Source: Myxococcota bacterium
GTDB taxonomy: Bacteria; Myxococcota; UBA4151
Assembly: GCA_036338695.1 (NCBI GenBank)
Contig: JAYZBQ010000009.1
Location: 32,001 to 96,000 of the forward strand
DNA length: 64,000 nt
Reading direction: 5' to 3'
In this document: positions 1 to 64,000 of the stretch, piece by piece
Layout of the letters: each line of letters starts with the position of its first letter
Numbering within the stretch: position 1 is the first letter of the stretch
Made by a program: the position numbers and the translations under genes
Notes under the pieces: generated by a model
The model's database searches: none
What the model was told of the DNA's origin: nothing
What the model saw: only the letters and a program-made list of their open reading frames with translations

Positions 1-3000
1 CGTCCACGAGATCTCGCCCGTCTCAGCGTCGATGTTCATGAGCACCGGACTCGCTGCGGCCAGCGAGTACACCAAACGGTCGGCGTCAGGGTCCTGCGCC
101 CGAGCGGTGTAGAGGTATTCCTCACCGATCTGAGCGGTCGTCGGAGGCGTCGAGGTGAAGGTGGGCGCGCTGTTTGCTCCCGGCTCGGTCACGAGCACCG
201 TCCAACGAAGCTCGGCCTCAGCGCCTCGGTCATCCGTTGCGATCAGCTGGAACGAGAAGGTGCCCTCAGCGTCCGGCGTCCATGTCAGGCGGTTGCACCG
301 ACCATCGGAACACTCAGCGGAGGGCGGACCTGCGACGAGCTGCACGCTCACAGGGTCAGCGTCTTCGTCCGATACACGGGGCTCAAAGAGATACTCCTGA
401 CCGACCACCGCCTCAGTCTCTGGCTCGTTACCAAAAGCCGGCGGCGTGTTCGCCTCAACCTCCACCAAGACCAAGACGGTCTGGCGGTCAAACAGCCCCT
501 CATCATCGCTGACCCGCACCACGAAGCTGAGGGTCTGACCGGTCTGAGCGTCGCTCGGCGTCCACCGCAGCACGCCCGTGTCGCGATCGATGGTCATCCC
601 CGGCGGGCCGCTCTCAAGCTCCCAGCTCAGCGCATCACCGTCGAGGTCGCGCGCCTCGTAGTCGAACGTGTACAGGACGCCAGCGCTCGCACGGTCCGGC
701 GCGGTGTTGCTGATCGTCGGCGCGCGGTTCGAAGGCGGCACGTCGACGCCGACACGGTAACTCTGCTCGTCAAAGCTCCCGAGCGTGTCTTCGACGCGCA
801 CGATCACAAGGAACGTCTCCTGACCTTGCTCTTCGCTTGGGATCCAAGTGATCAAACCGCTCTGGGCGTTGATGCTCATCCCGAGCGGCGGCCGGCTTGT
901 GATCCGGTAGTTCAGGGGCTGACCCGGGTCCTCATCGGTGGCCCCCACGTCATAACGATACGCCTCGCCGACCACGGCCTCCACGACCGGGTCCGTAGTG
1001 ATCTCCGGCGCTCGATTCGGAACGGTCACTTGCCAGCTGAGACGATCCGTCCCGCCGCGACCATCCAAGACCCCGACGACGAAGTCATAGCTCTCACCCA
1101 AGTCGCCTAGATCAGGGCTCCAATCGAGCGCGCCAGCGCCCGTCAAACGCGTCCCCTCCGGTGCGTTCACCAACCGCCAACTGAGCGGGTCACCGTCAGG
1201 GTCCGACGCCGACAAGCTGATAGTATAATCATTGCCTAAGAACACCTGGGTCGACGGGCTCGAGGTGATGCTCGGCGGGTTGTTGCCGCTCTGTTGTGGG
1301 TCCACGCGAACCGTCCAGCGTTGGCGGTCGTTGTCGTTGCCGTCGGAGACCTCGATCTGGAACACGACCTCACGGTTCTCGAACAGCGGGGTCGGTTGCC
1401 AGCTTACGGCGCCCGTCTCAGCGTTGATCCGCGCCCCCGCCGGAGCCTCGAGCAGTCGCCAGGTCAACTCATCGTCATCGGCGTCCGTTGCGACGGGTTC
1501 ATAGGTGAACGCCGCCAGGACGCGCGCGGAGGTCGGCGGGTTGCTCGTGATCTCAGGCGCCTGGTTGTTCAGGTCACCCTCACGCACGACAACATCCCAC
1601 TGCTGCCGGTTGATGCCACCACGCCCGTCTCGAACCTCGACCGCAAAAGAGACCGTGCCGACATCTTCAAGCACCGGCGTCCAGGTCAGCACACCTGTCG
1701 ACGAGTTGATCACAGCGCCAGCGGGTCCGGAGGTCATCACCCACCCAAGGACGTCACCGTCCTCGTCCGTCGCTTGGCCAGAGTACGTGTACTGTTCGCC
1801 CACAATCGCAAGCTCAGGAGGTGTTGAGGTGATACGCGGCGCATTGTTGGCTGGGGCGCCATCGGTGATCTGGATCGCCAGCGCCTGGGTGTTCGCCAAG
1901 CCGTTGGTATCCACCGCCACCAAAACGCAGCTGACCGTGCTGCCCAGCAAAGAGGCTGGCGGCGTATAGAGCAGCTGACCGGTGACCTGGTTGATGGTCA
2001 TCCCCTGCGGGCAGTCCTCACCCTCTTCGAACAAGAAGAAGCGCACGGCGTCGCCGTCAGGGTCCTCTGCGGTTGCGACATAGACCAGCTGCTCACCCGC
2101 GGTCGCCTGCGTCGGCGGATCGCTCGTAAACGCCGGGGGACGATTCGCCTGACCCGAGTCGACGCTGATTTGGAACACCTGCCCAGCAAAGGCAGTGCCG
2201 TCGGTGACCGCTACGGTCACCCGGAAAATCCCAGCCTCCGACGGCGTCCAGGTGATCTCACCCGTGCTGGCGTTGATCGTCATACCAGCGGGCGGGTCTT
2301 CATCCTCTGGGAGCACCAAAAACAAGGGGTCACCGTCCTCATCGGTCGCCTGCGCTTGATAGCTATACTCTTGCCCCACGGTCGCCTGCGTCGGCGCCAC
2401 GGACGTTATCACCGGCGGGTTGTTCACCGGCGGCGGTGGGTCGCCTGAGACCTCTACGTTCCACTCTTGGCGCGCCTCACCGCCGCGCGGATCACTGACC
2501 ACGAGCCGGAACGCCTGAGCCTGTCCGCCCTGACCCTCGGTCGGTGTCCAGGTGATGTTCCCGCCCTCGGTGATCTCAGCCCCCGCCGGCGCAACCTCGA
2601 GCGTGTAGGTCAGCTCTTCGCGCTCGAGGTCGAAGGCTTGCACTTGGTACTGATAGACCACACCCGGTGACCCCGTACCGCTCGGCGTGCTGGTAATGAT
2701 CGGTGGCTGATTTGGCTCACCGTCGGTCACGCTCACGGTCCACGCCTGACTCGTCACGCCGCCGTTGCCGTCGCTCACTCGGATCTCAAAGTCGAAGTCC
2801 TGCCCGGCGCTGCCCGGCGGAATCAACCAGATGACGCCGTTGATCGGCCCGCGGCTCTGAATGCGCGCCCCGGGCGGACCGCTGACCAACGTGTAGGTCA
2901 GCTCATCGCCGTCGGCGTCCGTGGCGATGATGTTGTAGATGTATGGCGACGCCTGGGTGGCGGTGGTCGCCGGTTGCGAGGCAATCACCGGGTCACGGTT

Positions 3001-5840
3001 CTCGACCTCTCCCGCCACTTGGATCGTGATCTGTTGAAGGTCGGCGTTGTCCGACGGATCGACGACGCCGATGACGCAGCTGACGGTCGAGCCCGCATCG
3101 GTCAGCGACGGTGTCCAGGTGAAGCGTCCCGTTAGGACGTTGATCGACGCACCCTCAGGGCAACGATCGGGATCCGTAAAGAACCGCAGCGTCTCGCCTT
3201 CGGGATCGGTTGCGATCACTTGATAGACGTACTGGACGCGCGGCTGCGCCTCCGCAGGCGCTGAGGACGTGATGCGCGGCGGCTCATTGACCGGCACACC
3301 CACGCCTACCTGGAACGACTGAGCGTCAAATAGGCCGCCTTCATCAACCACAGCGACGACGACGCGGTGGGTGATCCCACCCTGCTCTTGGCTCGGTGTC
3401 CACGTGATCACGCCGGTCTCGGAGTCGATGATCATGCCCGTCGGTGGGTCTTGGTCTTGCGGCAGCAAGAACACCAAGGTGTCATTGTCCGGATCGGTGG
3501 CTGTCACTTGATACCGATACAGCACCCCAACTGTGGCGGACGTCACCGCCTCAGAGGTGATCGAAGGCGCTCGGTTGCCCACGTCAGGGCTCACGCGCAC
3601 GATCCACGTCTGCTCGTCCTGCCCGCCGTTTCCATCGCTCGCTCGCAGCGTGAAGCGGAGCTCTTGGTCACCCTGCGCGTCGCTCGGCACCCAAGCGACG
3701 GCGCCGCCGACAAAGCGAGCGCCCGCCGGAGCCTCCGTCAGGACAAAAGTCACCGAGTCGCCGTCTTCATCCGTCGCCACCGGACGGTAGCTGTACGCCT
3801 GACCGACCGTGGCTTGCCCGGAGGCCTGACTCGTGATCACCGGCGCGTTGTTCTGATCCAGCTCGTCCACGCCGATGTCCACTCGCAGCTCGGTAGTTGC
3901 ACCCTCAGAGTCTCGCAGCTCGAGCACCATCGTGTGGCTGATCCCCGCCTGAGCCTCGCTCGGCGTCCAGGTCACCAGACCGTCTGCGTCCGCCTGCATC
4001 CCGGCAGGTCCGCTGACCAAACGGAAGGTCACCGCATGCCCTTCGGCGTCCGTCCATGTCGCTTGGTAGCGATATTCGACCCCGACCTCGGCGGTGTTGG
4101 GCGCCTGCGACGTAAAGATCGGCGCCGTATTGGGCGGCTCCGCCTCCTGCACCGTCACCGACCAGTTCTGTTGCGTACCGCCGCCGTTACCGTCGGTCAC
4201 GTTCAGCCGGAACGTCTGCTGACCGACCTGAGCCAGGACCGGCGTCCAGGTGATCGTTGCGCCGCGCAGCGTCGCGCCGTCTGGGAGGAGCTCGGCGACC
4301 AGCGTCAGCGCATCGCCGTCGGCGTCGGTGGTCGTCGCCGTGTAGGTGTAGACGACCCCAACGGTCGCAGTCGTCGGCGGCGACGAGGTGAACACCGGGT
4401 CTCGGTTCGGCGGCTCTTCTTCGGTCACTGTGACGGAGAAGTCTTGGTTCGTGTCGGCGCCATTCGCGTCGACGACCGTCACTCGGAAGCTGACGATCTG
4501 ACCCACCTGCGCCTGATTCGGCGTCCAGGTCACGCGACCCTGCTCGTCCATCGTCGCGCCGTCAGGCGAGCGCAACGGATCCAGCGAGAAGGTCATCGAG
4601 TCGCCGTCCGGATCGGTCGCCAGCACCACGTAGACGTACTCCACGCCCGGGTAAGCCTCGCTCTCCGGGCTCGAGGTGATGATGGGGGCACGATTGACCT
4701 GATCGGAGACCGTCACGGTCCATGACTGAGACGTGCGCAGCCCGCCGCCGTCCTCGACCTCCAACGTGAAGTCTTGTTGTGTCCCTCGCTGGTCCAGGCT
4801 GGGCTCCCACTGAATGATGCCGCTGACCGGGTTGACGAAGGCGCCATTGGGTGCGTTCGAGAGGAAAAAGCGCAGCGGCGTGCCCTCGGGATCGACGGCG
4901 TCGGCGTCGTAGCTGTAGACGCCCCCCACCGTGGCGTTGCGCGGCGGCTGCGTGGTGTACACGGGGGGCTGATTCTCAGGCGGCGGCTCCGCCTGCACCG
5001 AGATCGACATGGACTGAGCCGTGATCGCACCGACAGAGTCTCGCACGCGGATGATGCAGGTGACCTGCTCGCCCAGCTCGTTGTTGCCTGGCGTGTAGGT
5101 AAATCGCCCTGAGTCGCGATCGATCGCTGCGCCCGCAGGACAGTTTCGCACCAAATCGTAGGTCAGCGTGTGCCCGTCCGGATCACTCGCAACCACCTGA
5201 TAGACCAGCTGCTGACCCACAATTGCGGTCGTCGGCGGGTTGGACGTAATGACCGGCGGGTTGTTGACCGGCGGCGCATCATCGATGCCAACCTGCCAGT
5301 TATGCAACACGATGCCGCCTTCGCCGTCGTCGACGAGCACGGAGAAGTTCACGACCTCACCGGAGAACTCGTCATCCGGGGTCCAGGTCACGACGCCGGT
5401 CGTTTGATTGATCTGCGCGCCCGGTGGGTTGTTGTTCCCACCGCGCAGGCGGAACCGGAGCGTGTCGCCGTCTGGGTCGGTGGCTTCGATATCGTAGACG
5501 TACTGCTGCCCGCTCTGTGCGGAGGTCGGCGCGGTGCTGGTGACCACCGGGGGCTGATTGGTACGCTGCACGGTGATCGTGACCACCTCTTCGTCGCTGC
5601 GGCTCGGGTTGCCGTCGTCGCGAGCCGTGAAAGTCACGACGTGCTCGCCGACCTGACCCTCGGTGGGTTGGAAGCGGAAGAGCCCAGTCTGTGCGTTGAA
5701 GGTGGCGCCGTCCGGAAGATTGGCCACACCAAGGGTCACGACGTCGCCCTCGTCCTGATCGGATGCTTCGACCGTGAACTGGAGTACGGCGCCGACGCTG
5801 ACCACCTTGTCGCCGATCGGTTCGATCTCAGGCGCATACG
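1..5840 (-). repeat. ~21 tandem ~285-bp coding repeats (Ig-like domains), diverged at DNA level
   Basis: Domain-start motifs counted in my translation: YAP, NQPP, NNPP, NQPP, NRAP, NRDP, NTAP, NNAP, NRAP, NEPP, NRDP, NQPP, NNPP, NRPP, NNAP, NQAP, NNPP, NRAP, NRAP, NTPP, NSAP. Each unit carries a DxDGD-like acidic motif. Confidence 0.85.
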
Positions 5841-6606
5841 CCAGCGGCTCCCAGAAAAAGCGCATGGCGTAGTTCTCGAGCGCAGGGAACGGGAAGCCCT
5901 CATTGCGCCACTCGTTGGTGTCGCCAAAAAACACGCCAAAGTTCGCCTCAGCACCCTCTGCGCCGATGGTGCAGCAGCCAAAGTTGCCCTCAGGCGACTC
6001 GATCCCAATCGTGATGAGCTCGCTCGCCGTGCGCGGAAACTGGGTGCTGAGCGTTTGATAGTAGTACGTGATCTCGCCGTTGGGCGTGAGCCGAATGGCG
6101 AAGGTGTTGGTGACCTGGCCCTGGTAGTGCGGCGCCCGCCAGGCGATGACATACTCTTGCTCAGACCGTGTGACCCAGACACCGCTGTCGCGCCCATTGC
6201 TCGGGTCGATGTCCGTCCAAGCGATCGCTAAGACGCCATCGGGCGGGGTGTTGTCTGGGATGTTGTTGTTGCGGTTGTAATTGTTGTTGTTCAGGTGGTT
6301 GTCGCCAAAATAGACGAAGCCGTTCGAGCAAATGTTGAGCGAGGTGCGTTCGATCCCATAATAATTGAAGGCAAAAGGGAGATCCGTGGTCTCGTCCGGC
6401 CGGTTCGGGTTATCCGTCCTGCACTGGTCATCCTGATCGATGAACGGTTCGCCTTGCAGCCATGCGTCCTGCCACTCATCGACGCTCGGACCATCCTGCT
6501 CGCCGTTATCAACCCAGCGGTAACCGTAAAGGTCCGGTCCCCCCGTTGCGGCGAACGCCGGCGCCGAGAGTGTCAACAGAGCCCCTACTGAAAGCCACCG
6601 AATCAT
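1..6606 (-). CDS. Giant secreted surface protein/adhesin: signal peptide, NIDO-like N-terminal domain, then ~21 tandem Ig/cadherin-like (He_PIG-type) domains; 3' end runs off the window (>=2202 aa)
   Basis: Not in the ORF track because it has no stop in the window. Manual translation from ATG at 6606 (SD GGAGGAG at ~6613-6619) gives MIRWLSVGALLTLSAPAFA-ATGGPDLYGYRWVD..., open to position 1 (...ETGEISWT). ~95-aa units repeat NxxPxITSxP...Y.Y...A.DxDGDxL.......P.G..I...TG.I.WTP. Confidence 0.93.
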   Translation of the reverse strand, partial: MIRWLSVGALLTLSAPAFAATGGPDLYGYRWVDNGEQDGPSVDEWQDAWLQGEPFIDQDDQCRTDNPNRPDETTDLPFAFNYYGIERTSLNICSNGFVYFGDNHLNNNNYNRNNNIPDNTPPDGVLAIAWTDIDPSNGRDSGVWVTRSEQEYVIAWRAPHYQGQVTNTFAIRLTPNGEITYYYQTLSTQFPRTASELITIGIESPEGNFGCCTIGAEGAEANFGVFFGDTNEWRNEGFPFPALENYAMRFFWEPLAYAPEIEPIGDKVVSVGAVLQFTVEASDQDEGDVVTLGVANLPDGATFNAQTGLFRFQPTEGQVGEHVVTFTARDDGNPSRSDEEVVTITVQRTNQPPVVTSTAPTSAQSGQQYVYDIEATDPDGDTLRFRLRGGNNNPPGAQINQTTGVVTWTPDDEFSGEVVNFSVLVDDGEGGIVLHNWQVGIDDAPPVNNPPVITSNPPTTAIVGQQLVYQVVASDPDGHTLTYDLVRNCPAGAAIDRDSGRFTYTPGNNELGEQVTCIIRVRDSVGAITAQSMSISVQAEPPPENQPPVYTTQPPRNATVGGVYSYDADAVDPEGTPLRFFLSNAPNGAFVNPVSGIIQWEPSLDQRGTQQDFTLEVEDGGGLRTSQSWTVTVSDQVNRAPIITSSPESEAYPGVEYVYVVLATDPDGDSMTFSLDPLRSPDGATMDEQGRVTWTPNQAQVGQIVSFRVTVVDANGADTNQDFSVTVTEEEPPNRDPVFTSSPPTTATVGVVYTYTATTTDADGDALTLVAELLPDGATLRGATITWTPVLAQVGQQTFRLNVTDGNGGGTQQNWSVTVQEAEPPNTAPIFTSQAPNTAEVGVEYRYQATWTDAEGHAVTFRLVSGPAGMQADADGLVTWTPSEAQAGISHTMVLELRDSEGATTELRVDIGVDELDQNNAPVITSQASGQATVGQAYSYRPVATDEDGDSVTFVLTEAPAGARFVGGAVAWVPSDAQGDQELRFTLRASDGNGGQDEQTWIVRVSPDVGNRAPSITSEAVTSATVGVLYRYQVTATDPDNDTLVFLLPQDQDPPTGMIIDSETGVITWTPSQEQGGITHRVVVAVVDEGGLFDAQSFQVGVGVPVNEPPRITSSAPAEAQPRVQYVYQVIATDPEGETLRFFTDPDRCPEGASINVLTGRFTWTPSLTDAGSTVSCVIGVVDPSDNADLQQITIQVAGEVENRDPVIASQPATTATQASPYIYNIIATDADGDELTYTLVSGPPGARIQSRGPINGVIWLIPPGSAGQDFDFEIRVSDGNGGVTSQAWTVSVTDGEPNQPPIITSTPSGTGSPGVVYQYQVQAFDLEREELTYTLEVAPAGAEITEGGNITWTPTEGQGGQAQAFRLVVSDPRGGEARQEWNVEVSGDPPPPVNNPPVITSVAPTQATVGQEYSYQAQATDEDGDPLFLVLPEDEDPPAGMTINASTGEITWTPSEAGIFRVTVAVTDGTAFAGQVFQISVDSGQANRPPAFTSDPPTQATAGEQLVYVATAEDPDGDAVRFFLFEEGEDCPQGMTINQVTGQLLYTPPASLLGSTVSCVLVAVDTNGLANTQALAIQITDGAPANNAPRITSTPPELAIVGEQYTYSGQATDEDGDVLGWVMTSGPAGAVINSSTGVLTWTPVLEDVGTVSFAVEVRDGRGGINRQQWDVVVREGDLNNQAPEITSNPPTSARVLAAFTYEPVATDADDDELTWRLLEAPAGARINAETGAVSWQPTPLFENREVVFQIEVSDGNDNDRQRWTVRVDPQQSGNNPPSITSSPSTQVFLGNDYTISLSASDPDGDPLSWRLVNAPEGTRLTGAGALDWSPDLGDLGESYDFVVGVLDGRGGTDRLSWQVTVPNRAPEITTDPVVEAVVGEAYRYDVGATDEDPGQPLNYRITSRPPLGMSINAQSGLITWIPSEEQGQETFLVIVRVEDTLGSFDEQSYRVGVDVPPSNRAPTISNTAPDRASAGVLYTFDYEARDLDGDALSWELESGPPGMTIDRDTGVLRWTPSDAQTGQTLSFVVRVSDDEGLFDRQTVLVLVEVEANTPPAFGNEPETEAVVGQEYLFEPRVSDEDADPVSVQLVAGPPSAECSDGRCNRLTWTPDAEGTFSFQLIATDDRGAEAELRWTVLVTEPGANSAPTFTSTPPTTAQIGEEYLYTARAQDPDADRLVYSLAAASPVLMNIDAETGEISWT

Positions 6607-6694
6607 AAGCGACTCCTCCCGAACCACACGCTCGTGCGTGCACCTTACACGAATTCCGGCGAACGCGCTCGCGCCAGCCTCTCCCTACGAAGCG

Positions 6695-7117
6695 TCACTC
6701 GCCCTCGTCGGGTTTACCCAAAACCTCTTCACGGGACTCGCCCGCCTTTAGGCGCTCGAGCGCATCGGATGGGTCAAAGCTCCCATCGCTCGGGATCGAC
6801 TCACCTGTCTCGGCGCGGCGCAGCAGCTCATTATCGACCCACGACTCATACTTCCCGGCGTCGTAAGCCGCTGACTTTACGACACCAGCATCCATCTGCG
6901 GTGACTTCTTCTTCTGCGCCTCTTGTCGCTTGCGAGCGGCGCGCTCGATGCTTGCGCGGAGCGCTTCGAGCTCGTCGCTTGAGGGTTCGGTCACCTCAAA
7001 CTCGTCGACGCGAAACTCGGAGGGGATCTGACGGTATTCGGGGCCCGCGCGGTAAATGGCCAGCCACAACCCCACCACCGCAACGGTGACGACAGCGAGC
7101 GCTAAGCGCCACTTCAC
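6695..7117 (-). CDS. Hypothetical protein with N-terminal membrane anchor/signal peptide (140 aa)
   Basis: MKWRLALAVVTVAVVGLWLAIY hydrophobic segment, then a charged helical region. GTG start overlaps the Hsp70 TAG stop by 1 nt. Confidence 0.7.
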   Translation of the reverse strand: MKWRLALAVVTVAVVGLWLAIYRAGPEYRQIPSEFRVDEFEVTEPSSDELEALRASIERAARKRQEAQKKKSPQMDAGVVKSAAYDAGKYESWVDNELLRRAETGESIPSDGSFDPSDALERLKAGESREEVLGKPDEGE

Positions 7118-8643
7118 TAGACGAAGGCCGCTTCGGAGATACGGAGGCTGTGTCGAACCGCTTTCTGCGTGTCTAGGTCGCGTGCGTGCAAGCTCAAGAT
7201 CCCGTCAACGCTGAGATCAAAGGTCGTCTCGACCCGCACCTGACCTGCTTTGCCCGGTCTGAGACCGTCGAAGACGTGCTCGCCAAGGAACTGGTTTTCA
7301 CCCGCCTTGGCGTGGTCCCCCTGAAAGATCCGCATGACGAGCTCTTTCTGCCCGTCGTAGCTTGTCGTGAAGGTCAGCCGCCGGCTGTTCGGTGTCGGCG
7401 CGTTTTTTGAGAAGATGCGGAACATGCGCCCGTTCGCGCCCTCGATCCCAATCGCCATCGGGATCACATCGAGCAAGGTCACGTCGCTTTGGCCTGCGCC
7501 GCTCTCTCCTTGAAGTGCTGAGGCGAAAATGGCCGCACCGAGCGCCACCGCTTCGTCCGGGTGCACCCCCTTCGAAGGGGGCTTTCCAAAGTACCGCTCA
7601 CACGCTGCTGAGATCGCCGGCATGCGGCTCTGGCCCCCGACCAACAACACCTCGTCGATCTGGTCCGGCTTGAGCTCAGCGGCCTCGAGCACACCGGCGC
7701 ACACCTCGACGGTCCGATCGACCAGCTCCTTGGTGAGCTCTTCAAACCGTGCGCGCGTGATCTTCATGTTGATGTCGAGCGGATCACCCGCCTCACTAAA
7801 GGCGACGAATGGGACCGAAATCTCGACCTCTGTGCGATCGCTCAGGTCCACCTTACATTGCTCCGCGATGTCGCGCAGGCGCTGCAGTGTGGCTGGCTCG
7901 CTCGTGAGATCGACGCCGTATTCGCTGTGGAACGAGGTCAGGATCTCGTTGAGGATGATCTGGTCGAAGTTAATGCCGCCCAGGAATAAGTCGCCGTCGG
8001 TCGCGACCACTTCAAAGACGTTGTCACGAATCTCGATCACCGAGACGTCAAAAGTCCCGCCGCCTAAGTCAAAGACGACGACGCGCTCAGACAGCTGCCG
8101 CCCATAGCCATAGGCGAGCGCAGCGGCTGTCGGCTCGTTGATGATCCGGTTGATCTCCATCCCGACTTGGTGCCCCGCCGCCTTGACGCTCTGGCGCTGC
8201 AGATCATCGTAATAGGCTGGCACCGTGACTACCGCCTCGGTCACCTTCTGCTGAAGATGCTCCTCTGCGAGGTCTCGAATCGCGCCGAGCAGCTTCGCCG
8301 AGATGTCGGCGAGCGTATACTGCTTGTTCTGCAGCACCACCTCAACAGCGCCGCCCGTGCCCTCTACCAACTCGTAGGTGAAGTACTTGCGCAGGCTCTC
8401 GATGAAGTCTTCGTCAAACTGCCGGCCGATGAGACGCTTGGCGCCATAGACGGTGTGATGCGGGTTGAGCTGCCACTGGCGGCGCGCCTCAAACCCGACG
8501 ACCTCGCGGCCCTTGTCGTCGATCGCAAAGATCGAAGGGAGGGTGTGGCTGCCGCCGGCAGCGCGCACCAGGCGTGGTCGTCCGTCATGATCGACGTACG
8601 CCGCTGCGCTGTTCGTTGTGCCGAGATCGATGCCGATGATCAT
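7117..8643 (-). CDS. Hsp70/DnaK-family protein lacking the C-terminal alpha-helical lid (~508 aa)
   Basis: GIDLGTTNS, VTVPAYY, INEPTAAALAYG, DLGGGTFD, VGGQSRMP, PDEAVALGAA and linker DVTLLDVIP are present. The protein ends right after the beta substrate-binding subdomain. Start reassigned to ATG 8643 (AGAGGAAG upstream). Confidence 0.92.
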   Translation of the reverse strand: MIIGIDLGTTNSAAAYVDHDGRPRLVRAAGGSHTLPSIFAIDDKGREVVGFEARRQWQLNPHHTVYGAKRLIGRQFDEDFIESLRKYFTYELVEGTGGAVEVVLQNKQYTLADISAKLLGAIRDLAEEHLQQKVTEAVVTVPAYYDDLQRQSVKAAGHQVGMEINRIINEPTAAALAYGYGRQLSERVVVFDLGGGTFDVSVIEIRDNVFEVVATDGDLFLGGINFDQIILNEILTSFHSEYGVDLTSEPATLQRLRDIAEQCKVDLSDRTEVEISVPFVAFSEAGDPLDINMKITRARFEELTKELVDRTVEVCAGVLEAAELKPDQIDEVLLVGGQSRMPAISAACERYFGKPPSKGVHPDEAVALGAAIFASALQGESGAGQSDVTLLDVIPMAIGIEGANGRMFRIFSKNAPTPNSRRLTFTTSYDGQKELVMRIFQGDHAKAGENQFLGEHVFDGLRPGKAGQVRVETTFDLSVDGILSLHARDLDTQKAVRHSLRISEAAFV

Positions 8644-8784
8644 TGGGTGGCCGTCTTCCTCTACTCTTCTGTCAAACAGTAAACCGCGCCCCTGAGCTTG
8701 GAGCAAGATTTCTGCCGATTCCTTGACGCATTTACCGCTCTTACCCATTGTATCGCCGGCGCCACGATGTCGCCAGGAGTCAGG

Positions 8785-10239
8785 ATGAGCCTTCGCCGCC
8801 AGTTTCTTTACGTCCCGTTATTGAGCCTCGCCGTCGGCTGCGCAAGCACGCCAACAGAACCGGTTCAAGCACAACAGCCTTCCGAAAATACGCCGACGGC
8901 TGCAGACGACGCTGCGATTCTCGACGCTTGGATGGCCGCGAGCCGCGGGCGCGCAGCGCAGAAACGAGCGGCCGAGGCCGAGCCCTTCCGACCGAAGGCG
9001 GGCGAAAAAAATCCCGTCAAACTGGTCCAGTGGGCGGTCGCACAACCCGACCGACAAGCCGGCTGGCGCGCCTGTTTGGAGCTCAAATCACAACAGGACC
9101 GCGGCACGCTCAACGCCTTCTCACCCTGGCCGTTTATCTGCCGCGCCATGCTGCTCGCGGAGCAGCGCATGTTCAGTCAGAGCGACCGCATGCTCGCGGC
9201 GAGCAACATCACGCTCGCCTCGATCGAGATGTCGTACATCATGGGACACCTCTCGAAGCGACGCTTCGACAAGGTCCGCGGCCACCTCGAGAAGGCCCGC
9301 TCGGCGGTCCCCGAGCACCCGCTGCTCGATTACGTGTCGAGCCTGGTTGCGACGGACAAGGCAGAAGAGTTTGCGTATCTTGAAAAGGTCTACGCCAAAG
9401 ACCAGCGCCATTTTGACGTCCTGACCCGTCTGGCGAAGCACTACGACGCCAAAGGCGACTCCAAGGCCACAGAGCTGCTGCTGGCTGCTGCCAACGTCAG
9501 CCCCCAAAACACCGACATGCGCGTGGCGCTCGCCGCACGCTTCCAAAAGGAGGGGAAGGCCGACCAAGCGCGCGAGCAATACCTCAAGCTGATCGAGGCG
9601 GTCCCCTTCCACGAGGGCGCGCTCACCTTCTTGGCTGATGACGCTCAAAAGAAGGGCGATAAGGCGACCGAGCTCAAGTACATCCAGGCGATGATCAAAG
9701 AGCTCAAAGACACCAAAGAGCGGCGCACGCGTGAGGCCAAGCTGCTCGCTGAGACCAACCAAGTTGACGCCGCAGAAAAGGCGTACAAACGCCTTCTTGA
9801 GGCGGACCCCAAAATGGTCGCAGGGAACCTCTACTTAGCACAACGGCTGCTCGCTAAGGGTAAGCCGTTCAAAGCCATCAATCGCTACGTCAAGGCGGGC
9901 GAAGAGGGCCGCAAGATCCTGGTCGAGCTCGCTGACCGTTACGAGGTCGGCAAGCCGCTGTCCGCCACGGGCAAGTCGCTGAACCCAACGATCTGGGCTG
10001 CCGAAGCTCGGCTCAAGAAACGCTTCAAGGATGCGCGCAAGCGCGCGCCCCTCGCCAAGGGCGGGCGCATCAGCTGGACCTTGATCTTCGACGACCAAGG
10101 CCAGTGCACCGAGGTGCTCGCCGAGAGCAAACGTGTCGACGATCAATGGTTCGTCGTTGGCGGCGTGCTGATGCAGCTTGCGATCCAACATAAATCGGTA
10201 GCGGGCGGTGAGATTTCATGGGACCTGAACGTGCCATAA
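8785..10239 (+). CDS. TPR-repeat lipoprotein, possibly with a degenerate TonB-C/AgmX-like C-terminal domain
   Basis: AGGAG SD at 8775-8779, ATG 8785, lipobox LAVGC; TPR-like helical repeats (A..AY..LL..DP, EQYLKLIEAVP). Confidence 0.75.
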   Translation: MSLRRQFLYVPLLSLAVGCASTPTEPVQAQQPSENTPTAADDAAILDAWMAASRGRAAQKRAAEAEPFRPKAGEKNPVKLVQWAVAQPDRQAGWRACLELKSQQDRGTLNAFSPWPFICRAMLLAEQRMFSQSDRMLAASNITLASIEMSYIMGHLSKRRFDKVRGHLEKARSAVPEHPLLDYVSSLVATDKAEEFAYLEKVYAKDQRHFDVLTRLAKHYDAKGDSKATELLLAAANVSPQNTDMRVALAARFQKEGKADQAREQYLKLIEAVPFHEGALTFLADDAQKKGDKATELKYIQAMIKELKDTKERRTREAKLLAETNQVDAAEKAYKRLLEADPKMVAGNLYLAQRLLAKGKPFKAINRYVKAGEEGRKILVELADRYEVGKPLSATGKSLNPTIWAAEARLKKRFKDARKRAPLAKGGRISWTLIFDDQGQCTEVLAESKRVDDQWFVVGGVLMQLAIQHKSVAGGEISWDLNVP

Positions 10240-10260
10240 CAGGCACGCGCCGGGGGCAAC

Positions 10261-10818
10261 ATGAAACCCTTTAGACGAGCTCTTTATGGCGGCTCGTTCG
10301 ACCCGCCACATTTCGGTCATCAGTTTCTTATCCACTACCTCCTCGAGTCTGGGCTCGCCGACGAGGTCCGGATCATCCCGTGCAACGACCACCCACTCGG
10401 TAAAAGACTGAGCCCTTTTGCCCAACGCGCAGAGTGGTGCGAAGCCCTCGTTAAGCCGTTTCACGGCAGAGCGGTGGTCGATACGATCGAGGCAGAGCTG
10501 CCCATTCCGAGTTACAGCTACCAGACCGCAGAGGCGCTCGCCGCAGCGTTTCCGGACGACGAGTTGCGGTGGGTGATCGGCGCGGACGCCGCCGAGCAGC
10601 TCGACCAATGGATGGAGAGCAAACGACTCACCGCCGTGGCGCCGCTCTTGGTCGTGGGGCGCCAAGGTGAGGCGATCCACCCCGATCAGCTCCCCCTCAA
10701 TATGCCAGACGTCTCAAGCAGCGAGATCCGCCAGCGAGCCCGTCAGGGCGAGTCGCTCAACGGCTTTGTGCCGCACGCGATCGCAGCGCTGCTCGCCGAG
10801 GGGCGCTCCTTCAATTGA
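10261..10818 (+). CDS. nadD: Nicotinate-nucleotide adenylyltransferase
   Basis: YGGSFDPPHFGH (HxGH motif), PSYSYQT, VIGAD, DVSSSEIR. Confidence 0.92.
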   Translation: MKPFRRALYGGSFDPPHFGHQFLIHYLLESGLADEVRIIPCNDHPLGKRLSPFAQRAEWCEALVKPFHGRAVVDTIEAELPIPSYSYQTAEALAAAFPDDELRWVIGADAAEQLDQWMESKRLTAVAPLLVVGRQGEAIHPDQLPLNMPDVSSSEIRQRARQGESLNGFVPHAIAALLAEGRSFN

Positions 10819-10867
10819 CCGCGCCAGCGTCTCACGGTATGTAGAGCGCCCACCGATAGGTCGTCAC

Positions 10868-11071
10868 ATGCCCAAAAATTCAGCCCTTAAAGCACGCATT
10901 GGCGTCCTTCGAACCGAGCATCAAGCGCTCAAAGAGCGACTGGTGAGCATGCGCGGACATCGCTTCTTGACGCCTGAGGAAGAGCTCGAAAAGCGCACCC
11001 TCCAAAAGCTCAAGCTGATGAAGAAAGACGCGCTGGCGGCTCTCGTCGCCCAAAATCGAGGCACCGCCTAA
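10868..11071 (+). CDS. Small coiled-coil protein, DUF465/YdcH-like (67 aa)
   Basis: LRTEHQALKERL...LTPEEELEKRTLQKLKLMKKD matches the YdcH pattern; ATG at 10868. Confidence 0.7.
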   Translation: MPKNSALKARIGVLRTEHQALKERLVSMRGHRFLTPEEELEKRTLQKLKLMKKDALAALVAQNRGTA

Positions 11072-11952
11072 GGGTCGAGGTCGCCCTCTTCATCGTCTTC
11101 ATCCGAGCCGAGATCTGAACCGAAGTCGTTCTCGCGCTCGGCGATCTCGTAGGCGTAGATCTGTTCACTGCCGATAATGAACTGGTTCCACAGCGGGCGA
11201 GCTAAAGCCCCGGTGCGACCGCAGCTGAATCGACGATAGTTGTCGCGACGCCCTTTACCAACACAGCCGGAGCGCACCGCACGTACCTGACCTCTCGCTC
11301 GGCTGCCGTCGGCGTAGACCGCACGAGCCGCCGAGATCTTCAAGGTCTCGATCTCCATCGCTAAGCCCACGTGCACCTTCTTCTTGGCGGCGGTGATCGT
11401 CCGCAAGAGCACATAAGCCTTCTTCTGATCGCGCTCAAAGCCGCCGATAACGCTGGTGTCACCCGAGACGTTTACCAAGCCCTTCGAGCCCGGGACGGAC
11501 CACACGACGATGACCTGTCCACGCACCGCATCCTCAGCCGGCTCCTTCTTGAAGACCTTCGCCTCGCGCCACAACCGCTCGCGGCCGTACTCGTTCGGGA
11601 CGACGTCCTCGATCGCGTAATGCGTCGCCTCGGGGACGAGATCAGCGAGCGAGATCGAGTAGCTCCGAAGGTAGCGCACGACGTCCCACGCTTCGAGTTC
11701 GTGCAACCGCTTCCCCGACCACCCCTTGAGCGGGCCGATGCCTTGACCGCGTGCGAGCGCCGCTCGGATCTTATCCTCGCCGACCTGCGCGAGCGCCATC
11801 GGGTCATGCAGCGTGGCGCGGTCACAGCCACCGCAATGCGCTTTGATCAACGCTTGACCGTTGACGAGGTCACCGAGCTCAAAAGCGACTTTTTTTGCGA
11901 GCGCCGGCGACGCGGCCATCACCAGCGAGAGAGCAAACAAACGAATCTTCAT
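11068..11952 (-). CDS. Exported protein with a degenerate class I cytochrome c-like N-terminal domain (CxxCD)
   Basis: Signal peptide MKIRLFALSLVMAASPALA; GDLVNGQALIKAHCGGCD and WDVVRYLRS resemble the N- and C-terminal helices of cytochrome c; acidic C-terminal tail. Confidence 0.7.
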   Translation of the reverse strand: MKIRLFALSLVMAASPALAKKVAFELGDLVNGQALIKAHCGGCDRATLHDPMALAQVGEDKIRAALARGQGIGPLKGWSGKRLHELEAWDVVRYLRSYSISLADLVPEATHYAIEDVVPNEYGRERLWREAKVFKKEPAEDAVRGQVIVVWSVPGSKGLVNVSGDTSVIGGFERDQKKAYVLLRTITAAKKKVHVGLAMEIETLKISAARAVYADGSRARGQVRAVRSGCVGKGRRDNYRRFSCGRTGALARPLWNQFIIGSEQIYAYEIAERENDFGSDLGSDEDDEEGDLDP

Positions 11953-11962
11953 GGGGCGCCTC

Positions 11963-12499
11963 CTAGCGTCGACGCAATGGGCGGCGGCTGCGACCGCTCT
12001 TCATGAGCGCCTCTTCAGCTTGAAGATCAGGCGCCGGCCATAAGTTGGGGTAAAGACCAAACTCAAAGGAGACGGGGCTCCCTTTGTACTCACCTTCGAT
12101 CGCCACCTTGTACGACCCGGCCGTCGGCAGCGTGGCGTGGAAACCATAAGAGCCACGGTCTTTGAGCGCCTGGACCTTCCGACCAAAGGGTTTTACGCGG
12201 CTGAGTTTGCGGCGCAGTTTGCGGTCTTTGGTGCCCTTGGTGTTGGGCGCGATGCGAGCGGTCATGGTGGCGCCGTTGAGCGGCACCGGACCCGCGGGTC
12301 CCTTCTTCGCCACCTCGATAATCACGCGCGCCACCTGACCGGCTTCGGGGACGCCCGGCTGAATCCGTACCGAGGCGCTCAGCCCACCGCCAAGGTCTCG
12401 ATTCAAAAGGCGAACCGGCGGTTTCGCAGGCACTGCGGCGGCTGCGTCGGCTGCGGGCGGCGCCGCAGCGAGCAGGCTGGAGAGGATCCATGCCGTCAT
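11963..12499 (-). CDS. Exported YtkA/FixH-like Ig-fold protein (tentative)
   Basis: Short hydrophobic N-terminus; PVPLNGATMTARI and GSYGFHATLPTAGSYKVAIEG resemble YtkA-like strands; ATGA overlap with the upstream gene. Confidence 0.55.
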   Translation of the reverse strand: MTAWILSSLLAAAPPAADAAAAVPAKPPVRLLNRDLGGGLSASVRIQPGVPEAGQVARVIIEVAKKGPAGPVPLNGATMTARIAPNTKGTKDRKLRRKLSRVKPFGRKVQALKDRGSYGFHATLPTAGSYKVAIEGEYKGSPVSFEFGLYPNLWPAPDLQAEEALMKSGRSRRPLRRR

Positions 12500-13428
12500 T
12501 CTTCACACTCCTTACGGTGGCGCACCATCTCAAGCTGAATGCGCGCCACTAGGTCGGTTGAGGTGACCGTGTTGTTCAGCGGCCGACCATTGATCAAAAC
12601 ATAAGGCGTTCCTTTAAGTCCAGCACGAGAGCCCAAGGACTGACCTTGTTTGAACAGCGCTTTGATCGACGGATCGTTTCGGTCCTTATTCAACCGCTCA
12701 ACGTCCAGGCCCACCTTTTTGGCGAGCGTAACCAACATCTGCTCGTTCAAGCTCGGCTGATTTTCGAACAAAGCGTCGTGATAAGCCCAGAACTTATCTG
12801 CGCCCTGGCGCCAAGCTGCGAGCGCCGCCCGGCCCGCCTTCCCGCTCATCTCATTGCCGCCCATCTGAACCGGAATAAAAACCTTACGAACCGGGAGCTC
12901 GCTCGACATCACGGGCTTGAACTGCGGCACCGCCTGGGCGCAGTGGCCGCACATAAAATCAGCGAACTCCACCAGCTCGACCGCGGGCTGACCTGGCGCA
13001 ACGTTCGCCTTGAACGGGAGCCCCGCAAGGTCGAGCTGCGGGACCGGATCGGCGCACATCCCGTCGGTGATGAGTCGACCGAAAACCAGCTGCGCCTGGG
13101 TCTGACTGACCCCTGCCTCGAGCAGGCCCTTGAGCAAACCAGCATAAATCATCGCCTGCGTGCAGGGCTTCGGTTTCGACAGGCAGCCTGCCAGCGTGCG
13201 CGGGTTGTCGCAGCCGCACAGCTCTTCTTGCGCGATCGCGGCGAAGGGACGGCGCGCCGAGGGCGCCACGTTCTTGAGCGGGAAGCCAGCGAGCTCGGGC
13301 AGCGGCTCCTGCGCTTTCGGCGCCGGCGCCTGACTCGGGACGGCTTGCTTCTGAGGCGCCGAAGCAGGCTCGCTGGTGCTGCAGGCGCAGGTCAGCAGGG
13401 CACCGCAGAAGAGTATTGGTCGCAACAT
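12496..13428 (-). CDS. DsbA/thioredoxin-fold lipoprotein with Cys-rich N-terminal domain
   Basis: Lipobox-like LTCAC; EFADFMCGHC active site; cis-Pro loop GTPYVLING; extra CGC...C...C cluster. Confidence 0.85.
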   Translation of the reverse strand: MLRPILFCGALLTCACSTSEPASAPQKQAVPSQAPAPKAQEPLPELAGFPLKNVAPSARRPFAAIAQEELCGCDNPRTLAGCLSKPKPCTQAMIYAGLLKGLLEAGVSQTQAQLVFGRLITDGMCADPVPQLDLAGLPFKANVAPGQPAVELVEFADFMCGHCAQAVPQFKPVMSSELPVRKVFIPVQMGGNEMSGKAGRAALAAWRQGADKFWAYHDALFENQPSLNEQMLVTLAKKVGLDVERLNKDRNDPSIKALFKQGQSLGSRAGLKGTPYVLINGRPLNNTVTSTDLVARIQLEMVRHRKECEE

Positions 13429-13492
13429 GATGATTCCTTTCGATCGCCACCCGCCGAATGCGGCTAACCGTGCCGCTATGAACCGGTCAAGC

Positions 13493-16261
13493 TCAGTGAT
13501 GTAACTGGCTAACGGGTACTGGCTTCGGTTCTTCCTTTGGTTTGGGTCCGAGCAGCGTGGTGCGAACCTGCCCGCTCGCCAGCAGGCTCCGAGCCAACGC
13601 CTGGACGCCCTCAGGGGTGACGCCGCTTAGGGCTTTATCGAAGGCCTCACTGCGACCGACTCCGAGCCCATAGACGACGTCGAGCGCAAGCTCTTGGCAA
13701 CGGCTCATCGCCGTCTGACCCGTGACTCGGCGCACGCCTCGAAGGTACCTCTGCGCACGCTCGACCTCCTCTTGAGTGGGGCCCTTCTCGACGAAGGCGG
13801 CGAGCGTCTGATCAAGGACCTTCAAGCTCTCCTCGAGGCGCTCAGGCGCCGTCGAGTAGTGGACGGTCAACGCGCCGCCCTTGAGACCGATCACCGCATC
13901 CGCGCTGACCCCGTAGGTCAGCCCGCGATCTTCTCTCAAGGCGCGAAAAAGGCGCCCTGAGCTACCGCCAAGCACCTCGAGCAGGACCATGAGTTCGGGC
14001 TCGCGCTCATCGCCGATCGCAATGCCCGGCGCAGTCCGCACGACCTGCACCTGGCTGCGGTCGAGCTCAAGGAAACGCGGCGTCGAGTCGAGCGGCTGCT
14101 CATGCACGACGTCGCCAGCCAAGGGCACCGGCGTCCGAGGCTCGGGGTCGACAGGAAACGCAGCGATCAGGCGGTGAAGGACGCGCTGAACATCGAACTG
14201 ACCGACCACCGCAATCACCGGCGGGCGGCTCGAGTAATGCTCGTGATAGTGGGCGGCTAGCTGCGAAGCCGTCAGGTGGCGCACGGGCTCCTCCTCGCCC
14301 TCGAGGGGTAGACCATAGGGGTGCGCGCCAAAGACTGCGGTCAGCCCCTCCTGGTACGCCCTGTGCGCTGGGCGGTCGTCGCGACTACGGATCATCTCGA
14401 GGACACGCTGACGCTCACGATCGACCGCCTCCGTAGTCAACCGTGGGCGCTTGAGGACATCGATAAACAGGTCGAAGAACTCATCGAAGCGCTCTCGGAT
14501 CACCTCGCCGCGCAGCCCGAAACTCGATCGCCCTGGCAGCGCCGATAAGCTGGCGCCCATGTGGTCGATCTTCTTGGCCAGCTCGACCTCAGTGAAACGC
14601 TCAGAAGCTTGTGGGAGCACCTCGGCGAGCAAGCCGTGCAAGCCGGAGGTCCCAGCGGACTCAAGCAATTGGCCGCCGACCCAGGTGGCGCTGACCGCCG
14701 TGACCTCAGCGTCGTTGCTCGGCGAGAGCACCACCTGCACGCCCGAGGGGAGCCTCAGCGTGTAGCGCCCGCGCGCATCGGCTGCAGGCAGGGTCTGCGC
14801 CACCGCGGTCTCGCTTTGAGCCGCCGCCCATGCCCCTCGACTCACCGCCTCCAGCGTCGCCTGGGTAAAATCGCTCAAGCTGCCTTCGGGCAGCAGCACG
14901 TTGAGGTGCTGACGTCGCTCCGAGAAGAGGCGGCTCGCAAGCGCCTGAAGGTCGTGAGGCGTCGTGTGCCTGATCGCGTCGCGCTCGGTCCGCTCACGCT
15001 GCCAGCCACCTAAAAGCAACTCAAAATGTGCGAGACGGCTCGCCTCATCCTGAACCGTCTCGTTCTGAAAGGTCACCTGCGCCAAGAGCTGCGCCCGCGC
15101 ACGCCCGAGCGCATCGTCGCTCACCCCGAAGGCTGCGACCCGCGCCAGGCTGCGAATCACGCCGTCGACAGCAGCCCGCAAGCGAGCACCGTCTGTGGTG
15201 CCGCCGATGACCATGAGGCCGGGTCCGGCGGGATCGAAACCGTACGCAAAGACACCATTAACCACCTGACGCTCGTACTGAAGCGTGCGCACCAAGCGGC
15301 TGGACTCACCCTGACCGAGCACCGCCGCAAGCAGCGCCAGACTCGCCCGCTCCTCAAGGCTCATCGTGTCGAGAGAAAAACCAAACCCGAAGTGCGCCTG
15401 CGCCACTTGAGCGCGCTGGAGCTCGGTGGTTGACCCTTGTGCAGCCGCCGCTCTTTGCGCCACCTGAGCCGCCTGGTTGCTGCGCGTCCAAGACGCCCAG
15501 TCGCGATCGATCAGTCGCTGAACCTCGCCGGGCTCGACGTCCCCGTCGATGACCAAAAGGATCCGCTCAGGGTGATAATACAGGCGGTTGAACTCCAGCA
15601 GCTGCTCGTGACCAATCCGAGCCACCGCATCGATGCTGCCGGCGACGTCGCGCCCGTAAGGGTGCTTTGCGCCATAAGCTTGGCTAAACAGCGCCTGGCT
15701 CAGCTTTCGGCTCGGGCTGTCTTGATCTTCGCGGATCTCCTCGGCGACCACCTCGAGCTCTGAGCGTAAGTCCGCAGCCTCAAGGCGAGGGCGCTGAATC
15801 AGCTCGGCGAGGATCTGCATGCCGGTCTCGGTCGCCTCGTTGGGCAGCACGAGGTGGTAGACGGTCTCGTCAAAACTCGTCCAAGCGTTGATCTCGCCCC
15901 CCAAAGAGGCGACCGCGTTGTCGATTGCGCCTTGCTCGAAGCGCTTGGTCCCCTTGAACACCATGTGCTCGTGAACATGCGCAAGCCCTTCATGAGTGGG
16001 CACCTCGTCGGCGCTCCCCACCTGAACCCACGCTTGCAACGCCACGACACCGACGCCCTTGCGCTGCCTCACAAGGACCCTAAGCCCGTTGGCGAGTTTC
16101 TGAACCTTCGTCGCTTCCTCCGGCTCTTGTTTGATGGCGTCTGTACTCACTACCCCTACCTCATGTGAAACGGGCGTGATGGGCGCATGTTGGCAAGCGC
16201 TCCATCCCAACCCAACGAACCCGATCAGCCATCGAGTCCCCGTGCTCAAGCCACTCTTCAC
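13493..16261 (-). CDS. M16 (pitrilysin/insulinase-family) zinc peptidase, probable lipoprotein, four-domain fused form
   Basis: GLAHVHEHMVFKGT (HxxEH), INAWTSFDETVY, SRLFRALREDRGLTYGV; lipobox-like WSAC; GTGA overlap with the upstream stop. Confidence 0.9.
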   Translation of the reverse strand: MKSGLSTGTRWLIGFVGLGWSACQHAPITPVSHEVGVVSTDAIKQEPEEATKVQKLANGLRVLVRQRKGVGVVALQAWVQVGSADEVPTHEGLAHVHEHMVFKGTKRFEQGAIDNAVASLGGEINAWTSFDETVYHLVLPNEATETGMQILAELIQRPRLEAADLRSELEVVAEEIREDQDSPSRKLSQALFSQAYGAKHPYGRDVAGSIDAVARIGHEQLLEFNRLYYHPERILLVIDGDVEPGEVQRLIDRDWASWTRSNQAAQVAQRAAAAQGSTTELQRAQVAQAHFGFGFSLDTMSLEERASLALLAAVLGQGESSRLVRTLQYERQVVNGVFAYGFDPAGPGLMVIGGTTDGARLRAAVDGVIRSLARVAAFGVSDDALGRARAQLLAQVTFQNETVQDEASRLAHFELLLGGWQRERTERDAIRHTTPHDLQALASRLFSERRQHLNVLLPEGSLSDFTQATLEAVSRGAWAAAQSETAVAQTLPAADARGRYTLRLPSGVQVVLSPSNDAEVTAVSATWVGGQLLESAGTSGLHGLLAEVLPQASERFTEVELAKKIDHMGASLSALPGRSSFGLRGEVIRERFDEFFDLFIDVLKRPRLTTEAVDRERQRVLEMIRSRDDRPAHRAYQEGLTAVFGAHPYGLPLEGEEEPVRHLTASQLAAHYHEHYSSRPPVIAVVGQFDVQRVLHRLIAAFPVDPEPRTPVPLAGDVVHEQPLDSTPRFLELDRSQVQVVRTAPGIAIGDEREPELMVLLEVLGGSSGRLFRALREDRGLTYGVSADAVIGLKGGALTVHYSTAPERLEESLKVLDQTLAAFVEKGPTQEEVERAQRYLRGVRRVTGQTAMSRCQELALDVVYGLGVGRSEAFDKALSGVTPEGVQALARSLLASGQVRTTLLGPKPKEEPKPVPVSQLHH

Positions 16262-18180
16262 GGCAACCGACGAGGGTCGAGCAATCGCCCTTCAACGGCG
16301 CTTGCCGCAGCGACGGCGGGGCTCACCAACCACACCGGTCCCGGCGAGCCCATACGACGATCAAAGTTACGGTTGGTCGTCGAGGCGGTCACCTCGCCCG
16401 GTAAAGGGACCCCCGGTCCGTTCCCGATGCACGAGCCACAACCCGGCGGAGAGATCACCGCGCCAACCGCACGAAACACATGCAGCAGCCCATCTCGCTC
16501 CGCCCGCTCAGCGACCGCTTCCGACGAAGGCGTCACGGTCATCCGGACGCCGTCCGCGAGCGCTCGGCCGGACAAGACCTCGGCAGCAGCCTTGAGGTCG
16601 GCGTAACTGCCGCCGGTGCATGAAGCGATCACCACGTTGTGAATCGGCACCTCGGTGCATTCATCAAGCGGCTTTCGGTAGCGAGAGTCACCCGGCGAGG
16701 CGACCGTAAGAGGCACCTCTTCGAGCTGAAGGACCATGGTGCGAACGTACTGTGCGTCGGCGTCGGGATACACCAGCATCGGCTCGACATCGAGCGACTC
16801 GTCACGCTCGGCGAGGAAGCGCCTGATCGGATCACAAGGCTCGACCAAACCGGTCATCAAGCCACCCTCGACCGTCATGTTCGTGAGCACCGACAGCTCA
16901 TCGACGGTCCATTGATCCAGCCCCGTGCCACCGAATTGGACCACGCAGGTGTCCGTGGGACCTTCGCGCCAGTGCTCCTCCTTGAAGTAAGGGTCGCCGA
17001 TCAAGTGCAAGATCACGTCCTTGGGGCTTACCAGACCGCCGGCGTCGCCTTCGATGAGGACGCGCACGACCTTCGGCACCGTCACCGGGATCAAGCCCGT
17101 GCGCAGAGCGAAAGCCATCGCGGTCGAGCCGACGCCGAACGCAAAGGCGTTCAGAACGCCAGCGGTCGGGCTGTGTGAATCGGTAAGACAGAGCACCGTA
17201 CCTGGGAGCGCATAGTCCTCGAGCACCAGACGGTGACACACTCCCGCCGGTGCGTCGCGCCCAGGACCGTGCAAGGTCACGCCGTACTCCTGGCACGCCT
17301 CGACCATCTCTTGTGCCAGGCGCTGAGCGGGGAGGAGGCGCTTGGACTTGACCGACTCGGGAACGGTCGGCTCGTTGATCAGGACAAAGTGATCCTCGAA
17401 GCAGGCCACCAGCTCCGGGTTCTCGATCGGCGCGTCGCCATAAGCCTCTTTGTACAGGTTGATGACCATCCCCGCCGTGTACTCGTGCATGCCGCGAAAC
17501 CCAGCCCGGCAAAGGACCTGATCGCCGGGCTCGACGTTCGCCACGCCGTCGGGCTGTTGCTGCCCGCAATACACCTGCTGAGCGATGACCTTCTCCACTG
17601 CGTTTAGCGGGCGAGCGGGCTTGTCGAGCGCGTAAGTGGGCGCAAACGAGCCGTTCATCAGGTCGGTGCCAAACGGCAGCAATCCGCCCTTTGCGGCGAC
17701 CGAGCGAAAGAAATCAGGGAGCTCTTCCGCCAACGCGGCGAGGTCGACGTCCTCCCCAGACAGCAGCCGTTCAAGCACGGCGTAGTCGGTCGTAAACGGC
17801 AACCCCGAGTACACCATGTTCTCTTGGAAAATTCGCTGAAAACTGTCGGCGATGACCAGCTCGATGCCGGCGCCTTGATGCGCCACGACGGCGACCTCTC
17901 GGCTGGACCCGGAGCCGTAAGCGTCGCCGCCGACGATCACCTGAAACCCGCCCTGACGCACCTCATCTTCACCCACCGTCTCTTTGAAGTTCTTGAGGAA
18001 GTGGGGACCCAGGATCTCGGGCGTATAGCCCAGCGTGCACGCCTGACCCGAGATCATGGCGTCCGTGTTCACGGCGAAGTGTTTGGGGTCCTGACGTGCG
18101 TCGATCGTTTGACCATCGAGCTGCTGACGCAGGGCCTCTGCGTTGTCAGTCAAGTAGAGAACACGTCCAGTAAGCTTCAT
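16258..18180 (-). CDS. Aconitase-family hydro-lyase: LeuD-like swivel domain fused N-terminally to a LeuC-like large domain
   Basis: N-terminal VNTDAMI, YGSGSSREVA, ADSFQRIFQEN (LeuD-like). C-terminal HEYT, EDH, DSHS, NMTVEGG, IASCTGG, PGCGSCIG (three 4Fe-4S Cys ligands) and STTNRNF. Confidence 0.9.
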   Translation of the reverse strand: MKLTGRVLYLTDNAEALRQQLDGQTIDARQDPKHFAVNTDAMISGQACTLGYTPEILGPHFLKNFKETVGEDEVRQGGFQVIVGGDAYGSGSSREVAVVAHQGAGIELVIADSFQRIFQENMVYSGLPFTTDYAVLERLLSGEDVDLAALAEELPDFFRSVAAKGGLLPFGTDLMNGSFAPTYALDKPARPLNAVEKVIAQQVYCGQQQPDGVANVEPGDQVLCRAGFRGMHEYTAGMVINLYKEAYGDAPIENPELVACFEDHFVLINEPTVPESVKSKRLLPAQRLAQEMVEACQEYGVTLHGPGRDAPAGVCHRLVLEDYALPGTVLCLTDSHSPTAGVLNAFAFGVGSTAMAFALRTGLIPVTVPKVVRVLIEGDAGGLVSPKDVILHLIGDPYFKEEHWREGPTDTCVVQFGGTGLDQWTVDELSVLTNMTVEGGLMTGLVEPCDPIRRFLAERDESLDVEPMLVYPDADAQYVRTMVLQLEEVPLTVASPGDSRYRKPLDECTEVPIHNVVIASCTGGSYADLKAAAEVLSGRALADGVRMTVTPSSEAVAERAERDGLLHVFRAVGAVISPPGCGSCIGNGPGVPLPGEVTASTTNRNFDRRMGSPGPVWLVSPAVAAASAVEGRLLDPRRLP

Positions 18181-18298
18181 GGCGTCTTTCGATGCGTTGG
18201 ATAGGGCTGCGCCCTAACGAAAACCGGCGCAGCGCGCTAGCCATCTTGTCGCTCCACGCATTGCGCAACCGAGCGAGACGCTCCATGGTGCGCCGGTC

Positions 18299-18556
18299 AT
18301 GATGACTTCTGCCCTGATCGTTTTGGTGCGCGTCTACCAGCGGCTGATCTCACCGTTCATCGGTGGAAACTGCCGCTTTACGCCCACCTGCAGCGCGTAT
18401 GCCATTCAAGCGCTCGAGCGGCATGGTGCCCTGCGAGCTACGCCTTTGGTGCTCTGGCGGCTCCTTCGCTGCGGGCCATGGGGGGGATGTGGAGAGGACC
18501 CTGTCCCAGATCAGCCGGGCGTTTTTGTTTCGCGCCGCCAGCAAAACGGTGATTGA
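18299..18556 (+). CDS. yidD: Membrane protein insertion efficiency factor
   Basis: YQRLISP...CRFTPTCSAYA..A...HG...RLLRCGPWGGCGEDPVP. Confidence 0.9.
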   Translation: MMTSALIVLVRVYQRLISPFIGGNCRFTPTCSAYAIQALERHGALRATPLVLWRLLRCGPWGGCGEDPVPDQPGVFVSRRQQNGD

Positions 18557-18609
18557 AATTCCAGCGGGTTTGGGTCAGCCAGAGGGCACCTAAGCTGGAG
18601 ACCCTGCTG

Positions 18610-21497
18610 ATGCGCGCCCTCACCGTACTCTTCGCCGCTGCGACCCTCGCAGGCTGCCCTGGGGCAGCCGATCCAGTCTCCGAGCCCATCTGCCGCAACG
18701 GTGTCGTTGAGGGCGCAGAGGCCTGCGACGACGGCAACGGGATCGACAACGACGGCTGCTCGAACACGTGCGTACCTAGCTTCTGCGGGGATGGCGTGAC
18801 CCACGAAACGGAAGCCTGCGACGACGCCAACGACAGCAACGAGGACGCATGCGTCGAAGGGTGCCAGACGGCGCGCTGCGGAGACGGTTTTACGCAGATT
18901 GGAGTCGAAGAATGCGACGACGCCAACGCGGAAGATGAAGATGCCTGTTTGAGCACCTGCCGCGCCAACGTCTGCGGCGACGGCATCATAAACGCCAACG
19001 TCGAGTTCTGCGACGACGGAAACCGAGTCGACACGGACGGCTGCACGAACGCGTGCGCACCCGCCCGCTGCGGTGACGGCGTCGTCCAAGAGGGCGTCGA
19101 AGCCTGCGATGACGGCAACGAGAGTGACACAGACGACTGCACCAGCGCCTGTGAACCGGCGCGCTGCGGTGATGGCTTCGTTCAAGCCGGCGAAGGCTGC
19201 GATGACGGCAACGAGGTCGACGACGACGAGTGCTCGAACGCCTGCACCCCAGCGAGCTGCGGGGACGGAATCGTTCAAGAAGGAGAGGCCTGCGACGACG
19301 GCAACGACGACGAGACCGACGCCTGCTTGAGCACCTGCGCACAGGCGCAGTGTGGGGACGGGCAAGTCCGAGCGGGCGTCGAGGAATGCGATGACGGCAA
19401 CGCGGAGAGCACCGACGAGTGCACGGCGCGCTGCACTGCGGCGCGCTGCGGCGATGGCTTCGTCCAAACGGGGGTCGAACAATGCGACGATGGGAACATC
19501 GTCGACACCGACGGCTGCACCAACGCCTGCGCACAAGCCCGCTGCGGCGACGGGATCGTCCAAGACGGCGCCGAGGCCTGCGACGACGGCAACGCAGTCC
19601 AAACCGATGCTTGCCTCAACAGCTGCGAGGTGGCGCGCTGCGGTGACGGCTTCGCGCACGAAGGCGTCGAGGCTTGTGACGACGGCAACGAACTCCAAAC
19701 CGATGCGTGCCTGAACGACTGCCAAGCGGCGGCCTGCGGTGACGGGTTCGTCCACGAAGGGGTTGAAGAGTGCGATGACCAGAACCGGAACGACAGCGAC
19801 CTGTGCATCTCAAACTGTCGAGACGCCCGCTGCGGAGACGGCTTCATCCTCGCTGGCAGCGAAGACTGCGACGACGGCAACGTCGAGAACGGTGACGGCT
19901 GCGATGATCAATGCGGAAACGAACGCCCGCAGGTCGACCCTGCCCAGAGCGCCGTCATACAGCGGTTGCTCAGCGGCGAGGCAGAGCGCGCCAGCCTCAG
20001 CCATGTGCTGATCACCTACGCCAACGCCTCGAACTTACAAGAGCGCGGCTTTGTGGTCCAAGCCGAGCGCAATGGCCGGGCGCTGGCGATCAGCGTATCG
20101 GCTGCCTCATTGGGGGTGCGCGCTGGCGACATCGTCTCGCTCGATGTGACGCGCATGTACTCGATCGGCGGCCTGCTGCGCGCCGCAGCGGTTGAGAACG
20201 TCCAGATCCTTGCGCGGAGCGAACCGCTCGGCCCGTGGACCCACGACTTCAACGTTCAGCGCACCTTGCCCACCGAGGCGATGGCGTTCTGGCGCGTCAG
20301 CGCACGATTATCGATCCCAGAGGATCTACGGTCAGCCGGTGGCAACTATGTGAGCGCGCCGGCGAACACCGCAGTCTTGGCGGACCGGCGCGAGGTGCAA
20401 CTGCGCATCAACAACACGCTGCAAGATGGGCTGTACGTCGAAGAAACCTGCGAGTTGACGGTCACGGGCGTGCCGCTGGTGCGCTATGGTGGCAACAGCC
20501 AGTACACCCCCACCCGACTCTCCGAGGTGACGCTCCACAGCTGCCCCCCCACCGAGCCGGTGGCGATCACGGCGACCTCAGCGACCGAACTGCGACTTGA
20601 GATGCGTCGCAACCTTCGCCCAGAGACGGTCAGCGCCGACGATTTCATGATCTCGATCGATCGCGTTGCGCCGCAGCTCGCCGTTCAGGCTGCTGCGGTC
20701 ACCAACGGTCGCTTCATCACGTTGACGACCGCCCCGCAGGTGTTGGGTCAACGTTACGAGATCCGGCGCGTCGGCGACGTGCTCGATTTGGCGGGTCAAA
20801 ATATCGCGCTCAGCACGCAGCCCATCGAGAGCTTCATCGGCTATCGCCCCCCTGCGCGCATGCTCATCAACGAGCTCAACGCAAACGCAAGCAGCGGCTG
20901 TGACTTGATCGAGTTTCGCGTCACCCAAGGCGGGTTGCTGCGGCACGTCGTCAAAGAGCGCACGGCCGTGGTGTACGCCTTTCCTGAGGTCGTGGTCGCA
21001 ACCGATGACATCGTCGTGCTCCACTTCAACCGCGGCAACGCCAACTGCGTCCAGAGCAACCCGGCCGGTCAGACACCGGGCTATGAGGCGGAGTCCACCT
21101 CGCAGTTTGCGCAGGCACAGATCGCAGCGAACTATGACACCGCATGGGATCATTGGACCACCGACTCGGGGCTTACGGCGACCGACAACGTCATCTCGCT
21201 CCTGCTCGATGACACGATCGTCGATGCGGTCCTCGTAAGCGATGCGCCTACAGGGAACGCCGCAGCGGCTTCCGAGAGCGCCGCACGGACGGTGGCGGCG
21301 GCGAGCCAGTGGACGACCGAGGCGGGTCAAGTACCCGAAGGTGGATTTGTCGACGGCGACTTCAACGCTCACGCCGCGCAAGACCTCAACGGCGCCGGCA
21401 CACGCAACGGCACCAACAGCATCCGGCGCACAGGTCAAACTGACCGCAACCACAAAGGCGACTGGAGCTTTGGCGCCAGCTCGTTCGGGCGCGCCAA

Positions 21498-21501
<4 letters not shown>
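18610..21501 (+). CDS. Lipoprotein with 13 Myxococcus Cys-rich (DUF4215-type) repeats, OB/Ig-like middle region and C-terminal lamin-tail-like domain
   Basis: GGAG SD at 18597-18600, ATG 18610, lipobox LAGC; repeats CGDG..Q.G.E.CDDGN....D.C...[10 protein letters not shown]...DLIEF typical of lamin-tail domains. Confidence 0.85.
18691..19920 (+). repeat. 13 tandem ~93-96 bp coding repeats (CGDG...CDDGN...C)
   Basis: Recurrent TGCGG(C/T/A/G)GA(C/T)GG and TGCGA(C/T)GA(C/T)GGCAAC motifs; counted in the translation. Confidence 0.9.
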
Positions 21502-23558
<2,057 letters not shown>

Positions 23559-23622
23559 CATTACTCCAAACGTGACGATGGTTGGGATGCCCAATTCGTC
23601 GCAATTCGGCTAGAGGCTAAGC

Positions 23623-26600
23623 ATGCGCTGGACAACGGTCTTCCTCATCAGCTTATTTCTGCCGACTCAGGCGATGGCGCTGACCATGGACAGCGCGCCC
23701 GGCTTTGTCCTGAGCCGAGTCAACGCGCTGATCAAGGGCACGGTACGCAGCGGCTCGATCTCGTATTCGGGTGCTGATGGCTTAGTGCTCCGGCAAGCCG
23801 AACTCCTCGACCCGCGCGGTCGGCTGGTGCTCTCTGCGCAGCGAATTCAAGTCCGCGTCGGGCTGCTCGACCTGCTCAAGTCAACGGTCGTCATCCAAGA
23901 AGTGAGCGTCAAGGGCCTGCACGCCAAAGCCAGCGAAGGCGCAACCGGTCAGCTCAACCTGCTCGAGGCCGTCGCGCTCAACCAACCGAGCACGAGCGAT
24001 GCGTCGAGCGGCGGCGGCCTTCGCATCAAGAAGTTGAGGCTGAGCAGCAGCTCCGTGGGGCTCGACCTGCAGGCGATGAACCTGCGCATCGAGGACATCA
24101 ACCTGAGCGGCAGCTTAGAGGCTTCCAACTCATTCAACGCGGACCTGCAGCTCTCGACGGGGCGCACGCGCATCAAACAGCCCGGGCGCGGCGCCGCCAC
24201 GGTGGATCTGTCCTTACCGGGTCTGCGCATCAAGCAGCTCGGCGTCGGCACGCACACACTGCGGATCAGCGGCGCAAAAATCCGAATCGACCGTCAACAC
24301 GTGCTCAGCTTGGGCGGCTTACTGCGCCCTTCAGCGGGGCGTATCGACCTGAAACTCGGCGGCAAAATTCCCGACGGCTGGCTCCAGAGCATCTTGCCCG
24401 TCCACGGCAAAAGCGTCCCCGAGATGACGCAGGTCGCCTTGGACGTGCACCTCGGAGGTAAACTCAGCAGCCCACAGATCGGGGTGTCGATCAACGCGCA
24501 GCGCTTGGTTTTACCGGGCGCAGCGCCCACCGTTCGTAACGTTCAGTTCGCCGGACTGCTCAGGGGCAGCGACCTGTCGGTGAGGTCCTTGAACGGCGAC
24601 GCCTACGGCGGCAAGCTGCGCCTTCAAGGCGACCTGAAACTGAGCAGCCCGAGCTCGCTTAACGGCGAGCTGCGCTTGATCGACTGCAACCTCAGCGACG
24701 TGCACCCGTCGCTGGAGAGCTATGGTGGTCGCTTCACTGGGCGTGCGCTGATCTCAGGTACGCTCGCGCTCAACGATGCGCAGCCCCTCTCGATCCGTCT
24801 GCGGGGGCGGCTCAAGGGCACGCAGGTCCCGTCAATCGGCCGCCGAACCGCCGATCTCGACCTCCTGATCTTGCAAGGCGAATCGACCCGCATCATGCCC
24901 AGCCAAGTGCTGATCGACGACAACACGCTGAGCTTTCAAGGGCTCGTTTCTCCTAAGGTTGACCTGAGCTTTCGTGCTCAGCTGACACGCGCTCGTCGGC
25001 TCCTAAAATCCTTTGGCGCAGACCGCATCCCACGGAGCCTGACGGCGAGCGGCCGGTTGCGGCTGGAGCCGCGCCTACGGCTCGACTTCCGGCTCAAAGC
25101 CCTCCCCTACACCTTCGCCGGTCAGGCGATCGGAGCGATCCAAGCGTCGGGTCACCTCGGCCCCACAGCGCTGCACCTCAAGTCGCTCAACACCGAGCTC
25201 AACAGCGCGCCGCTTTCCGCTAAGATACGGCTCCCGTTTAGCAACCCAAAGAAGCCGATCGGCCGGCTGACCCTCGATGAGTACGAGCTACCGGGACAAG
25301 CCGGTACGGCGAGCCTTGAGCTCGCGTCAGACCCCGAGGGCAACTGGCAAGGCAACCTGATGATCGGCGCGCTCAAAGCGGGGCAGCTTGCGCTCGGTGA
25401 CCTCGAGGTTTTGCTCGCGTACGACGGTCAGCGGGCCGAGCTGCGCGCGCTGGATTGGGACGAGGGCCCTGGCATCCTCTCGGGTGCTATCGGAGTCCAT
25501 CTTGAGACCCTCAAAACCGACGGTCACTTCGACCTGTTTATCGATCAAACCGGCCTTGAGCTCCTCGCCGGGTCGCAGTTCAAGGGGCGTGCGCAGGTGC
25601 GGATCGAGCCGAAGGGCAAGCTCAGCGAGCCGGCGGCGCGGATCGTCACCTCCTTTAGCGGGCTCAGCATCCAGGGGATTCCGATTCGAGACGGTCAGCT
25701 CACGCTGGCCGGAACGCCCGACTCGCTCGGCGGCGTCCTCACGACGCAGGGCAACGGGACAGGGCGAGGCTCCGTGCGGCTCACCGAGCGCTTTGAGCGC
25801 CTCGACGTCAACTTCAAGCTCACCGCGTTTCGCCTCGAGTCGCTGCCGATCGACCTACCGGGGCTTGAAGCGCTCGCTGACATCGACCTGCGCCTGAGCG
25901 GACCGCTCGGTCAACCCGAGGGCGAGATCCAGATTGGGATACGCGACGTCGCAGTCGATGATCGGCTCGTGGGCAGCGGGCGAGGGCGTATCACGACGCA
26001 GATTGAGCGCGGCGCCGTGACCACAGACCTCGACCTGCTCGGCTGGATCACGGGGACCGTCTCCACGGGGTACCCTGCGCTCGATCCGATCGAAGCCAAG
26101 CTCGCCATCGAAGCGGACGGTCTGCAATGGGTGATCCCGGGGCTCGCCGGCGGCGGGACCGAGATCGACCTGAGCGCTCGCGCCCTGCTCGGCTTGCGAC
26201 AAGGTGAGCCCGAAGCGAGCGTGGTGATCCAGCGAGTACGTATCGGCAATCCCGGGCTCTGGGAGGAAGAGCTCGAGAACGACGGTGACCTGGTGATGGG
26301 GTTTTCGGGCGGTCGCGCGCGGTGCGAGCGCCTGCTCCTAAAGATGGGTAAGGGCACCGCGGAGCTGCGCGGGTGGATCGAGACGGACTCGCCGCGCGCA
26401 CGCGCCAACCTTCACTTTAACAGCAGCCTCCCGATCGAGCTGCTGCAGCTGCTCGACCCCCGCTTCTCGCTGACACGCGGACGCGTCCGAGCGACGGGCA
26501 GTATGCGAGGCTACTGGCGCGACAACCCGCGGCTCATCGCCGAGATCGAGCCCGACCCCGGCACGACCTTTGTCCACTCGCTCTACCCGCGTCAGGTCAC

Positions 26601-27831
26601 CCTCGCTGGCGGGCTGATCCGTCTTGAGGATCAGCTGGTCCTGGTCGAAGACCTCCGCATTGAGAGCGGAAGCGGCGAGATCCAACTCGGGGGCTCGGTC
26701 GGGCTCGAAGCCTTCCAGCCCGCCGCGCTCGATCTGCGGCTCGGGGTCACCAACCTGCTCCTGCGCCAGGAGGATCAATACGTCGAATTCTCCTCGGATC
26801 TCGAAGCGACGGGCCCCATCGACAGTGCCCGGATCCAAGGTCAACTCTCGATCCTCGGAGGGAAGATCGAGCAAGAGCTGAACATCACTAACTTTGTGTT
26901 CTCGACCCACCAAGAGGGCGCCGGTCCGTCGCTCGCAGAGCGCTTAGGGCGCTTCGCCTCGACCGAGCTCGACATCGAAGTCACGAGCGCCGCGGGGCTA
27001 CAAATCAACGCAGGGCTCCCGCTCTTTCAGATCCAGGTCCGCCCGACCCTCGACCTACGCCTCGTCGGTCAACTGGCTGAGATCGGCGTCCAGGGCGTCG
27101 TCGAGGTCGAAGAAGGCAACGGCGAGATCATCTTCCCCGAGGCGGCGTTCGTGATCGACAACGCCACGGTGGACCTCAGCCAAGATCCGTACTTCGTGAG
27201 CCTCAATTCGATCTGGGAGTACGTGCCTCGCCGGCAACAAAATAACGAACAAGATGATGTCATCACGCTCCAGCTCGGGATCAACGGGCCGATTGATCGA
27301 ATGGAGCTCCAGCTCGAGGCGCCCGACTACCCCGACCTCACGCGCCCTCAGCTCCTTGGTATGCTGGCGCGCGGGCAAACGCCCGATCTCCTGATCGGTC
27401 AAAACCTTGCGGATGATGGCGGCGACGGCAGCTACAGCGACGTCGCCTTGCGCCTGCTGACCGGGCAGATGTTTAAGCGCTTTGAGCGCGAGCTCGAGCG
27501 CGTCTTTAAAGAGACCTTCTCCCTGCCCCTAGACGCCGCCATCGACCTGGGCGTGGACACCTTACGAATGCAGGGCATCGTCAACCTCACCGACCGTTTT
27601 GAGGTCGCTGGCGAGACCGAGATCTTTCTCGGGAGCGAGGACAGCGACGCGGTCGATGACAGCCAGAGCGCGACCTCGACCAGCAACGACCGGCAGAGCT
27701 TACGCGGCACCTTTGTGCTCTCGGACGCTTGGCGCGCCGAGGCGGACCTGCGCAGTGGTTACCGCAGTGATGAGAGCGGGTCGATGCTCGAGCTCTTGCT
27801 CAATCTCCACTGGAGGTTGTGGGCGCGATGA
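23623..27831 (+). CDS. TamB/AsmA-family translocation and assembly module protein (1402 aa)
   Basis: N-terminal signal/anchor, long beta-taco-like alternating pattern, DUF490-like C-terminus ending LLLNLHWRLWAR; coupled (ATGA) to an Omp85 gene. Confidence 0.8.
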   Translation: MRWTTVFLISLFLPTQAMALTMDSAPGFVLSRVNALIKGTVRSGSISYSGADGLVLRQAELLDPRGRLVLSAQRIQVRVGLLDLLKSTVVIQEVSVKGLHAKASEGATGQLNLLEAVALNQPSTSDASSGGGLRIKKLRLSSSSVGLDLQAMNLRIEDINLSGSLEASNSFNADLQLSTGRTRIKQPGRGAATVDLSLPGLRIKQLGVGTHTLRISGAKIRIDRQHVLSLGGLLRPSAGRIDLKLGGKIPDGWLQSILPVHGKSVPEMTQVALDVHLGGKLSSPQIGVSINAQRLVLPGAAPTVRNVQFAGLLRGSDLSVRSLNGDAYGGKLRLQGDLKLSSPSSLNGELRLIDCNLSDVHPSLESYGGRFTGRALISGTLALNDAQPLSIRLRGRLKGTQVPSIGRRTADLDLLILQGESTRIMPSQVLIDDNTLSFQGLVSPKVDLSFRAQLTRARRLLKSFGADRIPRSLTASGRLRLEPRLRLDFRLKALPYTFAGQAIGAIQASGHLGPTALHLKSLNTELNSAPLSAKIRLPFSNPKKPIGRLTLDEYELPGQAGTASLELASDPEGNWQGNLMIGALKAGQLALGDLEVLLAYDGQRAELRALDWDEGPGILSGAIGVHLETLKTDGHFDLFIDQTGLELLAGSQFKGRAQVRIEPKGKLSEPAARIVTSFSGLSIQGIPIRDGQLTLAGTPDSLGGVLTTQGNGTGRGSVRLTERFERLDVNFKLTAFRLESLPIDLPGLEALADIDLRLSGPLGQPEGEIQIGIRDVAVDDRLVGSGRGRITTQIERGAVTTDLDLLGWITGTVSTGYPALDPIEAKLAIEADGLQWVIPGLAGGGTEIDLSARALLGLRQGEPEASVVIQRVRIGNPGLWEEELENDGDLVMGFSGGRARCERLLLKMGKGTAELRGWIETDSPRARANLHFNSSLPIELLQLLDPRFSLTRGRVRATGSMRGYWRDNPRLIAEIEPDPGTTFVHSLYPRQVTLAGGLIRLEDQLVLVEDLRIESGSGEIQLGGSVGLEAFQPAALDLRLGVTNLLLRQEDQYVEFSSDLEATGPIDSARIQGQLSILGGKIEQELNITNFVFSTHQEGAGPSLAERLGRFASTELDIEVTSAAGLQINAGLPLFQIQVRPTLDLRLVGQLAEIGVQGVVEVEEGNGEIIFPEAAFVIDNATVDLSQDPYFVSLNSIWEYVPRRQQNNEQDDVITLQLGINGPIDRMELQLEAPDYPDLTRPQLLGMLARGQTPDLLIGQNLADDGGDGSYSDVALRLLTGQMFKRFERELERVFKETFSLPLDAAIDLGVDTLRMQGIVNLTDRFEVAGETEIFLGSEDSDAVDDSQSATSTSNDRQSLRGTFVLSDAWRAEADLRSGYRSDESGSMLELLLNLHWRLWAR

Positions 27832-30800
27832 TCGCTTGGTCTATCCTCTGGCTCGCTGCGCCGACGCTCGAGCTCATCTTTGAGCCCGAGCTGCCAGCCC
27901 CTCAAGCGGCGGCGGTGCGACGATACGTCCAGAGCGCCGGGCTGGATGGGCAAGCGACTCAAGTGATCGCGCGCCTCAAGGACTACATCGAAAAACTCGA
28001 CCGCTTCACAGCGCCTCAATGCACGGTGAACAAAGGGGTCTACCGCTGCCTCATGAGCGAGAGCCCTCGCATTGCGGACTTGTTGATCACGGGCGACATC
28101 CCCTTTGGAATTCTCCGCAGCGACCTTGAGCGCCGCTCGAGCCTGCGCTCGGGTCGTCGGCTTCCCGCCGACGAGTTTGGACGCGCCGAGCAGCCTTATG
28201 CGGAGCTGTTCCAAAAAATTAGTCGGCGCTTGGCGCGCTTTATCGACGAGCGCGGCTACCACGGCACTGCGGTGAGCGTCTCAAAGGAGCCACACCCGCG
28301 TGGCGCCGGCTGGTGTCAGATCCGCCTGCACGTCAAGCTCGGCACCCGGCTACGCTGGGGAGTACTCGAGATCGCTGGCGTCCCGCGCGACGAGGCTATG
28401 GCGATGCAACAGCGCCTCCGAGGCATCGGCGGTGATTTTCGCGCCGACATCCTGCGCGAGCGGATCGCCAAGGAGGAGGAGAACCTCCGTCAAAGCGGCT
28501 ACGTCGAGGCGAGCGTTGACCTGCAGATCGAACGAGACGGTGGCGTCGTCAACGGGCGCCTCCATGTCAGCCGCGGTCTTCGCCTCCAGGTCCAGTTTCA
28601 AGGGGAGCTCAAGCTCGACATCAAGCGGCTGCGCGAAGCGCTCACCTTTGCGTCCTCACGAGCGGTCAACGATGATCAAATCGCTCAGAGCATCCAGGCG
28701 CTCAAAAACTTGTATCAAGCGCGCGGGTACTTCCGACCCACGATCCGCGCCGAGGACCCTCAACTCGCCGCGATCGACGCCCAAGAGAAAGCGCTCAAAC
28801 GTAAGATCGTGCGGGTCCGCAGGACCTACCGAGGCAAAGTCAAAGAGCGGCGGCGAGAGCTCGCGAAAATTGCCAGTAAGCGCCAAGAATTGCGGCTGAT
28901 CCGGCGACAGATTGCGGCGCAATCGCGCGAGTTTCGGCGCCTCGTCTTTCACATCAAGGCCGGTCAGATCGGGCGCTGCGAATCCGTCCACGTGGCCGGG
29001 ATCCCCAAGCCCCTTGAGCGTGCGCTTTTGAGCGAGGCGATCTTGGGCACCAAACCCCCCGAACTCGGCCGTCACGACGGTCGGCTCGTCGACAGCGTGC
29101 TCCAAGAGGACGAGGCGCGCATCGCCGGGTTCCTCGAGAACAGGGGCTGGCTGGTCAGCCACGTCGAGGCGCAGCTACTGGTTCAGCCCTCATCGCAGGT
29201 GCGGGTGCACTTCGTGGTCCGCGCCAGCCCGCCGACCTACATCCGCTCCATCTCGCTTGTCGGCGTCTCGGATGGGGAACAAGACGACTGGGATGACGAA
29301 GACGATGAGGCGGACGACGCCGCGCCGGGCGAAGACCTCTACAGCCCGCTGCTCGAGGCTTTGCAGATCCAAGCGGGCTCACCGCTCCTCGAGAACACCG
29401 CCGAACTCCTTCGTGATCGGACGCTCAAATTTTACCGCCGGCGCGGCTACCCAGGGACCGAAGTGGACGTCCAGATGGGGCTTACGGGCGACGGAGCTCA
29501 ATTTCGCCTCATCGTCCAAGAAGGCAAGCGAGTGGTCTACGGCGGCTTGATCCTGAGCGGCTGCCACCGCACGCAGCGCGCGCTCGTCCTCGCAGCTTTT
29601 CGTGAGGCTAAGGTCGGCGAGCCCTTTAACCCACAAGTCTTCGCCAAAGCGGCTGCGATCGTGCGAAGCTGGCGCGTGTTTCGGCGGGTCCGCTTACGCT
29701 ACCTAGGGCTCGCAGAGCAACGCAACGAGGTCTTTGTCGACGTGAGCGTCGATGAAGGGGTCAGCCAGACCCTCGATCTGACCTTCGGTTACTCGATCGA
29801 GGACCATTTTCAGACGACCTTATCGTGGCGTGACCGCAACCTGCTCGGGCGGGCATGGCACCTCGAGACCCGTGGTATTTTCGGGCTCTTTATCGGACGC
29901 CGCTCGGAGCTACGCGGCGCGCTCAAACTGCCCCGGCTCCTCGGACCGAACACCGATTTAAGCCTTGAACCGAAGGTGTACTACCGTGAACCCAACCGCC
30001 CCTTCCCACGCCTAGGGCGGGTCTCGTTCACGCTGGATGAAGATCAAGATCTTATCCTCAAGGGTGTGGTCAAAGTCGCCCATCGCTTTAGCCGATTCTC
30101 GACGCTCATCGCCAACTACACCTACGCGCTCGATCGCGACATCAACCAAGGCATCTTGTCGGCGGTACGCACCGGCGCCACCTCGCTCGAGGGCAACTGG
30201 CTGCGGGTCGATAACCCCTTTAATCCCAAGCGCGGCGTCCACCTCAAAGGGACGCTCAAGTACGCCTCGCCATGGCTGGCAGGTGACGCCAATTTTGTCT
30301 CGGCGGTGGGCCACGGCACACTGTACCTCCCCGTGGGGCGAAACACGCTCGCGGCGAACCTGCGCGGCGGCTCGCTGCTCGAGCTCGAGGGCTCGCGCGC
30401 CATCGCCGGCTCGGACCTCTTTCGGCTCGGGGGCGAGCGCACCATACGCGGGTTTGCGCTGGATTCGATCCGACTCTTTCGGGACGAAGACATCGACCTC
30501 TCGTCCGGTCGCGACGGGCACGGGACGCGCTTTGTCTCATCCTCCGTCGAGCTGCGCATTCCCTTGGGCGCGCAGCGCGCCGACAGCGGCTTTGGTATGA
30601 CCGTCTTCTCGGACCTCGGCCTCATCGCCGCGGACGACTTCGGCGAACCCTTCAGCGCCAGCATGGGCTGGAGTAACGGCGTCGCCGCCAATTACGTCCT
30701 CCCGATCGGTCCCGTTGGCCTCGTGATCGCTCACCAAACGATCCGGCCAAGACAACCCAGCGGTGTGGGTCGCCCGAATCGCTCCGAATACCAGATGGTG

Positions 30801-30854
30801 CCCGTCCTACCGGGACGAATCGGCTACCACATCTCCATGGGCTATATCTTCTGA
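27828..30854 (+). CDS. Omp85-family (TamA/BamA-like) outer membrane protein with POTRA domains
   Basis: GGAGG SD at ~27812; POTRA motifs LYQARGYF, FLENRGW, FYRRRGYP; barrel motifs DRNLLGRA, DNPFNPKRG, GGERTIRGF, ELRIPL; C-terminal beta-signal ISMGYIF. Confidence 0.88.
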   Translation: MIAWSILWLAAPTLELIFEPELPAPQAAAVRRYVQSAGLDGQATQVIARLKDYIEKLDRFTAPQCTVNKGVYRCLMSESPRIADLLITGDIPFGILRSDLERRSSLRSGRRLPADEFGRAEQPYAELFQKISRRLARFIDERGYHGTAVSVSKEPHPRGAGWCQIRLHVKLGTRLRWGVLEIAGVPRDEAMAMQQRLRGIGGDFRADILRERIAKEEENLRQSGYVEASVDLQIERDGGVVNGRLHVSRGLRLQVQFQGELKLDIKRLREALTFASSRAVNDDQIAQSIQALKNLYQARGYFRPTIRAEDPQLAAIDAQEKALKRKIVRVRRTYRGKVKERRRELAKIASKRQELRLIRRQIAAQSREFRRLVFHIKAGQIGRCESVHVAGIPKPLERALLSEAILGTKPPELGRHDGRLVDSVLQEDEARIAGFLENRGWLVSHVEAQLLVQPSSQVRVHFVVRASPPTYIRSISLVGVSDGEQDDWDDEDDEADDAAPGEDLYSPLLEALQIQAGSPLLENTAELLRDRTLKFYRRRGYPGTEVDVQMGLTGDGAQFRLIVQEGKRVVYGGLILSGCHRTQRALVLAAFREAKVGEPFNPQVFAKAAAIVRSWRVFRRVRLRYLGLAEQRNEVFVDVSVDEGVSQTLDLTFGYSIEDHFQTTLSWRDRNLLGRAWHLETRGIFGLFIGRRSELRGALKLPRLLGPNTDLSLEPKVYYREPNRPFPRLGRVSFTLDEDQDLILKGVVKVAHRFSRFSTLIANYTYALDRDINQGILSAVRTGATSLEGNWLRVDNPFNPKRGVHLKGTLKYASPWLAGDANFVSAVGHGTLYLPVGRNTLAANLRGGSLLELEGSRAIAGSDLFRLGGERTIRGFALDSIRLFRDEDIDLSSGRDGHGTRFVSSSVELRIPLGAQRADSGFGMTVFSDLGLIAADDFGEPFSASMGWSNGVAANYVLPIGPVGLVIAHQTIRPRQPSGVGRPNRSEYQMVPVLPGRIGYHISMGYIF

Positions 30855-31696
30855 TGACCTCATCGCACGACCCAGGCTCTCAACGGCTCGGGCTCAGTTT
30901 TGATCAGATCGGGGTCTTGGATCTACCGGGCGTCCGACGCTACACACCGGCGGCGCTCGACCTACCCCCGTGTGACCACCTCGAGCCCGAGGTGCTCGCC
31001 GTCGCTCGACGAGGGTGGGAGGATCGGCTCCGCTCCGAGTACGTTGGCGTGATGGTGATGCGCAAGTTTCACGGCTTGCTCGTCGACCTCAACGCGCCCA
31101 TGGACCTTCAAGAAGTCGCGCTCATCCTCACCCTCCAAGAACAGTCGCACACGCGCCTGTGCGCCGACATCGCAGACCACCTGGGCAGCGACAACCACCT
31201 AGGCTTTGAGCTCGAGGAGCTGCAACAAGCGCGCAGCGGTGAGCCGCTCGATGAACAGCTGTGGTCCATGCTGCTCGGGACCTTCATTTGCGGCGAAGGG
31301 ATCGCCTTTGAGCTGCTCAAATTTTGCCTCAAAAGGCTCCCCAAAACGCCCTACACCGAGGCGTTACGAGCGATCGCACGCGACGAGGTGCTGCACGCAA
31401 CGCTCGGTCTCAAGCTGCTCGATAAGCTGCGCCGTCACCCCTCGGCGTGGATCGATTATCCCGGCGATGCCTGGGTGACGAAGCGGCTGCGCGCTCAGCT
31501 TACAGCGATGCGAGGTCGCGACGTCGTCGAACACGACGAAGCCCGCTTCTTTGAGGTCCCGAACGCAGCGACTGAACTCGAAGCCCTCGGGATCCCTGAC
31601 AGTCGAGCGTTTGTTCGGTGCTACCACGAGGCGATCGATGACGCGATCCCAAGCCAGCTTGCGACGTTGGGCATCGACCTCAACCGAGGATCATGA
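30854..31696 (+). CDS. Ferritin-like diiron-carboxylate protein
   Basis: Ligand pattern RSEY / QEQSH / CGEG / RDEVLH (E, ExxH, E, DExxH); start overlaps the Omp85 stop (TGATG). Confidence 0.75.
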   Translation: MTSSHDPGSQRLGLSFDQIGVLDLPGVRRYTPAALDLPPCDHLEPEVLAVARRGWEDRLRSEYVGVMVMRKFHGLLVDLNAPMDLQEVALILTLQEQSHTRLCADIADHLGSDNHLGFELEELQQARSGEPLDEQLWSMLLGTFICGEGIAFELLKFCLKRLPKTPYTEALRAIARDEVLHATLGLKLLDKLRRHPSAWIDYPGDAWVTKRLRAQLTAMRGRDVVEHDEARFFEVPNAATELEALGIPDSRAFVRCYHEAIDDAIPSQLATLGIDLNRGS

Positions 31697-31731
31697 TAGG
31701 GTTCGACGCCCTCGCTACCTGGAGTGCCCCC

Positions 31732-32397
31732 GTGAAGAAACAACGCACGCTGATCATCGGAGGCGGTCTACTCTTTGGCAGCGGCTGCAGCGGCGAAGCA
31801 CCCGAGCCGCCGGTCGTCACGCCGGACGCAGGCACAACCGCCGATTCAGGCGTGAGCGCCGATGCAGGGTTATCGCCCGCGGATACGGGCTCTATCGCAG
31901 ACTCGGGTCCTTTACTGGACTCGGGCGTCGTGACGGCGGACAGCGGCACCCCGGATGCAGGGTCTGCACCACCCGACGCAGGCGCACCAGCAGCTCCGCC
32001 CAACAACGGCGACGCCTGCACCGACCGCGGCGACGCCTACTGCGCTGCAGGGCAAGTGAGCTTCTTTTGCACCGGCACGCACTGGCAAGCGACCGACAAC
32101 TTCTCATGCGACGCCTGCGGTGAGGGCGTTGACTTTAATGGCTACACGACGGCGACCTGCGGCTTCGAACCCCAGGCGCGCTGCACGCGCATGGGTCAAG
32201 GGTTCTGCGACGAGAACCTACGCCCCGAGGCCGTCTGCCAAGGGAGCTGGGTCTCGCTGGAGAACGACGGGATGTGCAGCGACTGCGAGCTCGACGATCA
32301 AGGGTACCTGCGCACTGCCTGCGCTGTGCCCGGATTCATCGGGATCCATCGAGCGGGGCAACCGCGCCACCCTGGCCACAGCCTCAGACCGCGCTAG
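31732..32397 (+). CDS. Cys-rich lipoprotein with a D(A/S)G-rich linker and two internal 6-Cys repeats
   Basis: GGAG at 31721-31724 and GTG 31732 give MKKQRTLIIGGGLLFGSGC (lipoprotein-like); PDAG/DSG linker; two C-x3-G-x3-C...C..G..W...CxxC...GY....C units. Confidence 0.7.
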   Translation: MKKQRTLIIGGGLLFGSGCSGEAPEPPVVTPDAGTTADSGVSADAGLSPADTGSIADSGPLLDSGVVTADSGTPDAGSAPPDAGAPAAPPNNGDACTDRGDAYCAAGQVSFFCTGTHWQATDNFSCDACGEGVDFNGYTTATCGFEPQARCTRMGQGFCDENLRPEAVCQGSWVSLENDGMCSDCELDDQGYLRTACAVPGFIGIHRAGQPRHPGHSLRPR

Positions 32398-32483
32398 AGG
32401 CGGACTTCGATCAGTTTGAGCTTGCGCCGGCGAGGCGAGGAACGTAGCGGGACACGCCCGCTGCTTGGCGGGACTTTAATCTC

Positions 32484-32570
32484 CACGCTCGAGGCTGGAG
32501 ATCCTCCCTGGGTGATCCCGCCTTCGTGCGCGGATTGGGCGGGTCGCTCGAGCGGTCGTTTGAACCCGAA
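32484..32570 (+). promoter_or_regulatory. Putative rpsB 5' leader (S2 autogenous operator, t44-like)
   Basis: CGCTCGAG (32486-93) pairs with CTCGAGCG (32547-54); GGGTG (32510-14) is followed by a CCCGCC/GGCGGG hairpin; AACCC (32563-67) sits just before the SD. This is the same layout as known S2 leaders. Confidence 0.55.
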
Positions 32571-32580
32571 AGGAAGCTCG

Positions 32581-33399
32581 ATGAGCAAAAGCCAATTGTC
32601 CATGAAGAAGATGCTCGAAGTCGGTGCCCACTTTGGCCACCGCGTCTCGCGCTGGAACCCCAAGATGAAGCCCTTCATCTTTGGTGCGCGCAACGGGATC
32701 TACATTCTCAACCTTCAAGAGACACACTACCGCTTCGCCAAAGCTTATGAGTTCGTCGCCAAGATGGCGTCACGCGGCGATCAACTCCTCTTCGTCGGCA
32801 CCAAAACCGCCGCCGCTGAGACCCTGCGCGAGCAAGCCGAGCGAGCCAACCAACCGTACGTGACAGAGCGCTGGCTCGGCGGTACGCTCACCAACTGGGC
32901 GACGATTCGTCAGAGCGTGGAGCGGATGCGCAAGCTCGAGAAGCTCCTGGGTGACCAGGTGGCGGTGAGCAGCTACACCAAGAAAGAGCAGCTTGACATG
33001 GAACGCTCCATGGCAAAGCTCGAGCGCAACCTCTCAGGTATCCGTGACATGAAGCGCCGCCCGGGCGCCGTGTTTGTGGTCGACATCAACCGTGAAGCGA
33101 TCGCCGTTCGAGAAGCGCGCCGGCTGAACATCCCCGTGATCGCCCTGGTCGACACCAACTGCGACCCGGACGTCGTCGATTATCCGATCCCGGCGAACGA
33201 TGACGCCATCCGCTGCATCGAACTCTTCGCTTCGACGCTAGCCGACGCCTGCGTCGAAGGCGCCGCTCGCTACAAAGAAGAGCAGGCGCGGCGTCCCAAG
33301 AAAGAAGCCGCAGCTAAGGACAAAGCGCGCGAAGAGGGCGGTCCAGAGGTCGCCGTGATTCACAGCGCCAAGAAGGACACCAAAGAGAAAGAAGCTTAG
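32581..33399 (+). CDS. rpsB: 30S ribosomal protein S2
   Basis: GAHFGH...WNPKMKPFI, RWLGGTLTN, DTNCDPD, PANDDAIR; AGGA SD before ATG 32581. Confidence 0.98.
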   Translation: MSKSQLSMKKMLEVGAHFGHRVSRWNPKMKPFIFGARNGIYILNLQETHYRFAKAYEFVAKMASRGDQLLFVGTKTAAAETLREQAERANQPYVTERWLGGTLTNWATIRQSVERMRKLEKLLGDQVAVSSYTKKEQLDMERSMAKLERNLSGIRDMKRRPGAVFVVDINREAIAVREARRLNIPVIALVDTNCDPDVVDYPIPANDDAIRCIELFASTLADACVEGAARYKEEQARRPKKEAAAKDKAREEGGPEVAVIHSAKKDTKEKEA

Positions 33400-33430
33400 T
33401 CGCTAAGCTGATAGATAAAGGATAGAATCG

Positions 33431-34315
33431 ATGAAGATTACCGCTTCACAGGTCAAAGAGCTGCGCGACCGCACCGGCGCCGGCATGATGGATTGCCGCA
33501 AGGCGCTCGTCGAATCCGAGGGCAACCTCGACGAGGCGGTCGAGGTGCTGCGCAAAGCAGGGGCTGCCAAAGCGGCTAAGAAAGCCGGGCGTGTCGCTGC
33601 GGAAGGACTCGTTGACGCCGAGATCATGGACGACGGAACCGCTGTCCTCGTTGAGGTGAACTGCGAGACCGACTTCGTGGCGCGTAATGAGAGCTTCCGC
33701 TCGTTCGTCGGCACTATTAAAAGCACGGTCGCTGCAGACGGCGCGGACGATGTCGCCTCCAAGGTCGACACCGAGCGCACCGAGCTGGTGGCGACGATCG
33801 GTGAGAACATCCAAGTCCGGCGCGCCGAGCGCTTCGACTCGAGCAGCTCGAACTTTGCGTACGTTCACCCCGGCAACCGAATCGCCGTGATCCTCAAGAT
33901 CGATGGCGGCGACGGCTCCGATGCGCTCAAGACCTTCGGCAAGGACCTGTGCTTCCACATTGCGGCAATGAACCCGCTGTGCACCAGCCCAGACGATGTC
34001 CCCGCTGACGTGATCGCCCAAGAGACGCGCATCGCGCGCGAGCAGCTGATGGCAGAGGGCAAGCCAGAGGCGATGATCGATAAGATCATCCCGGGCAAGC
34101 TCAAGCGCTTCTACAAGGATCGCTGCCTGCTCAACCAGGAGGCTGCGATGGGCGACGACGGCGTCACCAATCAGGCGCTGCTCGACCAGCTGAACAAGGC
34201 GAGCGCTACCCCCGTTCAGGTCGGTGGCTTCGTCCGCTACGAGCTCGGCGAAGGTATCGAGAAGAAGGAAGACAACCTGGCGGCTGAGGTCGCCGCCATG
34301 ACCGGCGGTGCGTGA
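33431..34315 (+). CDS. tsf: Elongation factor Ts
   Basis: VKELRDRTGAGMMDC, EVNCETDFVA, GENI, RYELGEGIEK. Confidence 0.98.
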   Translation: MKITASQVKELRDRTGAGMMDCRKALVESEGNLDEAVEVLRKAGAAKAAKKAGRVAAEGLVDAEIMDDGTAVLVEVNCETDFVARNESFRSFVGTIKSTVAADGADDVASKVDTERTELVATIGENIQVRRAERFDSSSSNFAYVHPGNRIAVILKIDGGDGSDALKTFGKDLCFHIAAMNPLCTSPDDVPADVIAQETRIAREQLMAEGKPEAMIDKIIPGKLKRFYKDRCLLNQEAAMGDDGVTNQALLDQLNKASATPVQVGGFVRYELGEGIEKKEDNLAAEVAAMTGGA

Positions 34316-35029
34316 GTGAGTTACCAACGCGTCCTGCTCAAGCTCAGCGGCGAAGCGCTGCAAGGTCAGCAGGGCTACGGGATTGACCCCAAGGTCCTCG
34401 CTGATCTCTCGGCGGAGCTCGCTGAAGTGCACGCAACAGGCACACAGCTCGGCTTGGTCTTGGGCGGCGGGAATATTTTTCGTGGGATCGCCGGTGCAAG
34501 CGCTGGGATGGACCGCGCCCATGCTGATTACATGGGTATGCTCGCCACCGTGATCAACGCCCTTGCGATGCAGGATGCGCTCGAGAAGGCAGGCGTGCCG
34601 ACGCGCGTGATGACCGCCATCAACATGCCGGAGGTGGCGGAGCCGTACATCCGGCGCCGTGCGATCTCACACCTCAACAAGGGGCTCGCTGTGATCTTTG
34701 CGGCGGGTACGGGGAACCCCTTCTTTACCACGGACACTGCGGCTGCGCTGCGTGCGATGGAGGTCGGCGCAGACGTCATCCTCAAAGGGACCAAGGTCGA
34801 CGGGATCTATGAAGAGGACCCGTTCAAAAACCCTGGCTCACGTCGCTTCGAGGAGATCAGCTACACGGAAGTGCTGCGGCGGCGACTTGAGGTGATGGAC
34901 GCAACGGCGATCAGCCTCTGCCGTGAAAACGGGATGCCGATTGCGGTGTTCAACATGAACGGGCGAGGGAACATTCAGCGTATGATCGCCGGTGACACGG
35001 CGATCGGTACGGTGGTCGTTCCGGACTGA
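34316..35029 (+). CDS. pyrH: UMP kinase
   Basis: [35 protein letters not shown]. Confidence 0.98.
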
Positions 35030-35040
35030 AAGGCAGATAG

Positions 35041-35598
35041 ATGATCAACGAGGTCTTGGAAGAGGTTCAATCTGGGATGGATGAAACCATCGAGGCGATC
35101 CGTCGCGACCTAGCAAGACTCCGGACCGGTCGCGCCAACGCCAACATGCTTGAGCCGGTTCGTGTGGACTATTACGGCTCGGCGACGCCGCTCAACCAAA
35201 TGGCGAGCGTCACGGTCCCCGAGGCGCGTATCCTTCAGATCAAACCTTGGGATAAAACAGCGATTAATGACATCGAGCGGGCGCTCCACGAGGCGAACCT
35301 CGGAGTCTCTCCGCAAAACGACGGTGAGGTGATCCGCCTGATCTTTCCGCCGACCACGGAAGAGCGCCGGCGCGAGTTCGTCAAGGAAGCCTGGGGGCAG
35401 ATCGAGAACGGTAAGGTCTCCATCCGCAACAAGCGCCGTGACGGAAACGACATGCTCAAAGAGCTCGAGAAAGAGGGCGAGATCAGCGAGGATGAGCTCA
35501 AGCGAGGGCTCGCTCGGGTTCAGGAGTTGACCGACTCCAACACCAAGGCTTTGGACGAACTCGGGAAATCTAAAGAAGAAGAGATCCTGACCGTTTAG
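35041..35598 (+). CDS. frr: Ribosome recycling factor
   Basis: RTGRAN, VDYYG, PQNDG, PPTTEERR. Confidence 0.97.
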   Translation: MINEVLEEVQSGMDETIEAIRRDLARLRTGRANANMLEPVRVDYYGSATPLNQMASVTVPEARILQIKPWDKTAINDIERALHEANLGVSPQNDGEVIRLIFPPTTEERRREFVKEAWGQIENGKVSIRNKRRDGNDMLKELEKEGEISEDELKRGLARVQELTDSNTKALDELGKSKEEEILTV

Positions 35599-35616
35599 CG
35601 GTCAAAGACCGCCGTG

Positions 35617-36327
35617 ATGTCGGAGCTCCCTCGCCATGTCGCAATCATCATGGACGGCAACGGCCGCTGGGCACAGGCTCGACACCTCAGTCGGATCGAT
35701 GGCCACCAAGCCGGGGCGAACACGGTACGCCGCGTCACGACTCGGGCGCGCGAGCTCGGCATCGAATCGCTGACCCTGTACGCGTTCTCCACTGAAAACT
35801 GGCGGCGGCCGAAGGATGAGGTGCGCGGGCTGTGGAAGCTGCTCGTCGACTACCTTCGCTCCGAGCTGCCGACGCTCCTAAAGAACCAGATCCGGCTCAA
35901 GCTCATCGGCGATCCAGGCGCCATCCCGAAGCTCGCCCAAAATCGTCTCAACTCGGTGATTGAGCGCACCGCAGGCTCAAGCGCCATGACGCTCAATCTG
36001 GCGCTCAACTACGGCGCACAAAGCGAGCTCGTTCACGCCTTCAAGCAGATCCAGCGCCAGGGTGAAACGATCGACGCTGAGCAGATCGAGAGGCACCTGT
36101 ATACCGCGGGTCAGCCGGCGGTCGACCTCTTGATCCGCACCGGCGGCGAGCGTCGGCTCAGCAATTTCTTGCTCTGGCAGGCAGCGTACGCCGAGCTCTA
36201 CTTCTGTGACACGCTGTGGCCGGATTTTAGCGACGAGCACTTCGACCAAGCGCTCAACGATTTTCGACAGCGAGAGCGGCGCTTCGGTCAAACCAGCGCC
36301 CAGCTTAGCCAGCGAGCCGCACCATGA
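35617..36327 (+). CDS. uppS: Undecaprenyl diphosphate synthase
   Basis: PRHVAIIMDGNGRWA, AFSTENW, RTGGERRLSNFLLWQ, RRFG. Confidence 0.97.
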   Translation: MSELPRHVAIIMDGNGRWAQARHLSRIDGHQAGANTVRRVTTRARELGIESLTLYAFSTENWRRPKDEVRGLWKLLVDYLRSELPTLLKNQIRLKLIGDPGAIPKLAQNRLNSVIERTAGSSAMTLNLALNYGAQSELVHAFKQIQRQGETIDAEQIERHLYTAGQPAVDLLIRTGGERRLSNFLLWQAAYAELYFCDTLWPDFSDEHFDQALNDFRQRERRFGQTSAQLSQRAAP

Positions 36328-37148
36328 ACCTGCTCCTACGCATCCTCTCCGTTGCGGTCCTGCTCCCCATTGTGCTCGCCGCGATCCACTACGGGGGGCT
36401 CGCTTTCTACGGACTGCTGACGGTCGCCGTGGCGATTGCGCTGTATGAAGGGCTCGCCCTCGTGCTTCCAGACCTTGAAGAGCGACGCATTCAGACGCTC
36501 ATCTTGGGCGGCACGCTCGGCGGCTTGGGCGCACTAATCCACATGGACTCGATGCCGGTTGCGTCGGGTCTTGCGCTGCTTCTATGCGGCTCGGCGCTCA
36601 GCGCTGCTGAGGTGGTCGCTCGCCCGGGCGAACTCGAGTCGGCGGCGCGCCGCTGGCAAGGCGCCGTCTTCGTTGCGCTCTACGCGGGCGTCCCGCTGCT
36701 GATGATGTTGGCGCTGCGCAAGCTGGGGACTGCAGACCAGGGCACCCGCTTTCTCTACCTCTGCCTTGCGGCGACGTGGAGCAACGACACCATGGCGTAC
36801 TTCGCCGGTCGAACCTTCGGTAAGCGCAAGATGCACCCGACGATCTCACCCAAAAAGACCTGGGAAGGGTTTGCGGGGGGCGTCCTTGGCAGTCTCGCCG
36901 CCGCCTTCGTGTGCAAGTCCCTCTTTCTACCCGAGCTCAGCTGGGCGGTCGCGGCGGTCTACGGCTTGGTGATGGCGCCGCTGGTCCCGCTCGGCGATCT
37001 CGCCGAGAGCGTGCTCAAGCGCGTCTCGGGCGTGAAAGACAGCGGTCAGCTCATCCCGGGACACGGCGGTCTCTTGGATCGCGTCGATGCGCTCTTGTTT
37101 GCGCTGCCGTGGACCTATCTCGTGGCCTTGTTCACGATCCGCCCATGA
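36324..37148 (+). CDS. cdsA: Phosphatidate cytidylyltransferase
   Basis: DTMAYFAG, ISPKKTWEG, GDLAESVLKR..GVKDSG..IPGHGGLLDRVD. Confidence 0.96.
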   Translation: MNLLLRILSVAVLLPIVLAAIHYGGLAFYGLLTVAVAIALYEGLALVLPDLEERRIQTLILGGTLGGLGALIHMDSMPVASGLALLLCGSALSAAEVVARPGELESAARRWQGAVFVALYAGVPLLMMLALRKLGTADQGTRFLYLCLAATWSNDTMAYFAGRTFGKRKMHPTISPKKTWEGFAGGVLGSLAAAFVCKSLFLPELSWAVAAVYGLVMAPLVPLGDLAESVLKRVSGVKDSGQLIPGHGGLLDRVDALLFALPWTYLVALFTIRP

Positions 37149-38296
37149 TCCGCATCGCCCTACTCGGCTCCACCGGCTCGATCGGGACCCAATGTCTCGA
37201 CCTCGTCGAGCGGTTCCCAGAGCAGCTCGCCGTCGTTGGCTTGGGCGGCGGACGGCAGCTCGAGCTGCTCGCGCAACAAGCCAAACGCTTTCGACCGCGT
37301 CTGGTCACCTGTCAGGACGAGGGAGACGTGGCGAGGCTAACCGCTTTGATCGATGATCCGACCATCGCCATCGAGGCCGGCGCCGCAGGGCAAAGAGCGC
37401 TCGCAACGCTCGACGAGGCGGACACCGTGGTGGCGGCGGTCGTCGGCTACGCCGGGCTGGTCGGGACCCTCGCAGCCGCAGAGGCGGGCAAGCGCATCGC
37501 CCTGGCCAACAAGGAGAGCCTCGTCGCAGGCGGCGAGCTCGTCATGAAGACCCTTGCGCAAAACGGCGGTGAGATCATCCCGATCGACTCCGAGCACGTC
37601 GCCATCCATCAGTGCCTGAGTGGCGAGCAGCACGCCTCCATCCACCAGCTCTGGCTCACCGCAAGCGGAGGCCCTTTTCGAGGCGCCGATCGCAACGCGC
37701 TGGCTCACATCAGCGTCGATGAAGCGCTCGACCACCCGAACTGGTCGATGGGTCCCAAAATCACCATCGACTCGGCGACGCTCATGAACAAGGGGCTCGA
37801 GCTGGTCGAGGCGACGTGGTTGTTTGACTGCCCACCGGATCAGGTGCAGATCGCCGTCCATCCCCCCAGCCTCGTTCACTCGATGGTCGAGTTTGTTGAC
37901 GGCACCTTCAAGGCGCAGCTCGGCGCGCCCGATATGCGCTCGGCGATCGCCTACGCGCTCTCGCCATCGCCTCGTCTGCCGCTGCGCGCAGTCGACGGCG
38001 TCCGGCTCTGGAACCCGCTCGATCAGGCGCTTGAATTCGAACGTTATGATCGATCGGTCTTTCGAGCGCCCGACCTATGCCGAGCGGCGCTTCGCCAGGG
38101 CGGGGGGACGCCGGCGGCGCTCAACGCGCTCAACGAGGTGCTCGTGGCTCAGTTCCTGGGCGGTCGGCGAAGCTTTTTGAGCATCGTCGATGACTTGGAG
38201 CGCGGTTTGGAGGCGTTGTCGCAGCAGGCTCTGGCGGGCGACTCGCTCGAGGCGATCGTCGCCGCGGACGCAGCAGGGCGCGCGTGGGCGGGCTAG
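37145..38296 (+). CDS. dxr: 1-deoxy-D-xylulose 5-phosphate reductoisomerase
   Basis: LGSTGSIG, ANKESLV, PIDSEH, HPNWSMGPKITIDSATLMNKGLE; ATGA overlap with cdsA at 37145. Confidence 0.97.
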   Translation: MIRIALLGSTGSIGTQCLDLVERFPEQLAVVGLGGGRQLELLAQQAKRFRPRLVTCQDEGDVARLTALIDDPTIAIEAGAAGQRALATLDEADTVVAAVVGYAGLVGTLAAAEAGKRIALANKESLVAGGELVMKTLAQNGGEIIPIDSEHVAIHQCLSGEQHASIHQLWLTASGGPFRGADRNALAHISVDEALDHPNWSMGPKITIDSATLMNKGLELVEATWLFDCPPDQVQIAVHPPSLVHSMVEFVDGTFKAQLGAPDMRSAIAYALSPSPRLPLRAVDGVRLWNPLDQALEFERYDRSVFRAPDLCRAALRQGGGTPAALNALNEVLVAQFLGGRRSFLSIVDDLERGLEALSQQALAGDSLEAIVAADAAGRAWAG

Positions 38297-39828
38297 AACG
38301 CTCGGCGTGGTGGAGGGCGGCGGCGCTCTTTGGGCTCTTCTTGGTCCCGCGCATAGCGCTGCTCGGAGACGCTCGCTGGACCGGTGAAGAGAGCTGGTTC
38401 TTCTGGGAGATCTATCAAACAGCGCAGGGCGAGCGTTGGTCTGCCTTGGGCACCCCCGTCTCCGGCACACGGGGCGCGCATCCCGGCCCCTACTTCTATT
38501 TTCTCCTCGCGCCCTTTGCCTGGAGTGGCTCGCCTTGGCTGACGAGCCTTGGCGTCGCGCTGCTCGATAGCCTGGGGCATCTGCTGGCGCTCATGGGGCT
38601 CGCTACGCTGCTGATCGGTCGACCGCATCGGCGGGTGGCGCTGACCGTGGCGGCGCTGATCTTGGCACTGAGCCCGTGGGCGCTTCTGTACGCAGACCGC
38701 CCCTGGAACTCGAACCTCGTGAGCCTTCCCGTCGGGCTGGCGTTGCTCGGCTTTGCTCGGTGGCTCGAGGCGCCGCAGCGCTGGCGCGCCTTTGCTCTGC
38801 TCACCATCGGGTTGGCGACCTTACCGAGTTTCCATATGTCGGCGCCGATCATCGGACTGCCCATGCTGATGATGGTGGCTTGGCGCTGGCGAACGCTCAG
38901 ACCAGCCAGCGTGATCACTGGAGCGGCGCTCTCCGTTATCATCTGGAGCCCTTATGCGCTCCACGAACTCAAGCACTCAGGGGCCAACACGCGTGGGCTA
39001 ATGACCCGTAGCCTCCCGGCGGTCAGTGACACCGAGAACACCGTTCTGGCGCTGAGCTGGCCGTGGCGCTTGGTCGCGCCGGAGATCGGTTACCACGCGC
39101 AGAAAGGGTACTGGTCACCGTATCAGCCGAGCGGATGGCGGCAGCCTGGTTCCTCGGCGCAGCGGTCGTGGCGAGCGATTCATGGTGACCTCGTGGCGCC
39201 AGGTGTCGCGCTCGGCGGCTTACTCATGCTGACGCTGTGGGTTGCTTATCTGGTCAGCCTGAAGAAGCGAGATCAGCGCGACCAACTCAGCGCGCTGTGG
39301 TTGAGCGGCACGCTGATCGGCTGGGGGCTGCTGCTGATCGCGGGGCGGCGCGCCTACCCGCATTACCTGCAGCCGCTCCTTCCCTACTACGCAGCCGTCG
39401 TCGGGCTCGGTTTTGCTCAGCTCTGGGACCGCCCCAAACTGCGCAGCGCCCTCGGGCTGGCGCTCGCGATCAGTTTAGGCACCGGACTCGTCGTCACCGA
39501 GCGCTTTCAGCGACTCAACGATCGGCCCTTTGGTTTAAACGCCAATCTCTACACGGCTGATCTGATGCAGCGCTTCGGATCGATCAAACCCGTCTTTTGC
39601 GGCGCCCTTGGGTACCGAAATGAACGACAACTCAGTCAGCTGATGCGCGTCACCCATCCAGACGCTGAAGGCGGCTCATCGCGCGGCTACCTCGTCCATC
39701 TACTCGAGGGCGAGGCTTCCGCAGAGGCGAAGCGATTGGCCCAGTGGTCGAGCACACGATACGGAATTCAGCACTTTTTAGTGCTCGGCGCTTTACCACA
39801 GCCGCTGCGGAGACTAGGGTGCCGGTAG
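38284..39828 (+). CDS. Polytopic membrane protein, ArnT/PMT-like (GT-C) glycosyltransferase family
   Basis: Multiple TM segments; WTGEE in the first loop, HPGPYFYFLLAP, SPW...YADRPWN and YPHYLQP resemble GT-C enzymes. Confidence 0.6.
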   Translation: MGGLERSAWWRAAALFGLFLVPRIALLGDARWTGEESWFFWEIYQTAQGERWSALGTPVSGTRGAHPGPYFYFLLAPFAWSGSPWLTSLGVALLDSLGHLLALMGLATLLIGRPHRRVALTVAALILALSPWALLYADRPWNSNLVSLPVGLALLGFARWLEAPQRWRAFALLTIGLATLPSFHMSAPIIGLPMLMMVAWRWRTLRPASVITGAALSVIIWSPYALHELKHSGANTRGLMTRSLPAVSDTENTVLALSWPWRLVAPEIGYHAQKGYWSPYQPSGWRQPGSSAQRSWRAIHGDLVAPGVALGGLLMLTLWVAYLVSLKKRDQRDQLSALWLSGTLIGWGLLLIAGRRAYPHYLQPLLPYYAAVVGLGFAQLWDRPKLRSALGLALAISLGTGLVVTERFQRLNDRPFGLNANLYTADLMQRFGSIKPVFCGALGYRNERQLSQLMRVTHPDAEGGSSRGYLVHLLEGEASAEAKRLAQWSSTRYGIQHFLVLGALPQPLRRLGCR

Positions 39829-39830
39829 TC

Positions 39831-39848
39831 TGAATGAGGATTCATTCA
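39831..39848. promoter_or_regulatory. Palindromic operator TGAATGA-GGAT-TCATTCA (FadR/YsiA-box-like)
   Basis: Perfect 7-bp inverted repeat ending 3 nt before the TetR ATG. It differs at one position from the Bacillus FadR box as I recall it (TGAATGANTANTCATTCA). Confidence 0.75.
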
Positions 39849-39851
39849 ATT

Positions 39852-40520
39852 ATGAGCCGCAGCCCCGACAAGCGTCATCTGATCATCACCGCCGCGCAAA
39901 AAGTCTTCTCACAAGTGGGCTTTGACCGAGCTCGAATCTCGGACATTGCTCGCCGGGCGGGCGTCGCTGACGGAACCATCTACCTTTATTTTAAAAGCAA
40001 AGATGAGCTGCTCATCAGCCTGTTTGAAGAGCGCGTCGCTCCGGCGATGCAGGCGATCGAGGCGAAAGTCCAAGAGGGTCATCAAGATCCGCGAGAGCGC
40101 TTTGCGCAGCTGATCAGAGCCTACCTCGGGGCGATGCAGAGCGACCCCTCGCTGGGCTCCATCATCACCATGCAGGTTCGCCAGAGCCGGCGCTTTGTCA
40201 CCGACTACGACAACCGCCCATTGGCCAAGTTCTTCTCGGTGCTGCGCGCCATCCTCGACGACGGAATAAAGCAAGGGCTGTTTCGTCGTGACGTATCGAT
40301 CGATGCGCTTCGCTGGATGGTCTTTGGCAGCCTCGACGCGTTCACGTTGGCGTGGGGGCTTGGGCGCAACAGCGCCACCGACCTCAACGACCTCGGGGAC
40401 CACCTCGTCCGGCTCACCCTCCGAGGGCTCAGCTCGGGCGACAACCCAACCTTGATGCCGCAGCCGGCGCCGACGATTCAGCAAGACACCACCGACACCT
40501 TTGACCCAGCATTGGACTAA
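39852..40520 (+). CDS. TetR-family regulator, FadR(YsiA)-like
   Basis: ISDIARRAGVADGTIYLYFKSKDELLISLFEE HTH; sits at the head of the beta-oxidation/ETF genes. Confidence 0.9.
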   Translation: MSRSPDKRHLIITAAQKVFSQVGFDRARISDIARRAGVADGTIYLYFKSKDELLISLFEERVAPAMQAIEAKVQEGHQDPRERFAQLIRAYLGAMQSDPSLGSIITMQVRQSRRFVTDYDNRPLAKFFSVLRAILDDGIKQGLFRRDVSIDALRWMVFGSLDAFTLAWGLGRNSATDLNDLGDHLVRLTLRGLSSGDNPTLMPQPAPTIQQDTTDTFDPALD

Positions 40521-40522
40521 GC

Positions 40523-41662
40523 ATGATCTCATTTGGATTGACCGAAGACCAACTCGAATACCAGCGCATGGCGCGCCAATTCATCGCGCAGACGGTGATC
40601 CCCCATGCAGGGCACTGGGATGAGACCGGACATTTCCCGAAAGACGCCATCCGCAGCGCCTGGGAGAACGGTCTGCTCAACCTGTGCATCCCAAGCTCGG
40701 TCGGGGGCGCAGGCATGCCGCTGGTGGACACGCTGATCATCAGCGAGGAGATCTCCTACGGCTGCGTCGGGTACTCGACCTCGTGCATGGCGAATGAGCT
40801 GGCGCTCACCCCGATCGTTCTCGGCGCCGACGAAGATCAGAAGCGTAAGTTCCTCAAGCCATTCGTCGACGAGTTCAAGCTTGCGGCGTTTTGCCTGAGT
40901 GAGCCGGGCGCAGGATCGGACGCAGCGTCCTTGCGGACCACGGCTCGTCGTGAGGGCGATGAGTGGGTCATCAACGGTCAAAAACAGTGGATCACGAACG
41001 CAACCCACGCGGACTTTTACACGGTCTTTGCGACCGTGGATCGAGAGGCGGGCCACCGCGGCATTACCCTCTTTGCCGTACCTCGTGACACGCCTGGCAT
41101 CACGGTCGCTCCCCATGAAAATAAGATGGGGCAACGCTGCTCGGACACGGCGCCGATCAGCTTTGAGGACGTGCGGGTGCCGGCGGATCACTGCATCGGC
41201 GGTCCGGGGAATGGCTGGAAGATCGCCATGCACACGCTCGACTTTAGCCGCCCGCTCGTCGCCATGTCGGCGGTGGGTGTCGCCCGGCGCGCGCTTGAGG
41301 AGTCGATCAACTACGCCAAAGAGCGCAAGACATTCGGCAAACCCATCGGGCAGCATCAGGCGATCGGTTTCATGCTCTCGGACATGGCAGCCAAGACGCA
41401 GGCTGCTCGGCTGCTGGCGCTCGAGGCAGCTTGGCGGACCGACCAAGGCTTGCCCGCCAACAAAGAGGCGAGCTTCGCCAAGGCGATGTGCGCCGACTGG
41501 TGCATGGAGATCTGCACCGACGCCGTGCAGATCTTCGGCGGCTACGGCTACACCAAAGAGTACCCAGTCGAGAAGCTGATGCGAGACGCTAAGCTCATCC
41601 AGATCTACGAAGGAACCAGCCAAATTCAGCGTATTGTGATCTCGCGAGAGCTCATGCGCTAA
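40523..41662 (+). CDS. Acyl-CoA dehydrogenase
   Basis: FCLSEPGAGSD, NGQKQWITN, KMGQR, QIFGGYGY, IYEGTSQIQR (catalytic Glu). Confidence 0.96.
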   Translation: MISFGLTEDQLEYQRMARQFIAQTVIPHAGHWDETGHFPKDAIRSAWENGLLNLCIPSSVGGAGMPLVDTLIISEEISYGCVGYSTSCMANELALTPIVLGADEDQKRKFLKPFVDEFKLAAFCLSEPGAGSDAASLRTTARREGDEWVINGQKQWITNATHADFYTVFATVDREAGHRGITLFAVPRDTPGITVAPHENKMGQRCSDTAPISFEDVRVPADHCIGGPGNGWKIAMHTLDFSRPLVAMSAVGVARRALEESINYAKERKTFGKPIGQHQAIGFMLSDMAAKTQAARLLALEAAWRTDQGLPANKEASFAKAMCADWCMEICTDAVQIFGGYGYTKEYPVEKLMRDAKLIQIYEGTSQIQRIVISRELMR

Positions 41663-41725
41663 GGCGTTACTTGACCCGGCGACTCGCCGGCACAATAACA
41701 GCCCAACCGAACAGGAAGAAGAACG

Positions 41726-42475
41726 ATGAAGATACTCGTACCGATCGCACGCACCGAAGATTACAACGCGCGCATCGTCGTCAATAAAGCAGGCGATGAC
41801 ATCGAACGCGGCGGCGTGGCGATGGTGATCAACCCCTTTGATGAGATCGCCGTCGAGGAGGCGCTGCGGCTCTTGGATGGTGGCGAAGGTGAGATCATCG
41901 TCGTCGCCATCGGTGGCGACGAGGCTGCGCCTGAGCTGCGTCGAGCGCTTGCGATGGGCGCGCATCGGGCGATCCAGATCAACACCGAGGTCAAGCTGAT
42001 GCCCGAGGTCGTGACGCCGCTGCTCGCAGCGGTCGCTGAACGCGAGCAGCCCGACCTGGTCTTGATGGGCAAGCAGAGCATCGACGGCGACTCCGGACAG
42101 GTCGCGCAACGGCTGGCGCATCGCCTCGACTGGCCGCAGGCGACCTTCGCCTATGAAGTGAGCGTTGAGGGCGGCACCGTAACCGTCGGCTGCGAGGTCG
42201 ACGGGGGCACCGAAACCGTCGCCTTCGACCTACCCGGCGTGATCAGCACGGACCTGCGCCTAAACGAGCCCAGGCTGCCGAAGCTCCCCGATATCATGAA
42301 GGCGAAAAAGAAACCCTACGAGGTCTTGACCGACGCGGAGCTTGGCGGCGTCGAGGAGAGCCCAATTAAAGTGCTCTCGCTGTCCCCGCCGCCCGAGCGT
42401 CAAGCCGGCCAAATCGTCGCCGATGTCGATACGTTGATCGCAAAGCTGCGCGACGAAGCCAAGGTGCTCGCTTAA
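41726..42475 (+). CDS. etfB: Electron transfer flavoprotein beta subunit
   Basis: INPFDEIAVEEALRL, ALAMGA, GKQSIDGD, DLRLNEPR. Confidence 0.96.
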   Translation: MKILVPIARTEDYNARIVVNKAGDDIERGGVAMVINPFDEIAVEEALRLLDGGEGEIIVVAIGGDEAAPELRRALAMGAHRAIQINTEVKLMPEVVTPLLAAVAEREQPDLVLMGKQSIDGDSGQVAQRLAHRLDWPQATFAYEVSVEGGTVTVGCEVDGGTETVAFDLPGVISTDLRLNEPRLPKLPDIMKAKKKPYEVLTDAELGGVEESPIKVLSLSPPPERQAGQIVADVDTLIAKLRDEAKVLA

Positions 42476-42515
42476 ATCAAACGATAGACACCGCGATGCG
42501 GTGGAATGGTGAATC

Positions 42516-43913
42516 ATGAAGACTGGATTATTGATTGCCTTGGGTGTTGCCGTCGCCGTGGCGCTCGGATGGATGGGGACTCGAAAAAAGGAAGAACCTC
42601 AGCCGGCGCCTGAGCCAAAGCCCGAGCCCAAGCCGGAGCCCGTCGCTGAGCCCGCGCCGCAAGCCGCAGCGCCCAGCGAGAAACCAACCCTGGTGATGTC
42701 GCCCGAAGAGGCGCAACAGGCGGCCACTGAGTCGATGGCGTCCACCGAGCCGACGGTGACCCCAGAAGAGCCCACGCAAGAACCTGCGGCGGCAGAAGAG
42801 GCACCAGCGGAGCTAGAAGCGGCGACCGAGGGCGCGCTCGCCGATGACTCAGGCGATGAGGTCGAGCTTGAGAGCACCGCGGACGAAGATCCGAGCGAAG
42901 CTGAGACCGTGCTGGCTCCTGTCGAGGTACCGGCGGCGACTGAGAACCCCGCAGGCGGCAACGCGGTCGTGTGCCTCCTCGACGTCGCCGGCGGCGACCT
43001 CTCGGTGCCTAACCGAGCGACCCTAAGCGCCGCACAGCAAGTCGCCAGCGCACGTGGCGCCGACTTGCACGTCGTCTGCATGGGGGCGGACACCTCCAGC
43101 GCAGCGAACGCTTCGGCAGAGGGGGTCACCGCCGTCCACGCCATTACCCACGATCAACTCGGAGACGGCGTCGCTGAGACGTACTACGCTGCGGCGATGC
43201 AAGCGCTCGCTCAGGTGGCAGCGGACGTGGTGATCGCCCCATCGAGCAGCGTCGGCAAAGGGTACCTGCCCCGCCTCGCCGAACAGCTCGGCTGCGGCAT
43301 GGTGACCGAGATTTTATCGGTCGAGTCCGGCGATACCTTCACGCGCGCCCTGTGGGCAGGAAGCGTCATCGCCACGGTCCAAGGCACCGGCCGACTGGTC
43401 GTCTCCGTGCGCGCCACCGGGTTTGAGCCCGCCGCCACGCAGGCTGCTGATGTTCAAGCGATCGCCTTTGAGCCCCCGCAGACCAAGACACGCTTTGTCG
43501 GCCGAGAGAAGACGGAGAGCGCCCGCCCGGATCTGAGCGAGGCGTCGGTTGTGGTCTCAGGCGGACGTGGCACCAAAGGCGACTTCGCCCCGATCGAGCA
43601 GCTTGCAGACGCCCTAGGGGCTGCGATGGGCGCCTCGCGCGCAGCGTGCGACGCAGGCTGGGTACCGAATGATCTCCAGGTCGGTCAGACCGGTAAGGTC
43701 GTGGCGCCGAGCCTCTACATCGCTGCGGGTCTATCCGGCGCGATCCAGCACATCGCAGGGATGAAGGGCTCGAAAACCATCGTTGCGATCAACAAGGACG
43801 AGGAGGCGCCGATCTTTGGCGTCGCCGACTATGGGCTCGTCGCCGACCTGTTTGAGGTTTGTCCAGAACTTGCCGATAAGGTCAGTGAACAAGGACTAAA
43901 ACCCACCGCCTAA
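42516..43913 (+). CDS. etfA: Electron transfer flavoprotein alpha subunit with N-terminal TM anchor and acidic Pro/Glu/Ala-rich linker
   Basis: C-terminal ~317 aa: [46 protein letters not shown]. The first ~148 aa are a hydrophobic helix, RKK and a low-complexity linker. Confidence 0.93.
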
Positions 43914-43943
43914 TGGTCTAAAGAGGGAAAGCGAGGGAGCAGC

Positions 43944-45986
43944 ATGCACGGGATCGCCGTCGTCTCGGTTTTAGGGGTCTCGCTGGCGCTTTTCGCCCGG
44001 AATTGCCTGCGCCTCGTGCGGATGATCCGGCTCGGCGTCGACGACTTCACGCTCTCGCACCTCGGAGGTCGCCTCAAGGATGTCGCCTACTACGTCATCG
44101 GTCAGGCGAAGCTGCTGCGTGACCCGGGCGCGGGCATCCTGCATATGGCGTTCTTTTATGGGTTCCTGCTGATCCAGATCGGGCTGGTGGAGTTCGTCCT
44201 CTCGGGCGTCCTCTTTGACGAACAAGGCAACGGCTTTAGCTACGCGTGGCTCTTTGGGACCCCTGCTGAATCCCTCATCATGAAGGGCTATTGGATCAGC
44301 CAAGAGCTGGCGATCTACGGCGTCGGCTTGGCCTGCTTCATCGCCATCTTCCGGCGCTGGTTCTTGCGCGCCTTCTTGCCGAGGCTCAAGAAACGCTCGG
44401 CCGACGCTGAGCTGATCATTTTGTTTATTGCGATCCTCATGGTGACGCTTGCGGGCGTGCAAGCCGCAGATGTGGTCATGGGACACGGTGTCTTCGCCGA
44501 CGCGCAAGGTGATTGGCTCTACGGACGGCCAGGGACTCGGCTGTTCGCTGCGGCCCTGACCACCGAGTCGGCCAAGGGGCTCTACCCCTTCTTCTGGTGG
44601 GGTCACTTCCTGACCATCATGATCTTCATGAATTACCTGCCGTTCTCGAAGCACATGCACCTGCTCGGAGCGGTCCCAAACTTCTTCCTGCGCCCGCGCG
44701 GCGAAGGGCTTATCCTGAACCCGGTCGACTTTGAGTCGAGCGAGGAGTTCGGTGTGGGCCGGGTCAACCTCTTTGGCGCCTCCGACCTGCTCGACACCTT
44801 CGCCTGCGCAGAGTGCAACCGCTGCACCGTGGTCTGCCCGGCGAACACGACCGGCAAGCCGCTCGATCCAGCCAAAATCGTGCACGACATGAAGGACAAC
44901 CTCTACGCCAATGAGGTGAACCTACTCGATTGGGTCAACAAAGGGAGCGAGGGCGAGCCCAACTGCGAGGTGAACCTCATCGGTGGGGCCGACAGCGAGG
45001 GCTCGATCCATTTTGACGAGCTCTGGAGCTGCACGACCTGTGGCGCCTGCGTCCAAGAGTGCCCAGTCGGGATCCGCCATGTGCCCAAGATCGTCGACAT
45101 GCGCCGTCATATGGTGATGATGGAGGGCAACAATCCACCGGAGCTCGACTCGGTCTTTCGTGGGATGGAGACCAACGCCAACCCGTGGGGTCTGGGCGCG
45201 AACACCCGGTTTGACTGGGCTGACGGCTTGGAGATCCCGACCGTCGAGACCAACCCGGACTTCGAGTACCTGTATTACGTGGGCTGTGCTGGGAGCTTTG
45301 ACGATCGAGCCAAGAAGATCACGGCGGCGATGGTCAAGCTGCTGCGGCTTGCGAACGTCAACTTCGCCGTGCTCGGCAAAGGCGAGAGTTGCAACGGCGA
45401 AACGGCCCGGCGACTCGGCAACGAATACCTCTTCGTCGAGATGGCGGGTACGCTGATCGACACCTTCAAGCGCTACGACGTGCAGAAGGTCATCACGACC
45501 TGTCCCCACTGCCTCAATACGTTCAACAAGGACTATCCGACCGTCGACGCCGAGTTTCAGCTTGAGGTTCACCACCACACGGACTTCCTCAACGGCTTGG
45601 TCCGCTCCGGAGCGATTGCGCTCGATGCGAGCGACGCCGGGAAGGTCACCTATCACGACTCGTGCTATCTGGCGCGCTACAACGGGATCGAAGACAGCCC
45701 GCGCGACCTGCTCGAGGCCGCTGGGGCCGATCTGGTCGAGATGACGCGCAACCGCGACCGGGGTTTCTGCTGCGGCGCTGGGGGCGGTCGCATGTGGATG
45801 GAGGAGCACCTCGGGACGCGGGTCAACCACAATCGAACCCAAGAGGCGGTTGAGACCGGCGCCACGACGGTGGCGGTCGCCTGCCCATTTTGCATGACCA
45901 TGATCGGTGACGGCACCCGAGAGATCGGGGTCGATGACCAAGTCGTGGTCAAGGATATCGCCGAGGTTCTCGCCGAACGCGTCTAA
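43944..45986 (+). CDS. Membrane-bound FeS/CCG-domain oxidoreductase (FadF/EtfD/EMO-like ETF:quinone oxidoreductase)
   Basis: NarI-like TM domain with His (ILHM, WGHF, SKHMH); two 4Fe-4S motifs [12 protein letters not shown] and [15 protein letters not shown] domains (TCPHC, HDSCY, FCCGAGG, ACPFC). Confidence 0.9.
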
Positions 45987-46067
45987 GCGACACCCCGAGC
46001 GTAGCGGCGGCTTTCTTGCCAACTTGGTGAGGACCAACTATCAGATGCACCCGAAGGTGGCGGTGTC

Positions 46068-46472
46068 ATGGCGAATCTACAAGATAAGCGGAACAAGATG
46101 CGAAAACGCTTTGCGCGTGTCCGCGTTGATTTGCGTCTTGAGGTCGAGACCGAGACCGGAAGCCTGCACACCCGAGCGCGCAACCTGAGCGCCAAAGGGG
46201 TCATGTTCAACTCCGAGGGTGAGCTGGTCCCAGGGCAGCAGATTCACGTGCTGATCTACATCCCGCGCGGTCGAGAGGTGGACCTTCTCAAGATCAAAGG
46301 TGAGGTCATCTGGGTCCGCCGAGAAGAGGATCGCAGCTTCATCGTCGGGAGCACGTTCACGCGCTTTGCTCCAGGTGATGAGCGGCGCCTGCGGCAGTAT
46401 CTCCTGCAGCACCTGCGCGGTGAAGACCCGCACCGAGCGCCTTATTTCGGGCGCGAAGGCAAGTTCGACTAA
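46068..46472 (+). CDS. PilZ-domain protein
   Basis: RKRFAR (RxxxR) and NLSAKG (D/NxSxxG) c-di-GMP-binding motifs; GEVIWVR. Confidence 0.85.
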   Translation: MANLQDKRNKMRKRFARVRVDLRLEVETETGSLHTRARNLSAKGVMFNSEGELVPGQQIHVLIYIPRGREVDLLKIKGEVIWVRREEDRSFIVGSTFTRFAPGDERRLRQYLLQHLRGEDPHRAPYFGREGKFD

Positions 46473-46499
46473 GACCCTCCCTTTGGGTTCGAGGCGCTC

Positions 46500-47261
46500 A
46501 TGGCAGCTGCAGCCGTCATCCCCCACACCCTCACGAGCCGCATCCGTGGCACGCTTGCGCTGATCTACCTCGTCTTTGGGGGGGTGACGGCTAGCCTCTT
46601 GGTCGTCCCGCTGGTGGTGTTTGGCGGTCGCCGCAATCGGGCACAACACATCGTCGAGCGCGTCTGGGCGGGGGGTGTTTTGTGGATCGCAGGCATCCGA
46701 GTCGAGGTGCGTGGGCGTGAACACCTCCCGGCGAGCGGCGCGGTGATCGTAGCGAACCACCGCTCCAACGCCGACGTCTTCTCGATCATGGGCGCCGCCG
46801 CCACACCAGCGCGGTTCATCGCCAAGGCGGAGCTGCGCTGGGTCTTCTTTATCAGCCTCGGGATGTGGATGACCGGCCACATCTTCGTCAAGCGAGGTCA
46901 GCGCAAGTCTGGTGGCAGGGCGCTCAATGCGGCGGCAGAGGACCTCGGTCAGGGCGCCTGGGTCCTTCTGTTTCCCGAGGGCACGCGCGTCCAAACCGAC
47001 AAAAGCCTGCCCTGGAAAAGCGGCGCCTTTCGACTCGCCATCCATGCGCAAGCGCCGGTCGTACCGACGGTAATCCATCATGCCCGTCGCCTGTGGCCGA
47101 GCAAAGCGCTGCTGCCGCGACCGGGCACCATGATCGTCGAGTTCTTACCTAGTGTCTCGACGCAAGGGATGGTGCCCAAGGATCATACCTCACTGAGAAA
47201 CCGCGTCCGTGACCAGGTGATCGAGCGCCACGAGCAAGGCCTCGCGTCAACAGCGAGCTGA
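46500..47261 (+). CDS. plsC: 1-acyl-sn-glycerol-3-phosphate acyltransferase family protein
   Basis: NHRSNAD (HxxxxD), AKAEL, FPEGTR. Confidence 0.88.
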   Translation: MAAAAVIPHTLTSRIRGTLALIYLVFGGVTASLLVVPLVVFGGRRNRAQHIVERVWAGGVLWIAGIRVEVRGREHLPASGAVIVANHRSNADVFSIMGAAATPARFIAKAELRWVFFISLGMWMTGHIFVKRGQRKSGGRALNAAAEDLGQGAWVLLFPEGTRVQTDKSLPWKSGAFRLAIHAQAPVVPTVIHHARRLWPSKALLPRPGTMIVEFLPSVSTQGMVPKDHTSLRNRVRDQVIERHEQGLASTAS

Positions 47262-47360
47262 CCACCTCGGTAAGCGCTTTGGTGCCTTTGTGCTTTGCCA
47301 AGATGGGCTCGCAAGGGTACACCTTAGCTCGGCGCCTCCGAGCGGCCGATAGGAGTTTTT

Positions 47361-50300
47361 ATGATGCGGTGGATCACCGTTTTTTGCTGCCTGATCAGCG
47401 CGACCGTTTGGGCACAAGAACAAGAGCCGAACAACGACCGAGCGTCGGCGAACGCAATCGCTCACGGCGACGTCATCCGAGGCTCGATCACGCGCGGCGA
47501 CGAAGACTACTTTACCATCACGCTGGGCGGTACGGCGACCATCGATGTCTGGACCGCAGCGGCGCAGGGTGGTCAGAACATGGACACCTACATCGAGATG
47601 TACCAAGAGGGGCAAGAAGCTCGAGTAGCGTTCAACGATGACCGGGGGGGGCGCGCTCAAGGGCTCTACAGCGGTCTGAACCGCCCTGACACACCGGCTG
47701 GAACCTACTACTTTAAAGTGCGCGGCTTCAGCGCCTTCTCGACCGGTGACTATCAGATTCATCTCGAGTTAAGCGGCGGCCCTGACCTGAGCGTCTCAAA
47801 CTTTGCGCTCAACCCCCAGCCTGCTCCAAACCAGCCGTGGGCAGCCTCAGTACAGGTCAACAACGGCGTCGATGCAGCGATCGCCACGGTGGCGCGCCTT
47901 TACAACGGCGACGCCGTCATCGGCGAGCAGCCCGTCGCGGCGCTCGCCGCCAACGCCAACGCCCAGGTCGCCTTTGCGAACCTCGCAGCCCTGCCGATCG
48001 GTTATCACGACCTGCGCGTCTGCGCAGACGCCACGGGCTTGATCCAAGAACTCGACGAAGAGAACAACTGCGCCACGCTGCGCGCCACCGTCGGCTTGGA
48101 CGTCGTGGTTCAGAACCTAAGCCTCACCCCGAACAACCCGGACGTGGGTCAAGGGTGGGCAGCGCAAGCGACGATACGCAACGCGCTCGCCGGCGCGCTG
48201 CCTGCGGCGCAAGCCCAGCTGCTGCTCAACGATGTACCCGCAGGTACCTGCGAAGTCCCGGAGATCGCCAACGGTGGTGAACACGTGTGTCAGTTCAACG
48301 AGCTCGCCGGCCTCCCCTCGGGCATCACGGTGGTCAAGATCTGCGGCGACACCGGCGCAGCGATCGAGGAGGCGTCCGAAGAGAACAACTGCGCCGAGCG
48401 ACGTATTGCGATCGGTTCTGATCTGATCACAGAGAACCTGAACATCAACCCCGTCAACCCGGGGCTCAACGAGACCTTCAGCGCCAGCGTCCGTATTCGG
48501 AACCGCTTTGCGCCGGAGACGCCCGCCACGGTCGCTCGTCTCTTCGTCGGTGATCAAAGCTGGGGCGAGTGCGAGGTCCCTGCGCTAGCTGCAGAGGCAC
48601 ACCACGACTGCTCGCTCGAGAACCTAAATCCGCCGCCCGCTGGGCGACTCACGGTGCGTTTTTGCGCCGACGCCGAGGAGCAATGGGGCGAGCGAAACGA
48701 GGACAACAACTGCGCGGAGTCGAACTTCTTCAACGGGCCGGACCTGCAGATTCAGCAGGTTGTGCTCAACCCCAACCCCCCGGTTGAGGGGCGAGATGCC
48801 CAGGCGCTCATCGTGGTCCGCAACGCGGTCGCTGACCCCACCGACAACGCCACGACGGTGCGGATCACGGAGAACGGTCAGCCGGTCGGTCAGCCCTGCG
48901 CGATCGCCCCGGTCGGCGGCAACGGGATCGGCGCCTGTCAGATCAACGAGCTGCGCTTTGAGGGTGGGGACCACACCCTGCGCATCTGCGCCGACGCCGA
49001 CAACGAGCAGGTCGAGATCAACGAGGAGAACAACTGCACCGAGCTTCAGTTCAGCGTCGAGGATGTCGATGATTACGAGCCCGACAACACGCGCCTTGAG
49101 GCGACGTTGATCCGTGACAACGCCCCGCAAGACCATACCCTGCACAACGCCGAGGACATCGACTACCTGTTCTTCGTGGTCAACCGCCCGAGCGAGGCGC
49201 AGATCACGACCGGCCCCAGCCAAGAGGGCGACGCCTTCAACACGCGCGTTGCCCTGCTCGACGCCGAGGGGCGTGAGCTGACGAGCAACAACAACGGCGG
49301 CGAGGGCAACTGGTCTCGCCTCATCCGCGAGCTTCAACCGGCGACCTATTACATCCGGGTCAACCGCGGAGGAAATGACGCCGTCGATCGCTACCGGATC
49401 AACCTCCGGCTCATCGACCTCGCGGCGCGCCCACCCGACCTGAGCCTTGGCGTCGTGAGCGTGGCGCCGAACAACCTCTTCGCCGAGCAACCCTTTACGG
49501 TCTCAACCACCGTCAGCAATGCGGGGAACGCCGGCGTGAGCCAGGCGACAATCGCACGCCTGACGATTAACGGCGACAACGCCGGTGAGTGCCAGCTCGC
49601 AGAGATTGCGACCGGGGGCAGCGCGCCGTGCTCGATCAACGTGGCTCAGGGCGTCGCCGCAGGTGACGTCGTCCTGCGCGTCTGCGTCGACCCTGCGAAC
49701 GCCATGGAAGAGCGGGACGAGACCAACAATTGCGGTCAGCTCAGCCTGCACCTCTTCGCCATCGACGAATTTGAGCCGGACAATGCGCGTGACGACGCCA
49801 GCGACCTACCCCTCGATGAGGCGCAGAGCCACACACTGCACGTCGCCGACGACACCGACTGGGTGCGTGTGACCATGAGCGAGCCGGGCACGCTCACCGT
49901 ATCCGGCGTGCTGATCGAGGGCTCGGGTGGCGACATCGACGGCCGACTGACCGCGCCGGGCGGCGAGACGCTGGCGCGGGCGACCGGACAAGGTCCCGTC
50001 GAGTTGAGCTACGGACCCGCTGATCGCGGCGTCTTCTTTGTCGAGATCACGGGACGTGGCGGCGCGGCGGTCGATGGCTACACGCTCACCGCAACGCACC
50101 AGGGGATGAACGGGGACGTCGTCCGCGACATCCGGCTCAGGAACGTGACGGTCGATCCAGAGGCGCCCGCACCAAACACCGCGTTTGCGGTGGACATTGA
50201 CAGCGTCAATGACGGCAACCTGATCTCATCTCCCACTCCTGTCGCCTTGTCCGTCGGCGGCGAGGAGATCACGCGCTGCGTGCTGCCTCCGGCGGATCCA

Positions 50301-51539
50301 GGTGACCGCACCCGGTGCCGCGACGTCGAGATGCCGGGCCTCGAAGAGGGCACTTATGAGCTCGAAGCCTGCATCGATCCGGACCAAGAACTCGGCGAAT
50401 CCGAAGAGGCGCAAGCGAACAATTGCGCAACCATCGAGCTCGTTGTCGGCGAGCCAACGCCGCCGCAGAACGATCTTCGCCTCCAGAACCCATCGCTCAA
50501 CCCCGCCGCGCCCATCGCCGGCGAGATGATCACGCTGCGGATGGAGGTATTTTACCAAGGAGACGACTCGACGCCGCCCACGACAGTGGACATTAAAGTC
50601 AACGATGAGAGCGTCTTTACCTGTCAGATCCCGGCGCTCGACGGCCGCATGACGCGCACGGCGCGCTGCCGCACCTTGCCCGGGGTCCTGCAGATGGGTG
50701 ACGAGCCCCAGGTGATGCAGGCTTGCGTCGATCCGACCAACCAGATCGAAGAGACGGACGAGACCAACAACTGCATCCGGCTGCTGATGGCGCCCGGTGG
50801 GCTGATCGGCGACGACCCAGACCCCTACGAGGAAGACAACACCTGGCAGACGGCAGGGTCGCTGCGAGACACCTCGGACGCAAACCGAGCACAAGAGCAC
50901 AACCTGCACACCAGCGATGACGTCGACGTGATGAAGTTTACGCTGCAGCAGGACGATGCGATCAACGTTCGGCTCCAAGACGTCCTCGGCTCGGTCACGG
51001 TTCACCTGATCGACGGACCGGCCGCTGTCGGGGACGCAGGTGCCCGCATGGAGCTTGAGCTCGATTTCGACGACGAAGGGCTCGCGAGCACCGGTGAACT
51101 CTCGGCGGGGACCTATGGCTTGATAGTGCGCAGCGCCGATGGCTTCGCCGTCGGGCGCTACCGGATCAACGCATGGAGCGAACTCGGTCCACCCATCCCG
51201 GATGCCGGCCCTTTACCGCCGGACGCGGGACCTCCCGGCGAATGTGTTAGCAACGACGACTGCACCGGCGGTCAACGCTGTGTGACGGACGATCCCGAGC
51301 CATACTGCACCGACCCTTGCGAGACGGTTGTCGATTGTCCAGTTGGATTCCAGCTGACCTGTCGAGAGATCAGCGCAGGCACCAAGGCTTGCATCCGCGG
51401 CGAGGCGCCGCCGACCGTGGGTCCTGAGCCACCGGCGCAAAGCTGCGCCTGCAGCGGCGACATCGGGAGCGCTGGAACGCTCGGTTTCCTTGGGTTGCTG
51501 GCGCTGGCTTACAAGCGCCGGAGGCGACACGCCAGCTAA
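47361..51539 (+). CDS. Cell-surface protein with 4 PPC-like and 7 CARDB domains and a MYXO-CTERM-like sorting signal
   Basis: Signal peptide; EPNN/EPDN/EEDN-initiated domains; CARDB ends C.D....I.E..E.NNC; C-terminus SCACS...LGFLGLLALAYKRRRR. Confidence 0.85.
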   Translation: MMRWITVFCCLISATVWAQEQEPNNDRASANAIAHGDVIRGSITRGDEDYFTITLGGTATIDVWTAAAQGGQNMDTYIEMYQEGQEARVAFNDDRGGRAQGLYSGLNRPDTPAGTYYFKVRGFSAFSTGDYQIHLELSGGPDLSVSNFALNPQPAPNQPWAASVQVNNGVDAAIATVARLYNGDAVIGEQPVAALAANANAQVAFANLAALPIGYHDLRVCADATGLIQELDEENNCATLRATVGLDVVVQNLSLTPNNPDVGQGWAAQATIRNALAGALPAAQAQLLLNDVPAGTCEVPEIANGGEHVCQFNELAGLPSGITVVKICGDTGAAIEEASEENNCAERRIAIGSDLITENLNINPVNPGLNETFSASVRIRNRFAPETPATVARLFVGDQSWGECEVPALAAEAHHDCSLENLNPPPAGRLTVRFCADAEEQWGERNEDNNCAESNFFNGPDLQIQQVVLNPNPPVEGRDAQALIVVRNAVADPTDNATTVRITENGQPVGQPCAIAPVGGNGIGACQINELRFEGGDHTLRICADADNEQVEINEENNCTELQFSVEDVDDYEPDNTRLEATLIRDNAPQDHTLHNAEDIDYLFFVVNRPSEAQITTGPSQEGDAFNTRVALLDAEGRELTSNNNGGEGNWSRLIRELQPATYYIRVNRGGNDAVDRYRINLRLIDLAARPPDLSLGVVSVAPNNLFAEQPFTVSTTVSNAGNAGVSQATIARLTINGDNAGECQLAEIATGGSAPCSINVAQGVAAGDVVLRVCVDPANAMEERDETNNCGQLSLHLFAIDEFEPDNARDDASDLPLDEAQSHTLHVADDTDWVRVTMSEPGTLTVSGVLIEGSGGDIDGRLTAPGGETLARATGQGPVELSYGPADRGVFFVEITGRGGAAVDGYTLTATHQGMNGDVVRDIRLRNVTVDPEAPAPNTAFAVDIDSVNDGNLISSPTPVALSVGGEEITRCVLPPADPGDRTRCRDVEMPGLEEGTYELEACIDPDQELGESEEAQANNCATIELVVGEPTPPQNDLRLQNPSLNPAAPIAGEMITLRMEVFYQGDDSTPPTTVDIKVNDESVFTCQIPALDGRMTRTARCRTLPGVLQMGDEPQVMQACVDPTNQIEETDETNNCIRLLMAPGGLIGDDPDPYEEDNTWQTAGSLRDTSDANRAQEHNLHTSDDVDVMKFTLQQDDAINVRLQDVLGSVTVHLIDGPAAVGDAGARMELELDFDDEGLASTGELSAGTYGLIVRSADGFAVGRYRINAWSELGPPIPDAGPLPPDAGPPGECVSNDDCTGGQRCVTDDPEPYCTDPCETVVDCPVGFQLTCREISAGTKACIRGEAPPTVGPEPPAQSCACSGDIGSAGTLGFLGLLALAYKRRRRHAS

Positions 51540-52351
51540 CGCTGACAGCTTCCGCAAAAGACGGTGCTGCGCCCGCCGAGCCGGATTAGCCGAAGCGGGC
51601 GTTCGCACTTGCGGCAGGGCTCACCTTGCCGGCCGTAAACAGCGAGCTGCTGGGCGAAGTAGCCGGGCGCGCCGTCCGACGACAAAAACGTCCGGACCGT
51701 GCTGCCGCCCGAATCGAGCGCTCGCTCAAGCACAGCGATGATCTCTCGCCGCAGCCGCCTCAGACGCGCTGGAGCCACCCGGTCTGCCGATCGACGCGGG
51801 TCAATCCCAGCCGCAAAAAGTGCCTCTGCGGCGTAGATGTTCCCAACACCGACGACGGTTTTCGCGTCCATAATCACCGGCTTGATCGCACGACTCGAGC
51901 GCTTACACGCGGCGATGAACGCTTCATCTGTCCAGCGCTCAGTGAGCGGCTCCGGGCCGAGGCCGACGAGGCGCGGGTGCGTTGCGAGCGCCGCCTCCGA
52001 GCAACGAAGCAGCATCCCAAAGCGGCGCGGGTCGCGATACCTCAACCAGCCGTCCGAGAGTTCGAGCCGCCAATGCTCATGACGCGCCCACGGTGGCTCG
52101 CCCTGGCTCACGAACAGCTGACCTGTCATGCCGAGATGAACGAGCACCGCCTGACCGCTTGCGGTGATGATCAGGTACTTTGAGCGGCGCGCCACCTGCT
52201 CGATGGTCCGGCCACCCAATTCCGCCATATCGCCTACGCTCGCCTGCGCCCGCAAGGTGAGACCGCTCGAACGATAGCTGCCGATCTGCCGGCCGACCAG
52301 AAGCGGCTCGAGCGCTCGGCGGCAGGTCTCAACCTCAGGGAGTTCCGGCAC
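51536..52351 (-). CDS. mutM: Formamidopyrimidine-DNA glycosylase
   Basis: GTG 52351 gives MPELPEVET; HLGMTG, DPRRFG, GVGNIYAAE; C-terminal zinc finger CRKC...RSTVFCGSCQ. Confidence 0.97.
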   Translation of the reverse strand: MPELPEVETCRRALEPLLVGRQIGSYRSSGLTLRAQASVGDMAELGGRTIEQVARRSKYLIITASGQAVLVHLGMTGQLFVSQGEPPWARHEHWRLELSDGWLRYRDPRRFGMLLRCSEAALATHPRLVGLGPEPLTERWTDEAFIAACKRSSRAIKPVIMDAKTVVGVGNIYAAEALFAAGIDPRRSADRVAPARLRRLRREIIAVLERALDSGGSTVRTFLSSDGAPGYFAQQLAVYGRQGEPCRKCERPLRLIRLGGRSTVFCGSCQR

Positions 52352-52422
52352 GGCTTCATCCTCGCGTTGATCGCCCCACTCCGAGGTGTCACAGCGTCTT
52401 CGTGCGATCAAGCTGGCCATAC

Positions 52423-52443
52423 TGACTGAGTGATCATTCAGTC
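52423..52443. promoter_or_regulatory. Second FadR-box-like palindrome in the mutM/GSIII divergent region
   Basis: TGACTGAGTGATCATTCA (52423-40) matches 13 of 14 arm positions of the 39831 site; GACTGAGTGATCATTCAGTC (52424-43) is also a near-perfect palindrome. Confidence 0.5.
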
Positions 52444-52564
52444 TAAACCGACCAAACCTAAAGCGCGACTTGAAGCATAGGTCATCTGTCGCATTAACGG
52501 GGCTTGCGTCGTCGAAGGCTCCGACGCATGGAGGCGGTGTCATTTTGCGAATGAGAGCGCCACC

Positions 52565-54754
52565 ATGACCCGTAGCCACCGTCAAACCTCGATCCGCCTG
52601 ATCTCCGATCGCCCGATGAACTCGGCGCCTGTGAGCAACGGCTGGGACTTAACCAAGGAATTCGGGAGCGACGTCTTCACCGATGATGTGATGAAGCGTC
52701 TGCTCCCCGCCGAAGCCTACGCCGATCTACGCCAAACGATCGATCAGGGTGTTGCCCTGAACGAGACCACCGCCGAGGCGGTGGCCAACGCCATGCGCTC
52801 GTGGGCGCAAGAGCGTGGGGCGACCCACTACACACACTGGTTTCAGCCGATGACCGGCTTGACCGCCGAGAAGCACGACTCCTTCTTGGACTTGAGCAAC
52901 GGCAAGGCGATCATCAAGTTTGATGGCAGCCAGCTGGTTCAAGGTGAGCCGGACGCCTCGAGCTTCCCATCCGGCGGCATCCGGCAGACCTTCGAGGCTC
53001 GTGGTTACACCGCTTGGGACCCCTCGAGCCCGGCCTTCATCCGGCGCGACCCGACCGGTTGCACGCTGTGCATCCCGACGGCCTTCTGCTCCTATACCGG
53101 CGAGGCGCTCGACGAGAAGACCCCGTTGATGCGCGCCGGCGAGACGCTGCAGCGGCAAGCGGTCAAGGTCGCGCATTTGCTCGGTCACGAATCCGTCAAG
53201 CGGGTGTTCACGACCGTCGGCTGTGAGCAAGAGTACTTCCTCATCGACAAACAGTTCTTCGTCCAACGCCCGGACCTCGTCAACGCTGGCAGGACCCTGT
53301 TCGGTGCGCCTCCGCTCAAGGGGCAAGAGCTGGACGATCACTACTTCGGGGCGATTCGCAAGCGCGTCATGGCGTTCATGGAAGACGTCGATCGAGAGCT
53401 CTGGCGTCTCGGCGTCCCGGCCAAGACCCGCCACAACGAAGTGGCGCCAACCCAGTTCGAGCTCGCCCCCATCTTCGAGGCGAGCAACGTCTCGGTCGAC
53501 CACAACATGCTGACGATGGAGGTGCTGCGCAACGTCGCAGACCGCCACAACTTTACCTGCCTGCTTCACGAGAAGCCCTACGCCGGCGTCAACGGCAGCG
53601 GTAAGCACGTGAACTGGTCGCTGAGCTGCGACGAGCGGGGGAACCTGCTCAACCCTGGCTCGACGCCTCAAGACAACATCAGCTTCTTGTTCCACCTTGC
53701 GGCGATCATCTCGGGCGTGAACCAGTACGCTCCGCTGCTGCGCGCCTCCATTGCGCACTCGGGTAACGACCATCGACTCGGCGCCAACGAGGCGCCTCCG
53801 GCGATCATCTCAGCCTATCTCGGCGATCAGCTTACGGCGATCGTCGACGCGATCGTCAGCGGTGAGCAGTTGGCTGAAGGAGACGGTGGCATCATGCGGC
53901 TCGGCGTCGAGGCGCTGCCGCCGCTGACCAAGGACCCGACCGATCGCAACCGCACCTCGCCCTTCGCCTTTACCGGCAACAAATTTGAGTTTCGAGCAGC
54001 CGGCTCGAGCCAGAGCGTTGCGGTGGTCAACACGGTCTTGTGTACGGTCGCAGCCGAGAGCTTATCGCAAATGGGCGCGCTGCTCGAGAGCAAGCTCAGC
54101 AGCGGCGTCGCGCGGGCAGACGCCGTCTTTGAGACCATCAAAGAGACGCTGACGGCGCATCATCGCGTGATCTTCAAGGGTGACGGCTACTCGGACGACT
54201 GGGTCACGGACGCCGAAGCGCGCGGCCTGCCGAACCTACGCTCAACTCCCGACGCGCTCCCCGCCTGGGTCAGCGACTCGGCGATTGCGCTGTTCTCGTC
54301 CCACGCAGTGCTCAGCGAGCGTGAGCTGCGGGCGCGCCACGAGGTCGCCTGCGAGAAGTACAACACGCACATCACCATCGAAGGGCGCTGCAGCTCCCAC
54401 ATGGTCCGCACGATGATCCTGCCGGCGCTGCTGGCTTTCCAGCGACGCGTGGGAGACGCCATCGTCTCCTCAAAGGCGGCTGGACTCGACGACCGAGCGC
54501 TGACAGCGCAGACGACGCTCCTTCAAGAGCTCTCAAGCTACTACAACGAGATCGACAAGCGCTGCCAAGCGGTCGAGGCAGGGCTCGCCAAGGCTGAAGC
54601 CATCGAGCATGCGCCCGAGGCGCTTCAGACGTTCAAGGCTGAGGTGCTGGATCGGCACGCTGTGCTGCGTGAGGTCGTCGACACGGTCGAGGGCATCGTC
54701 GAAGATCGCCTCTGGCCTCTGCCGAAGTACCACGAGATGCTGACGGTCTACTAG
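52565..54754 (+). CDS. glnN: Glutamine synthetase type III
   Basis: THYTHWFQPMTG.TAEKHD, EPDASSFPSGG.R.TFEARGYTAWD, HEKPYAGVNGSGKH, DRNRTSPFAFTGNKFEFR, WPLPKY. Confidence 0.96.
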   Translation: MTRSHRQTSIRLISDRPMNSAPVSNGWDLTKEFGSDVFTDDVMKRLLPAEAYADLRQTIDQGVALNETTAEAVANAMRSWAQERGATHYTHWFQPMTGLTAEKHDSFLDLSNGKAIIKFDGSQLVQGEPDASSFPSGGIRQTFEARGYTAWDPSSPAFIRRDPTGCTLCIPTAFCSYTGEALDEKTPLMRAGETLQRQAVKVAHLLGHESVKRVFTTVGCEQEYFLIDKQFFVQRPDLVNAGRTLFGAPPLKGQELDDHYFGAIRKRVMAFMEDVDRELWRLGVPAKTRHNEVAPTQFELAPIFEASNVSVDHNMLTMEVLRNVADRHNFTCLLHEKPYAGVNGSGKHVNWSLSCDERGNLLNPGSTPQDNISFLFHLAAIISGVNQYAPLLRASIAHSGNDHRLGANEAPPAIISAYLGDQLTAIVDAIVSGEQLAEGDGGIMRLGVEALPPLTKDPTDRNRTSPFAFTGNKFEFRAAGSSQSVAVVNTVLCTVAAESLSQMGALLESKLSSGVARADAVFETIKETLTAHHRVIFKGDGYSDDWVTDAEARGLPNLRSTPDALPAWVSDSAIALFSSHAVLSERELRARHEVACEKYNTHITIEGRCSSHMVRTMILPALLAFQRRVGDAIVSSKAAGLDDRALTAQTTLLQELSSYYNEIDKRCQAVEAGLAKAEAIEHAPEALQTFKAEVLDRHAVLREVVDTVEGIVEDRLWPLPKYHEMLTVY

Positions 54755-54755
54755 C

Positions 54756-56963
54756 TCAGACGAGCTCCCAGCGCCGACGCAATAACACGGCGAGCAGCGC
54801 AGGGAGGATGACGAGCGTCATCCACCACGGGGTGTTCCACAGCGGCTCTTGCCGCATGGCCTCCACGCGCTCGCCTTGGCGCGAGGCGTCGAGCGGCACG
54901 TCGCCTAAGCGCTTGGTGTTCCAATCAAATAGCGCACCTCGAGACGCCTTTGCGAGGGTCTCTAAGGTCTGCCGATCCGGGCCCACCAGACGTCGCTCCA
55001 AGCTGGGCTGCCCGGCGATCACGACCGCCTCCGCTCGAGCGCGCTCGCGCCCCTTGACGCGAGCGATCGCCTGGAGCGTCCAGTCCCCGGGGGCGAGATC
55101 CGGCACCGTCAGCTGGACCTGCCCCTGAGGGTCCGTGCGAGCCTGCAAACGGCGAACATCGTGCCCCGGCTGCGTGAGCGACAGCTCAACCTCAGCGCCC
55201 GCTTGCGGGAGCCAGTCGTCCCCTTTGAGGGTGAGTCGAACCGGCAACGCTTCGCCGCGCGCCAGCGTGGACGGCAGGTCGTCCCAGGTCAGCCGACTAA
55301 AAGCTGGGTCGCTGCTCAACCAACGCAGCATGTTGTGCCAGATGCGGTAAAATGGGCGGCTGGATTGCGGCCGAGCGGCTGCGGGGAGCTGCCATCGCCA
55401 GAGGCTGTCGACGGCGAGCGCGAGCGCCCGGCCTCGGCCAGCGGGCGCCGCCACCAGGATCGGCTCTTGGCGCTCGGCTCGATGTTCGGGGTGGGCGAGA
55501 ACGACCGCTGCGCCTGGCTTAGCATCACCCAGCCGGTTCCGACCCATGAGCAGCGGCAACGACGCCAGCTCGTCTTGGACGTCACCTTTTTGACCTAAGC
55601 TTAAGATCGGATGATTTGGCGCCACGGCGATGGGAACAAAGGGGCGGTGATCGGCTTGTTGAGGGGTGATCTCTACGGGCAGCAAGCGGGCGATCTCGGT
55701 GTTTTGATACTGTCCCTCAAAAAAGCTCCGCTCACCACCGATCATCGCAAAGCCACCACCGTCCTCTTCAACAAACTGACGAATGCGCCCTAGATAGCGT
55801 CCGACGCTGTAGGGCGCGTAGTTAAAGTCGACGAAAAGGACGACGTCGAAGGTGTGCAGCTGCTCTTCAAACAGCTCTCGCTCGGGAAACGGGATCAAAC
55901 TCATCTCGTCTTCAGGGACGCGGCTGCTGTCTTCTGGGGTACGCAGGATGAAAAAACTCACCAGGTCAACGCCCGGATCTTCCTTGAGCAGGCGCCTGAT
56001 GTAGCGAACATCCCACGTTGGAGCGCCGGCCACGAGTAAGACTCTCAAACGGTCTCGAACGACGTCCATCGGGACCAAAAGGACATTGTTCGAGAGGTCC
56101 TCTTCATTGCTTAGAGGCGGTGTCGAGATCCGGATCACCTGCCGCCCGACGCGCATCGGCTTGAACGAAAGGTCGATCTCGACCTGAGCAGGGTCGCCCT
56201 GAAGCGTCACCTTGCGCAGCTGATCAGGAGTACCCGGGATTTGCACCTTGATCATCGCCTCGAAGCCATCGAGCCCACGCCCTGAGACCGCCAGCCGGAG
56301 GGTGCGGGTGTTGCGGACAAAGGCGAGCGGAGCTTCTCCGGCTAGGCTCAGCGCAATATCCCGGCCGCTGCCTTTACCGGGCGCTAGGAAAAAGACCGGA
56401 ACGTCGAGCGCTGCGATGCGCTGCTCAAGGTCGAGGGGGCGTTCTTGCGTGACGCCGTCGGTGAGCACGATCACGCCAGCGATGGGTGAGCCGTCGACCG
56501 ATGCGACCGCCTCTTCAATGCTCGCAACCAGGTAGCTGCGCATACCGTCTGGTGGCTGATCCAAAGCGGCCAGCTCCAGCGGCTCGACCCCCTCGGAAAA
56601 TGCGTACTTAAGCAACGAGAATTCTCGCTGTAACTGATCCAATTGATCCTGAGATAACAGCCGCTGAACAGCCTCTCGACGCGCCTCAATATCCATCGAG
56701 GCGCTGCGGTCGAGCAGCACCAACACCGTCCCGGGCACCGGCACCACGCGCTCATAGCGCATGCCGGGCCCGAGCAAGGTGATCAGGACCCCGACGCCCG
56801 ACAGCAGCCTGAGCGCTTGAAGCACCCCTCTTCGCCGCCGCGCGAGCGTACCGCTTGCGCGCCACAGCAGCGCCAGCATGACACAGGTCAGAGCGAGCGC
56901 GAACCACCACGCCGAGGACGACACCATCGGTTCCCATGCGAGGCTCTGGCGCCAGTCGTTCAT
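54756..56963 (-). CDS. Membrane-anchored vWA + glutamine-amidotransferase-like (DUF1355-type) protein
   Basis: Two N-terminal TM segments; LLDRSASM...VLTDG (MIDAS-like); GGGFAMIGGERSF; GRGRALAL; C-terminal TM + LRRRWEL. Confidence 0.75.
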   Translation of the reverse strand: MNDWRQSLAWEPMVSSSAWWFALALTCVMLALLWRASGTLARRRRGVLQALRLLSGVGVLITLLGPGMRYERVVPVPGTVLVLLDRSASMDIEARREAVQRLLSQDQLDQLQREFSLLKYAFSEGVEPLELAALDQPPDGMRSYLVASIEEAVASVDGSPIAGVIVLTDGVTQERPLDLEQRIAALDVPVFFLAPGKGSGRDIALSLAGEAPLAFVRNTRTLRLAVSGRGLDGFEAMIKVQIPGTPDQLRKVTLQGDPAQVEIDLSFKPMRVGRQVIRISTPPLSNEEDLSNNVLLVPMDVVRDRLRVLLVAGAPTWDVRYIRRLLKEDPGVDLVSFFILRTPEDSSRVPEDEMSLIPFPERELFEEQLHTFDVVLFVDFNYAPYSVGRYLGRIRQFVEEDGGGFAMIGGERSFFEGQYQNTEIARLLPVEITPQQADHRPFVPIAVAPNHPILSLGQKGDVQDELASLPLLMGRNRLGDAKPGAAVVLAHPEHRAERQEPILVAAPAGRGRALALAVDSLWRWQLPAAARPQSSRPFYRIWHNMLRWLSSDPAFSRLTWDDLPSTLARGEALPVRLTLKGDDWLPQAGAEVELSLTQPGHDVRRLQARTDPQGQVQLTVPDLAPGDWTLQAIARVKGRERARAEAVVIAGQPSLERRLVGPDRQTLETLAKASRGALFDWNTKRLGDVPLDASRQGERVEAMRQEPLWNTPWWMTLVILPALLAVLLRRRWELV

Positions 56964-56964
56964 C

Positions 56965-57699
56965 TTATTGACGCCGCTTCAGCAGGAACGGGATGTGCAC
57001 CTGATCGGCTTTGTAGTCGGTGCACAGTGCATACATCAGCAGGTTAATCCCAAAACGGACCGCTCGCTCACGCTGGGCTTCGCCGCCTGGCTCACAGGTG
57101 AACGCCCAAGCACCGAACTCATCGCGTAGCAGCGCGCCCGAAAGGTCAACATCTGCTGCCAGCGCCACCATCCGGCCGTCGAGCTGCGCGCAGCGTGGTT
57201 GCCCCTCGGCTAGGCCGCGCCCGATCGGTTGATCGAGTAGATAGAACGATCGATAGACGACGTGCTCCTTCGTCAAGGTGGCGCCGGCGTCCGCCGGGAG
57301 CTGGCGCAGCACGCGTTCAAGACAGCGCTCGCCGAACCCGTCGCCCGGCCGAAGCGAGTCAAAGTAGATCATCCCGCCGCTGCGGATGTAATGCGCCAAG
57401 CGGCGCCAGCGCGCTTGCGGCCACTCGGGCGCAGCGCCTTGGCCGACGCAGATCACCAGCGGGTAATCAAACAGCTCGGGCGCCTCGACATCGACGATCA
57501 CGGGAGCGCTTGCGACCGAGATCGAGGTGCGTGACTCCACCTCAAGGCCCAAGCGAGTCCAGCCTTTGAGCCGCGCGCTCGCCTCGCCGGCATCGATCAG
57601 CGCAAACGCCACCTGGCTGGCGCGCCCGAACGCAGCGGCCACAGACGGCCAGCCGACCCCCGCTAAGGACAGGAGTTTTACGAAGCGCTTACGATCCAT
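56965..57699 (-). CDS. DUF4159-domain protein with Tat-like signal
   Basis: MDRKRFVKLL N-terminus; LFDYPL, YIRSGG, HVVYRSFY, FGINLLMYALCTDYKADQVH. Confidence 0.8.
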   Translation of the reverse strand: MDRKRFVKLLSLAGVGWPSVAAAFGRASQVAFALIDAGEASARLKGWTRLGLEVESRTSISVASAPVIVDVEAPELFDYPLVICVGQGAAPEWPQARWRRLAHYIRSGGMIYFDSLRPGDGFGERCLERVLRQLPADAGATLTKEHVVYRSFYLLDQPIGRGLAEGQPRCAQLDGRMVALAADVDLSGALLRDEFGAWAFTCEPGGEAQRERAVRFGINLLMYALCTDYKADQVHIPFLLKRRQ

Positions 57700-57768
57700 C
57701 AACGTCTTCCTGAGCGCAAAGCCTTCTTTGCCCAAACCCGACCTTCATGGCAGGTTGGGAGGGGAACC

Positions 57769-59217
57769 ATGAGCGAGACGAGACGCATGCGCAAGCACAC
57801 CCTCCCTTGGGCGGTTATCTTATTGGTCAACGTTCTGGCTACCGGTTGCTTCGATATTGAAGAACAGATCACCGTGTCGTTGATTTCCGTCGATGAAGGG
57901 CGGGCAGAGCTGCAGGCGAGCATGATCTTTCGTGACGCCCCGGTCGACGACGGTGAGATGGTCACCTTTCGCACCGACAAAGGAAGTTTTGACGAGCAAC
58001 GAGAGCAGACGGTGATCGAGGTCGCCGCCAGCGCAGGCGTCGCGACCGTCACGCTCTACCGAGCCTGTGACCTCAGCGATGCGACCGTCTCGGCGAGTTT
58101 TCGAACCCTCAACCGCACCACGCCTTCCGCCACGCTCTCGGTCGACTTCGTCGAGCCCAAGAGGGTGACCAACCGTGACCTGGGGTTCACCTGCGCAGCG
58201 ACCAATATTGCCGCGCTCGACGAGGGCTTGGTGGGCGAGACCTTCTCGATCGACTGTACGCTCAACGCGCCCAACCGCGCGGCGCTGGATCCAGGCTTTG
58301 CTGCAGAGGCGGGTCGGTTTGTACTCGGCGATGCACCCGGCAACCAACGCTGCGCCGTGCGACCGATCACCTACCAGGTCGTCGTCGGAGAAGATCAGCC
58401 GCGCAACGTCGCCCCCTTGCCGCATCGCTGCATCGATGAGCTGAGCTACCCATCGGCGGGGGACGGACGCGAGGGTCCGGATACCTACCGCAACCCGCGC
58501 GACGGCCTGGTGACCTTGATCGCCTTTGCGCGCGGCGCCGAGGGCTTTGACGACAGCAACCAAAACGGTGTCTGGGACCTGGGCGAACCCTTTGATGATC
58601 TCCCCGAGCCCTTCGTGGATGCCGACGATAACAACCAGTGGACGCCGGGGGAGTGGTATCAGGACGTCAACGGGAACGGGAGCTGGGACGCGGGCAACGG
58701 TCGCTACGACGCCGAGACGGTGATCTGGAAAGAGAGCTACATGATCTGGTCCGGGCAGCCCTGGACTGCGGACCAAGACAAAGCGAGCAGGCTCTCGACC
58801 TCCCCCGGATTTGAGTCGATGATGCCGGCCGCAGGTGAGGGGCGCACGGTGTTGATTCGCGTCGTGGATCGCAACCTGAACCCGATCGCTGCCCACGGAA
58901 CCAACGATCAACTGCGCGTCGAGGCGAGCCGAGACCTTGAGCTCGTCTATGGCGCCGAGAGCCGCATCAACCAGTCGATGGGGTTAATCGTGGGCGCAGA
59001 CGGCAGCATCAACCACATGCTCGAGGGCAACGCCTGCGACCAACCGGCGGGTCGCTCGTTCACCGCGCGTGTGCGCGACACACGCACGGATGAGGACTGC
59101 GAGGCGGCGCTGGTGAGCGTGACCGCCGAGGTCCGCTACACGCCGGCGCCCGGGGTGCGGCAGCAGACGGTGCAGCTGCTTCCGCTGGAAGGAAGGCTGC
59201 GTGCGTGTAACCCATGA
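57769..59217 (+). CDS. Lipoprotein with invasin/Big-1-like Ig domain and Dx[DN]xNG Ca-binding-like repeats
   Basis: Lipobox LATGC; VDDGEMVTFRTDKGSF...GVATVTL; DSNQNGVWD, DADDNNQW, DVNGNGSWD. Confidence 0.7.
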   Translation: MSETRRMRKHTLPWAVILLVNVLATGCFDIEEQITVSLISVDEGRAELQASMIFRDAPVDDGEMVTFRTDKGSFDEQREQTVIEVAASAGVATVTLYRACDLSDATVSASFRTLNRTTPSATLSVDFVEPKRVTNRDLGFTCAATNIAALDEGLVGETFSIDCTLNAPNRAALDPGFAAEAGRFVLGDAPGNQRCAVRPITYQVVVGEDQPRNVAPLPHRCIDELSYPSAGDGREGPDTYRNPRDGLVTLIAFARGAEGFDDSNQNGVWDLGEPFDDLPEPFVDADDNNQWTPGEWYQDVNGNGSWDAGNGRYDAETVIWKESYMIWSGQPWTADQDKASRLSTSPGFESMMPAAGEGRTVLIRVVDRNLNPIAAHGTNDQLRVEASRDLELVYGAESRINQSMGLIVGADGSINHMLEGNACDQPAGRSFTARVRDTRTDEDCEAALVSVTAEVRYTPAPGVRQQTVQLLPLEGRLRACNP

Positions 59218-59924
59218 AACGGCGCGTCGATCTGCTCAGCTGCCTGCGCTGCGGTCACCAGCCCCTCGAGCGTCAAGGACCGATCGCACGCTGTAACGAG
59301 TGTGGTCGGGCCTACCCGTTGAGGCGCCCCGGCTTGATCGACTGCCTCCCGGCGGCAGCGGATGACGAGCGGCGGCTCGAGCGCCTGCTCAGCCCACGCC
59401 AGTGGTTACGCCTTGGCAAAGAGGCGTACACGCGACGCCTCACCCCGCCCGACCCCGACCTGCACGAGACCATGCGCAGCCACGCCGGCGGTCTTCTCTT
59501 ACAGATCGGCTGCGGCTCCGGGCGCATGCTCGATGAGCTCGCAGTGCATCCATGGCGGCTGCGCATCGGTGTGGACCGGCGTCTTGCGCCGCTGCTGCGC
59601 GCCCATCGCTCGCCGCTTAGCGGCGCGCAGTGCCTGCTGGTGCGCGCCAGCCCGTATCGCATCCCCTTACGCGACAAGCTGATCGATGCGATCGTCATCA
59701 ACCACCTATTTTCAGTCTTTAAGGACCCGAGCGCAGTGGTGTTCGAAGCGGTCAGGCTGCTTGCGCCCGCCGGCGTGCTGGTCTGCCGCGTCGAGCGCCG
59801 GCATCACGAACCCTTGCGGCGCCTCTTAGCCAGCGCCGGGTTCGCCTACTACCGTCTAGGTGATTGGTGGGTCAGTAAGCGTCTCGTTGCTCAGTCCGAG
59901 GCGCTCGCTGAGCGGGCGCGATAA
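59214..59924 (+). CDS. Class I SAM-dependent methyltransferase with N-terminal zinc ribbon
   Basis: CLRC...CNEC; LQIGCGSG motif I; IGVD; RLLAPAG. Confidence 0.72.
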   Translation: MKRRVDLLSCLRCGHQPLERQGPIARCNECGRAYPLRRPGLIDCLPAAADDERRLERLLSPRQWLRLGKEAYTRRLTPPDPDLHETMRSHAGGLLLQIGCGSGRMLDELAVHPWRLRIGVDRRLAPLLRAHRSPLSGAQCLLVRASPYRIPLRDKLIDAIVINHLFSVFKDPSAVVFEAVRLLAPAGVLVCRVERRHHEPLRRLLASAGFAYYRLGDWWVSKRLVAQSEALAERAR

Positions 59925-60496
59925 ACGACCGCAGGCGGCGTATTTTTCCAAACCACGTCGCTGACCGCGACGGTCTCGAAGTGCTCCTCGAGCAGGCGCC
60001 TAAAGCGCCGGCCAGCTGGCAGCTTGAGGCCCTGAAGATAGGCAAACGTCGTAAAATGACCGCCCGGCGCGATCGACGCCTGAATGGCGCCGAGGATCGC
60101 TCGCTGCAGCGGCTCGTCAAAGATACTAAACGGCAGACCACAGATCACGGCATCGAAGGGCTCAAGCCCGCGCTTATCTGCGTAGCGGTGCAGCTCCGAG
60201 GCGTCACCGTGGACCAAGTCCAAGTCCGGATAGCGCTGGCTAAGCAGCCTGACCCAGTGCTCATCCTTCTCGACGCTTAGAAAGGTCGCTTCCTCTGGCA
60301 GCAGCGAGCGTATCCGTTCGGTGACGACCCCTGTCCCGGGACCGAGCTCGGCGATGGAGCGACCGGTCTCGATACCCACCTCGCGGGTCAACTCGGCCAC
60401 AAGGTAACGCGACGAGGGCGCAACGGCACCTGTCGTGCCCGGCTTGACGACAAACCGCCCCAAAAATCGCAAATAATCTATGAGCCGTGTTGCCAA
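59891..60496 (-). CDS. Phospholipid N-methyltransferase-like SAM methyltransferase (PmtA-type)
   Basis: GAVAPSSRYL, ELGPGTG, GDA, CGLP, WKNTPPAVVY. Confidence 0.82.
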   Translation of the reverse strand: MATRLIDYLRFLGRFVVKPGTTGAVAPSSRYLVAELTREVGIETGRSIAELGPGTGVVTERIRSLLPEEATFLSVEKDEHWVRLLSQRYPDLDLVHGDASELHRYADKRGLEPFDAVICGLPFSIFDEPLQRAILGAIQASIAPGGHFTTFAYLQGLKLPAGRRFRRLLEEHFETVAVSDVVWKNTPPAVVYRARSASASD

Positions 60497-61089
60497 AGAT
60501 CCACCGTGCGGAGGCGCTCGCGTCTTAGGATAAGCCGCTTCACCCCGCGCGGGGCGCCCTCGTGGGGCACAATATCGACGAAATTCTCGTCCAAGTCACT
60601 CGCTAAATAACCGGTGATTTCGCGACCGTCTTCGGTCACGAGCCGCCGCCCCGAACCCGGGAGCACGCCCCCGTCGGTCGCCAACATCACCGCCTGAACG
60701 CGCCGCCGCGAAAACCCCTTTCCGTCAACGCTCGGTGACGGCGCCCAGAGCACGTGCCCTTTGAGCCGCTGCCCATCGTTGAGGATCACCTGACCCGGAC
60801 CGTGCACGGCGCCGGGTAGCACCGGCACTTGAGCAGGAGCCGGAAGCGGCTGCTCATTCGCGACCACGCCGCGCCGGTAGAGCTCGGGGAAGTCATCAAA
60901 GAAGTCACAGCCCGGCAACGGGTCTGCGCGAAGCGCTGCGGTTCCCCGGGTCGAGCGTTTGCGCTGCTTCTGCGCCAACCGCCGCCCGAGCTGTCGGTAC
61001 TCCTCCTCCTCTTCGGGTGTCAGCAACCCCCCTTTACGCTTGGCGGCGAGCAGCTTGAACCGGTCGATCTGGGCCTGGGTACCGCTCAT
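60478..61089 (-). CDS. Hypothetical protein (203 aa)
   Basis: Coupled within the minus-strand operon (ATGA overlap at 61086-61089); N-terminal helix RFKLLAAKRKGGLLTPEEEEEY. Confidence 0.6.
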   Translation of the reverse strand: MSGTQAQIDRFKLLAAKRKGGLLTPEEEEEYRQLGRRLAQKQRKRSTRGTAALRADPLPGCDFFDDFPELYRRGVVANEQPLPAPAQVPVLPGAVHGPGQVILNDGQRLKGHVLWAPSPSVDGKGFSRRRVQAVMLATDGGVLPGSGRRLVTEDGREITGYLASDLDENFVDIVPHEGAPRGVKRLILRRERLRTVDLWQHGS

Positions 61090-61271
61090 GGTCGGCGACG
61101 CCAGAAGACCAGCACCGTGAGGCAGTGATGGCTCGAGTCAGAGCTCTGACGGACCTCGGTGTTCACGACCATCAGGTCAGGGTGCTCGATCAGAAACCGG
61201 GTCACCCGCTCGCCGATTTTTTCTCGCTCAGAAGCGAGCGTCGCCGAGAAGACCTCGAGGCCGTCATACAT
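61086..61271 (-). CDS. Small conserved hypothetical protein (61 aa)
   Basis: MYDGLEVFSATLASERE.IGERVT.F......VV...VRQSSD...HCLT resembles a small family I recall from myxobacteria; overlaps both neighbours. Confidence 0.65.
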   Translation of the reverse strand: MYDGLEVFSATLASEREKIGERVTRFLIEHPDLMVVNTEVRQSSDSSHHCLTVLVFWRRRP

Positions 61272-62493
61272 GCGCTTCACCGCGCTCCAAAACCGCCCGC
61301 AGCTCTGTCTCGGTGAGGATCCGATCACTCGCCTTGGCGGCGTCGAACAGCGCACGCTCGGACCGCTCGCTTGGGGCGAACCCGCGCGCCTTCATCCAGT
61401 ATCGGACGTTGCTCATCCCCGACATCGGGCCGATCTCGATCACCTGCTCCATCCCAAACTGTCCTGCAGGCACACCCGAATACACTAAGTCCGCCAGGTC
61501 GGAGTCACCCCGATCCAAGGCCTTAATGATGGCTGCGGCATGGACGCCGGTCGCCGTCCGAAATGCATCCTCGCCAAAGACAGGATAGTTGTAAGGAAGC
61601 GGCACCTTACACGCCTCTGCGGCCAGCCGGACAAAGTCACCCAGACAGCTCAGATCGTGCGGCCATAACCCAAGGAGCTTGAGGTTGACCAAGAGCTGAT
61701 CGATGCTCGTGTTCCCGACGCGCTCACCGACGCCGAGCGCCGTTCCGTGAATACGGGTGGCGCCCGCCTCCGCCGCAGCCAGGGTGTTCGCCAGCGCCAA
61801 ACCGCGGTCGTTGTGACCGTGCCAGTCGAGCCCGACGTCGACCCCCGAACACTCGATAAAGTCCGCTGCAAACCCGACCAACTGCCGAACCCCATGAGGG
61901 GTCGAATGACCGCAGGTATCACACAACACAAGGCGCGCAGCGCCTGCGGCGATAGCTCGATCGAATATTACGCGCAACTGATCCGGTCGGCTCCGGGTTG
62001 TGTCTTCGGTGACGTACGCCACCGTCAGCCCCTCGCCGACACCAAAGCGGATCGCCTTCTCGCTGATGTCAGCGATGCTCTCGACGGTCCAATTCTCGGT
62101 ATACTGACGCACCGGGGACGAACCGATAAAGGCGTAGACCTCGACCGGATGCCCGGTCTGCTGCTGCACCTCGGCGACCGGGGCGATGTCCGCCTCCAGC
62201 GTTCGCGCTGCGCAGTAAGGGATGATGCTCAGCTGCTCGTCACGGATCATCTTGACCAGCTCAAGGACATGCTCTCGAGCTCGAGCCCCGGCCCCCGGGA
62301 GACCGACGTCCACCACGCCGATCCCCATCTGATCCATGAGACGCACCAGCGCCATCTTCTGGTCGAGCTCAGGGTCGTTCACCGTCGGGCTCTGGACCCC
62401 GTCACGCAAGGTCTCGTCGACCAAGATGATCGGCGTTTGACCCAGCAATGAGCTGCGCCGACGCGTGTTCCAATCGTAGATCAGCTCGCTCAT
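61264..62493 (-). CDS. LeuA-like DRE-TIM Claisen synthase (isopropylmalate/homocitrate/citramalate synthase family) lacking the regulatory domain
   Basis: DETLRDGVQ, LCDTCG, HGHNDRG, GERVGN; ~409 aa; ATG 62493 overlaps the thiolase stop. Confidence 0.88.
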   Translation of the reverse strand: MSELIYDWNTRRRSSLLGQTPIILVDETLRDGVQSPTVNDPELDQKMALVRLMDQMGIGVVDVGLPGAGARAREHVLELVKMIRDEQLSIIPYCAARTLEADIAPVAEVQQQTGHPVEVYAFIGSSPVRQYTENWTVESIADISEKAIRFGVGEGLTVAYVTEDTTRSRPDQLRVIFDRAIAAGAARLVLCDTCGHSTPHGVRQLVGFAADFIECSGVDVGLDWHGHNDRGLALANTLAAAEAGATRIHGTALGVGERVGNTSIDQLLVNLKLLGLWPHDLSCLGDFVRLAAEACKVPLPYNYPVFGEDAFRTATGVHAAAIIKALDRGDSDLADLVYSGVPAGQFGMEQVIEIGPMSGMSNVRYWMKARGFAPSERSERALFDAAKASDRILTETELRAVLERGEAHV

Positions 62494-63683
62494 GCGCCCA
62501 CCTTGACGATCACCGCGATCCCCTGACCGCCGCCGATGCAAGCGCTGCCCAAGCCCAAGCCACCGCCTTGTGCCCGCAGCGCATGGATCAGGTGAGCGGT
62601 GATCCGCGCGCCGCTCGCAGCCAAGGGGTGACCGAGCGCAATCGCTCCGCCGCAGGCGTTCACCCGCTCTGGGTCCAGCTCAAGCGCTTTGGCGCAGCCG
62701 AGCACCTGAGGCGCAAAGGCTTCGTTGATCTCGATCAGGTCCATGTCGTCGAGCGTCAACCCGGCTCGCTTGAGCGCCAGCTTCGAACTCTCCACGGGGC
62801 CGAGCCCCATCACCGTCGGGTCGCAGCCGGTGACCCCCCAGCTCACGAGCGAGGCGATCGGGTCCAACCCTTTCGCCTCGGCATAGGAGGCGCTACTCAA
62901 AACGAGCGCGCCCGCTCCATCACAGATCCCAGAGGCTGCCCCTGCGTGAATCACGCCGTCTTTCTTGAACACCTTCGGGAGCTTTGCGAGCCCCTCGAGC
63001 GTGGTCTGCGGTCGGGGGTGCTCGTCGACATCGATCACCTTCTCCCCTTTGCGGCTTTTGACGGTCACGGGCGCCAGCTCAGCTGCAAAGGCTCCTGCTT
63101 CATGCGCTGCAGCCCAGCGCTGCTGACTCGCAAGCGAGAAGGCGTCGACCTCTTCTTGGGTCACGCCGTAGCGCTCAGCGATGTTCTCGGCGGTCACCGC
63201 CATCGGCGTGTTGCAGTAGGTGTCGGTGAGGCTCTCCCAGAGCATATCCTCCATCTTCGGGCTCCGCCCGAGCGGCGTCCCCCAGCGCGTCCCGCGCTGC
63301 ACATAGGGCGCCTGGCTCATGCTCTCGGAGCCGCCGGTCAGCACCAGCTGCGCTTGCCCGGTCAGGATCTGCTCGGCGCCCGTCACCACCCCTTGAAAGC
63401 CCGACCCACACAGGCGGTTCAGGGTGATCGCTGGCGTGCTTTGCGGGAGCCCGGCTCGAAGCCCGACGTGACGCGCCAGATACAGCGCGTCAGCGCTGGT
63501 TTGAAGCACGTTCCCGAAGGCGACATGGCCGTAATCATCAACCGGCGCACCCGCGTCGCTGATCGCTGCTTTCGCTGCGATGACGCCTAGGTCCGTTGCG
63601 CTCAGGCCCTTCATCGAGCCGCCAAAGGCGCCGAAAGGAGTCCGCTTCGCCGAGAGAAAAACTACCGAGTCATTTTGGCTCAT
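62490..63683 (-). CDS. Acetyl-CoA C-acyltransferase (thiolase)
   Basis: RTPFG, NRLCGSG (catalytic Cys), NEAF, GHPLAASG, CIGGGQG. Confidence 0.96.
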   Translation of the reverse strand: MSQNDSVVFLSAKRTPFGAFGGSMKGLSATDLGVIAAKAAISDAGAPVDDYGHVAFGNVLQTSADALYLARHVGLRAGLPQSTPAITLNRLCGSGFQGVVTGAEQILTGQAQLVLTGGSESMSQAPYVQRGTRWGTPLGRSPKMEDMLWESLTDTYCNTPMAVTAENIAERYGVTQEEVDAFSLASQQRWAAAHEAGAFAAELAPVTVKSRKGEKVIDVDEHPRPQTTLEGLAKLPKVFKKDGVIHAGAASGICDGAGALVLSSASYAEAKGLDPIASLVSWGVTGCDPTVMGLGPVESSKLALKRAGLTLDDMDLIEINEAFAPQVLGCAKALELDPERVNACGGAIALGHPLAASGARITAHLIHALRAQGGGLGLGSACIGGGQGIAVIVKVGA

Positions 63684-63772
63684 TCAACCATCCCTAAATT
63701 TCTAAACAACAGAGGCTCGACAAGTGAGGTAACCGCCCATAGCCGTCATTATGCCCGGCCGTCGATAGCTGC

Positions 63773-64000
63773 CTAGGGTGTGGTCAGATCAGCCTCGGAT
63801 CGCGGCGCAACGCTGTGGTGCCCGAAGGCCTCCTCGGCGATGCCGACGATCGCCGAGAATCGAGTCCCTGCGGCGCGTTCAAAAGCGACGCCATCGCTCA
63901 TCGATGGCCACAACCGGTCGGTGATGCGCAAGCCACCATCGACCGCTATGGTCCCGTAATCACGGCAGTTGTCGTCCCCGTCTGCGCAGGGTTCGCCTTC
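63773..64000 (-). CDS. C-terminal fragment of a probable extracellular protein (OB-fold-like end); 5' part lies outside the window
   Basis: Manual translation EGEPCADGDDNCRDYG...LRITDRL...FSAIVGIAEEAFGHHSVAPRSEADLTTP* with TAG at 63773-63775. Confidence 0.6.
   Translation of the reverse strand, partial: EGEPCADGDDNCRDYGTIAVDGGLRITDRLWPSMSDGVAFERAAGTRFSAIVGIAEEAFGHHSVAPRSEADLTTP

Follow-up and report, generated by a model that had tools for sequence, protein, structure and literature searches.

In textbooks, electron transfer flavoprotein (ETF) is a soluble protein that carries electrons from acyl-CoA dehydrogenases to the quinone pool. The ETFs described in the available sections of PMC3582634 and PMC5109826 are soluble or unanchored, and studied ETFs were purified from the soluble fraction or are abundant there. 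The alpha subunit (EtfA) encoded in the 64,000-nucleotide stretch of Myxococcota DNA analysed here (the window) begins with a helix of hydrophobic residues followed by an extended acidic arm, which raises the question of whether this ETF is held at the membrane and what such a leash would do. The helix is best read as a predicted uncleaved N-out/C-in anchor by which the only ETF of the cell would be leashed to the inner membrane on its cytoplasmic side; a probability of about 0.65 is attached to this reading. The features of the locus are as follows.

39834..40520, + strand: TetR-family regulator; best match a FadR-type fatty-acid regulator (NF053878, 150 bits, below the cut-off of 200)
40523..41662, + strand: soluble acyl-CoA dehydrogenase, likely one electron donor; 67-96% identical in relatives
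41726..42475, + strand: EtfB, ordinary 249 aa, single copy, without signal or membrane helix
42489..42503, strand not assigned: perfect hairpin of 6 bp between etfB and etfA, directly ahead of the region where etfA starts
42516..43913, + strand: EtfA with predicted anchor, 465 aa, the sole EtfA found in the genome
42522..42581, + strand: residues 3-22, an uncharged helix predicted to be a membrane anchor, uncleaved and N-out/C-in
42582..42590, + strand: RKK basic patch, residues 23-25, predicted cytoplasmic flank; K/R directly after the helix in 13/13 leaders
42591..42956, + strand: acidic arm of E/A/P/T type with predicted disorder; both its sequence and its length vary
42675..42764, + strand: conserved 30-residue motif within the arm (residues 54-83), with a short strand-like stretch and a helix at 63-75
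42957..43910, + strand: intact EtfA domains, residues 148-465 (1EFV_A, E 1e-65)
43944..45986, + strand: membrane ETF:menaquinone oxidoreductase of EtfD/EMO type with heme b and Fe-S clusters (680 aa), likely acceptor

Translation of 42516-43913 gives 465 residues without an internal stop, and an in-frame TGA two codons upstream of the ATG makes a longer start impossible. Residues 3-22 contain no charged residue (maximum Kyte-Doolittle 17-mer 2.31). They are followed by RKKEE and then by an arm of 124 residues with a net charge of -26, 68% of which is E, A, P or T. An initial annotation, made from the DNA alone, had described this succession of hydrophobic helix, RKK patch and E/A/P/T-rich stretch, as well as an intact EtfA domain starting late in the reading frame, and both descriptions hold: the Pfam matches ETF (159-314) and ETF_alpha (339-417) are over cut-off and fall within residues 148-465. 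The TonB-like run of 11 letters that it also listed is missing in five of the 11 aligned homologues (P0009, P0010, P0011, P0015, and P0016). A TonB-like periplasmic spacer is rejected, as the repeat is not conserved and the charge pattern is opposite to that of an N-in/C-out protein.

The best solved-structure matches of EtfA are human 1EFV and Paracoccus 1EFP, both non-bifurcating ETFs, and by alignment the FAD domain is strongly conserved relative to 1EFV. In the ESM Atlas, the whole protein matches ETF/FixB clusters only, at 0.87, while residues 1-148 return no usable match. The genome (93.6% complete) has a single ETF_alpha match. A canonical soluble EtfA has about 310-330 aa and no membrane segment; this one, with 465 aa and helix 3-22, falls outside that description. 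The AlphaFold2 model was built on a 16-row alignment, has low confidence in the FAD domain, and is used for the leader only. It predicts a helix at 3-21, pLDDT values below 50 at 22-60 and 78-138, in line with a disordered arm, a short helix at 63-75, and a first domain strand at 150-156.

Across 11 genus-level rows, mean pairwise identity is 45% for the helix, 62% for motif 54-83, and 80% for the EtfA domain, with 28% and 36% in the flanks of the motif. No segment reaches a pN/pS of 1 in the pairs tested: the ratio is 0.23-0.62 for the helix, 0.25-0.63 for the arm, and, for the motif, 0.05 against G003, 0.12 against G001, and 0.63 against G002. These values are weakened by nearly saturated silent sites (pS 0.4-1.0). 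The arm measures 89-124 residues in 12 of the 13 helix-type leaders, P0015 being left out. On the basis of the segment identities and pN/pS ratios, hydrophobicity, basic flank, acidity, and length are retained while the leader sequence drifts.

In a rival reading centred on the conserved motif, the arm is mainly a regulatory or docking module. Residues 54-83 would bind a partner, be it the oxidoreductase, one of the dehydrogenases, or, once Thr is phosphorylated, an FHA protein, and the anchor would serve control or a specific subcellular site rather than bulk concentration. Conservation far above the flanks, the predicted helix, and the doubling of the motif in P0012 speak for such a module, as do 17 FHA-domain and 22 kinase-domain matches in the genome. 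T58-x-x-M resembles the consensus of an FHA site, a phospho-Thr at T58 being a resemblance only. Repeats in the tail of mycobacterial EtfD are likewise predicted to bind ETF (PMC13083937, available text). However, the motif is missing in the second genus (P0015, P0016, and P0241) and in the amphipathic group described below, and it is degenerate in P0011, whereas anchor and arm persist. It is also confined to etfA within the genome, where the next matches to its profile reach only E 0.0013 among predicted genes and 0.03 in six frames. A mainly regulatory arm is therefore unlikely, though it retains some weight.

The preferred reading, a membrane anchor, depends on the topology of the helix. 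Positive charge marks the cytoplasmic side of a membrane segment (the positive-inside rule). K/R follows the uncharged run immediately in all 13 leaders, and none precedes it in 11 of the 13; the query and P0008 have one Lys each. Given this rule, the helix is predicted to be an N-out/C-in anchor, a call based on our own simple counts of charge and hydropathy. C-in is also the only sensible orientation, because EtfB has no signal and the donors and the clusters of the acceptor are cytoplasmic.

A filter for helix, basic patch, and acidic arm passes 4 of 2725 predicted proteins: EtfA, FtsY, and two with a lipoprotein-like Cys. The FtsY gene (G000:C57:7547-8929, - strand) is built alike, and in 21 of 25 Myxococcota ftsY loci (L259-L283) the protein starts with a transmembrane helix followed by a basic patch and an acidic arm. 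FtsY, a cytoplasmic GTPase attached to the membrane through its A domain, likewise combines a membrane helix, a flexible acidic region, and a folded cytoplasmic domain, although in proteobacteria its membrane-targeting helix is amphipathic and not transmembrane as in those 21 loci (PMC4602035, sections available). The two proteins are unrelated, as are their functions. Their leaders share no significant likeness (E 0.04), and the idea of an anchor borrowed from ftsY was rejected. Together, the charge pattern and the like-built FtsY point to an uncleaved N-out/C-in anchor, and the topology and flexible arm first proposed for this single gene are supported by a family-wide pattern and a signal-less EtfB.

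A rather improbable alternative is that the leader is removed by signal peptidase or by regulated proteolysis of the arm, such that the working ETF is soluble or is released on demand. The query does start with MK and a hydrophobic stretch, resembling a Sec signal, and long disordered arms are generally protease-sensitive. However, most leaders lack the N-terminal positive charge, and all carry a basic residue right after the helix. The pattern of a signal peptide, whose cleavage the annotation had itself named as fatal to its proposal, was sought and not found: there is no Cys in the 13 leaders, and among 14 rows AxA occurs near the helix end in one and a twin-Arg motif in none. The hallmarks of Sec (n-region and AxA), lipoprotein (lipobox Cys), and Tat (twin-arginine) signals are absent. 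Export would moreover part EtfA from its signal-less EtfB, its cytoplasmic donors, and its acceptor.

The gene order tetR–acyl-CoA dehydrogenase–etfB–etfA–oxidoreductase is kept in the family wherever contigs permit, and the tetR gene occupies the equal position in G001, G003, and G005. Directly after the oxidoreductase lies a stand-alone PilZ-domain gene (134 aa, window 46068-46472). Its identity is 92-99% among members of the genus and 80% to the other genus, exceeding the conservation of its neighbours. Also in the window, 47361-51539 encodes a 1392-aa secreted CARDB/PPC-repeat protein that is syntenic across the family and ends in a membrane helix and basic tail resembling a sorting signal. 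A family-conserved 514-aa multi-pass membrane protein (38284-39828) lies between dxr and tetR; it has no Pfam match over cut-off and presumably resembles a lipid-sugar transferase.

The protein encoded downstream of etfA matches Mycobacterium smegmatis EtfD (9OJN) with an E value of 1.6e-117. It has the heme b His pair H67/H239, two cubane motifs, and a pair of CCG domains that carry the ligands of D1 and D2; C448, C483, C520, C523, H522, C574, C609, C610, C647, and C650 map on the EtfD ligands, a set taken from the available part of PMC13083937. By these matches, the gene is assigned as an EtfD/EMO-type ETF:menaquinone oxidoreductase with all cofactor ligands, in agreement with the FadF/EtfD-like acceptor of the initial annotation. 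Only 30-31 residues follow the last Cys motif in 6/6 family genomes, and thus the mycobacterial C-terminal disordered tail is absent. It was considered whether the ETF anchor compensates for a tail-less EMO, but many relatives with ordinary EtfA are also short-tailed (29 of 30 loci readable), and the idea was rejected. EMO matches occur in 34 of 35 genomes of other families, and EtfA is ordinary in those examined; the leash is therefore not needed for the pathway.

In the query genome, menD and COX1, a heme-copper oxidase subunit, are present, and neither ETF-QO nor the futalosine route was found. The acyl-CoA dehydrogenase family gives 17 matches in 16 ORFs on eight contigs, none with a membrane helix, and the single ETF must therefore serve many soluble donors. 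Contig C13 (550-36217) of this genome holds seven genes of the family and C78 (10568-12688) a pair, mostly as adjacent pairs, which we take to be reminiscent of heterotetrameric steroid side-chain dehydrogenases. Such a dispersed, helix-less set of donors does not support the beta-oxidation metabolon that had been suggested for the locus. A ternary EMO:ETF:dehydrogenase complex was not seen in Syntrophus either, where ETF docks transiently via EtfB (bioRxiv 10.64898/2026.08.18.745454, in the text available).

It is hypothesized that EtfA would insert as a single-pass protein, with soluble EtfB binding it in the cytoplasm. Soluble acyl-CoA dehydrogenases would diffuse to the membrane and reduce the FAD of ETF, after which EtfAB, on its arm, could swing across to the oxidoreductase and reach the distal Fe-S clusters there. 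The oxidoreductase would hand the electrons to menaquinone and then to the heme-copper oxidase. Such an ETF would be a swinging shuttle and not a fixed complex, alternating between dehydrogenases and oxidoreductase within a 10-20-nm shell under the membrane. From a scaling law, the reach of the arm is estimated at ~6-8 nm on average and 30-45 nm when fully stretched; for assumed cell radii of 0.25-0.6 µm, the gain in concentration is estimated at roughly 5-20-fold. This local concentration would be the benefit, making up for the weak and transient contact that ETF and EMO show in the species studied. The mycobacterial ETF-EtfD contact is described as possibly weak, and AlphaFold3 places it in the disordered tail of EtfD (PMC13083937, available sections).

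The architecture first described for one gene recurs among its relatives. Among the 120 homologues listed, helix and arm occur in 11 clusters (90% level, own included), as well as in four further partial or frameshifted entries, and the helix-group EtfAs form one branch of the tree (support 100/100). Close relatives with only ordinary EtfA, which would have spoken against the leash, were not found: EtfA is extended in 6/6 family genomes searched, from two genera. The helix is visible in five of these, and the sixth (G004) ends at a contig edge inside the arm, its etfA cut within an EEPAA repeat. The gene is unbroken in G000, G002, G003, and G005; that of G001 is broken within an AAAEPE repeat, with the helix directly after etfB. 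Second-genus members are labelled Myxococcales or Myxococcota MAGs and the metagenomes carrying the DNA are mostly marine, so the host family is one of uncultured marine Myxococcota.

Beyond the family, 23 of 24 loci show the 5′ end, and those EtfAs begin at the domain. Hydropathy of the first 45 residues never exceeds 1.56 in the 106 ordinary-length homologues, and the helix of the query is thus more than chance. Adjacent etfB-etfA loci number 204 including duplicates, of which 191 span at most 1039 nt; the 13 longer spans comprise nine of the helix family, three intergenic gaps (L085, L093, and L220), and one of the amphipathic group. L032, which appears to duplicate an already counted genome, was left out of the recount. 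Among 122 proteins of at least 380 aa, only P0177, which is eukaryote-like and probably mis-started, passes the helix cut outside the family; the family members P0006 and P0008 lie just below it (1.93 and 1.95). None of 145 additional representatives is helix-anchored, and the 29 that are extended are mostly transit-peptide-like. The best 150 of a profile search at 50% clustering hold two helix-type and one amphipathic-type representative, a depth below which distant independent anchored EtfAs would rank.

The amphipathic group consists of five clusters of EtfA-domain proteins longer than 403 aa (P0130, P0156, P0165, P0171, and P0180). Their first nine residues or so form a stretch rich in aromatics and Lys, which is followed by three glycines and an acidic arm of 73-86 residues. 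Their nearest full-length relatives are ordinary EtfAs of 323-327 aa, some labelled Myxococcales. In a 42-row tree, the group nests among ordinary EtfAs, several starred branches from the helix group, and a single clade of both is rejected (p-AU 0.0076) in a quick tree whose groups were named from their leaders beforehand and whose long helix branch (0.79) can bias the test. The backbone of an earlier EtfA tree was unresolved. On the basis of the separate branch and the rejected clade, anchoring appears to have arisen twice, the second lineage having gained a different anchor independently.

The hydrophobic moments of the amphipathic starts are 0.38-0.49, compared with a mean of 0.21 and a maximum of 0.41 for 218 ordinary EtfA starts. 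We take these starts to be like the membrane-targeting helices of MinD and FtsY, and from this likeness and the modest moment we infer that they may bind the membrane. The 3.4-kb contig L148 carries tetR-etfB-etfA (etfA at 1366-2601), shows an SD-like tract upstream of the start codon of the long form, and ends without an EMO gene. P0237, a member of an amphipathic cluster on a 67-kb contig, is annotated at ordinary length. No genome of the group was found among the 401 phylum genomes searched (best identity 57%).

Neutral accretion, in which a single gene fusion added a membrane leader that was tolerated and became fixed although it brought no benefit, would account for the narrow distribution seen in the profile search, for the drift and simple repeats of the arm, and for a pathway that runs elsewhere without a leash. 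In contrast, proteins that are only 47-80% identical retain the helix, the basic flank, and an arm never shorter than 89 residues, a second and different anchor of separate origin bears an arm of similar make-up, and no donor gene was found, FtsY included. An origin without benefit is therefore improbable, slightly more so than removal of the leader.

The fusion of a membrane-type helix and arm to EtfA is real. Four DNA runs were compared with the locus. Among the best DNA matches, which may include the source sample, contig X2 covers 42011-43618 and X8 covers 42523-43142 with no insertions, deletions, or joints. Four leader variants are found among those listed, two silent and two jointly E94Q (codons assigned by eye). 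A codon model trained on the genome ranks the EtfA frame best in 4/4 leader segments, by a narrow margin in 1-22 and 23-53. A chimeric junction or hidden stop, against which the initial annotation had warned, was sought and not found, and its view that the domain boundary lacks a convincing SD plus start codon stands. That a misassembly or an internal start near 42960 yields an ordinary EtfA is scarcely credible: a GTG is present at residue 152 and the database entries P0240, P0237, and P0231, from both groups, are called from internal starts, but contigs span the junction, and two contigs as long as 3.73 and 3.71 Mb encode 465-aa proteins of the query's cluster. Moreover, GTG132 and GTG152 have by eye no SD-like tract ahead of them, the internal GTGs are not conserved among homologues, translation from 152 would cut into the first strand, the homologue L007 has no start codon anywhere before the domain and L003 none at the boundary, and the leader amino acids are conserved.

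Short-read assemblies tend to end within the tandem repeats of the arm (end of L112 and start of L113; end of L117), and gene callers often choose internal starts for these proteins (P0240 and P0237). Anchored EtfAs are therefore probably under-counted in databases.

Several known systems resemble the leashed ETF in part. Canonical soluble ETFs (human 1EFV, Paracoccus 1EFP, and the ordinary ~316-aa Myxococcota EtfA) share both EtfA domains, the adjacent etfB, and the use of many donors and one acceptor; the difference is a leader of 147 residues comprising membrane helix and acidic arm. [quoted passage not shown] There, AlphaFold3 predicts that ETF and EtfD are linked by a disordered region bearing conserved repeats. 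However, it is the acceptor that carries this tail (778-1042), with which it would capture free ETF, whereas in the query genome arm and anchor are on ETF. The Syntrophus EMO:EtfAB and Syntrophomonas DUF224/EtfAB systems share the gene order etfB-etfA-emo, and ETF docks transiently on the cytoplasmic domain via EtfB (available parts of bioRxiv 10.64898/2026.08.18.745454 and PMC3582634). There, soluble ETF serves anaerobic reverse electron flow, in contrast to the heme-copper oxidase and anchored EtfA of the query genome.

No paper on a membrane-anchored EtfA was found in the open literature, which was the scope of the search apart from a few subscription papers. Anchored EtfA is a new form of the ETF-EtfD/EMO system that probably evolved twice. 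A broader proposal can be put forward only tentatively: marine Myxococcota may twice, with a transmembrane and an amphipathic anchor, have made ETF a membrane-leashed swinging-arm carrier that mirrors the mycobacterial EtfD tail, the arm motif of the query genus possibly docking the leash on a partner or placing it under kinase/FHA control.

The pathway and its chemistry are already known, and the lineage is narrow and uncultured. If anchored ETF was gained twice, delivery of ETF to its acceptor can limit enough for selection to act. The leash offers a clean test of how a weak ETF-EtfD/EMO contact becomes efficient and bears on the unexplained tail of mycobacterial EtfD, and an anchored ETF may permit the co-purification of ETF:EMO complexes.
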